Positions 1 through 64,000 of a stretch of 64,000 nt of DNA are shown piece after piece. Position 1 is the stretch's first letter, and each line of letters begins with the position of its first letter. Under the pieces are notes generated by a model. The model ran no database searches, was not told where the DNA came from, and was given only the letters and a program-made list of their open reading frames with translations. The position numbers and the translations under genes were made by a program. The stretch lies in the IMG/VR virus record IMGVR_UViG_3300048571_000088, positions 124,001-188,000 of that record. One strand, given 5' to 3'.

Positions 1-170
1 GGATGCGTTCTAAGACATTAAAAGAATTAATGGCTACAAGAGAAGCTAAAGCTAAGATCCTTACTGCTAATGGAAAAACAAGTACACTCCACTTAAGCGA
101 TCTAAAAGAACAATTAGATGCGATAATTAAAAACAAATCTAAAATAATTGATGTCACACCAGTAGAGTAA
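1..170 (+). CDS. 3' end of a gene probably truncated by the window edge (possibly terminase small subunit-like)
   Basis: The frame from position 3 (MRSKTLKELMATREAKAK...KIIDVTPVE) is open to TAA at 168-170, 6 nt before the next ATG. The product is a guess from the helical character and the IIDVTP tail. Confidence 0.4.
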   Translation, partial: MRSKTLKELMATREAKAKILTANGKTSTLHLSDLKEQLDAIIKNKSKIIDVTPVE

Positions 171-176
171 CAAGAC

Positions 177-698
177 ATGTTAAGAAAGCCTATCCAGTCT
201 CAAGAAGAACGAATTCTTGTAAACTCACTAAAGAAGAAAAGCAAAAAAGTTAATGTTTATTTTAATAAGAAAACGAAAGGAAAATCTAAGTACTTGATCG
301 GTGATTTCTATAGTAAGAAGAATGACGAGACTTTTAAATATCGTTCTTCTTATGAGTTGGCTTTCTTTCATCAACTCGAAGCGGATAGTAATGTCGTAAA
401 CTATATGTACGAACCTTTTGAAGTCGCATATATTGACTTCCACAAACAAGAAAGAAACTATAGACCAGACTTACTAATTCTTAATGCAGATGGTAGTGTT
501 ATCGTTGCTGAAATTAAACCTAGTGCTATGCTAGGAGATTTTGATGTGCAAGCTAAGGCAACTGCCGCCAGGAAATACATTCAAAACAATTATAAAGACT
601 ACAGAATAGAATATAAATTTATTACAGAGAAGCACATATTTAGCAATAATACTGAATATGTTAAGTTCGTAGCAGAAACTAAAAACAGACAATTTTAA
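177..698 (+). CDS. TnsA-N / T4 gp4-like PD-(D/E)xK endonuclease (head completion nuclease-like)
   Basis: Motifs YRSSYE...YEPFEVAY...YRPDLLI...VAEIKP...FITE are typical of this family. Confidence 0.8.
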   Translation: MLRKPIQSQEERILVNSLKKKSKKVNVYFNKKTKGKSKYLIGDFYSKKNDETFKYRSSYELAFFHQLEADSNVVNYMYEPFEVAYIDFHKQERNYRPDLLILNADGSVIVAEIKPSAMLGDFDVQAKATAARKYIQNNYKDYRIEYKFITEKHIFSNNTEYVKFVAETKNRQF

Positions 699-731
699 TG
701 TAACCACGCGCAAAAATAGGAGATATACTCT

Positions 732-2039
732 ATGATTGGAAAACCAAATATACATGCTACATGGGATAATATTTTCTCGATCATAGAGCATCATAAATCG
801 ACTAGCAAAAATGATTTTCCTTTGTTATCGCCAGACCAAGAAATTGTACAGCCTAGTCTGAGTGCAGGATCAATAGCCACTGTAAGTCCGCTCAGTACAT
901 CTTCAGTATCAATACCAAACATAAAGAAGAAAGTATCTTCTATCGCGGGCGCCACCATATTAGCAGCCTCTGGGTTACTAGGTTTTGCCTCTCATTCTAA
1001 TATAGGGTTACTTAGTGCTGCAAGAGAAGCACCTGTCGTACTTCCAGTAGTCACTAAAATAAGTGACACTGTAAAAACTGGAAAAATAACTACTCCGACT
1101 ACTAGTAAAGCTTCGATTGTGAATCTAAGTGCCACAGAAGCCACGAAGAATGCTCCTTCTGTTCGATACGAAAACAGACTTATAGGTACCCCAGAGCAAA
1201 TTAATAATCTAGGTGCAAAAGGGATTCTAGACCTCTTTCAGACGTCAGGTAACTACCAAAATAATCTAGGTATACACTTAATGAGTCCAAAAGGAATAGA
1301 TAGTCAAGTAATAAAAGACTTAGCTGACCAGACCTCACAACAAGTAAGATACTACGATGATGACCAATTGCAAGTTTGGTTTAACCCTCAAGGGGAAGGA
1401 GGTGTATTTAAGTACTCAGAGAAAGATAAAAAGAATCACAGGGTAAACAGTACTATATATACATCTGATAAGTACAAACCTTTGACGCAGCGACCTTTGA
1501 CTACAACAACACAAACGCCTTGGATGGAGCATGTGGAGAAACTAGTCAATCAAGTATCCGAGTCAGGAATGGCCTCACTTGAAGAAGGAACAAACAATAG
1601 TCTCGAGATTTCCGATATGCTGAAGACCGTACATCTTAAATCAGGAAATGAGTGGTGCGGCGCAACAATTGGGTACGGTTTTTCTAGAGCTGGGATAACT
1701 CCTCACAAATCAGGTGCTATTAGTTTAGCATGGAGAGGATTCGGAACAAAACTAGATCGTCCAGCCATCGGTGCAATTGCAACATACCCACATGGAAAAG
1801 GAAAAGGCCACGCTGGATTTGTAAAAGGCTTTGTAAAAGGATCTACAAGTAAGCTTGTACTTGTAGGTGGAAATCAACTTGACACAGTCAACTACATGGT
1901 AAAAGATATTGCAGACTTAAAATTCAATTACCCCTCAGGTTATAAACCAGAATACAATCTTCCGTCTTACTCGGTACCTAACGACACCAATACATTTATG
2001 TTTACAGATTTACCGACAGAAGAACAGGGAGGGAGGTAA
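732..2039 (+). CDS. Virion-associated peptidoglycan hydrolase with C-terminal TIGR02594 (NlpC/P60-CHAP-like) domain
   Basis: TPWM...WCGATI...AWRGFGTKLDRPAIGAIA...GHAGFV...GGNQ, with catalytic Cys and His present. The N-terminal part has a hydrophobic segment. RBS AGGAG. Confidence 0.8.
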   Translation: MIGKPNIHATWDNIFSIIEHHKSTSKNDFPLLSPDQEIVQPSLSAGSIATVSPLSTSSVSIPNIKKKVSSIAGATILAASGLLGFASHSNIGLLSAAREAPVVLPVVTKISDTVKTGKITTPTTSKASIVNLSATEATKNAPSVRYENRLIGTPEQINNLGAKGILDLFQTSGNYQNNLGIHLMSPKGIDSQVIKDLADQTSQQVRYYDDDQLQVWFNPQGEGGVFKYSEKDKKNHRVNSTIYTSDKYKPLTQRPLTTTTQTPWMEHVEKLVNQVSESGMASLEEGTNNSLEISDMLKTVHLKSGNEWCGATIGYGFSRAGITPHKSGAISLAWRGFGTKLDRPAIGAIATYPHGKGKGHAGFVKGFVKGSTSKLVLVGGNQLDTVNYMVKDIADLKFNYPSGYKPEYNLPSYSVPNDTNTFMFTDLPTEEQGGR

Positions 2040-4784
2040 TGAATTTAAATCAGCTAGCTGCAGAAGGAATCAACCAAGGCGTAAGTACTAGTAAGATACA
2101 AGAAGCTCTAGTTTATCTTCAACACCATCCTGAATTAGCCTATCAGGTACAGTCCCTAGTTGATTCTTATTCTAAAGCGACTGAACTTTATGAAAAGAAC
2201 GGCAACAAGAAGGCAGAGAAAGTAAAAGAGATCTCTCATGTCTCACAAGGAAGTACTGAAAGTCTAACTCATGACTTTTCTTATGGTTTCGACAAACTGC
2301 CTAAACCAGGAACGGAAGACAAAACCGAACTAGCCAAAGTAGCTGAGACGGCGTATCCTCCTGTTTCTGATAGGGGTTTCCCTAATCCTTTCGATGCTAC
2401 TCGGAGAAGTCGATAACGCAGCAGCTATAGAGGCAATCGCACAACCTTTGTTCTCGGAAAATAAAACAATAAGTACTAATCCACTAGGTGTGTATAACCA
2501 TGTAGAAACACCTAGTAAACCTTCTTTTGAGTTGTCTTATCAATCTTCTTATACAAGTCGTGATAACACTAAAAAGAATACAATACAAACGTTTAATAAA
2601 GATCAACTAACTTTTAACTTAAATAGTAAAGACGAATCTTTACCAAGTTTTACTTTATCTTCTGAACCTAAAATTCTTACTAACAGTCCGAAAATCAATT
2701 CAGTACAGATATTTAACAAGGATCAGATTACTTTTGACCTTAATTCTGAAATAGAAACTACTAGACAAAGTGTATACAACGAACCAACAAAGTTACCTGT
2801 ATTCAAAGATGTTACAGGTACAACACCAAAAGCTACTAATCTAGGTGCAGGGACAGGTTTTACATTTGGTACTAAGTTTACTGTACCTACTGAAAAGAAA
2901 GCTCAAAACCAAGAAAAAATAGTAGAAACTCCGACAGAGATAAGTGATACACCTAATAGATATTCTTTAAGTGTATATTCTAATACAGATCCTCTAGCGA
3001 GTTCTAAACAAAAAGCAAAACAACTAGTAGATGCTTCTAGAGCTTCTGTGTCTACTCCAAGAGCTAAAGTCTCTCTTATTAGAACAGAAGAGAAAACTAA
3101 GAAACAAAAAACTCCAGCCTCTAGCACACCTTCTGTACCTAAGCCTATCATAGCTCCTGTTCAAGTTATTCCTCCTGTAGCTCCAACTGCAAGACAAACC
3201 TATAACGGACTACCTAAAGCTAACTTATTTTCTTATGACACTGAGACAACAGGTGTAGATTCAACTAAAGCAAAAATATGGCAGCAAGGATATGCAAGTA
3301 GAGATTACGCTACCGGTACATGGAGCGGAGGAGACGTACATAGCGATCCGTTTAGCGGTAAGATAAAATCAAAGAAAGAGTTTGAAAAGGCTTTAGCTGA
3401 ATCGAACGGAAAGTTCTCTCAAGATGCAGCCAAGAAAGGGAACTTCAAAGAGATTGTAAAAGATTTTGGTAAGAATAATCTAGTAAGTGTAAGAGAAGGT
3501 CTCGAGCAAACATTAGGTAAAGTAACTAATGGTTCTATACTTGTGATGCAGAATATAAACTTTGAGAACAGCATGTTAAGAGAAGCATACAAAGCTGATC
3601 TACTAGACAATAAAAGATATAAAGAGCTTCAAGAAAACATGATGTTCTTGAGCGCAGATAAGAAATTAAATACATATAGTAATGAATTATTCCAACGACC
3701 TTTTGAAGTACAGGAGTACATGAGGTCAGCAGATTACACATTCACTACTAAGTTTCTTCCTTTCCGTAGTGATGCTACTTTCAGTACCTATGTATCAAGT
3801 TTAAATTCGGCTTTCGATTCTTACGATTCAATCTTAAAGAATCTAACACACACTAGTAAAATTCCTGTAGTAGAGTTAATGGACATATCTAAAATATTTC
3901 TAGGTAACTTAGCTGCAAATAATCTAATAGAAAAAGAAACATCAACTACTGGACTTACAGTTGATTTCCTCACTCAAGCATTCTTTGGAAGAAAAGAAGC
4001 ACACACTGCCGCATCAGATTCTAAGGATACATTAGAACTGTTTGAAAGTATGTATACACATATAAATAATATGCGCTCTGGGAATATAACGCCCGAATTA
4101 AAACAGCTTGCTACTAGGATATCAGCATTCCAACCAGACGAAGTAAACAGAAGATTCATTAGTGGCCTTTCATCCACTATTACAGACTTTACAACAAGAG
4201 GTCACACAAAACTACGAGGTACTAGTAATAGATACTATGGAGGTGCTATAGACGTTTACGATACAGAAAATAAAACTGTATCCCGTTCAAAAAGTATTAG
4301 TATCGGTGTAAAAAATAGAAATACAACTGATGTTGTAAAAGCTCTAAGAGAAAGAGTAGAATCGTTCGCAAAAACATTTCAAGATAATATTGCAGGCTTT
4401 AACAGGGAATCTTTTGTACAAGAATTGATTCAGGATTTTGATCCTGACAAACCCGACTACGACGCAATGCTCAAGAAAGTACAAGCTACTCAAGATAAGC
4501 TACAGCACACAAGAAATGTAGACCTACCTAAACCACAAACCAGTAGTGATATCATAGTTAAAAAAGGAGCTTTTGTTGAATCAACATTTAATAAAGGTAC
4601 GAAAACTTGGATAGGATTAGCAGCTTTCGCAGGACTCTCGGCGATGGCAGTAACTATTGCACCAAAAAAACAAAAAGAAGATAAAAACAAAGACCTTCCA
4701 GTCTACTCTAACTTCTATGATGAACAATATTTAGGCTCAGGTTTTGTAGATTTCCGAGACCGTAACAAGAGGTACATGTACTAA
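2039..4784 (+). CDS. Large protein (~914 aa) with DEDDh 3'-5' exonuclease domain; needs a +1 shift at CGG 2402
   Basis: ORF 2039 has a strong RBS (GGAGG) and reads ...GCT ACT CGG AGA AGT CGA TAA. Skipping one base gives GGA GAA GTC GAT, the frame of ORF 2394..4784. Exonuclease motifs: YDTETTG, QNINFE, AHTAASD. There is a C-terminal hydrophobic helix. Confidence 0.7.
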
Positions 4785-7057
4785 TGAAAAATTACAGTCG
4801 ATTATCTAATGCCGAACTAGATAATATGGAGGGATTTGCTAAGGCTATAACAGACCTAACAGCGCCTTTCGCAAACCATGACGATCTCAGTAAAAGTATG
4901 TTTCAAAATATTTTGAAACCACATAAAGAAACTATTGAGAATAAATTTAATGTTTCAAATATCCATATGGATATTGCCGGTCTTATTGGTGCAACCATCC
5001 AAGATAAGACTAGCGAATTTAAAAACAACCGATTAAAAATGGCAAGGCCAACTACCAAACCGACAGGATACGCTGATTCTCGTGGGAGGGGATTTTCTAC
5101 TTCTGATAACTTTAAAACTATTCTACCTAGTGTCGTCGATAGTCAGGATACGGAATTAGTAGAAGGAGTCTATGCAGGCGACAAAGAAAATAATTTCCCA
5201 AAGGACTTTACCCTTGACACTACAGAAGAATATGAACAGTATCGAAACAGTAGACGAGAAATTACTTCTCCGCTGAGTGCACCAACCCCTACCGAAGATA
5301 ACTCGCTTCCTGATTGGCTCTCAGAAGACTACAAAGAACCCAGTCCTGAGCAACCCAAACCTACAACGGCAGACGCTGAAAAGAACTGGGAGAGTGTAAG
5401 GAAAGCAGCAGATCCTGTGGCAGGGATCTCAAGAGATGCTGTAGAAGAGCATCTCAGATTACACCCTGACGAACCGAACGGAAAAGAATTCTTAAAAAAC
5501 ATAGAACATGAAGAGAAATTCAGCCAAGCACAGGATTTAAAAAGTTGGCAACAAGGTATTGAAAAGAAGTTTAATCTAAAACAAGGCTCTGCAGTTAATT
5601 TAGATCCTAATAAAGAGTATAAATCCAGAGGAGATGCATTAGGTGACATTAGCATAGCCTCCTCTGTACCGAGCACTCATGAATCTAATACACCTGTAAG
5701 TCGACCTCTAGACGATCTAACCCAAGAAGATCTAGATCCTAAGAATAGTACACTACCTGAAGAACTAAAAACAGTCGGAGATGTACAGTCTCCACTTCCA
5801 GAACAAACACCTATCGAACCAGTACAAGCTGACCCTGTACCTCCTCCAGGAGAAATAGTACCCAGACAGGAACAACCAGAAACCCCTAAAGCTGAGCCTC
5901 CGAGAAATCTAAGAGAAGATGATATTACCGCTGCCAAGAACCTGAGACTTTCTGGGCCTATAACAAAAGAAACTCTTGACAGGCCAATTACTTTTAGAGA
6001 TGGTTTCAATCAAGACGGAGCCATCTATGGAAGAAAACCAGACGCAGGGGCAACCTATCATTTTCGAGACACAGGCGCTCCAGTAAGTCCGTTAGAGGTT
6101 GAGACAGCCACGTCAAGACTATTGACTGACCCTGCTCACATTACTGGAATAAGTAATCTAACTGGTAGTGATTATATTGGTTATGCTAGAGCTTCCAACA
6201 GAGATGTAGAACTTAAGAAAATAGGAAATAAAGCTGGATATACTGACTTAACTCATAATGACATACACAACGGAGGTCCGGCTACACCATTAATAGATCC
6301 AGCTACAGGTGAACACTTAGGTATGCACTACCGAGGAGTAGGACAAGATAGAGGTCTTTTAGGTACTGGATTATTTAGCTCTGCAGGAAGATCTTTAGAG
6401 CATGGCTATGGTATGGGTTTTGGTAATGGATGGAGGGCATCTAGAACAGATCACTTTAAAAGATTTGTTACAGATACTGCACTTCCTTTTAGTCGAGGAA
6501 ACCTCTCCGTTGCTGGAGAAGCTTTAGGTTTTACCTCTACTCTAGACAAGATGAGACTTAAAGCGAATCCTACAATAATGAATAGACTGTCAGCTTCTGC
6601 TGCTCCTGCATTCGCTGCTGCAACTATAGGTTATGGTATGCTAAGTAATCAAGACTCCGGCGAGATAGTTACTAATATGTTAGCTCCTGCTGCAGGTGTG
6701 GTAGGATTCAGACAAGGCTATAGTGTTGGCTCTATGATAACTCCAGCTAAGACAAGTAAGAACCTAGGGATTTCAAGAGGTCTAGCACAAGCTGGATTTG
6801 GACTTGGAGGTTTTATTGCTGGCGCTGCTTTAGTTACAGCAACAGGTGCTATAGCTCGTGATATGTCATCTAATGACTCAACATTAGCTAGAATGGCTAA
6901 GAAAGTATCTACCGTAGAGATGTACAACAAAGGAACAGAAAATAGACAAACATTAACTGCAAGACAAGTAGCCCTGAATAAATTATCAAGAAGTGGCTTA
7001 AATGATCGAGCATTATTACTAGGGAACGAAGCAGCAGCACTTAAAGGATTAATATAA
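4784..7057 (+). CDS. Putative virion/ejected protein with Pro/Glu-rich linker and Gly/Ala-rich hydrophobic C-terminus
   Basis: 757-aa ORF coupled to the upstream gene by a TAATG overlap; composition supports the call. Confidence 0.55.
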   Translation: MKNYSRLSNAELDNMEGFAKAITDLTAPFANHDDLSKSMFQNILKPHKETIENKFNVSNIHMDIAGLIGATIQDKTSEFKNNRLKMARPTTKPTGYADSRGRGFSTSDNFKTILPSVVDSQDTELVEGVYAGDKENNFPKDFTLDTTEEYEQYRNSRREITSPLSAPTPTEDNSLPDWLSEDYKEPSPEQPKPTTADAEKNWESVRKAADPVAGISRDAVEEHLRLHPDEPNGKEFLKNIEHEEKFSQAQDLKSWQQGIEKKFNLKQGSAVNLDPNKEYKSRGDALGDISIASSVPSTHESNTPVSRPLDDLTQEDLDPKNSTLPEELKTVGDVQSPLPEQTPIEPVQADPVPPPGEIVPRQEQPETPKAEPPRNLREDDITAAKNLRLSGPITKETLDRPITFRDGFNQDGAIYGRKPDAGATYHFRDTGAPVSPLEVETATSRLLTDPAHITGISNLTGSDYIGYARASNRDVELKKIGNKAGYTDLTHNDIHNGGPATPLIDPATGEHLGMHYRGVGQDRGLLGTGLFSSAGRSLEHGYGMGFGNGWRASRTDHFKRFVTDTALPFSRGNLSVAGEALGFTSTLDKMRLKANPTIMNRLSASAAPAFAAATIGYGMLSNQDSGEIVTNMLAPAAGVVGFRQGYSVGSMITPAKTSKNLGISRGLAQAGFGLGGFIAGAALVTATGAIARDMSSNDSTLARMAKKVSTVEMYNKGTENRQTLTARQVALNKLSRSGLNDRALLLGNEAAALKGLI

Positions 7058-7087
7058 TTGACTTGTTACTCTTCAATATGGTATATT
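7058..7087 (+). promoter_or_regulatory. Sigma70-type promoter upstream of the terminase genes
   Basis: TTGACT (7058-7063), an 18-nt spacer ending in TGG, then TATATT (7082-7087), i.e. an extended -10 element, in one of the few real intergenic gaps. Confidence 0.6.
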
Positions 7088-7096
7088 ATTTATAAG

Positions 7097-7118
7097 CAAT
7101 TACTAATTTAAGTAATTG
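7097..7118. promoter_or_regulatory. Inverted repeat just downstream of the promoter (operator or 5' leader hairpin)
   Basis: CAATTACT-aattta-AGTAATTG, perfect 8-bp arms. Confidence 0.45.
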
Positions 7119-7141
7119 TATTAAAAATAAAAGGAAATAAA

Positions 7142-7634
7142 ATGGAATACGATTTAAATACATCATATATATTAACAGGTAGAAGAAGATCAGGGAAGAC
7201 GACTCAACTAGTAAACCGCTGCAGCATGGTTGCTAGTTACGTTCCTTCGTCAGATATACTTATATTTGTAAGTAACTTAGTGAAAAGAAATAATTTATTA
7301 GAGTTACTAACTGAAAAACTAGAAGGACTTCTTGACACTGTCTCTACAACTCAGTCTATACTGAAACTAGCTAATAACTCTAAGATAACAATTAAGACAG
7401 TCGACGGTAACATAGATTCTAGTAGAGGTTTAAATCCTTCACACATCATGATAGATGACTTCGATGTTGGCTTTTTTGACAGTAGCTTCTCAAACAGATT
7501 CTTAACTGTGTTCCGGATTAATCCCTGCTCGCGTGTTTATAACATCTAGTGCTGTAGACAAGCCTAAAAAATTGCTAAACCAACTCAATATCGATTTTCA
7601 AATTAAAGATTTAAATTATGGATCAGCAGAATGA
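7142..7634 (+). CDS. Stand-alone terminase-like P-loop ATPase domain (~163 aa); needs a +1 shift at CGG 7514
   Basis: Walker A TGRRRSGKTT, RGLNPS, Walker B HIMIDD. The +1 frame adds GLIPARVFITSS (motif III-like strand) and ends at TGA 7632-7634, overlapping the start of the large terminase gene. Confidence 0.65.
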
Positions 7635-9510
7635 AAGGATAGGTACAGTTACTATTGATGACACGGATCAAGAAGTAACTAAGCTATCAGAGATATACTG
7701 GAAGGATTATTTAGACGATCAGAATTACAATAAAGACATTAACAAGATGTGTGAACTTTGTATTGAAGAGCAAATAGAAAAGTACGGATCACAGACTATA
7801 CCTTGTAAGGGCTTATTAACACCTGAAGTACAACTTGGCACCGAATCTTTCCAACTTTTAAAATCTTCTAGTACAGAAGAAAACCTTAAGGTATATGAAG
7901 CGCTTTTTAATGCTTATGATTTTATGGAGTTATATTGTGACTCCATAAATAAAGGTAAGGATAAAAGAGCTTTTATGGGGAGGTGGTACCAAGAACATCT
8001 TCTGAAATGTAGTGCTACATCTAAAACAGTTAGAATGGGACGACGTGCAGGTAAGACAGCTTCGCTAGCTATGGATATGATTCATAAGTGCCTGACTGAT
8101 ACAGGTAGTAAAGGTACAGGTCATAGAGCACTTTTAGTCTCTCCTTTTCAAAACCAAACTGAAGAAGTTATAGAGACAATTAAAAAACTCTGTTCGGTTC
8201 TTGATGATAATCCTATAGAGTCTTCAAAGTCCTCCCCTATACACATTATTAAGTTTAAGAATGGATCAATAATCAAAGGATTCACTGCAGGATATAATGG
8301 AGACTCAATACGCGGACAACCAGCAGATTCTATCTGGTTAGATGAGTTAGATGATATGCCAGTAAAAGCTATTACAGCTATATCTGGTATTTTCATGGAT
8401 AACGCTAACGTCTTAGTATGGAGATCAGGTACTCCTAAAGGAGAAGTAAACTTATACAGCTCTGCACAAAGTGACGGGGTCAAAGAGTTTCATTACCCAT
8501 CCTTTGTTAATCCAAACTATTCTGATCAGATGGATAAGATAGTAAGAGCAGACTTAGATGACATTGGGTACATACAAGAGTGTATGGCTTTGTATGGAGT
8601 CTCTAGCAACGGTATCTTCCAGTTACCTTATATAGAGAGAGCTAAATCAAAACCAAAACACATTGATGCACTAGATGTACTTAATGCGAGAAATAGTTTT
8701 ATTGTTATCATCGGTGTTGACTGGAACCACGATCAAGTAGGGACAAGAATCATAGTTACAGCTTATGATAAAAATGATCCTCAGTTCTATATTATAGATA
8801 AAGAGAGGGTTTCTGTAGAAGGATGGACTCAACAGAAAGCTATTGAAAAAATTGTACAACTCAATAGAAAATACAACTGTGATCATATTTTTGTTGATGC
8901 TGGTTTTGGAGCTACTCAAATAGGAGAATTACGCCTGTACGGAGAGATGCAAGCATTGACAGTACACAAAGGCCATCCAGACTTGAAACTGATGGACGTA
9001 GAGGCAGTTGATTTTGGCTCTACTGTAGAAGTAGTAGATCAAACTAAAGGACAAAAGTTTAAACAAGGATTAAAACAATTTCTTGTTCAAAATGCTGTAT
9101 TGATACTTGAAAAAGATCTGTTAGCACTTGAACCTAAAAAAGATGCTGATGTTATCAAGCAACTTAAAAACTACATACAAAAGACAAGAAACAAAGGTAA
9201 AGTTACCTATGGATATATATCCAAGAAAATAGGTGATCACGATTTAGATGCCTTGATGATCTCTCTATACGGATTTAAAAAGATGTACTCCTCTGTATTG
9301 GGGGGTGCTTTTGAAGTAGCACGATTAAGGTACGGACATCAAAGAACTGGACTCGCAGAAGGCCAATCAACTAACGATGCAACAGCGTTAAACTCCTTAA
9401 CTGGTATCTGTTTTGGAGGGAAGAAACAGAATATTGCAACCACCCGTAAACCTATGTTATCATTCAGTAAGAGAATGAATAGGTCATCAATCCCTATTCG
9501 AAATTACTAA
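7618..9510 (+). CDS. terL: Terminase large subunit
   Basis: WYQ adenine-binding motif, Walker A GRRAGKT, IRGQPAD-IWLDE Walker B, SGTP motif III, nuclease IGVDWN, FVDAGFG and DHDLDAL. Confidence 0.93.
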   Translation: MDQQNERIGTVTIDDTDQEVTKLSEIYWKDYLDDQNYNKDINKMCELCIEEQIEKYGSQTIPCKGLLTPEVQLGTESFQLLKSSSTEENLKVYEALFNAYDFMELYCDSINKGKDKRAFMGRWYQEHLLKCSATSKTVRMGRRAGKTASLAMDMIHKCLTDTGSKGTGHRALLVSPFQNQTEEVIETIKKLCSVLDDNPIESSKSSPIHIIKFKNGSIIKGFTAGYNGDSIRGQPADSIWLDELDDMPVKAITAISGIFMDNANVLVWRSGTPKGEVNLYSSAQSDGVKEFHYPSFVNPNYSDQMDKIVRADLDDIGYIQECMALYGVSSNGIFQLPYIERAKSKPKHIDALDVLNARNSFIVIIGVDWNHDQVGTRIIVTAYDKNDPQFYIIDKERVSVEGWTQQKAIEKIVQLNRKYNCDHIFVDAGFGATQIGELRLYGEMQALTVHKGHPDLKLMDVEAVDFGSTVEVVDQTKGQKFKQGLKQFLVQNAVLILEKDLLALEPKKDADVIKQLKNYIQKTRNKGKVTYGYISKKIGDHDLDALMISLYGFKKMYSSVLGGAFEVARLRYGHQRTGLAEGQSTNDATALNSLTGICFGGKKQNIATTRKPMLSFSKRMNRSSIPIRNY

Positions 9511-9525
9511 TAACAGGAGTAACAC

Positions 9526-10555
9526 ATGGCTTCAACTTTAACCTTAACAGGTACTTTAGCAGATGATATAGGATTGATGTATTTTAATCCTAGCACAGAA
9601 TCCTTAAAAGAGATTGATGAGCAATCTGTATACATTGCTTGTAAATCTTATTCTTATTGTATAAAAAGATTCTATCTATGTGGTTCTCTTTTAGAGTACT
9701 CTAATACTATAACTATACGAACATCTTTAAACGATGAGTCTTTGTACTACTGTAAAGTTATTGCAGGTCTTGAAACTGCAAATTACTCATCCTTTCAGTT
9801 AAGTACGAATCAGGTAACTTTAGATTCTTCTTTATTGGGAGGAGTATATACAAATGCTATTCCTGTAGATATTTTAGTCGAATCTACCAATCTAACAGAA
9901 AAGACAATTATTCTTAATATAGAACTCATAAGTGACTCCAATGTTACTCCTATAGCTTGTGTACCTACCACACTAAAAAGAACTTTAACGCCGGATTCAA
10001 CAATATCTGCTAATCCTAATATAGGCGATAAGTATGGACTTAACATTTATGATGAGTTAGACGGATCCATGCCAAGATATATGTACCTTGAGGTCACAGA
10101 TAGCGACGGGGCCAGGTATTGTAATTACAATGTCTATTCTAACGGAACACTTATTTACCAGGCAGAGAACCGTAACTTGTCGACCTTGTCTAATATATTG
10201 ACACATTTACTTAGACTGGTCTTCTCTAATAGGTACTCCAACGAGGACGTTGACTACTACTATACATACGACGTATTCGACTATCCAGCTAGTAACGAAG
10301 GTATCAGTATTGAAGTAAGAGGCTACCCAGAAAACGAACCTGACAGACGGAGGGAACTGGTGGCGAGGACCTATAAATCTACCACACACTTTGCATATCG
10401 GTACGTTAAAAGAAAACGATGATATGCAAACTGCACAGGACATTATTAAGTTATTAGACCTAGATGCAATACAAGACATAGATCCAGTAATTTATGATGG
10501 TACTACTGTATATACTGTTACAAGTTGCAGTTATTTCGAAGAGCAGGCTGTGTGA
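9526..10555 (+). CDS. Hypothetical virion protein (~342 aa); needs a +1 shift at CGG 10348
   Basis: The 0-frame tail after AGA CGG is atypically Arg-rich. The +1 frame (GGNWWRGPINLPH...EEQAV) is open for 68 codons to TGA 10553-10555, 3 nt before the next ATG. Confidence 0.6.
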
Positions 10556-10558
10556 TAT

Positions 10559-10832
10559 ATGACAGAAATAGTAGATTACACCCTTACAGAGATCACGACA
10601 CTTCTAGAAGAATCTAGAGAAGTGTCTAACGAACTGCTTAGTATACTATCTAAAGTTCGTATTAAAGTAGATAAGGATTCGAATCCAGAGGCTATTAAGG
10701 CCATACGAGCTATTTTCGGAGTTGAATTTATTTCAGAGTACCGGTAATACATATATAACCTACGAGATGTATTGCACCTGTATAAACTTAATAAGACAAA
10801 TAGGTACCCTAGTAGGACAGAGTAAATTATGA
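10559..10832 (+). CDS. Hypothetical protein (~90 aa); needs a +1 shift at CGG 10742
   Basis: Reads TAC CGG TAA. The +1 frame (GNTYITYEMYCTCINLIRQIG...KL) ends in a TGA that forms an ATGA overlap with the gene at 10829. Confidence 0.65.
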
Positions 10833-11254
10833 TTCCAGCTATTACACCTGTTGGTCAAGCTGCTCAGCGAGCTTTAGGAGGTTGGGAACAACTATACAAG
10901 GAAGCTGTAAGTGATTTTCCAATACACGAAGATTTTAGTAGATTTGTAAAGGATGTTCAGGCATGGATGGTACAAGTCAACAAGGAGATGGAGATATTGT
11001 CAGCTACTTTAAAAACTCACACTCATATAGTGACTACAAGCTCAGGTCCAACTGTAAGTACACCCCCTTTAAATATGTCTAGCTATAAATGGGGAGCAAC
11101 AAGTACTGTATATGTCTTACCTACATATTTAAATACAAGTACAATACCACCTAATATAAGAGGAACTAAAGGGTATCAATACAGACCAGTAATCACTACA
11201 GTCCCTACTGTACCTGCTTACGCATCAGTTACTACTCTTACTGCAGGGATATAA
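10829..11254 (+). CDS. Small virion protein with spike-tip-like HxH motif
   Basis: LKTHTHIVTTSSGPT resembles the His-x-His apex of gpV/gp138-type spikes. Confidence 0.45.
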   Translation: MIPAITPVGQAAQRALGGWEQLYKEAVSDFPIHEDFSRFVKDVQAWMVQVNKEMEILSATLKTHTHIVTTSSGPTVSTPPLNMSSYKWGATSTVYVLPTYLNTSTIPPNIRGTKGYQYRPVITTVPTVPAYASVTTLTAGI

Positions 11255-11255
11255 T

Positions 11256-13115
11256 ATGGATCTAGAATTAAAAAATAATACACAAGATGATCTTATGGGC
11301 ATTTTTTACAATGCCCAACTACTTTCTAACTTATTTGCAAAAGGTCTCGAAGATAATGATTGCTTATTAACTAGTGTGGTTCAACTACATCAAAAGATCA
11401 ATAGTGTACATAAAGATATAGAAGACTTAGTAGATGTAGTTATAAAAGAACCAACAGAAATTATTAAAACTGTTGTACCACCTACTCAAACCATACTTAA
11501 TCCACTCGTGTCCGAGTCTATCGCTAGTGCAAAAGAAAAATGCTTTAACTGTAAACTACAACTACCTAAGATCTCATTCACTGGGGATTTAAGATTCTCA
11601 ATAGACGATCTAAAAGCTCACTTACAGCTTTACACAGATTTATTTAAACTCTCAAAAATAAATCCTTGCCAAGCTATCGACTTATTTAAGTATCAGTGTA
11701 TTCCGGATATTCTTAAGATTATTGCATTACTTCTAAATGCCTACCTAATGATTACCTCCTTAAGGCGATTAAGCGGCTTATCACTCAGTATGTTTATAAA
11801 AGGAATTATTTCAGCGCTACTAGGAAAGCTTCTAGCTAGTGTCAATATATCCGTAAACATAGGACAACTAGGGATAGGATGTTTTATTGAGTACTTAGAA
11901 AATCTAGTTAAGTTATTACCTAGTACTTCTAATATTATACAATCGCTTACTTCAGACCAGATTATCCTACTGTTAGAAAATTTACCACTTGATGTACAGT
12001 CTGTACTAATAAGGCAGTATCTAGGTAATGAAGCTGTAGGTCTAGATGATCCTCCTAACTACAGTAAGTATAGAATTAGTCAACTAGCTGTAGCCATACC
12101 TAAAGATGATCTTCCAGGTCTACTAAAACTGAATGGATTTAATACAGACTACACAGATACTATAGATATTACAAAAGCAGCTATGAATACGACAATAGAT
12201 AGTGTATCCGAATCTATAAACACTAACGGCGTAAACATAACAAACAAGATGTCTCAAGGGATAGAGAATTTTAATCAAAGATTTCTGAACAGAACAGTAA
12301 AGGATGCAGGGGAGTCTATAACTACTGCCCAACAAGGTATAGAAAGTATATTTAAAGATCTAAACGATACTGTTCAAAATGCAGTAGCACTATTTAACTC
12401 CTTTATTGATCAGATTCAATCACTCAAAGCTTACTTTGAATGTGAATTAACTAGATCAGGCGATGACTTACTTACCCTATTAAGAGACATTAATAAAATA
12501 ATTGAGAGTTTAAACTTATTTAGTTCTGTCGTATATGCACTGATGAAGAAAGAAGCAAGAGATAGATGTAAAACAGCTAAAGCAGCTAACAAGATAACTA
12601 ACACTTCTAAGTTGACAGAAGATCAATTACTACTTAAAGATTTCCTACAAGATTTCTATCAAAGAGAAGTAGATGTTGTACGAACAACACCTGAGAATGT
12701 TGAAATACTAGTATATAAGAAGTCAGTGTATTATGGATTACCTAAGATTACGTTACTTGATTGTTCTATTGATAAATTTGTAGAGAATCATAAGTTAGAT
12801 GTTATTGCTGACATAGCAACTAAAGATGTCTTACAAGAGTACGAAGATACTCAAATAGCAGTAGATAAGGGTCCTTGGGATTCTTACGTTTTTGATAACT
12901 TAACAGATTCTCCTTTGTTTCAAGAAGAGTTAAAGAATATTACTGATATTTTATATACTAAGCCTAACAAAGCCGTACAACCTAGTACAGAAAAGACAAC
13001 TTACAACTTAGCTCCTACTTACAATCAAGAGTTAAACAATAAACTTACCAATACAGTTAAATGTACTTCTATAGAAGACGTACTTAATATACTAGATACT
13101 ATAAAAAGGAGTTAA
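11256..13115 (+). CDS. Hypothetical helical protein (619 aa) with scattered Cys and a hydrophobic segment
   Basis: Long ORF tightly packed between neighbours; no recognisable motif. Confidence 0.6.
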   Translation: MDLELKNNTQDDLMGIFYNAQLLSNLFAKGLEDNDCLLTSVVQLHQKINSVHKDIEDLVDVVIKEPTEIIKTVVPPTQTILNPLVSESIASAKEKCFNCKLQLPKISFTGDLRFSIDDLKAHLQLYTDLFKLSKINPCQAIDLFKYQCIPDILKIIALLLNAYLMITSLRRLSGLSLSMFIKGIISALLGKLLASVNISVNIGQLGIGCFIEYLENLVKLLPSTSNIIQSLTSDQIILLLENLPLDVQSVLIRQYLGNEAVGLDDPPNYSKYRISQLAVAIPKDDLPGLLKLNGFNTDYTDTIDITKAAMNTTIDSVSESINTNGVNITNKMSQGIENFNQRFLNRTVKDAGESITTAQQGIESIFKDLNDTVQNAVALFNSFIDQIQSLKAYFECELTRSGDDLLTLLRDINKIIESLNLFSSVVYALMKKEARDRCKTAKAANKITNTSKLTEDQLLLKDFLQDFYQREVDVVRTTPENVEILVYKKSVYYGLPKITLLDCSIDKFVENHKLDVIADIATKDVLQEYEDTQIAVDKGPWDSYVFDNLTDSPLFQEELKNITDILYTKPNKAVQPSTEKTTYNLAPTYNQELNNKLTNTVKCTSIEDVLNILDTIKRS

Positions 13116-13121
13116 CAAGGA

Positions 13122-14732
13122 GTGGTAAACGAATTAAGTAATCACGTAATAGAAGACGCTGCAAGAGCTATAAATCTAGTAAGAACAAATAGTCCTAATT
13201 TCCGTTACATTACTAGTAGACTTAATGGCTTCAATCCTGACTGGTACACAGATATGGAGTACGATCTTTCTGAACACGGGAGGATAATAGATACAGATTC
13301 TTTTGTCTCTAGTGCCCTCAGAAAGAAAAGACAATCAATTTGTAAAGAAGGAGTTGAGCTTATCTCTGACGTACCTAGGAACTTACAATACATTCAGAAA
13401 AGATTAGAAGAATTTGAATATGTCTCTGGACAATCATTTGAGTCTCTAGTGGAAGAAATAACTGAAAATATGGTTAATTTTAATAATTGTTTTATTCTGA
13501 AGTACAGAAAAGAGGAAAATTCTACAGGGTTAATAAGGTACTCAGGTGAGACTGCTATCAAACCTATAGCAGGTATTTATATACTAGCAGCACCAACTAT
13601 AGATACAGCTACTGATAAGATAGGAAATATTATTAAGTACAGACACAGAATCAGTTCTGTATATACGAAGATATTTAAAGCTTCTGATATACTACATATG
13701 TACCAGAATAAAAGAACAGGAATAACAATAGGTACTCCCCCTCTTGAGGCTGTTAAAGATGACGTATACGCACTTAGAAATATTGAGCAGTGCGCTGAGA
13801 CCATGATCTACAGAAATGCATCACCTTTCATACATGTAAAAGTAGGAGAGAAAGATTCGCCAGCTAGAACACTAGCAGATGGATCTTCAGAGATTGATAT
13901 ATATTCTTCTATCATAGATAACATGCATCAGTTTGGTGGAGTTGCAACTCCACACAGAGTATCAATAGATTTAAAAGGTTCTGAATCTCAAGCTTTAAGA
14001 CTTGAATCGTACCTAAGGCACTATCAAAACAGAGTACTAGCAGGTCTATGTACTTCAGAAGTAGATCTAGCTATAAGTAATAGTACAACTGGAGGTTCTG
14101 CTGGTATAATTTCTCAACCTTTAAAAGATGAAGTAAGAGCGTATCAGAAAACTATTTCTGATTTTATAACCAACAAGCTTTTCTGTGAGTTACTCTTAGA
14201 GTCTCCGTACTATAAGAACAAATTAACCATACCGGTAAAAGAAAGAGTCAGACTATCATTTAATGAGAATGATATTTCTACTAGGATTAAGATAGAGTCA
14301 CATTATCTTAATCTTTTCCAAGGTGGACTAATCACTAAAGAGTTTGCTTCCCTACATATTAAAAATATGGTTAAGAAAGACATACAACCTGATCCTCTTG
14401 TGGAAAATAAAGGTAGTGTAAGTGTAATTAAAAAGAGTAGCTCTGGCACTGTTTCAAATGCACTAAATCAAGAGTCTAATTCAGGAGGTAAAAAGATTCA
14501 AGATAGTTTTACCCTTGAGTTTAACAGGGATTCTGATTTAGACTCCATTAATTCTTTTATACAGAATAAAATGTTGCATAATAACTATTCATATGGTATA
14601 ATAGATGCCATATATGATTACAATACTCAATACCAAGATAGTTTAAGTTCAGAAGATATTAAGGAATTAATATTTAATGACATACTTGACTACTTACTAA
14701 TTAAAGAGGATAATGAATTTGAAGATAAATGA
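13122..14732 (+). CDS. Portal protein
   Basis: GTG start with GGAG-like RBS, size 536 aa, position before protease and capsid genes, and portal-like segments (NCFILKYR, DILHM...GTPPLEAV...LRNIE). Confidence 0.8.
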   Translation: MVNELSNHVIEDAARAINLVRTNSPNFRYITSRLNGFNPDWYTDMEYDLSEHGRIIDTDSFVSSALRKKRQSICKEGVELISDVPRNLQYIQKRLEEFEYVSGQSFESLVEEITENMVNFNNCFILKYRKEENSTGLIRYSGETAIKPIAGIYILAAPTIDTATDKIGNIIKYRHRISSVYTKIFKASDILHMYQNKRTGITIGTPPLEAVKDDVYALRNIEQCAETMIYRNASPFIHVKVGEKDSPARTLADGSSEIDIYSSIIDNMHQFGGVATPHRVSIDLKGSESQALRLESYLRHYQNRVLAGLCTSEVDLAISNSTTGGSAGIISQPLKDEVRAYQKTISDFITNKLFCELLLESPYYKNKLTIPVKERVRLSFNENDISTRIKIESHYLNLFQGGLITKEFASLHIKNMVKKDIQPDPLVENKGSVSVIKKSSSGTVSNALNQESNSGGKKIQDSFTLEFNRDSDLDSINSFIQNKMLHNNYSYGIIDAIYDYNTQYQDSLSSEDIKELIFNDILDYLLIKEDNEFEDK

Positions 14733-16377
14733 TAGTATCAGGTTAAAAATTAATCCTGATTACTTCTCTATAGAAGATAGTAATAAACCAAAATCTATAC
14801 GTGTAAAAATAGAAGCTTCTCATGCTGGTAAGATAAACATTAATAATGTTTTTTACACTCCAAAAGCATTAAGGCAGGGGTGTGAAAGTTTAGTAAAACC
14901 GTACACCAAGATGCTTCAAAAATGTCACTACTCTAAGTCGGTAGGACCTATAGAAAAATCTTACTATGTAGATAGTATAGATACTTCTAGTTCGTTGTAT
15001 CAGAACATATCAAATGCTTCTACTCCTGCAGCATTGGTGTCTAGTGTACATGAGTACTTAAACTCTGAGCACAGCAAAAAAAATAACAAAGGGTTAGGTA
15101 GTATGTTCCTAGAAGGTACTATACATGACGAACAAAAAATTGTAGACATATTAGACCACAATGCAGGATTTGTATCTATTGCAGGAGACTCTAAGAGTGC
15201 TTTTTGTAGTATTTGTAGTAGTGTAGCCGGTATATGTACACATAAGCCAGGACTAACATACAACAAAAGAAAGGCGTTTGTTATTGTAGACTCATCAGAA
15301 TTAGATCATGTAAGTTTTGAAGAAGATCCTGCAGACAGAGAAACACATACTTATGTAATAGAAGACTCTTCTTTACCTCATAATATAGATATACTTAATA
15401 CAAACAATCAAGGACAACACATGAAAATAACTTTATCTGATTTAAAATCAAAATTATCAGATTTACCTGTACTACTAACTGAATTTAAAATTAAACCTGA
15501 TTACACTATTTCTGATAGTGTTAATATTTCAGACTTCCTGTTTGTAGAAGATAGTCTACTACCTTTAACTAGTAAAGCTTCTCTTTACTTAGCTGACAAA
15601 TTACTATTCACTTTGGAAGATTCGACTGACAAAGATTTCTTAACTGAAAAAGTTCAAGCTGCTTCTGTTGTACTGGGAGTAGATCTTCTTACCCTAGAAG
15701 AAGAATTAGTAGAGAAAGAAGTAGAAGAAACTGTTCCGCCAGTAGTTCCTACAACCACTGATAATGTTTCTGTTGATCTGTTACTAGCTATTTCAGAGTT
15801 AAGTGAAAAATTAACTGCACTGTCAACATCAGTACTTACACTCCAAGATAGTAATAAAGGTACAGATCTCCAAAAATCTGAGATCGCTGCACTTCGTAAA
15901 GACAATGCAACCAAATCTACCGTGATTAGTAAACTTACTACTCAACTTAAAGACTCAGTGATAAGTAAGTTTACTTCTAAGATAGAAGATGCTGCTAAAA
16001 GAGATAAATTAGTTCAAGACTTAAGTACTAAATCATTAAGTGAACTGGAAACTGCTCTTACCTTACTAGATAGTGTATCTGCTACTACTATTACTCCTGC
16101 ACCAGAAGTAAAAGAAGAGGAAGTTACACAACCAGAACTTAAACCAGCAACAATTGATACTGCTATACTAGATACCGCTACAAAGACGGATGCAGAATTA
16201 GAAAAAGAATCTAAAGATCAATTAATAACTGACTATGTAGCTACTCTTGAAATCAAAGATAACTGCATATCAAAAACTAAACTTAAAGAGTTATATAAAA
16301 CTGTAGCTCTAAAAGACGGGTTTGACACTGCACAAGCAGTTGTAGCCCATATCCAACAAACTTTCACATTGAAATAA
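14713..16377 (+). CDS. Prohead protease with C-terminal scaffold
   Basis: ASHAG...N..FY, His in CHYSKSVG, VSI Ser motif followed by CSIC...CTH and HVSF...PAD; acidic coiled-coil C-terminal half; synteny. Confidence 0.78.
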   Translation: MNLKINDSIRLKINPDYFSIEDSNKPKSIRVKIEASHAGKININNVFYTPKALRQGCESLVKPYTKMLQKCHYSKSVGPIEKSYYVDSIDTSSSLYQNISNASTPAALVSSVHEYLNSEHSKKNNKGLGSMFLEGTIHDEQKIVDILDHNAGFVSIAGDSKSAFCSICSSVAGICTHKPGLTYNKRKAFVIVDSSELDHVSFEEDPADRETHTYVIEDSSLPHNIDILNTNNQGQHMKITLSDLKSKLSDLPVLLTEFKIKPDYTISDSVNISDFLFVEDSLLPLTSKASLYLADKLLFTLEDSTDKDFLTEKVQAASVVLGVDLLTLEEELVEKEVEETVPPVVPTTTDNVSVDLLLAISELSEKLTALSTSVLTLQDSNKGTDLQKSEIAALRKDNATKSTVISKLTTQLKDSVISKFTSKIEDAAKRDKLVQDLSTKSLSELETALTLLDSVSATTITPAPEVKEEEVTQPELKPATIDTAILDTATKTDAELEKESKDQLITDYVATLEIKDNCISKTKLKELYKTVALKDGFDTAQAVVAHIQQTFTLK

Positions 16378-16396
16378 TATCGGAGATATTTTTAAT

Positions 16397-17344
16397 ATGC
16401 CTACTTACTCTAGTTTTTCTAACAGCACAAAAAACCGTCAAGGCTTTGATATTCCTGTGCAACACTTACCTAGCAACAGTCACAGCAATGGTATTTCACC
16501 TGCTGGTAAATTTATTGTCGCCCCTTACTTACCTCTGTTACGTTACAACAGTGAGAAATTTACTTTCACAGTAATATCTGGTGGTAAGCCACTAGCTTTT
16601 GATGCTAAGGGTTCTGTAGTTCCTGCTGGTCTTCGTTTAGAAGCTATTGCATATGCTACTGACTTGGCAACTTCTGTTGCTACTGCTGATACTAATGCAT
16701 TAGTACGTTATACTCAACTCGACGTACAAGAACAAACTCGTAACTTTAAAGGTGTCTTAGTTGTAGCTGGCGAGCCAGTAGTTAAGTCATTCTTCACTGG
16801 TACTACTTTAGACAACGAAGTTTCATACTTCACTAGTGTAGCTTTCTCAGACGTCTGGCAACATGCTGGCGGTGACAACTTAAACCCAACTACGCTAACT
16901 TACACTAACTTTAATCGTCAACCTGTTATTTCTATCGTGTGTGACAATCATCAACAATATCCTATCGTTAAAGATTTAGCTACTATGCGTACTGCACCTT
17001 TAGCTGGTATTGCTGCAATGATTGGTATGCCTTCTGATTTTGGTTGGGGTTCATTCGTTACTTATGATCGTGAGTCAAACTTCGTTCCTGCAGCAAAACA
17101 CGGCTATGGCAGTGCAAACCCTGCTTCGATTGTAGGTCAGATTACTGGTATTACAGTATTCAAAGATCCTACTACTAACGCTAAAGTCGGCAATCACAAC
17201 TACCTAGACAAAGTAGTCGGTCCTAACCAAGCTACCGCTAACGTACTTAATCAGCTCCCTAGTTCACACAATGATGGTATGGGTACCTTCTTAACCTACT
17301 CTAATGGTTACGGTATGGTTGAGTTTGGCGTACAGACTCGCTAA
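16397..17344 (+). CDS. Abundant capsid-associated protein (decoration/cement-like)
   Basis: Lies immediately upstream of the major capsid gene and shows high-expression codon bias (CGT, GGT, GCT). Confidence 0.6.
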   Translation: MPTYSSFSNSTKNRQGFDIPVQHLPSNSHSNGISPAGKFIVAPYLPLLRYNSEKFTFTVISGGKPLAFDAKGSVVPAGLRLEAIAYATDLATSVATADTNALVRYTQLDVQEQTRNFKGVLVVAGEPVVKSFFTGTTLDNEVSYFTSVAFSDVWQHAGGDNLNPTTLTYTNFNRQPVISIVCDNHQQYPIVKDLATMRTAPLAGIAAMIGMPSDFGWGSFVTYDRESNFVPAAKHGYGSANPASIVGQITGITVFKDPTTNAKVGNHNYLDKVVGPNQATANVLNQLPSSHNDGMGTFLTYSNGYGMVEFGVQTR

Positions 17345-17374
17345 TTAATAATTAAATAATAAAGGAAATAATAC

Positions 17375-18553
17375 ATGAAAATTGAAGACATTCGTAAATT
17401 AGTACACAATGGTGGTCTTGATCCTGAGCACGATGTACATTTTAAACTAAAAGACGCCATTGCTACTCCAGATGCAACTGAAATGTTAAAGCGTACCTAC
17501 ACTGAAATTATTCAAGATGTAGTACAGATGGAGTTAGTAGGCACTAAGTTAATTAAAGTAATGAAGCATGATGCTGATATTGGCGAGTCAGTTACATTCC
17601 GTTATTTCGGTGCTGGTAACATCCCTAACGTAACTCGTGGAGAGGGTGGTGAATATCCTAAGTTTAGTTTAGCAAGTGGTCAAGTTTCTACAATCAAAGC
17701 TCAATTTGGGCAGTTTGGTTTAGTAGTTGATATCACTAGCGAAGAAATTGAAAAATCACAATGGGATGTTATTCGCTCCCATATTACTGAAGCTGGACGT
17801 GCACTAGGTCGTGCTAAAGAACACGCTATCTTCCAATTGTTTGAGAGTCAAGGTGTTGTCGTATTTGATAACGTAGTTACTAATCCATCAGTCAAAGGTA
17901 AATGTTCTGGTTATGATCGTTGGGCTGTAGCTAACGGTTCTATTACTCAAGAAGATCTGTTTGATATGTATAGCCAAGGTCTTGCTAATGGTTACAATCC
18001 AAATGTAATCCTTATGCATCCACTTGCATTCCCTATCTTCCAAAAAGATCCTATTTTACGTAACGCTGGTTATAACTTATATAATCCTCGTGAGTATATT
18101 AATAGCCAACTGAATCCTACTAATTCATATAAGAATGGTACAGTCGATACGTGGAGAAACCAACAACGTGCAGCTAATGGTAAAGCAGGTCGTCTAGAAG
18201 GTAAAGATATTCCTCTTACTTCGACTGGCTTCTCTAGCTTACCATCATATTCACCTCTTTCAGGTATGAATATTGTACTATCACATTTTGTACCTTTTGA
18301 TGACGTCAATCAGACTACTTCGGTAATCATGCTTGATACTAATGCATCCGGTGTACTAAATATTCGTTCTCCTCTCAGTGTTGATTCATGGGATGAAATG
18401 AGTCGTGAAATCACTTCTGTTCGTATTAAAGAATCGTACAGTTTGGATGTTCTTGATGGCGGCCTAGGTATCCTAGTAGCTAAAAACGTACCTCTAGTAC
18501 CTAATGAAATGTTCTACAACCCACAAGTTGTTATTAACGATCCAACTCCATAA
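17375..18553 (+). CDS. Major capsid protein (HK97 fold)
   Basis: EGGEYP, FGLVVDITSEEIEKSQWDVI...AGRALGRAKE and ILMHPLAF match HK97-fold capsid patterns; strong codon bias; RBS AAGGA. Confidence 0.9.
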   Translation: MKIEDIRKLVHNGGLDPEHDVHFKLKDAIATPDATEMLKRTYTEIIQDVVQMELVGTKLIKVMKHDADIGESVTFRYFGAGNIPNVTRGEGGEYPKFSLASGQVSTIKAQFGQFGLVVDITSEEIEKSQWDVIRSHITEAGRALGRAKEHAIFQLFESQGVVVFDNVVTNPSVKGKCSGYDRWAVANGSITQEDLFDMYSQGLANGYNPNVILMHPLAFPIFQKDPILRNAGYNLYNPREYINSQLNPTNSYKNGTVDTWRNQQRAANGKAGRLEGKDIPLTSTGFSSLPSYSPLSGMNIVLSHFVPFDDVNQTTSVIMLDTNASGVLNIRSPLSVDSWDEMSREITSVRIKESYSLDVLDGGLGILVAKNVPLVPNEMFYNPQVVINDPTP

Positions 18554-18569
18554 TACATAACTTTCACAT

Positions 18570-18597
18570 GCCTAGGAGACAATTAAACCTCCTAGGC
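18570..18597 (+). terminator. Stem-loop after the major capsid gene (no U-tract; weak terminator or mRNA-stabilising hairpin)
   Basis: GCCTAGGAG-10 nt-CTCCTAGGC. Confidence 0.5.
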
Positions 18598-18614
18598 TAA
18601 AGGGACATCATTAC

Positions 18615-18950
18615 ATGACATTAAAAATAGAAATAACAAAAAAACAATCTTTCTTTTTTTGTGGTGCTGTTGCACTATCTAAGAAAGTAACTCCTAGTTT
18701 AGAACTCGATTTAAAAACTATTGACAGCACTACAGCCAAGGGCTTACTTCGTGGTTACCAATCAGGTAGTATCAACATTTCAGAAGGTCTTGAAGAGCTG
18801 ACTGCAATTGCACACCCAGTTAAAACTGAAACTAAAACTCCAGTTGTACTAGAAACCTTAGCTGACGTTACCGTCCAAGAAGATAAAGAAGAAGTAGCAC
18901 CTGTTGCAAAAACTAGCCGAACAGCTAAAAAGGCTAACACAGAACTCTAA
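18615..18950 (+). CDS. Small hypothetical head-associated protein
   Basis: 111-aa ORF after the capsid gene with a low-complexity tail. Confidence 0.6.
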   Translation: MTLKIEITKKQSFFFCGAVALSKKVTPSLELDLKTIDSTTAKGLLRGYQSGSINISEGLEELTAIAHPVKTETKTPVVLETLADVTVQEDKEEVAPVAKTSRTAKKANTEL

Positions 18951-18965
18951 CTAGGAGTAGGTTTA

Positions 18966-20015
18966 ATGAGTATTAAACTGCTGAATACCGAACAAGAGTT
19001 AAAATCATTTCCTATTACTCAGAAGTTCACATTAGAGTGTTCTTCTGATATAGATTTAACAGATGTTGTGAATACTATATTTCTAGTTAATACTACTAGA
19101 CGAGACTCACTACTTAATCTTAGTGAACCTAGAAACTTTAACTTAGCACTAGCTAAAGATACATATGGTACTGTACCAATTAAGATAGAAAAGACAACTT
19201 CTGGAGTAGGCTGTACCCTTACAGTTTCACCTTTAGATCCTCTTTCTTTGTCTTCTAGCTATATTCTTTATATAGACAAGCAACTTTCTGAACCATTTAC
19301 TGAAGTAGTAAAAACACAAAGTAAGAGTTCTTCAGAAGTTTTAGTAGAACCAGGAACATACTTAAATCCTGGAAATAAAGTATATACAGTGAAGTTACTT
19401 ACTACTAGTAGTTTTACTAGTACAGGACACACTGTAAAGATAGAAGTCACATCTGGCTCTGAAATAACTACTAAACTGTTAAATTTAAACAAAGTTAACT
19501 ACATAGAGCTTAAAGACTCTAAATTAATATTTCCTTCTAAAGCGTATGTAAGTGGTGAAGAATTCTCTGTTACTCTGTATAACAGAACTGTATTCCTAGA
19601 TGAGAGTCTTGCTTACGAGATAAGTACCGCAGGTTCGTCCTCTATTACTCCTCTTCCTTTAGAACAACATTCTACAACAGTAAGTAATCAAGATGTAATT
19701 GATTTCTACAATAGTGTTACATCGTTCACTCCTGTAACCGAAGTTAAATATATACTTACTTATTTAAGTACAAATAGTTTTCAATTAGTTCTTAACTCTG
19801 TTGTAACAAAGAGTGATATTGATATATCTAATATGAAAATATCTGTATCTGCTGCGTTTAATAATTACTTACTAAGTTCTATGGGACTATACGATCCAGA
19901 GCTTAAGTATACAGTTAAGATACTCTGGGATGAAGACGAAAACGCTATACAATTTATCTGTTCTTCTGACAACCTAGCTACAGATTTAGTAACAATTGAT
20001 ACTAGTGAGTGGTGA
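18966..20015 (+). CDS. Virion protein, probably beta-rich/Ig-like
   Basis: LTVSPLDPLSLSSSYILYI resembles Big_5/SbsA-type Ig strands; RBS AGGAG. Confidence 0.5.
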   Translation: MSIKLLNTEQELKSFPITQKFTLECSSDIDLTDVVNTIFLVNTTRRDSLLNLSEPRNFNLALAKDTYGTVPIKIEKTTSGVGCTLTVSPLDPLSLSSSYILYIDKQLSEPFTEVVKTQSKSSSEVLVEPGTYLNPGNKVYTVKLLTTSSFTSTGHTVKIEVTSGSEITTKLLNLNKVNYIELKDSKLIFPSKAYVSGEEFSVTLYNRTVFLDESLAYEISTAGSSSITPLPLEQHSTTVSNQDVIDFYNSVTSFTPVTEVKYILTYLSTNSFQLVLNSVVTKSDIDISNMKISVSAAFNNYLLSSMGLYDPELKYTVKILWDEDENAIQFICSSDNLATDLVTIDTSEW

Positions 20016-20019
20016 TTAA

Positions 20020-20388
20020 ATGCTAACATACTTAATATCTGATGCCTATCCTTACTCTCCTTCCGAAGGTTATGTAGTAATTACAAAGCAGCAACTATGT
20101 CTTAAAACTAATTATCAAGTTTTACAACTTAAGAACACTAGTAAACAACCTATAAACTTACTTCAAATAAGAATTAAAAGTCCTCTTGGAATTATGATTG
20201 CTGAAGCTTATGGTCTAAGCATTTCTATAGATCCAGATCAAATGGAAGCATACAGCTTCTCTTCTGTACTAGTCCCAGACGTTATAATTAATCCTGATAC
20301 AATCTATCATGTTATTTTAAAATTTACACAAAACACTATTATAGATAAACAAGTAAATAATTTAACAATAGAGGCTAACTGGATATGA
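20020..20388 (+). CDS. Hypothetical protein
   Basis: Packed ORF with an ATGA overlap to the next gene. Confidence 0.55.
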   Translation: MLTYLISDAYPYSPSEGYVVITKQQLCLKTNYQVLQLKNTSKQPINLLQIRIKSPLGIMIAEAYGLSISIDPDQMEAYSFSSVLVPDVIINPDTIYHVILKFTQNTIIDKQVNNLTIEANWI

Positions 20389-21017
20389 ATATAGACTTAA
20401 AGCTGACTGTACCTTTTGTATCTAGTACCCAGTATTCAAATATAGTACTAAAGACAAGTGTACTGCTTGAACCTTTCTATACAACAGAGGAAGATGTACT
20501 TAACCAACTTCTAGAAGTCGATACAAATAATAAAATTAAGAACTTGAGAAAGATTATTTTTGATAAGTCAGTAATAGTTCTAGGGCAAACTAGAAAATTA
20601 GAGAGTTTTAACCTCCTTGATAAGTTTGCAATGTTTAATCTAAGACGACAGTACACAACATGCTTAGTGGTTTATGAGGCAACAAAATTACTTAAGGCTG
20701 ACAGTTACTCTTCTAATGCTAGAAGTAAGAAACTAGGTGACTTTGAAGTAAAGACAGATACTACTGCTAATACAGACATACTTAAAAGAATACTAGATGA
20801 CACTCAAGAATGTATTTCACATTATGAACAACTAATAAAAGACTTTGAAAGCGAAAGAGTAGTTCCTAGATCTTTTGTAAAAGGTGATAGTAATCCTTTA
20901 AATACAAACTCTGCAGGTAGGATGTGGTGGCTATCAGACATGTCTCCATATAGTGATAAAGCTTTTGCTAATACAAAGTATTTTGTTGGCACTACTAAGT
21001 ACAAAGATGGCAGGTAA
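20385..21017 (+). CDS. Putative head-tail adaptor (neck) protein
   Basis: Helical N-terminus then a SKKLGDFEV beta-hairpin typical of adaptors; synteny. Confidence 0.55.
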   Translation: MNIDLKLTVPFVSSTQYSNIVLKTSVLLEPFYTTEEDVLNQLLEVDTNNKIKNLRKIIFDKSVIVLGQTRKLESFNLLDKFAMFNLRRQYTTCLVVYEATKLLKADSYSSNARSKKLGDFEVKTDTTANTDILKRILDDTQECISHYEQLIKDFESERVVPRSFVKGDSNPLNTNSAGRMWWLSDMSPYSDKAFANTKYFVGTTKYKDGR

Positions 21018-21019
21018 CT

Positions 21020-21526
21020 ATGTATCAACAACCTGAATTAGATTTGACTCAAGAGTTGATAGATCTATTAGAGACTGATAAAGATTGCTCTCCTATTCAA
21101 CGACCTTTCATACTTAGAAAGAAACGTAAAGACATCAATACAAATGAATCCATTAAGTGTTCATGTTCATTATCTAGTTCGTTCTCTGAGGGGGCATTAA
21201 GTTGCCCTTATTGTAAAGGCACTGGAATATTATTCGATGAGAAAATAATACAAGGTTATGGGTACACATCTAACTACATGAGAGAAAGATATAACTTATC
21301 TTATCCTGCTCCTGTTGGTAGATCAGGTAGCGAACCACTCATACTTATCACTAGAGCTGATTTAAAAGTCGACCAGTCTGATAAAATCTACGGTCTTGAA
21401 TTAACAACTGATAGTAAGATTCAAATTCCTTTACTAATAACACATAAGTATACAGTGTACTTCACTAAGAGATTAAAAGCCTCAACAAATGCATCTGAGT
21501 TTAATCTAAGTGTATTATGGGATTAA
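21020..21526 (+). CDS. Putative head-closure/neck protein with Zn-finger insert
   Basis: CSC...CPYCKGTG motif; position between adaptor and sheath. Confidence 0.55.
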   Translation: MYQQPELDLTQELIDLLETDKDCSPIQRPFILRKKRKDINTNESIKCSCSLSSSFSEGALSCPYCKGTGILFDEKIIQGYGYTSNYMRERYNLSYPAPVGRSGSEPLILITRADLKVDQSDKIYGLELTTDSKIQIPLLITHKYTVYFTKRLKASTNASEFNLSVLWD

Positions 21527-31900: not shown

Positions 31901-34900
31901 ATGGCATTAACAACAAAAGGTAAGTTTATATTAGGTTCTGTTGCCGCAGGTGCTTATGCAGGCGACATTACAGATGACCCTCTTAGTGGTGTGCTAGGAG
32001 GTACTGTACTCGGTTTAACAGCATCTGCAATGAAGTTGAGTACTTCAGACATAATTGAAAGTGGTAAGGTTGTTAATAGCTTCAATCTAGATATGGATAA
32101 GATTAATAAGGATCGTAACTCTGGGTACAACAAAAGAGACTTAGAAGCTTTAAATACATTGAAATCCCGCATGAAAGGATTTGAAACCAGAAAAGCTAAA
32201 ATACCAGAGTTACAAGACAGACTTACTGAACTTCAGGAAGGAATTGTAGCTGGAAAATCTAAGAGTACCGAAGAGGCAAGAGCACAAAAAAGACTAGGGT
32301 ATAAAATACTAGCGTTAGAAAACAAGATTGCTCAGTACAGTGATTCTGGTCTTGATGTTATGGCCTCTAAAGTCGCTGATGAACTTAAGATTGCTGGTAC
32401 TATAATAACTCCAACTTACGAGGGATTAAAGAAACATGCAGAAGGGATAACAGACCCTAGAGTAGCTAGAAGATTAAATAGTGCTCTAAGCGGAGCAAAA
32501 GCTTACCAAGGCGTAGTGATTCACGATATAGTTACAAAATATCCTGATACAAAAACTGTAATATCACTATCTAAGGGAGGTGCTGAAGATCGCTTAACTA
32601 TGGCGTTGGCAACACAATTAGGTAATACACCAGAAGTAGCACGAGAAAAATCTAAGTTAATCCTAGACCGTGTTCTTGGAGATACTATAACACTGCAAGG
32701 ACACAACTTAATCTTCACAGATAAACGAGAAGGTGCTCCTACTGTCGTCTTACCTATGACTGCTGAGACTAAAGAAGGAGTTATGTATCACTCACCCAAC
32801 AATGGTACTCATTTTGCTGTCGCCGGTGTAAATCCTTATACAGATGCATATGCAAGAGGAGTAGAAGTTGATATAAAAGGACAAGGTGGTGGAAGACGTG
32901 TCCCGACACTTCAAGACGCTACAAAAAGAATACACCCTGAACTATTAGCTCTCCAGTTGTACGAAGGTGCTGATATCACTCAAGGGATTGAAATGATTAA
33001 GCAGAATCTAAGGCATGACCCTGATTCTGTTGCACTAGAGACTGAAAGTTTAGATGGACGATTAAAAGATCAGCATCTAAATCAGAAGTTTAGAAACGCA
33101 GGAATGTCATTAAACTTAGAACACATACTAAACACAGACAATACAGGTCTTACTGATCCTGATCAACCACTAACAAAAATAAAGAGAATCAGTACACAGG
33201 TAGGGACATCCTCTCAACTTAAAAGTACTATGCTTGCTCTTCAAGAAGGATTAGGAGGTGATGCTGTTAATATGTATTCAGGGTTATCACTGAACACCAC
33301 TACCAGCATATCAAACTCTAATTTTAATTCTCTAGCTCCGTTAAACATGAATCAACGTGGTGCTACAGCCGTAGGTGTAAGAGATACACAAGTTAAAAAC
33401 AGATCTGATGCTTTTAAAAGACTACAAGCTATGTATGGCAGTGATTTTGACAAACAATTTGAAAGTAGTAATGTATTTAGTAAACTAGATATTGCAGATA
33501 AAGAGGGGTTTAATGCTGTAATCGGAAATATCTTAGGGAATGATTACGCCCTCTCTGATGGAGCTGGATTATTTAATGTTAAAAATTCTCATCTATTTGA
33601 GCATGGTAGTGCACAAAAGCTTACTATAACATCTCAAAGAAATGGTGACTTCTTGATTAAGAATGAAACTATAAAAGACATGTTCAATATGTATAATAGT
33701 ATGTTGGACAGTAAGCACACTACGTCCACACTAAATCCTCAATTTATGGAGACATATCAGAAAGCAAGAGGACTCCTTAATTATAATGAACTCTTACTAA
33801 CTAAGAAGAAAAAAGGGTTTATACAAGATCCTTTAGACTTAGACCAACTATTTACAGATATTAAAAAAGGTACATATGACCAGTACCTAACGGCAAGTAA
33901 GAGACATCAGCCTAGTTTCAAAATAAGTAGTGGAGAAGCCATAGGATTAGACGGAGAAGGTAGAGAAATCTCGCTACACAATCAATTCTCCGAAGGCACT
34001 ATGAGAGAATTAGTAGTTGACAGGTATGGTAATCTTGGCATACATGTAGATGCAAGATTTAACCCAGGCGAAGAAAAAATAGCTAAACTATTCTCAGAAT
34101 CTGCTAAGTCTAACTTATACGGAGCTAAAGATTACCGACATGCTGCAGTAATAGGTACTCTACTAAACAGTGGAGAAGTTTCTGTAGTAGGTAATGAATT
34201 ATATATACCTACTCCAAATGGAGGTCCAAGTAAAAAGGTAGATAAGAAAGATATAGACAAGCTTGTAACGAACATAGAAGAAAAGATTGCTAAGAATATA
34301 CCTCTTAACTCTTTAGAGAAACGACTTAACTCTGCAATGAAAAGTAGTGTAATCTTAGCAGCCGAAGATACTAATTTTAAAGATTTTGCTCAACTAAATA
34401 AGGCAGGTGATATCACTGGCATTTTGGACTTTATAGATGGAAAGAAAATAAAAAGAAAAGTTGAACACTCTGACACAGAAAGACAATACATCAAAGATTT
34501 TGCTGAGAAACATGGAGGTGGGTTTCACAACTTAAGACGTTCAGCTATCTCATCGTTTATGAATAGTAATTTCAAAGCTGCGACAGATATATCTACAACT
34601 ATCGCCTCAGACATCTTTAAGAACTTAGAAGATGTTCTTTCAACTGGAGGTACTAAGGAGCAGAAACAATCCGTTGAGGAAATGTTAAGACATTTAAAGA
34701 TGATGAAAGACACTGATACTATTGAAGACGTTATAAATAATACTGAAGAGATGAAGGATTACTATAAGAGGAGAGTAGGAGGTACATTTAGAGCCGCTAC
34801 TATTGCTAGTAATTTAGTAGGTACGAATAGGGTGATGCACGAAGACAATATGATGGGACTCCTTAAAGGATTAACTAATACTAATTTTACAGATTATGCC

Positions 34901-37114
34901 TACGGACTTACAAACACAGCGGGATCTGTTAACAAAGGTCAGGCTGCACTAGGAGTAGGAAACCAGGCAAGACTGTCATGGACTGCACAAGATCAATTAC
35001 TTCAATCAGGTTTTACAAAAGAACAATTAAAAGTGATAGGTACCCCCGAACACAAAACATTAGTAGAGTTGGAGTCCATACTCGGAGAGAGGAATACAGG
35101 AATAGGTAAAAGACACAACAGGTACAGTATTAACTCTCAACTTAATGATACTAACCAAACAGACTTTGAAGCTATTCTTGTACGAACAACACCAGAAGAC
35201 CGACTAGGAAAACTTAAGCAAATCGGAATAGAGATCAGTGATAAATCACCCTTTATTACTTACGAATTAAAAAATCCATATAAAAAGATAGAGAGACTTA
35301 ACTTTGCTACAGTGTCTACAGACCGTAGTGGATTCTTTGAAGCTCACGAATTAGAGTTACTAAAAGAGATTGAAAGTAAGAAACTTCAATTATTTCATAT
35401 GGATAATTTACTATCAGTAGCGCCAGATAAAGATAGAGCTAAGACAAAACTAGAATTTGATAAAGTAGCGGAAGAGTATAAAACTCTAACTGAATCTACA
35501 CTGAAAGGTAATAATTCACTACTAAAACGTGCTGCATCTCTTCAAGTAGATGCAAGTAATATCAGCTTAGCGAGATCAACAGGAGGTGAAGCTTCTAGGT
35601 ACATAGAGTCAAGACTTGCAGAACAAAAAACTACTATTGCTGATTCAGTATTTATAAGTCAAGAAGGGTTGGATCTACGTTTAAAAAGAATGGGTGTTAC
35701 TAAGCAAAATACAAGAGTAGTAGATATACCTGCATTTCCGTCCTTAAAGAGGATTGAATACTTTAATGAAGACGCGTGGGTACCATTAAAGTCCTTAATC
35801 ACAAGGGAGCCATCTCAAGGTCCACTATCAACTACATTTGAAAATTTAGTTTTAGATACGTCAATTAAACAGTCTGGGAGTGGTGCGCACCTATATGTAA
35901 CCGAGAATCACAGAGGTTTCTTAACAGGTAAGTACATGGACTTCGACCAAGATACCTTACAAGAGTTGTTTCCTAAGCTAACATCTGCTCAGACACAAGA
36001 GCTGGAAACAAGATTTAAAGGTATTAATACAGCCCTTACAGAGATGGTAGATGCACATCAATACTTAAAAGTAAAAGGGTCGAATCATATAACTGCAACT
36101 ATAAGAGACTTTAAAGATACTGAAGAGTTAGCTTCTTATTTAAATGCTGCAGCATTACAAGGAAGGGAAAGGAAAGCTCTTGCTGCTCCCTCTACAGCAC
36201 TAGCCGTAGACTTAGCATCAGCATTTAATATGGAATTTGAAAAGACAGACGGAAAATCTATAAAAGGTCGCTTCTTAGGTCATACACTAGTTGAAAACTT
36301 AATTAAATCTGCTCATTTAGATACAAAAGCTTATAAAGAACAAACCGAGTCTGATATTGAAGCCTTCAGTAGACTTCATCGTGCCTATGTAAGTAATAAG
36401 ATCAGTGCTAAAACCTATGAAGAAGGTATCAGACCTCTTATTAAGCGACAACTAAACTTAGATAAAGTAGAAGCTGGACTTACAGATGCAAAACCAGAAC
36501 AAGTTAAAATGTTACTGGATTCACAGGAAGACCTAATACGTGCTACTGTAAATCATTCTAAAGAGGTTGCATCGACAGCAAGAAATCCACTTCATGTTAC
36601 TCAAGGTGTTGGACATGGCGATCTAATAGAAAGATCAATAGATGCTTTATCACAATTCGTAGAGACAAGTCAAGGATTAGATTTGAGAGGAGGAGAAAGT
36701 TATGGTAGAATGGCTCGTGAGATTAGTGTTAATATAGCAAAGACTATTAAAAATAATAAGGGTATCTTAGGTGTAGGTGCAGGAGCTTTGTTCTTAGCAT
36801 CAATGATGACTAAGAGTGGAGAGGGTGGTTCTCCAGATACAGAAGCTATTAATACTGAGAGATTTGTTCGATCAGATGCTTCTAAGAACCTCAGACCTTA
36901 TAATCAAGTACCTAATGCTATAGAGACAAACAAGCAAGCAAGAGCTTATGTTACTCCTAAAAACCATACAAAACAAAGTACTTCTGTGGAAGTTCAAGGT
37001 GGTTTTACAGAAGCAATGCAGTACGGAGACATGAATACGTATGCAGATCAAGCTAAGAGTATATCAGATGCTATCTTCGGAGATAGTTTAAGAACTGCAA
37101 GATTTGAAAATTAA
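31901..37114 (+). CDS. Large virion protein, candidate single-subunit two-barrel RNA polymerase
   Basis: LSDGAG (33551-33568), KLFSESAK (34085-34108), ITREPSQGP (~35798-35824) and YMDFDQD (35933-35953) occur in the order expected for the two DPBB barrels; hydrophobic Gly/Ala termini. Confidence 0.55.
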   Translation: MALTTKGKFILGSVAAGAYAGDITDDPLSGVLGGTVLGLTASAMKLSTSDIIESGKVVNSFNLDMDKINKDRNSGYNKRDLEALNTLKSRMKGFETRKAKIPELQDRLTELQEGIVAGKSKSTEEARAQKRLGYKILALENKIAQYSDSGLDVMASKVADELKIAGTIITPTYEGLKKHAEGITDPRVARRLNSALSGAKAYQGVVIHDIVTKYPDTKTVISLSKGGAEDRLTMALATQLGNTPEVAREKSKLILDRVLGDTITLQGHNLIFTDKREGAPTVVLPMTAETKEGVMYHSPNNGTHFAVAGVNPYTDAYARGVEVDIKGQGGGRRVPTLQDATKRIHPELLALQLYEGADITQGIEMIKQNLRHDPDSVALETESLDGRLKDQHLNQKFRNAGMSLNLEHILNTDNTGLTDPDQPLTKIKRISTQVGTSSQLKSTMLALQEGLGGDAVNMYSGLSLNTTTSISNSNFNSLAPLNMNQRGATAVGVRDTQVKNRSDAFKRLQAMYGSDFDKQFESSNVFSKLDIADKEGFNAVIGNILGNDYALSDGAGLFNVKNSHLFEHGSAQKLTITSQRNGDFLIKNETIKDMFNMYNSMLDSKHTTSTLNPQFMETYQKARGLLNYNELLLTKKKKGFIQDPLDLDQLFTDIKKGTYDQYLTASKRHQPSFKISSGEAIGLDGEGREISLHNQFSEGTMRELVVDRYGNLGIHVDARFNPGEEKIAKLFSESAKSNLYGAKDYRHAAVIGTLLNSGEVSVVGNELYIPTPNGGPSKKVDKKDIDKLVTNIEEKIAKNIPLNSLEKRLNSAMKSSVILAAEDTNFKDFAQLNKAGDITGILDFIDGKKIKRKVEHSDTERQYIKDFAEKHGGGFHNLRRSAISSFMNSNFKAATDISTTIASDIFKNLEDVLSTGGTKEQKQSVEEMLRHLKMMKDTDTIEDVINNTEEMKDYYKRRVGGTFRAATIASNLVGTNRVMHEDNMMGLLKGLTNTNFTDYAYGLTNTAGSVNKGQAALGVGNQARLSWTAQDQLLQSGFTKEQLKVIGTPEHKTLVELESILGERNTGIGKRHNRYSINSQLNDTNQTDFEAILVRTTPEDRLGKLKQIGIEISDKSPFITYELKNPYKKIERLNFATVSTDRSGFFEAHELELLKEIESKKLQLFHMDNLLSVAPDKDRAKTKLEFDKVAEEYKTLTESTLKGNNSLLKRAASLQVDASNISLARSTGGEASRYIESRLAEQKTTIADSVFISQEGLDLRLKRMGVTKQNTRVVDIPAFPSLKRIEYFNEDAWVPLKSLITREPSQGPLSTTFENLVLDTSIKQSGSGAHLYVTENHRGFLTGKYMDFDQDTLQELFPKLTSAQTQELETRFKGINTALTEMVDAHQYLKVKGSNHITATIRDFKDTEELASYLNAAALQGRERKALAAPSTALAVDLASAFNMEFEKTDGKSIKGRFLGHTLVENLIKSAHLDTKAYKEQTESDIEAFSRLHRAYVSNKISAKTYEEGIRPLIKRQLNLDKVEAGLTDAKPEQVKMLLDSQEDLIRATVNHSKEVASTARNPLHVTQGVGHGDLIERSIDALSQFVETSQGLDLRGGESYGRMAREISVNIAKTIKNNKGILGVGAGALFLASMMTKSGEGGSPDTEAINTERFVRSDASKNLRPYNQVPNAIETNKQARAYVTPKNHTKQSTSVEVQGGFTEAMQYGDMNTYADQAKSISDAIFGDSLRTARFEN

Positions 37115-37128
37115 ATAAAAGGTGTAAG

Positions 37129-40100
37129 ATGACAGAAACAATTATTACAAAAGAATCATTCATTATAAATGACATAGTACTTGATGTTAATCCTAGTGAT
37201 ATTAGATTAATCGAAGATAACTATGCTATGCAAGATAGTTATATACGTACAAATGCAGTTTTTGCATACAGATCAAAATATGCATCTACTAAGATTTCTA
37301 TAACTATCCCAGTAGAACTAGATGACATGATGCTAAATAACTTTGATCTGTCATCTTACGAATACAGTGGGAATTATAGTAACATACCTAATACGTTAAA
37401 ACTGTTAGTACAATTGTGTAACTATCCTTTCTGTTTTATTAAGTCAAACAGAGTACAAACCTATGTAACACCTACTTCTATTTCTTCTACTAATTTCATG
37501 ATCTTCGCTATAGACGAAATGAATCTTATGTTCAGATCTGAAGTTTCTAATGTTGCTTTCTTAGAGTTAGTCATTTGCTACTACAATCATACACCATTTG
37601 TAAAAGACTTTAGTTTTAGTAAAACAGTTTCAATGGTAGAGTACTCTTCTTACGATGCTTTTAAATTTAAAAGTGAAGGGATTCAAAACTCAGGAGTACC
37701 ATACCTAGGAGAGAGCGAGTCTTGGAAGAGATATTTCTTAAAAATTATGACTGATATTAGAGATCTAAGTACGATAGAGTCTTTTAAGTTAGGTTCAGAA
37801 GTTGTACAAGAGTTGTTTAATACTTTGAGAGTCCAGATTGCTGTACCAAACGTTACTTCTGTAACTGCAGACAGTATAGAGGAACTAGGGCATCAATATG
37901 GAAATGAAGCGAAATTCGTGATCACCACTAATGTTGACCCACTGAATGCTGATATATTACAACAACTTTACGCAGATAAAAAAGATGGTCAAGACTTTAG
38001 TCAACTATTGAAACAAACCGATCAAGATAGCAATGGGAAGAGTGCTTGGGAAACCTATACAAAAGTAAAAGGTGTAATTACTTATGACGATGTATTAAAA
38101 GCAATAGATGAAAAAGCATCTGATCCTATGGGGGAGTTCTACTCTAGAAATAAATTATTTGTTATTGAGTGGGCAGATATGGACTTAGAGTTATTAAGAA
38201 TTAGTGTCCAGTCTATAAGTATTAGAAAAAAGAATAAACTAGCTAGTAATCATATAGGTTCCTATAAGTATCCAGTGATCCAGTACATGGGAAGGTACCC
38301 AACAGAAGTAGCGATACAATTCACTACGAACGTTGGAAATTCTTATCTCGAACAGAGTGGGGAAATCGGTCTTAGCTCTTTCATTAAGAATCAATTCAAC
38401 ATCCTAGATAGAAACAGAACAATGTATCCAGAGATGTTGGCTCATAACTACCTTAAAATTAAATCGTTAGGTACTATATTTAGTCAGAATATTCAATACA
38501 TCCCTAATCAGTACCATCTAAGCGCTAATTCAACCGAGCAAGGACTTGAAACATTTAATTGTACTTTTATTGAAAGCAATCTAGAGTCTTTACTAGAGCT
38601 AGGTGAAATGACAAACTCTGGTAAAAAATCTACAGGAGAGCAAGAGGGATTTACTCACGACGTAGTTATTAAGTTTCTTACTGACCTATCTACTTACTTA
38701 TCAGATCGAAAAAATGCAAGTAAACTAAGTAACGAAGAGAAAAGTTACATCCTAGAGATTTACTATAAGTGTTTATTACTAGTTAATATGTACCGAGTGG
38801 AGGCAGGCAGTAAGTCCGTACTTGAAACAACTCTGTCAACACTTCCTCTTTCGGAGTTAGAACAATTTCTTGCATACGCTCTTGCTAAAATATCTTCTCA
38901 GTTGTTTCAAGACCTTGTAGCAGGAACTGCAGCAGTCGCAACGGCAGCAGTAGTGGCCTTTTTCTCTGTATTTAGCGCAGGTACGACTTTAGGCCTTGCG
39001 ATTCCTGCCTCGGCAGGTGGGTATTGGCTAGCTAATGAAGCTATGGAGGTTGCAGGTATCAACGCCAACCCTTATTTCTATAGTACAGTATTTGAAGGAC
39101 TTGTTCCGTCAGAGGTACTTGAATATCACGTCAACTGGATATCAAACGGTGCAAAAGGTGGTCTTATTGAAAATATTAAAGCAAGAAAGTTAATTGTTAC
39201 AGGAAACGGGAAGGTCATACAGGAGAATATTAATAACTATGTAAGTTTTATATTCAGAGAAAGAGGTGAAACTAAAATCCTTCTTAATGAAATTGTAGGT
39301 ATGATTGCAGTAGGTAGTGGAAAGAATAATCAACTATGTAAATCAGTAACTGATGCATATGCTGAAAAATTTGCTGCCGGATTTGACACTAGTATTGTTA
39401 CTTTTACAGGTCAGGCTATACCAGATTTAAACTTACAAACGATACACCCAGACTACAAAGAAGCTTCAGATTTAGCTGTGCAATCATTAAATCCTTTTTT
39501 CTTTTTAGTAGAAAACAAATGGTTTAATGATTCAGAAATTAAAGATACCTTTTCTGTTATTACAGATACCACTCAAGCTATTGAACAAAGCCTAGGTGCT
39601 GCTATAACAGAAATTGTCAGTGAAGACAAATCAAATATTAATCCAGCTATTGAAACTAGAGGTAGGTTAAAATACACTGAACCCGTCGAAGCTAAGTATG
39701 TAATCGACACAGAACAAGAAGCTCTTTCTTCAGTCGGAAATGCAGTAGGAGTAACTAATGATGTACCTACTAGTTCTTCTACACTCCCTGCCACAACCGG
39801 AGCAAATGATATAACCTCTTTAGCTGATGTACCAGTAGATAGTAATAAAGATGAATTGTTAGCACACTACAGTACAGCTAGATCTACTGGATTACGTCTC
39901 TCTGAGCAAGATTGGCTACTGTTTGCCAATACAGTAGCTTTCTATGAAAGTAGAAATAGAACAAATATAGTAGGAGGAATGAATAATCACTTCTTAGGTA
40001 AGTATCAAATGGGTGATATGGCTCTATTTGATATTGGATTTTTAAATAAGAAAAGTCCTAATTCAACTACATTAAGTGGCGCTTGGACAGAAACAGGATT

Positions 40101-43100
40101 AAACAGAGAAGTATTTCTAAACAGTCCTTCAAAACAAGCAGAAGCATTTGCTAAGTATGTAGCAAAGAATTATACATATGTAGCAAATAACTTCAAGAAA
40201 GAAGGTCTTCCACAATTCTCTTCATTACCTCTTAAAGTCCAATTAGCTTGTCTCGCAGCAGCCCATTTTGGACATACTTATGCTGTTCCTGTCTACAGAG
40301 ATCGTTCTAATCCTTCAGGGACTAAATCATTACTTTATTATGATAAGATCTTATTAGTGTTTCAAGATAGAAATGCATCGAGTACTACAAACAAATCAAC
40401 TACGCAGCCAATACAAAAAGCTGTATTCGTAGCTGTATTGAGTTGCAATGAGTTCAGAGCAAAACTATCTGACGGTACTGTGAAAGATTATCTAATAGAA
40501 GGGACGATAGATCCAAGACAAGCAACTAATGTAAAGAAATTAAGTGCAGGGCAATCATTTGATAAGTTACAGAATCTTTTCCAGTCAACAATGAATCTTT
40601 ATAAAAATCTTCAAATACAAGAGACAGGATTTACAGCACCACCAAATAAGAAGACAATTGTTAAAGTATTTACAGATAAAGGTCTTAGTCTTAACCTTAC
40701 AGTTTTGAATCAAGGTTATGCAGTACTTGATCCTGCGTATGAAGGAGTTTCTGGTTATCTAAATGCAAGCGACTCTGCAAAAGATAATAAAAAAGGATTG
40801 TATTCAGCCGACTTAGTATCTACCTTACCTTCTAAAAGTTTAGTATCCGCTGACGAAACAACATCAAGAGTATTCTCTGAAGCGGAACTTAACAAATACA
40901 GGAAAGTAACTCAACTGTACAATAGTAAAACTGATATAGGTTACATCCTCTCCCCACCTCAAGTACCATTTAAAGATAAGTCAGTAAAATATAAAATATC
41001 CTCTGGATTTGGTGCTAGAAGTGGAAGTCCTAACGGACATAGAGGAGTGGATGTAGTAGGACAAGGATTTAGTATTCTTGGCTCGCATGTGCAGCCGACT
41101 GCTAGTGGTACTGTAGTTTTTGCTGGAGTAAGAGGTGCTTATGGTAATGCAGTTTTTATTGATCATGGTAATGGATACACTTCAGCTTATGGACACTTAA
41201 ATAGTATCAATGTTAAAACAAACTCAGTCGTAAAAGGACTAGAGACTGTTATAGGTACAGCAGGAAGTACAGGTAGGTCAACTGGCCCTCACTTACACTA
41301 TGAAATCTCCTACAAAGGAACAAGAATAAATCCTAAAGATGTAACTGACTTACAAAAACTTGTAGGAAATTCTGGCGGGTACTCTACAGAGAAACTACAA
41401 AGCTATGAAACTAATGTAGGTCTAGGAGGTCAGATTACAAATCCTAAGCGATTTGTTGATACAGTAGCTATTAACAATAATAGCACTAGCATATACGACG
41501 AGGGTTTGTGGGTTTCTAGATTTTCTGACATGCTGGCTAAAAATATAAACAGAGGGTTGTCTCAGTCTTTTCCTACTATTAAGGTGTACGCCACTGTAGG
41601 TAACGAAGATCAGGATTTCTTTGTTGGTCTTCAAGGCTCTCAAATACAGTACTACGAAATCAAAGGTGTTCGTGATTTTCATTTAACAACTAATAACTCT
41701 GAGAACCCTGTAGATGTAGTTAGTATGATCATAGCTGATCCAAACTTTCTTAAAACTGACGAAATGACAGCCTTAGCTAATAATCCAGTCATAGACTATA
41801 AGAGTATAGGTACAGACTATGAAACTAAATTCAAGAATAATAGATTACAACTAAAGCCAGGAATGAAACTACACATAAGAATGGGATATTTTAACAACCC
41901 AAATAAGTTAGATATTGTATTCAATGGTTCTGTAACTAGTTGCTATAATGTTCATACTAATGCTATTCAAGTAATTGCAGAAGGATTCGGCAAAGAGTTA
42001 CTTTCAGAGATAATAGGTAGCAACGAGCCTAAACGACTAGGTGGAGGATGGAATAGCTCAACTGGTTCTATTTTTGCTGACTTAATGGTTTATCCAAGTC
42101 TGTACCATTTTGGGAAAAGTTATTCTTTCGGCCGTATGCTATTTGAAGGGTCACTAGGAGATCAACTCGATCCTGAATCTAAGAGTTTGTTAGCGTCTTC
42201 CACAAGTATCTTACAAACAAGTTACAAACGTGATGATATGAGTGACGGCGTATTCAATAGTAATTATTACCTAGGATTTAAACTGTTTAACAATATTATT
42301 CAACGTTCGCGTGTTAACACTAATATTTATGCGGCAGATATAGAGCACGTAGATAGTCAATTTGACTCACCTATTGTTAATCTATTTTCTAATATATTAT
42401 CACCAAATAAACCTGTTACTTATGATTACTATGCTGTAAATGAAACTCCTTGGGACGTTATGAAGCAAATGGAGCACAGACATCCAGGAACAATAGTGAA
42501 ACCAATGTGGTATCAAGACAGGTGTACTTTATTCTACGGTATTAAAGAGCAATTATATATCGCTAGAGACACTAATATGACATTAATGAGTCTTACAGCT
42601 AAAGATTTAATTGATAATGAAGATTGGGGAGTAGATAAACAATCTAACATTAAAGATGCTTACTCAACTTACAGAGATGAGAGAATGGATCCCGCATTCA
42701 ATTTCCACCTCGTAAGTTCAGAGTTTAATATGATTAGTAATGGAATAAAACTGAATGCTGACTATTTTACTAAAGTATCTGTAGGTTACAGAGATGATGA
42801 TGATGATATCTCTAATAAGAGTGCATGGGAGACACTCCCAATGATGTTAGATGATAACCTAGCTGCATGGGAGATACGCGGATCTGAACTAACGATGAGC
42901 GGATGTGATCATCGTTACATGGCGTACCGTTACGGGACTAATTTCCTAATAAAAGAAGCCGAAAAGATGTATGACGGAAAGATTACATTACTAGGTAATC
43001 CATCTATGAAGGCTGGTGACTATGCATTTATAAATGATACTTCGAGAAAAATGTACGGTGTTGTAAAGATAAGAGAGTGCTTTCATCACTACGATGAACG

Positions 43101-50929: not shown

Positions 50930-53900
50930 ATGCCAACACCTGATATATTCACTTATGTACCAAACAGTTCAACAACAGCTAATCAAGTTAATCTTTTAGG
51001 TCAAGACTTAGATGTAGCTTTCTCTATACTAGAGACTCTTTTGACTTCTGATGATACTTACAATTCAAGTATAAACAGTTCAATTGGATCTCTAGATACT
51101 AAGTACCTAAAAGATTACTATCCTGATGGAGGTAGTATTAGTTATACTCAGAATCTATTCTTTCCTCTTCACTCGAAAGAAGCTTCTTTAGAATTGTATC
51201 CACTGGCAGACACATCAAGTCTAAACAATATTACGATTAACAACTTAATTGTTCCTGCCACGGTATACACTTATAAGCATGATGGCGTTCTTATTTTAGA
51301 TACAGATTTTTCTATTATAGGTAGAAAAATAATCTTTAAGACTAGGCCAACAGAGCAATTAACAATTACTTATTTAGGCTATAGTGTCATAGATGGTCAA
51401 CTAACACAACCTAATCTGAGACGTAATGTGTACCCACACAGTAGTAGTGTATCTGTAGTATCTAATACTTATACACTAAGCGGAGATTACTTTAGTAAGT
51501 GTAGTGACCAATTAAAGTCAAGAATAAATAACAGTGAGAATATAGATGGGTACGTCAGTGTTTTCCTAGATGACGAAAAGATATTACTCAGTGATGTTGA
51601 AATAACAACTACAAGTCTTAAGTTTCACACTGAGAGTACATTATCTGACTCCAATAGTTTTACTGTGTATCTTGCAAATACTACTTTAGGTGATTTAATA
51701 GAAGGTTTGTATCGTTTAATCTATTCTCATAATCATTCAACTACTGAAGGAGAAGGTATTTCCCATCGAGGTCTATTAGGTTTGTATACTAATACAGATA
51801 CGATCAAATACTCTACAAGCGATAAAGAAAACTATGAGCATCCTCAGTATTTCAATCGAGAAGGTTATATAGCAGACCCTACAGTATATAATAATGCAGT
51901 GCTTGGTGATATCCTAGTAAGTTCAACAGACTCTTCGAATTACTTTAACAACCTCGAGGAAAACTCAAATAAGATTGTTTTTGGTTCTTACACTAACGGC
52001 CATACTTTATATTTTGATAAGAACTTACAAGCTGTTGTACTAGATTCGTCAGAAGATAAGAACGGCCTTAATATTAAGGCTGCCCTAAATAAGACGATAT
52101 TAAGACTGAACAACAACTATATCACCAACAAAAAACTATTAGATAATTCTGTACACCTAGAAGTTATGCTGGAGCAAACAAATAGTACAGGTCAAGGAAT
52201 AATTAAGTTTGTTAAAAGAGTAGTTGACGCTGTTGATTCTTCTATAATTACTGCTACAGACGATGCTAGACTGTATGTAAAGTATATAAATACAAGCAAC
52301 ATAGAAGTAAATTCTAAAATAAACCTAGAATCAAATAGTAAACTAACTTTTGGTACTCCTGAACTGTATGAAGTTTCTGTATCTTCCGTTGATTCCTCTC
52401 TGACCTTTACCAGTTCAACAACTGAGAATACTAACTACAAAGTAAAGTTTACAATACCTACTAAACATGTAAAAGTCGAAGCTGATCTTATTGAATCTCC
52501 TCTTATTAGCCTCAATGGCACCTCTAAGATCAGCTTTGGTACTGACTATACGCAATCAATTGACTATGTGAATAATTACCTTACTGTTACTACACCTAAA
52601 GCTACAAACTACAGAAGTAATGGTTATAGGAGTGGATTGACATTCGATAAGAAATATTGGATGTATTGTTCAACATCTTCAGGCGAGTCTGTATCAGAGT
52701 CAACAGTAGGTAATCAAGACTTGTATGTTGAGTCAGGAGTGAACGGCTCTGTATACTTTATAAACAATACAGACAACGGGTTTACTACTGGAGTTGATGA
52801 CTTAACCTTAAAAGAACGAGCAGATTTGTACTCTAAATCTATGACTCTCTCTAAAATCGTAGTGAACTATAATGCTTCAACAGTGAGTCCAGTCTGCCTA
52901 GATCCGTTTGACAATAATAAAATATTTGCAGGTAAAGACCTGAGTGGAAATATCTCGACCATTTTAAAAACAAATGGTAAAGTAATTATTGCTAATAATT
53001 ATACCCCATCTTCTGTAGGTACTCCTGTTATAGTATATGGAGAATTATTAGCTGGAAGGTTAGCTTGCTCTGGTGATATCAACTCAGATTCTGGTTATTA
53101 TGGTAATGTGTTCATACCAAGTACAAATAAATTAGTTGTGACTGGTACTTCTCTGTTTGATGGTCCTATATCATTTACTAATAAAGTTACAATGACTAGT
53201 GATTTAACTGCAGACACAATACTAGTTAAAGATTTATTGAGTGATGTACTAGAAGTAAAAGAAGATCTTATTACAAAAACTCTAGAAGTTACAGCAGGTA
53301 CTCGTCTACAAACAGTAGAGATTAAAGATTCTTTAGAAGTCTCGAAAGCGATTATTCAGAATAGTTCTACAGCAAATAACGTACTAAACGGAACTTTAAA
53401 AGTAGTAGGGAAGACGTATTTACTGCAAGATTTAGATCTTAATAACTCTGTCATTACAGGTGTTATAAATAGTGCAGTTCCTGCTGTAGATGAAGCTGTA
53501 AGTTATGCTCTGCTAAAATACGAACAAAGTATCCTAGAAGAAAGTTTACTAACTGCAATTGATACTAAAGTTGACGCCGCAATTAATAGTATCCTATCGC
53601 TAGCGTGGCCTTTAGGTTCTGTATACATGAATGAAACATCAATTCAAAATCCTTCTGCTAGTAATATGATGAATTTTGGTGTGTGGAATAGAAGTTACGA
53701 AGGAAGATCACCTATGGGTGTAATCGAAAACACTTATATCCTTTCAACAATTACAGACGAAGATGTTAAAGCAGGTTTGCAACAATCAATTGGCTCACTA
53801 TTTGGAGAATACGTAGTATCACTTATCGGGGAGAATAATGGACCGCATACTCACCAAGGCACTGCATTTGGCTCTACTTCTGCCGAGTATAAAGGAGGCC

Positions 53901-54031
53901 GAGGAGGATACTGGAATCATGACAGTTTAGATCACCCTGGTTCCCCCACTACTGGACTATCAGGAGAAGGTGTACCTCACTTAAACGTGCACCCAGTTAA
54001 ATTAACATCAATATGGACAAGGATGGGATAA
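50930..54031 (+). CDS. Tail fibre/baseplate protein with C-terminal T4 gp10-like/collar domain
   Basis: HNH and HPQY motifs, beta-helix-like repeats, C-terminal AWPLGSVYMN...NP...FGVW...GE..VSL...N.PHTH...PHLNVHP...IWTR. Confidence 0.72.
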   Translation: MPTPDIFTYVPNSSTTANQVNLLGQDLDVAFSILETLLTSDDTYNSSINSSIGSLDTKYLKDYYPDGGSISYTQNLFFPLHSKEASLELYPLADTSSLNNITINNLIVPATVYTYKHDGVLILDTDFSIIGRKIIFKTRPTEQLTITYLGYSVIDGQLTQPNLRRNVYPHSSSVSVVSNTYTLSGDYFSKCSDQLKSRINNSENIDGYVSVFLDDEKILLSDVEITTTSLKFHTESTLSDSNSFTVYLANTTLGDLIEGLYRLIYSHNHSTTEGEGISHRGLLGLYTNTDTIKYSTSDKENYEHPQYFNREGYIADPTVYNNAVLGDILVSSTDSSNYFNNLEENSNKIVFGSYTNGHTLYFDKNLQAVVLDSSEDKNGLNIKAALNKTILRLNNNYITNKKLLDNSVHLEVMLEQTNSTGQGIIKFVKRVVDAVDSSIITATDDARLYVKYINTSNIEVNSKINLESNSKLTFGTPELYEVSVSSVDSSLTFTSSTTENTNYKVKFTIPTKHVKVEADLIESPLISLNGTSKISFGTDYTQSIDYVNNYLTVTTPKATNYRSNGYRSGLTFDKKYWMYCSTSSGESVSESTVGNQDLYVESGVNGSVYFINNTDNGFTTGVDDLTLKERADLYSKSMTLSKIVVNYNASTVSPVCLDPFDNNKIFAGKDLSGNISTILKTNGKVIIANNYTPSSVGTPVIVYGELLAGRLACSGDINSDSGYYGNVFIPSTNKLVVTGTSLFDGPISFTNKVTMTSDLTADTILVKDLLSDVLEVKEDLITKTLEVTAGTRLQTVEIKDSLEVSKAIIQNSSTANNVLNGTLKVVGKTYLLQDLDLNNSVITGVINSAVPAVDEAVSYALLKYEQSILEESLLTAIDTKVDAAINSILSLAWPLGSVYMNETSIQNPSASNMMNFGVWNRSYEGRSPMGVIENTYILSTITDEDVKAGLQQSIGSLFGEYVVSLIGENNGPHTHQGTAFGSTSAEYKGGRGGYWNHDSLDHPGSPTTGLSGEGVPHLNVHPVKLTSIWTRMG

Positions 54032-55221
54032 TGGCAACACGTAAGACGTACTCATTCCCTATTTACAAACTATTAGCTACAAGTCAATTGAAAATATCTG
54101 AGCCTAATAACTCAGATATTTTCATTAAGTCAGAGAATAACTACAGTATTGAATATAATAGTAAATATGAATTCTCTGCTAACTGTAAAGACATCTCTAC
54201 ATCTAATGCTAAGTTGATTCTAACAACAAATACATTAGGTATTCTATTAACTGATAAATACAGTAGCGACTTAGTTCCTTTGTATTACAAAGTAAAAAGT
54301 AAAGAGATAGATAAAATTCAACATCTAATAGGATCTGATTTCCTAGTCGAAGATGACTATATCTATCATAATATACGCGACAAGTTAATCGACACTATGT
54401 ATAGTTACCCAGTCTTAGATCTAAGCCTAGAGAGAGTTAGACAAACAGAAGGGATAAAAATAAAAAGATTAAAAAGTAACTTTAAAGTTACAATTAATTC
54501 AGCAGGAAGAAAATACTCTATAAAGTTAAAATCTTCAAACGTATATAATCTTGAAGTATATAAAGATGTGTTAGAACTAAGTGAAAATATTTATCTTCCG
54601 TTGACTACTTTCACACTAACCACAAAAGAAGAAGTAATCGAGAGTTTTCTAGATTATAACTCCCTATCTGAAATTCCTTTCTCTGTGTCTGATGAAGTAG
54701 AGAAGCAACCATACTCAGACTACTTAGATAGATACTCATATCAAATCTGTGAGAGTAATTTGAAATTCTCCACTATCAATACTGCAACGTACATGTATTT
54801 AACTTCTTCTGGATACTTACTTACACCTGTAAAGCAAGATTCACTAGATTGGATATGTACAATCACTAGAGCACCTAAAGTAACAGAAAAGTATTTAAAT
54901 CCTTATAAAGATAATATTAAAACTTCTCTTAATTTAAATAAGTATAATATCACTTCTAGTATTATATCATTCAATGAGACTCCGTATAACAAGTTAAACT
55001 ACATGCTAAACGAATCTGATTTACTCTTAGGCAGAGTTCCTTATTTGAGTACAGAAACCTCTGTCACTTACATATCAAATAAGTTAAAAGATTACGACAC
55101 TATTCCTATTACCGCCAGCTTAAACTCTGATACACTTTCTTTAATTTCATACTTGAATATAGAGAAAACAACACCAAGAATCACAGACGAGTATTATAAT
55201 TACGAAGAGGTGCCTACATGA
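54031..55221 (+). CDS. Hypothetical tail/baseplate protein
   Basis: TAATG coupling to the upstream gene. Confidence 0.55.
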   Translation: MATRKTYSFPIYKLLATSQLKISEPNNSDIFIKSENNYSIEYNSKYEFSANCKDISTSNAKLILTTNTLGILLTDKYSSDLVPLYYKVKSKEIDKIQHLIGSDFLVEDDYIYHNIRDKLIDTMYSYPVLDLSLERVRQTEGIKIKRLKSNFKVTINSAGRKYSIKLKSSNVYNLEVYKDVLELSENIYLPLTTFTLTTKEEVIESFLDYNSLSEIPFSVSDEVEKQPYSDYLDRYSYQICESNLKFSTINTATYMYLTSSGYLLTPVKQDSLDWICTITRAPKVTEKYLNPYKDNIKTSLNLNKYNITSSIISFNETPYNKLNYMLNESDLLLGRVPYLSTETSVTYISNKLKDYDTIPITASLNSDTLSLISYLNIEKTTPRITDEYYNYEEVPT

Positions 55222-56429
55222 GCGCTATTAAAGAGTATCTAAATCAGTTTCAAGATCTTCTAGTAGGAATTAATCTTAAAGAGGAAGATCTCCCGTTAAA
55301 ATATATTAAAGAAGAATTGGACTTACTAGAGAAAATTGTAGATAATGTAGCTACTAAAATAAACACACAAGATAATACAGTAACAAAAGCTACAGAAGAA
55401 TTACATAGTTTGTACTTAACTACTCTGGAATCATTAAGTAATAAAGTCGAGTATATAAGAGACACAGCAGAAGCATTTTCTAAATTAAATATAACGTATG
55501 ATAGGAATAGCTTACTAGATTACAAAGTATTTAATTTACTACAGTCAGACACATGTGTTTATGATTATGAAAGTCAAGGTTATACACTCAGAAAAAACCC
55601 TGTGACGAGTAAGGCAACACATGACTCTACAGCAGTAGATAGAGTGGTATACAATACTAACAGTAGTTTACACGATAGTATTCAACTTAAACTTCCTGAA
55701 GCATATATCTATAACTCTGTAAGTGTCTCTGTACTAGGTGTTGACGGAGTAGTAAGAAACTACTACAAAGATCTAAGTACAATACCTGATAAAACTTCAA
55801 TTACTTTTACTCATGACGAGATAATTTCATCTACTTCGTTAGTTGTTAGCTTAGGGCACATATCCCCTGATGACTATACAGAACAAGAAAAATTAAACAT
55901 GAATAATCAAGTAACTGTAGAACTTTGCCTCAGTAACTATTTACAGCATGGAAAAATAGAAGTCGATCCTGTTGAGCTATTAAGTGCTAAGTACTTGTCT
56001 TTTAATCAAACACTTACGTTAGGTGCTAACACATATTTAAATTATAATTTAAATATTAATGGAATTTCTTTTACTATTCCGGTAGGTAGTTCATACGTAT
56101 GTAAACGATTAGATATGGTAAATTTTAAAGAAGTTGATAAGATTGTTAAGTTATATATCGGAGATCAATACACAGAAGAAGACCTGACAGAAACTTCCTT
56201 GAAAGAAGTCGAAGAGAAGAACAGTAAATATATAGTATATATACCTAAAATTAAACAGAATATCATACTAAATAAGATTTTAAAAACGCTAGGAGGGACA
56301 TCGTTTGCTCTGGTAAATCATAATCTTTCAAAATATATTGAAATAGAATTAAATATAGAGATGTATTCATTTGATAAGAATAACACACCACTTTTAAAAA
56401 ATATTATAGGGTTTACAAAGAATGAATAA
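55218..56429 (+). CDS. Virion structural protein (coiled coil plus beta domain)
   Basis: ATGA overlap; C-terminus NNTPLLKNI shared in type with the gene at 60593. Confidence 0.55.
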   Translation: MSAIKEYLNQFQDLLVGINLKEEDLPLKYIKEELDLLEKIVDNVATKINTQDNTVTKATEELHSLYLTTLESLSNKVEYIRDTAEAFSKLNITYDRNSLLDYKVFNLLQSDTCVYDYESQGYTLRKNPVTSKATHDSTAVDRVVYNTNSSLHDSIQLKLPEAYIYNSVSVSVLGVDGVVRNYYKDLSTIPDKTSITFTHDEIISSTSLVVSLGHISPDDYTEQEKLNMNNQVTVELCLSNYLQHGKIEVDPVELLSAKYLSFNQTLTLGANTYLNYNLNINGISFTIPVGSSYVCKRLDMVNFKEVDKIVKLYIGDQYTEEDLTETSLKEVEEKNSKYIVYIPKIKQNIILNKILKTLGGTSFALVNHNLSKYIEIELNIEMYSFDKNNTPLLKNIIGFTKNE

Positions 56430-58545
56430 GTACACTACGAGAGTAGTATCTGATGTTAAAGAAGAACTAGTAGCTACTGTTAATCAAGCAACGACTAAAT
56501 CAAATGATACGAGTGTAAAACTATTTAATACGTTAAACACTGTAGAAGAGAAGACTAACACATTTTTGAAGAGACTGACTGTGGTGTCAGATATGTTGTT
56601 AGATTTAAAGACAATTACAGGTGATGTTAAGAATCAAATTAATATTATCAGTTCAGGAGCTGTTTTACAAAAAACAGATATAGAGGTTAGTAGTAATGCA
56701 ATAGAGGTATCTAAGGACACTCAAACGGAAATTCCATTCAACCATGAAAAAAGTGTTATACGTTCCATTCTTCCATTCTATCTTAAAGATCAATCAGGTG
56801 TCCAGATATCTCAACGAGAAGTTTTTAAGTTCAATAAAAACTTCTCGATATCCTTCTCAAGGGTAGGGTACTCATTTTCAGTGGTTTTGGTATACCCTTA
56901 TAAGGTATTTCTGAATTCGCTACTTTTAGATTTTCTTAATACCTATGAAGGGAATTTACCTGTACTGTCCTCACTCAAGTATTTAAACGAAGATGGAAAG
57001 GAAGTTCAAGTGTTAGTAAACAACTTAAAAAGTATTGATCTCAATGATAAGTTAAGATTAGATAATAACTATAACTTAACTTTTGAGACAGTATACACTG
57101 ATCAACTTACGATTGAATTTTCTAATAAATCTCATAATTCTTTAAGTATAACAAGTATTAAGAGCTATTTAAATACTTATAAATCTAATGGAGAAATCAT
57201 ATACGGTCCATTCAGTACTAAAAGTAGTATACTCAAAGCTTCAATTAGCAGTTCAAGTATTAGTGATCAAACGGAAATAAGTGTAAGTCACGATATGTCT
57301 TCTTGGATTAAAATGGATACAACTACATCACTCAATCTTTCGCAAGATAAGACAAAGGTAGTTTCATTTAACACTATAAATGATCGCTCATTTAAAACAG
57401 AGGAAGACGTTAAAAAACTCTATGTAAAGATTTCAATCAATCCTTTACAAGATACATCACTAAATACTGCATACAAGACGGTCAAGGAATCAAACCTAAG
57501 TCGTACTCCATCTACTCTACCTAAAGATAAATACACGATATACGAAAAAAGGGAAAGAAGTAGATCTTATGGTGTACAAACCAATCTAGTTGCGTCTCTA
57601 GACTTAGTACCAACAGAAAGTATAGACTCTTTAGGATATCGTAATCAACTATATTCAATAGGTTTCGTAGACACACCTTTTTCATGTTCAGTAGCTAATA
57701 AAGAACAACGAGCTTATAAGTATGTAAACAAACTACTTAAAGTAGATTCTGGTATTATTGATGCAACTTATATTGACCCTAAAGAATTCAATATCTACGA
57801 TATGCAAATCTTAGAAGTTAAAGACACTTATAGAAATAACTCCAGTCAAAATCTATGTATTAAATCTAATGTGCCAGAAGGGATGTATAAGATAGTAGTA
57901 GGTTCAAAGACACTGTCACTAGACTTAACATCAGGCTATATTAACAATAGTTTAAATCTTGTCGTTTCCGTCCCTTACTCAGATGTAAAAATACTGAACG
58001 AAATAAATGAAGTAGTGTTTAATATTCAAAAAGAATCACTTAACAAGTACACAGAGGACGAAGTAGACTACTACTATTTAGATTTGTCTAATTATCTATT
58101 TCATACAATAGTAATATCAGGAATGAAACATAGTGTCTTGTACCCTTCGCTCCCACTAAATACCGATGAGTTTTCCTTACTAAACGGTTCTTTAGTTTTC
58201 AGTGATAGTAATGAGTATGAAGTAGATATCTTCCAGTTAGCAAAAAAAGAAGTAGTCTATACAACACATCTTAGCTACTTAAATGGAAATTACCTAAAAA
58301 GAGAAGAAGACGATAGTACTACTTATAATTTTACAGTAGTAAAAGATAGTAGGAGCATAATAAAACTAAATCATGTATTAATTAAAAACGGATCAGTAGT
58401 AATTACAAACGTAGCAACAGAAGACACTGAGCAGTACACACCACAACTAACTCCAGCCGTATCTTATCTAAATCTAGGACAGGATCAAGAACTGGTATAT
58501 TTAAGTACAGATACAGACAACCCTGAAATTTATTTAGAGATCTAA
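56422..58545 (+). CDS. Virion structural protein (coiled coil plus beta domains)
   Basis: 707-aa overlapping ORF within the tail operon. Confidence 0.55.
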   Translation: MNKYTTRVVSDVKEELVATVNQATTKSNDTSVKLFNTLNTVEEKTNTFLKRLTVVSDMLLDLKTITGDVKNQINIISSGAVLQKTDIEVSSNAIEVSKDTQTEIPFNHEKSVIRSILPFYLKDQSGVQISQREVFKFNKNFSISFSRVGYSFSVVLVYPYKVFLNSLLLDFLNTYEGNLPVLSSLKYLNEDGKEVQVLVNNLKSIDLNDKLRLDNNYNLTFETVYTDQLTIEFSNKSHNSLSITSIKSYLNTYKSNGEIIYGPFSTKSSILKASISSSSISDQTEISVSHDMSSWIKMDTTTSLNLSQDKTKVVSFNTINDRSFKTEEDVKKLYVKISINPLQDTSLNTAYKTVKESNLSRTPSTLPKDKYTIYEKRERSRSYGVQTNLVASLDLVPTESIDSLGYRNQLYSIGFVDTPFSCSVANKEQRAYKYVNKLLKVDSGIIDATYIDPKEFNIYDMQILEVKDTYRNNSSQNLCIKSNVPEGMYKIVVGSKTLSLDLTSGYINNSLNLVVSVPYSDVKILNEINEVVFNIQKESLNKYTEDEVDYYYLDLSNYLFHTIVISGMKHSVLYPSLPLNTDEFSLLNGSLVFSDSNEYEVDIFQLAKKEVVYTTHLSYLNGNYLKREEDDSTTYNFTVVKDSRSIIKLNHVLIKNGSVVITNVATEDTEQYTPQLTPAVSYLNLGQDQELVYLSTDTDNPEIYLEI

Positions 58546-58546
58546 T

Positions 58547-60010
58547 ATGACAGAAATAACAAACTTACTAGGCAAGCAAATTAAAGATTTGCAGCTTACT
58601 CCTTCTTTGACTTCAGCTACTGCAATACCAATTCAAAAAGGGTCGGTGACAACTGAAAAGACAACTATGCAAGGGATTGAAAACTATCTTTTAATTCCTG
58701 AAAAGATTGAAAATGCTGTAGAGTCACATACAAACAGTGTTGATCCGCATGGAGACAGAGTATACAGTACTACACAACTTAATAATCACAAACTAGAAGT
58801 TGATCCTCACGGTCATAAAGCATATGCAGATAATAGTGTATTAGTACATAGTCAATCTACAGATCCTCATGGAGACAGATCGTATGTTAATTCAGCATTT
58901 AGTGCTCATAATTCACAAGCAGACCCACACAACCATAAGAACTACACAGAAGTATCTATAACAACACACAACCTAGATGAAGACTCCCACAATATTGATC
59001 AAAGAATAGATACAAAAATAGAAGCAAAAGAAGGCGTAGAAAGAGGTTTTGCTCCTCTTGATAGCTCTTTACTTGTTCCTTCCATGTATTTACCAACTCA
59101 AATAGATAAAGTTTCCTTTGTTTACTCTCTACCTATCCTAGGAAGCCCTAGTAAAATATATATAAACTATGCAGATGATAATATATATTACTGGTCAGGT
59201 ACTATGTATAAAAAACTAGCTAGTATCAATATAGGCGGAGTTACACTCACTACTGATCAAGTTACTGAATCTACAAGCAACTTAAATAAACGTTATTTCA
59301 CGGAGTCTAGAGAAAATATTCTCACTAACTTAATAGGTACTAAAGTAACAAGTGGAATATCACTAGGAGGAGCAAATGCTGTTTTTAAAGATAAGACAGG
59401 AAGTACACTTAACTTTAAAACTATAGAGGCTGGAGATGGGATAGAAATAACAGCATCAACAAATAAACTAGTAATAAGTAAGATTGCAGATTCAGTAATA
59501 GAAGATGTTCCTATTGATTTTTCACTCCAAACTAGAACATACTCAGGAGAATTAACAAAACAATTAACTACTGATGGACTAGAATTAGATACAGCTACAT
59601 ACTCTAATACTTTAAGTTACCCAACTAATGGACTAACACAATATTCTGGAAGACTAATAGTAACTAAGATTAAACAAGGAAGTGGAACATTAGAGCAAGT
59701 AGGAAAGTACAATAAGATAGAAGAGATTAAAACATGGAAGGTTGACTTATTAATTAAGTCAGTTACAGAATGGGCAGGAGTTGGATCTACAACTGAAAGT
59801 GCAACTATTGAAGTTCAGAGTATGATAGATGATATGCCAGCAGGAGCAGGATCAAGTTACACTGTAAGTTATTCTTTAGATCAGACTTCAAAAGCACTAA
59901 TCATAAATTGTACGACAGTTTCTGAATTAAACTACGTATACCTATGGAAGGCAACTTTTAAGAAAACTTATCTAGAATATCCAATCGAAGGAACAATTGT
60001 ACATGTCTAA
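58547..60010 (+). CDS. Tail fibre protein with His-rich DPH repeats
   Basis: Repeats of H-x4-DPH, GFAPLDSSLLVPSMYLP and LNFKTIEAGDGIEIT, all fibre-type motifs. Confidence 0.72.
   Translation: MTEITNLLGKQIKDLQLTPSLTSATAIPIQKGSVTTEKTTMQGIENYLLIPEKIENAVESHTNSVDPHGDRVYSTTQLNNHKLEVDPHGHKAYADNSVLVHSQSTDPHGDRSYVNSAFSAHNSQADPHNHKNYTEVSITTHNLDEDSHNIDQRIDTKIEAKEGVERGFAPLDSSLLVPSMYLPTQIDKVSFVYSLPILGSPSKIYINYADDNIYYWSGTMYKKLASINIGGVTLTTDQVTESTSNLNKRYFTESRENILTNLIGTKVTSGISLGGANAVFKDKTGSTLNFKTIEAGDGIEITASTNKLVISKIADSVIEDVPIDFSLQTRTYSGELTKQLTTDGLELDTATYSNTLSYPTNGLTQYSGRLIVTKIKQGSGTLEQVGKYNKIEEIKTWKVDLLIKSVTEWAGVGSTTESATIEVQSMIDDMPAGAGSSYTVSYSLDQTSKALIINCTTVSELNYVYLWKATFKKTYLEYPIEGTIVHV
58727..58990 (+). 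repeat. Five 18-aa (~54-nt) tandem repeats: H-x4-DPHG[DH][RK]xY
   Basis: HTNSVDPHGDRVY / HKLEVDPHGHKAY / HSQSTDPHGDRSY / HNSQADPHNHKNY / HNLDEDSH. Confidence 0.8.
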
Positions 60011-60596
60011 CTATAAAGAAGTATTATTTATAGATGGAAATAAAGAATTTAATTTAAATGAGGTGGTGAGTGAATTACTACCTCAAAATTCTTATATATT
60101 TCCCTTAAAAGAAAGACCAACAGAAGACACAATATTATTCTCAGGTAGTACCACACTCTTTAAAAAACAAGTATACAAAGAGGAAGATCTAAGTACAGTA
60201 GGTAACTATCTAATAGAGAGAGTAGGATCAACTTGGAGAGTACGTGTTGATAGGGCTTATAAAACTTCTAGTACCACATTTACATACATAACATATACAA
60301 GTAAATATGAGACTAAAGTAAATGGATTGTATTCCGTAGACTACAAGAAAGGAATCATGTATACATCTTCACCGATAAAGAATGTAAAAATAAGTTATAA
60401 ACATTCTATACAATACTATGAAGGTAAAGGTATGTACCAGTTGTCTCCAAAATCGTACTCAGATACAGAAACTCCAGTAACAAACAATGAACTTTTCCAT
60501 GTGTATCAAACACAAGATGAAAGTATAAGTACAAGTACAAATGAACGAGTAGAAAATCCAATACTCAATTTAATTACACTAGAAGATAATATATGA
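60003..60596 (+). CDS. Hypothetical tail protein
   Basis: GLYSVDYKKGIMY motif; overlaps both neighbours. Confidence 0.55.
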   Translation: MSNYKEVLFIDGNKEFNLNEVVSELLPQNSYIFPLKERPTEDTILFSGSTTLFKKQVYKEEDLSTVGNYLIERVGSTWRVRVDRAYKTSSTTFTYITYTSKYETKVNGLYSVDYKKGIMYTSSPIKNVKISYKHSIQYYEGKGMYQLSPKSYSDTETPVTNNELFHVYQTQDESISTSTNERVENPILNLITLEDNI

Positions 60597-62113
60597 TATA
60601 TAGAGATATATTTTTAAAAGGGTTATACGAAGAGAATCAGAATATCTATAGTAAATACTATTTAGAGAATTTATTAAATAATCAGTATAATAAGATAGAA
60701 AAGAGTAGAGCAGATAATAGAGAAAATATAGAGAAATTAACTAATATATTAACTAATATAGATTATGATTTGTATAAACTTAACAATAAACTAAAAGATG
60801 CTTTAGATGTATTAAAAAAGAGTATAGTAGGAGAGAGGAATTTTATAGGTTATATATACAGTACAAATATACCTTTAAATAAAAGTTTTATAAGTGATGT
60901 TACTACAGCTACTGTACAGAGTAATATCGTATACGGAGCAACAATAGAAAAGGAAATTAAAGAACTCACATACTTAACATATAAAGATATAAGTAGTGAA
61001 ACACTAAACATAGTTCCTAATACGCACAGTTTAGCTACTTTAAAAGATTTTAATATCTATAGTAAAGACAATAAACAGATACATGAACTATCATTTAATG
61101 TAGAAAAGTTTCTTAAGACTTCATTTATACTTGAGTTCAAAGATCATCAACTAATTGAAATTCTTATTGATGATACATTAACAATAGAAAAAAGCTTAAG
61201 AAAAAGTATACTACTACCTATAAATAATAAGTCACTAATAGTCAGAATACATAGTATCAAATCGACTAATCAGACTGTACATATTAAAAAAATAGGAGTA
61301 AGTAATAAAGTATACGAGTCTACAACTGTATACGAAAGTTCACCTATACAGATAAACAAGGAACTGGAATACATCAATCTTGAGATATGTGATAACACAT
61401 CTAAGAATGTCGATATACAGTACGAAATAAAAATTAATAACGGAAATTATGAATTATTCGAGTCAAACAAAAATAATTTAAAAACATATCAAAACGTAAT
61501 TAAATTAAATAAAAGTTCAACACTAGAGACACTTGAAGTCGAGGGACTTAAAGAAAATGAAGACGCATATAAATTCTATATACCTGTAACAGGAGAATCT
61601 AATTCATATACTGTAGATGTACGTTTAAAGAATAATCTAATAAAACGTAATAAAGAATTATTTATAGTTGCATTAGAAGATACAAACATAGTTATAAATA
61701 ATATAAAAGGGAATTCTATGAACAGAGTATTCATAGATAATAAAGAAATAACCACACAAACTGAAATAATCCCTAAAGGAATACGAAGTGTTGTAGTATT
61801 AGATGGAACAGGATCTAATGTAATTGAAATCACTGAAGATGCTTACACCTATTTAAATACAATCTTTAAAACAATCTATATTAGTAGTTTAAAGAAACAA
61901 GTATTTAAAGACTCCAAAGGAAGTTTTATAGTATTAACTAACACAGAGTTAAAAGAAAGTTTTAACTTACTAAGTAAAGATAAATTTTATGCATACTTTA
62001 ACAGTAATAAACACACATTAAGAGTACAAAATATTCAAGTAAAAGCTACTATGAAATCTTTAGATAAAAGTACTTGCCCATACATAAGCAAAATAATAGT
62101 AAAAGGAATGTAA
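60593..62113 (+). CDS. Virion structural protein (very AT-rich)
   Basis: 506-aa ORF; architecture like the gene at 55218. Confidence 0.55.
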   Translation: MIYRDIFLKGLYEENQNIYSKYYLENLLNNQYNKIEKSRADNRENIEKLTNILTNIDYDLYKLNNKLKDALDVLKKSIVGERNFIGYIYSTNIPLNKSFISDVTTATVQSNIVYGATIEKEIKELTYLTYKDISSETLNIVPNTHSLATLKDFNIYSKDNKQIHELSFNVEKFLKTSFILEFKDHQLIEILIDDTLTIEKSLRKSILLPINNKSLIVRIHSIKSTNQTVHIKKIGVSNKVYESTTVYESSPIQINKELEYINLEICDNTSKNVDIQYEIKINNGNYELFESNKNNLKTYQNVIKLNKSSTLETLEVEGLKENEDAYKFYIPVTGESNSYTVDVRLKNNLIKRNKELFIVALEDTNIVINNIKGNSMNRVFIDNKEITTQTEIIPKGIRSVVVLDGTGSNVIEITEDAYTYLNTIFKTIYISSLKKQVFKDSKGSFIVLTNTELKESFNLLSKDKFYAYFNSNKHTLRVQNIQVKATMKSLDKSTCPYISKIIVKGM

Positions 62114-62114
62114 C

Positions 62115-64000: not shown

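What the first reader, a model, noticed from the sequence alone, without database searches (positions are those of the whole stretch)
31901..37114. Candidate virion-packaged single-chain two-barrel RNA polymerase with a DFDQD active site
Seen: LSDGAG, then K-x6-K, and far downstream an R-E-P motif 45 codons before D-F-D-Q-D. Established: two-barrel polymerases (beta/beta', YonO, crAss-like virion RNAP, eukaryotic RdRP) use a DG motif and two Lys in one barrel, and RxP followed by DxDxD in the other. Inference: an ejected RNAP encoded between the tape-measure-like and hub genes, with hydrophobic ends suited to passage through the tail or membrane. Gln in place of the usual Gly in DFDGD is unusual.
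Basis: partly seen in the sequence, partly recalled or inferred. Interest (0 to 1): 0.8.

Follow-up and report, generated by a model that had tools for sequence, protein, structure and literature searches.

The report
Tail-module two-barrel RNA polymerase, jumbo phage
A 1737-residue gene between the tail-assembly genes and the baseplate hub of a 243-kb phage encodes a previously unannotated single-chain RNA polymerase of the cellular (two-barrel) type, probably carried in the virion to start transcription on infection.

Summary
ORF 31901-37114 (+) encodes 1737 aa with LSDGAG (aa 551), K729-x6-K736, R1302-E-P and D1347-F-D-Q-D exactly 45 residues later.

The motifs alone are not significant: D.D.D appears in 32% of shuffles. 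Conservation and fold carry the case.
- In 59 homologues (18-45% identity), R1302, P1304 and all three Asp are 59/59. K729 and K736 are 58/58. D553 is 56/59.
- These are the eight universal residues of two-barrel RNA polymerases.
- AlphaFold2 of aa 480-1480 gives pLDDT 92 and pTM 0.90.
- An unbiased scan of 48,161 PDB chains ranks only RNA polymerases in its top 13. Both barrels align to QDE-1/RDR2, P74-26 gp62, P23-45 gp96 and crAss phi14:2 gp66.
- Gln at the fourth motif position is not constrained (Q, A, Y, G, F occur).

Pfam, PHROGs and PDB sequence searches find nothing. The only cultured homologue, Acinetobacter phage ME3 gp36, is annotated hypothetical.

In all seven contexts examined the gene lies between a gp145-like virion protein and the M23 hub. 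Hydrophobic helices at both ends are conserved.

I put the polymerase assignment at about 0.9. Virion delivery rests only on position, end features and precedent (P23-45 gp96), about 0.6. I rate it a new variant of a known kind.

The parts
31901..37114 (+). Whole gene, 1737 aa (P0001): single-chain two-barrel polymerase with hydrophobic ends
   Evidence: ORF list and translation. 59-member family.
31913..32029 (+). aa 5-43: two Gly/Ala-rich hydrophobic helices (predicted H5-20, H27-43)
   Evidence: Hydropathy. AF2 N-terminal model. 49 of 58 members have KD19 >= 1.0 in their first 70 aa, against an internal background of 0.30.
32090..32488 (+). aa 64-196: helical, coiled-coil-like region
   Evidence: AF2 helices 65-196. 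Only coiled-coil matches in the PDB.
32543..33280 (+). aa 215-460: confident alpha/beta N-terminal domain of unknown relation
   Evidence: AF2 blocks with pLDDT mostly >90. No clear PDB match.
33338..36340 (+). aa 480-1480: polymerase core containing both barrels
   Evidence: AF2 pLDDT 92.1, pTM 0.90. QDE-1 Z 11.6 over model 1-995. Top 13 of 48,161 PDB chains are all RNA polymerases.
33467..34126 (+). aa ~523-742: beta/Rpb2-like barrel (DPBB-B) with a ~176-aa insertion
   Evidence: Model 1-541 aligns to Pol I subunit 2 residues 708-1044 (Z 7.9) and to bacterial beta. Strands at model 76-97 and 195-263.
33551..33568 (+). LSDGAG, with D553-G554 as counterpart of Rpb2 D837 / QDE-1 D709
   Evidence: D553 56/59, G554 57/59. 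Universal residue list from PMC2919709.
34085..34108 (+). K729-LFSESA-K736: the two basic residues of the beta-like barrel
   Evidence: Both Lys 58/58. E. coli beta reads GDK1065-MAGRHGN-K1073, i.e. K-x7-K.
35552..36007 (+). aa 1218-1369: beta'/Rpb1-like barrel (DPBB-A)
   Evidence: Isolated DPBB domains (Cdc48-N, PEX1-N, designed DPBB 7dww) align to model 739-890, Z 7-8.5.
35804..35821 (+). R1302-E-P-S-Q-G
   Evidence: R 59/59, P 59/59, E 56/59, G 57/59. 45 residues before the first Asp, as in QDE-1 (R962 to D1007). The distance is 35 in E. coli beta'.
35939..35953 (+). D1347-F-D-Q-D: metal-binding triad
   Evidence: Three Asp 59/59, fourth position variable. A profile of the barrel aligns it to beta' ADFDGD 459-464, but not significantly.
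36119..36316 (+). aa 1407-1472: long helix with invariant R1424-K1425, then E1465/K1469/H1472. Candidate bridge helix and start of the trigger loop.
   Evidence: Helices at model 928-966 and 972-989. Invariant residues. beta' alignments end near residues 931-935 at model ~990. Assignment is inferred.
36752..36820 (+). aa 1618-1640: C-terminal hydrophobic segment NNKGILGVGAGALFLASMMT
   Evidence: Hydropathy. 56 of 58 members have KD19 >= 1.0 in the last 170 aa. N1619 is invariant.
37070..37102 (+). aa 1724-1734: conserved C-terminal tail motif A-[IV]-F-G-D-x-[LI]-R-x-A-R
   Evidence: Alignments A1 and A4. C-terminal sequences of all members.
27655..31882 (+). Upstream neighbour: ME3_35 / 0305phi8-36 gp145-like virion protein, here two ORFs (889 + 526 aa) with an SNase insertion
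   Evidence: Pfam SNase. BLASTP to ME3_35, L004 and L005.
37129..44130 (+). Downstream neighbour: baseplate hub, 2333 aa, with M23 peptidase
   Evidence: Pfam PF01551 E 8.7e-24 and phrog_8809. ME3_37 is annotated baseplate hub.

Best explanation
The gene encodes a single-chain two-barrel nucleotidyl polymerase, most likely a DNA-dependent RNA polymerase.

Active site. It forms between two barrels.
- The beta-like barrel supplies D553, K729 and K736.
- The beta'-like barrel supplies R1302-x-P1304 and the Mg-binding triad D1347/D1349/D1351.
- A long helix follows (invariant R1424-K1425), then E1465/K1469/H1472. These are the likely bridge helix and trigger-loop start.
This part rests on conservation and fold. 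I put it at about 0.9.

Delivery. The gene is fixed in the late tail operon of ME3-like jumbo myoviruses, immediately upstream of the hub, and it carries conserved hydrophobic helices at both ends. I infer the following sequence:
1. The protein is made late and built into the tail, in the tube lumen or on the hub.
2. It is expelled ahead of the DNA on sheath contraction.
3. It is anchored at or near the membrane channel by its ends.
4. It transcribes the first phage genes independently of host polymerase.
The precedent is P23-45 gp96. I put this part at about 0.6.
For: 1. The eight universal two-barrel residues (PMC2919709) are all present and invariant or nearly so in 59 homologues at 18-45% identity.
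2. The AF2 model of aa 480-1480 is highly confident: pLDDT 92.1, pTM 0.90.
3. Foldseek against the PDB returns only beta'/Rpb1/A' subunits and QDE-1 in its top 50.
4. VIA-align gives QDE-1 Z 11.6 and maize RDR2 Z 10.8 across both barrels, and beta'/Rpb1 Z ~10 over the C-terminal half.
5. The unbiased scan of 48,161 chains ranks only RNA polymerases in its top 13.
6. That scan includes phage AR9 and phiKZ nvRNAP, P74-26 gp62 (Z 9.8), P23-45 gp96 (Z 7.9, 17% identity) and phi14:2 gp66 (Z 7.7). Pol I subunit 2 and bacterial beta match the N-terminal half.
7. BFVD and AFDB agree: AFDB cluster A0A0F9QJZ1 'DNA-directed RNA polymerase' covers model 4-992 at E 1e-7, and BFVD lists NCLDV polymerase subunits.
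8. Synteny sheath, tube, chaperones, ~1300-1900-aa protein, this gene, hub is kept in the window, ME3, L004, L005/L006, L012 and L013.
9. Hydrophobic end segments are conserved: 49/58 at the N-terminus and 56/58 at the C-terminus.
10. ME3 has no annotated RNA polymerase. No other large ORF there carries [RK]xP..DxDxD in a plausible setting. An enzyme made only with late structural genes is useful early only if it is carried into the next cell.
11. Precedent: the P23-45 tape-measure-fused virion polymerase transcribes pre-early genes (PMC10770324).
Against: - There is no virion proteomics, no transcription data and no enzymology for any member.
- No sequence-level link exists to any known polymerase family. 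Pfam, PHROGs, PDB phmmer and profile searches find nothing. A barrel profile aligns only the DFDxD pentapeptide of E. coli beta', and not significantly.
- Structural Z-scores of 8-12 are moderate for a 1000-residue model.
- A ~110-kDa globular core cannot pass through a tail tube while folded.
- The positional counterpart in 0305phi8-36 (gp146, the putative tape measure) has no DxDxD and does not match the family.
- The best structural matches are RNA-dependent enzymes (QDE-1, RDR2), so template specificity is open.
Confidence: 0.65

Rival explanations
1. It is an active two-barrel RNA polymerase but is not packaged. It would be a non-virion enzyme made during infection, for late or middle transcription, that merely happens to be encoded in the tail operon.
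For: There is no proteomic evidence of virion association. The core is a large globular fold that would have to unfold to travel through a tail. P23-45 and phiKZ-like phages also have non-virion two-barrel polymerases, and P74-26 gp62 (a non-virion enzyme) is among the better structural matches (Z 9.8).
Against: The position between a gp145-like virion protein and the hub is invariant in seven contexts. Hydrophobic helices at both ends and a conserved C-terminal tail motif have no role in a soluble cytoplasmic polymerase. Non-virion polymerases of other phages are encoded among early or middle genes.
Confidence: 0.2
2. The same fold performs a different chemistry. It could be an RNA-dependent RNA polymerase, a primase-like enzyme that makes primers for the incoming genome, or a PolD-like DNA polymerase.
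For: The top structural matches across both barrels are QDE-1 and RDR2, and RdRP clusters dominate AFDB ranks 4-29. PolD also uses two DPBBs (PMC10770324).
Against: QDE-1 is itself also DNA-dependent (PMC9508822 abstract). According to PMC10770324, the phage single-chain enzymes that group with the RNAi polymerases are transcribing enzymes: P23-45 gp96 transcribes pre-early phage genes, and phi14:2 gp66 is deposited as a DNA-dependent RNA polymerase (6vr4). From my own knowledge YonO is DNA-dependent too. PolD does not appear among the top 50 matches. ME3 encodes its own DNA polymerase and primase/helicase.
Confidence: 0.08
3. It is a structural tape-measure or tail-lumen protein whose polymerase-like fold is a catalytically dead relic.
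For: It occupies the position assigned to the tape measure in 0305phi8-36, one gene removed from the chaperonins and just before the hub (PMC2147016). A weak Atlas feature lead points to a T4 tape-measure cluster for the C-terminal 257 aa (score 0.71).
Against: Every catalytic residue is invariant over a family that has otherwise diverged to 18-25% identity. That pattern indicates selection on catalysis. No tape-measure Pfam family matches any of the 58 C-terminal regions or the whole protein. About 1250 of the 1737 residues are predicted with confidence as compact alpha/beta domains, not an extended helix.
Confidence: 0.04
4. The motifs are a chance pattern in an unrelated protein.
For: Shuffles give D.D.D in 32% and the composite pattern in 5-8% of sequences of this composition.
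Against: Conservation and fold.
Confidence: 0.01

Closest known systems
Thermus phage P23-45 gp96, tape-measure-fused virion RNA polymerase (PDB 8H2M/8H2N; PMC10770324)
   Same: Single-chain two-barrel polymerase encoded in the tail module next to the tail-tip or hub genes. Associated with hydrophobic segments. The structural match covers both barrels (Z 7.9, 274 residues, 17% identity, model 1-995). The proposed role is the same: transcription of the first genes as the DNA enters.
   Different: gp96 is the N-terminal ~1200 aa of a 5002-aa tape measure of a non-contractile tail, and it carries the metallopeptidase in the same chain. Here the protein is 1737 aa with no long tape-like part, the tail is contractile (sheath gene), and the M23 peptidase sits in the next gene, the hub. 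No sequence similarity is detectable. The motif is DFDGD there and DxD[variable]D here.
Eukaryotic RNAi polymerases QDE-1 (PDB 2J7N, 7Y7R) and RDR2 (7W82)
   Same: These are the best structural matches across both barrels (Z 11.6 and 10.8). The R-to-first-Asp spacing is the same, 45 residues (QDE-1 R962/D1007).
   Different: They are cellular RNA-silencing enzymes. The Asp-to-basic-residue spacing in the first barrel is ~30 aa in QDE-1 (D709, R738, K743) against 176 aa here. Sequence identity over aligned residues is 10-12%.
crAss-like phage phi14:2 gp66 virion RNA polymerase (PDB 6VR4)
   Same: Virion-delivered single-chain two-barrel polymerase embedded in a large multidomain protein. The structural match covers model 3-993 (Z 7.7).
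   Different: It belongs to a podovirus-like crAss phage, is 2180 aa (from my own knowledge), and is not encoded next to a contractile-tail hub. No sequence similarity is detectable. It ranks lower than QDE-1 and gp62.
P74-26 gp62 / P23-45 gp64 non-virion RNA polymerase (PDB 8F5M)
   Same: Phage single-chain two-barrel polymerase. Z 9.8 over model 1-993.
   Different: It is small (~600 aa), non-virion and early-expressed, with no hydrophobic ends.
0305phi8-36 gp146 (putative tape measure) and the YonO-like polymerase of the same phage
   Same: gp146 occupies the same genome position in the only other described relative of this lineage and is a virion protein by mass spectrometry. It has a hydrophobic segment ~110 aa from its C-terminus and an FGD near the end, as this family does.
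   Different: gp146 has no DxDxD and does not match the family profile, whole or C-terminal. The resemblance at the C-terminus is anecdotal. The two-barrel polymerase of 0305phi8-36 (orf99 in PMC2147016; ABS83659.1 in PMC7824862) is a separate non-structural gene matching Pfam RdRP PF05183. P0001 does not match that family.

Membership tests
Two-barrel (double-psi beta-barrel) RNA polymerase superfamily | Two DPBB domains forming one catalytic core | tested here: met
   AF2 pLDDT 92.1. Isolated DPBB domains match model 739-890. beta/Rpb2-type subunits match model 1-541 and beta'/Rpb1-type match 586-995. QDE-1, RDR2, gp62, gp96 and gp66 match across both.
Two-barrel (double-psi beta-barrel) RNA polymerase superfamily | Invariant DxDxD in the beta'-like barrel, preceded by R-x-P 35-45 residues upstream | tested here: met
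   D1347/D1349/D1351, R1302 and P1304 are all 59/59. The spacing is 45, as in QDE-1.
Two-barrel (double-psi beta-barrel) RNA polymerase superfamily | Invariant Asp and two basic residues in the beta-like barrel (Rpb2 D837, K979, K987) | tested here: met
   D553 56/59, K729 58/58, K736 58/58. They sit in or next to predicted strands at model 76-80, 248-253 and 257-263. E. coli beta has K1065-x7-K1073.
Two-barrel (double-psi beta-barrel) RNA polymerase superfamily | The eight residues cluster around one metal site in three dimensions | not testable with these tools
   Model coordinates are not exposed, so only alignment ranges and secondary structure were available.
Two-barrel (double-psi beta-barrel) RNA polymerase superfamily | Bridge helix and trigger loop after the beta'-like barrel | tested here: inconclusive
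   There is a 39-residue helix with invariant R1424-K1425, then a helix with E1465, K1469 and H1472. beta' alignments run to residues ~931-935. The residue-level equivalence is inferred.
Two-barrel (double-psi beta-barrel) RNA polymerase superfamily | Template-dependent NTP polymerisation | not testable with these tools
   Needs enzymology.
Tape-measure-fused virion RNA polymerase (P23-45 gp96 type) | Polymerase domain in the same chain as a long tape measure with metallopeptidase and transmembrane regions | tested here: not met
   Only ~480 aa lie N-terminal and ~257 aa C-terminal to the core. Hydrophobic segments are present, but there is no long tape-like part and no peptidase. M23 is in the next gene.
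Tape-measure-fused virion RNA polymerase (P23-45 gp96 type) | Presence in virions and transcription of pre-early genes | not testable with these tools
   No proteomic or transcriptomic data exist for ME3 or for the metagenomic relatives.
crAss-like gp66 virion RNA polymerase family | Detectable sequence homology to gp66 | tested here: not met
   No PDB hit by phmmer or by the family profile at E <= 10. The resemblance is fold-level only (Z 7.7).
YonO / RdRP family (Pfam PF05183) | Match to the RdRP family model | tested here: not met
   No Pfam family reaches E <= 0.1 apart from three spurious sub-threshold hits.
Phage tail tape measure protein | Gene between tail chaperones and hub | tested here: met
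   Immediately upstream of the hub and one gene removed from the chaperone-sized ORFs, as for 0305phi8-36 orf146.
Phage tail tape measure protein | Predominantly extended helical protein, or a match to tape-measure families | tested here: not met
   The core and aa 215-460 are compact alpha/beta domains at high confidence. No tape-measure Pfam or PHROG hit.

The most novel reading that the evidence does not exclude
The polymerase is cargo of a contractile tail. It would be stored unfolded or metastable in the tube lumen in the place of, or together with, the tape measure, and docked to the hub by its conserved C-terminal tail. Sheath contraction would fire it through the envelope. Its two hydrophobic ends would then stay in the membrane channel while the core refolds in the cytoplasm and transcribes the genome as it is threaded in. 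That would be the first RNA polymerase delivered by a contractile injection machine. It would also explain how ME3-like jumbo phages, which have no other recognisable polymerase, start infection.
Probability: 0.35. Interest if true: 0.8.

Novelty: new variant of a known kind. Interest (0 to 1): 0.62.

Why it matters
The work assigns a function to a large conserved gene that is 'hypothetical' in the only cultured member (Acinetobacter phage ME3 gp36) and unnamed in every database cluster I examined.

It adds a new, sequence-unrecognisable family of at least 54 clusters at 50% identity to the two-barrel polymerase superfamily.

It extends the association of a polymerase with the tail module. So far that association is known from one group of Thermus siphoviruses. 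This finding carries it to contractile-tailed jumbo phages.

The jumbo-phage survey (PMC7824862) names double-barrel polymerases only for its group 1 phages and two group 3 phages, and ME3 is in its group 2.2. If I am right, the transcription strategy of this lineage has been misjudged.

The idea is directly testable, because ME3 and its laboratory host are available.

Tried and rejected
Searches and comparisons that found nothing:
- Pfam and PHROGs on the whole protein.
- PDB sequence search with the protein and with a 58-sequence profile.
- Megablast of 20 kb of the window against phage records. tblastn found only ME3.
- The family profile and a C-terminal profile against 0305phi8-36 gp145, gp146 and all ORFs of two 0305phi8-36 loci were not significant. 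I therefore dropped the idea that P0001 is a diverged gp146.
- Barrel sub-profiles against E. coli RpoB and RpoC aligned only the DFDxD pentapeptide, not significantly.
- Pfam on 58 C-terminal regions gave no tape-measure family. The Atlas lead to a T4 tape-measure cluster was weak (score 0.71) and unsupported.
- The Atlas search on the N-terminal 480 aa was uninformative.
- The fold search of the N-terminal model returned only coiled-coil matches.
With the single protein it returned only the window's own contig.
- The promoter and terminator scan around the gene gave fewer promoter-like sites than shuffles and nothing usable.
- A motif scan for a second polymerase in the window and in the whole ME3 genome found no convincing candidate.

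Supplement of PMC10770324: it has no entry for ME3. That table lists only viruses with two or more polymerases, so the absence says little.

Steps not run:
- Complex prediction. A hub trimer plus tail peptide exceeds the size limit, and the gp27-like part of the hub is not delimited.
- Read mapping, because a metagenome cannot show virion content.
Full report
**What is there.** The window is a 64-kb piece of a 242,588-bp metagenomic phage contig (IMG/VR UViG 3300048571_000088). All large genes lie on the + strand.
- The gene order is terminase (7618), portal (13122), major head protein (17375), sheath (22160), two tube paralogues (24231, 25052), small chaperone-sized ORFs, an 889-aa plus 526-aa pair, the 1737-aa ORF of the finding (31901-37114), and a 2333-aa hub with an M23 peptidase (37129-44130).
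- The only record in the phage collection with a homologue is Acinetobacter jumbo myovirus vB_AbaM_ME3. Its gp36 is 1603 aa, 25% identical and annotated hypothetical. It lies between ME3_35 ('virion structural protein', like 0305phi8-36 gp145) and ME3_37 ('baseplate hub').

**Check of the observation.**
- The conserved K-x6-K is K729-K736, 176 residues after D553.
- In one sequence the pattern is not significant. D.D.D occurs in 32% of shuffles and the composite pattern in 5-8%. Eight other ORFs of the window carry a D.D.D.

**Conservation.** A word-indexed search gave five homologues at 40-44% identity. An exhaustive HMMER search with aa 480-1480 gave 54 cluster representatives of 704-2096 aa (one, P0050, a fragment).
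- In all 59 sequences (the window's protein, ME3 gp36 and 57 database homologues) the three Asp, R1302 and P1304 are invariant. K729 and K736 are 58/58, D553 is 56/59 (plus 2 Glu) and G554 is 57/59.
- The fourth motif position is free: Q 29, A 8, Y 5, G 4, F 3 and others.
- Alignment A3 has a mean column identity of 15% and only 13 invariant columns. Five of them belong to RxP and DxDxD.
- These residues are exactly the eight listed as universal for two-barrel polymerases. In yeast they are Rpb2 D837, K979, K987 and Rpb1 R446, P448 with the Asp triad. In QDE-1 they are D709, R738, K743, R962, P964 and D1007/1009/1011 (PMC2919709).
- E. coli beta reads GDK1065...NK1073 and beta' reads R425-A-P...D460-FDGD.
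- Further invariant residues are G1018, S1026, R1101, K1209, K1392, R1424-K1425, E1465, K1469 and H1472 (57/59).

**Structure.** AlphaFold2 on aa 480-1480 with the 58-sequence alignment gave pLDDT 92.1 and pTM 0.90, a compact alpha/beta fold.
- Foldseek against the PDB returned only largest subunits of multisubunit RNA polymerases and QDE-1 in its top 50 (best E 9.5e-4).
- Re-alignment put QDE-1 first (Z 11.6, model 1-995 against chain 656-1121). T. terrestris QDE-1 (Z 11.2) and maize RDR2 (Z 10.8) followed, then beta'/Rpb1 at Z ~10 over model 586-995.
- A Foldseek-independent scan of 48,161 PDB representatives ranked only RNA polymerases in its top 13. These were AR9 nvRNAP beta', QDE-1, Pol II, Pol I (two entries), Pol IV, M. 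tuberculosis beta', P74-26 gp62, Pol III, phiKZ nvRNAP, vaccinia, an archaeal polymerase and RDR2.
- Lower in that list were Pol I subunit 2 and bacterial beta on model 1-541/585, P23-45 gp96 (Z 7.9) and phi14:2 gp66 (Z 7.7) across both halves, and isolated DPBB domains on model 739-890.
- BFVD returned ME3 gp36, then a 'minor tail protein' of an uncultured siphovirus (E 1.4e-9), then giant-virus polymerase subunits.
- AFDB returned beta' subunits, a 1052-aa 'DNA-directed RNA polymerase' cluster covering model 4-992 (E 1e-7), and RdRPs.
- The N-terminal half of the core is therefore beta-like, the C-terminal half is beta'-like, and both lie in one chain.
- The N-terminal 520 aa fold (pLDDT 88) into two hydrophobic helices (5-43), a coiled-coil-like region (65-196) and a confident alpha/beta domain (215-460) with no clear match.

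**Why sequence methods missed it.** Pfam, PHROGs, PDB phmmer and a PDB profile search find nothing. A barrel profile aligns only the DFDxD of E. coli beta'. This is the usual situation among two-barrel families (PMC10770324).

**Genomic setting.** The same order recurs in ME3 and in four further, distantly related kinds of metagenomic contig (L004, L005/L006, L012, L013). It runs sheath, two tube proteins, chaperone-sized genes, a 1260-1894-aa protein, this gene, the hub, then genes of about 240, 103, 135 and 377 aa.
- In Bacillus phage 0305phi8-36 the same slot holds gp146. It is 2537 aa, detected in virions, and was assigned as tape measure from tail length.
- gp146 has no DxDxD and no significant similarity to this family.
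- That phage encodes its RdRP-like polymerase elsewhere.
- ME3 has no annotated polymerase. A motif scan of its whole genome finds no second plausible two-barrel gene.
- Hydrophobic segments at both ends and a C-terminal A-[IV]-F-G-D-x-[LI]-R-x-A-R tail are conserved in the family.

**Mechanism.** Shown by computation: a two-barrel polymerase fold with a complete, strictly conserved catalytic set.

Inferred:
- It is DNA-dependent. P23-45 gp96 transcribes phage genes (PMC10770324) and phi14:2 gp66 is deposited as a DNA-dependent RNA polymerase. From my own knowledge YonO is DNA-dependent too. QDE-1 has both activities.
- It is made late with the tail.
- It is incorporated in or on the tail.
- It is released on contraction.
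- It transcribes the earliest genes.

The precedent is the P23-45 tape-measure-fused polymerase. The main unresolved difficulty is how a ~110-kDa core is stored and passed through a tube. For P23-45 the authors propose a flat, clamp-less shape. I could not assess whether this enzyme has a clamp.

**Classification.**
- It is not a member of the gp66, gp96 or YonO/RdRP (PF05183) families by sequence.
- It fails the gp96 architecture test: there is no long tape part, and the peptidase is in the next gene.
- It also fails the tape-measure tests other than position.
- I therefore call it a new family, and a new variant of the known kind 'virion or tail-associated single-chain two-barrel RNA polymerase'.
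- I found no paper that describes it. The jumbo-phage survey names double-barrel polymerases only for group 1 phages and two group 3 phages, while ME3 is discussed as a group 2.2 phage.

**Confidence.**

| Claim | Probability |
|---|---|
| Active two-barrel polymerase | ~0.9 |
| RNA polymerase acting on DNA | ~0.8 |
| Virion-borne and ejected | ~0.6 |

Noticed in passing
window 27655-31882 (+), junction at about 30302-30324: The 889-aa and 526-aa ORFs together correspond to one protein in relatives: ME3_35 residues 145-738 and 738-1259, and 1260-1894 aa in L004, L005, L012 and L013. Here a frame change splits it, and a ~350-aa insertion carries a staphylococcal-nuclease domain (aa 575-688). 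This could be a sequencing error, a programmed frameshift or a real split. I did not resolve which.
   Followed up: partly
window 37129-44130 (+): The hub protein of 2333 aa carries an M23 peptidase (aa 1303-1402, E 8.7e-24) and a weak SNase hit. It also has two strongly hydrophobic stretches (aa 580-613 and 2163-2216, KD up to 2.5), which is unusual for a baseplate hub. The hub of L013 carries SNase plus M23 as well.
   Followed up: partly
BFVD entry A0A8S5SD80_1 (Siphoviridae sp. ctnpt50), not in the window: A protein annotated 'minor tail protein' in an uncultured siphovirus shares the whole two-barrel core (Foldseek E 1.4e-9, 1110 aligned columns). Further tail-annotated polymerases may therefore be hidden in siphovirus genomes.
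   Followed up: no
ME3 record KU935715 187426-187638 (L010 35427-35639, - strand): ME3_243 is annotated 'baculo_LEF5_C superfamily protein', a TFIIS-like zinc ribbon. Such factors work with two-barrel polymerases, so it may be a partner of gp36. I did not look for a counterpart in the window.
   Followed up: no
L013 4307-9991: In one distant relative the gp145-like protein upstream of the polymerase (1894 aa) carries an intein (Pfam Intein_splicing, with a faint Hint_2 hit).
   Followed up: no
window 33557-34108 (aa 553-736): About 176 residues, helices and then five strands, are inserted in the beta-like barrel between the conserved Asp and the two Lys. This is the place where cellular beta subunits carry the flap domain. 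QDE-1 has only ~30 residues there. I could not tell whether the insert is flap-like.
   Followed up: partly
window 24231-24896 and 25052-25660 (+): Two paralogous tube-sized proteins after the sheath gene match phrog_9206, which PHROGs labels 'major head protein'. From their position, and from the tail tube and tube paralogue of 0305phi8-36, the label is probably wrong.
   Followed up: no
window 732-2039 (+) and 2394-4784 (+): A 435-aa protein with a tail-lysozyme/hub-like C-terminal part (phrog_1259, E 1.7e-12) lies upstream of the terminase. Next to it is a 796-aa protein with a weak DNA-polymerase-exonuclease hit and a DFDPD that has no RxP upstream.
   Followed up: no
ME3 record KU935715 104783-121042: ME3_104 is a single 5419-aa ORF next to tail-fibre genes. 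I did not check whether the window's genome has a counterpart.
   Followed up: no
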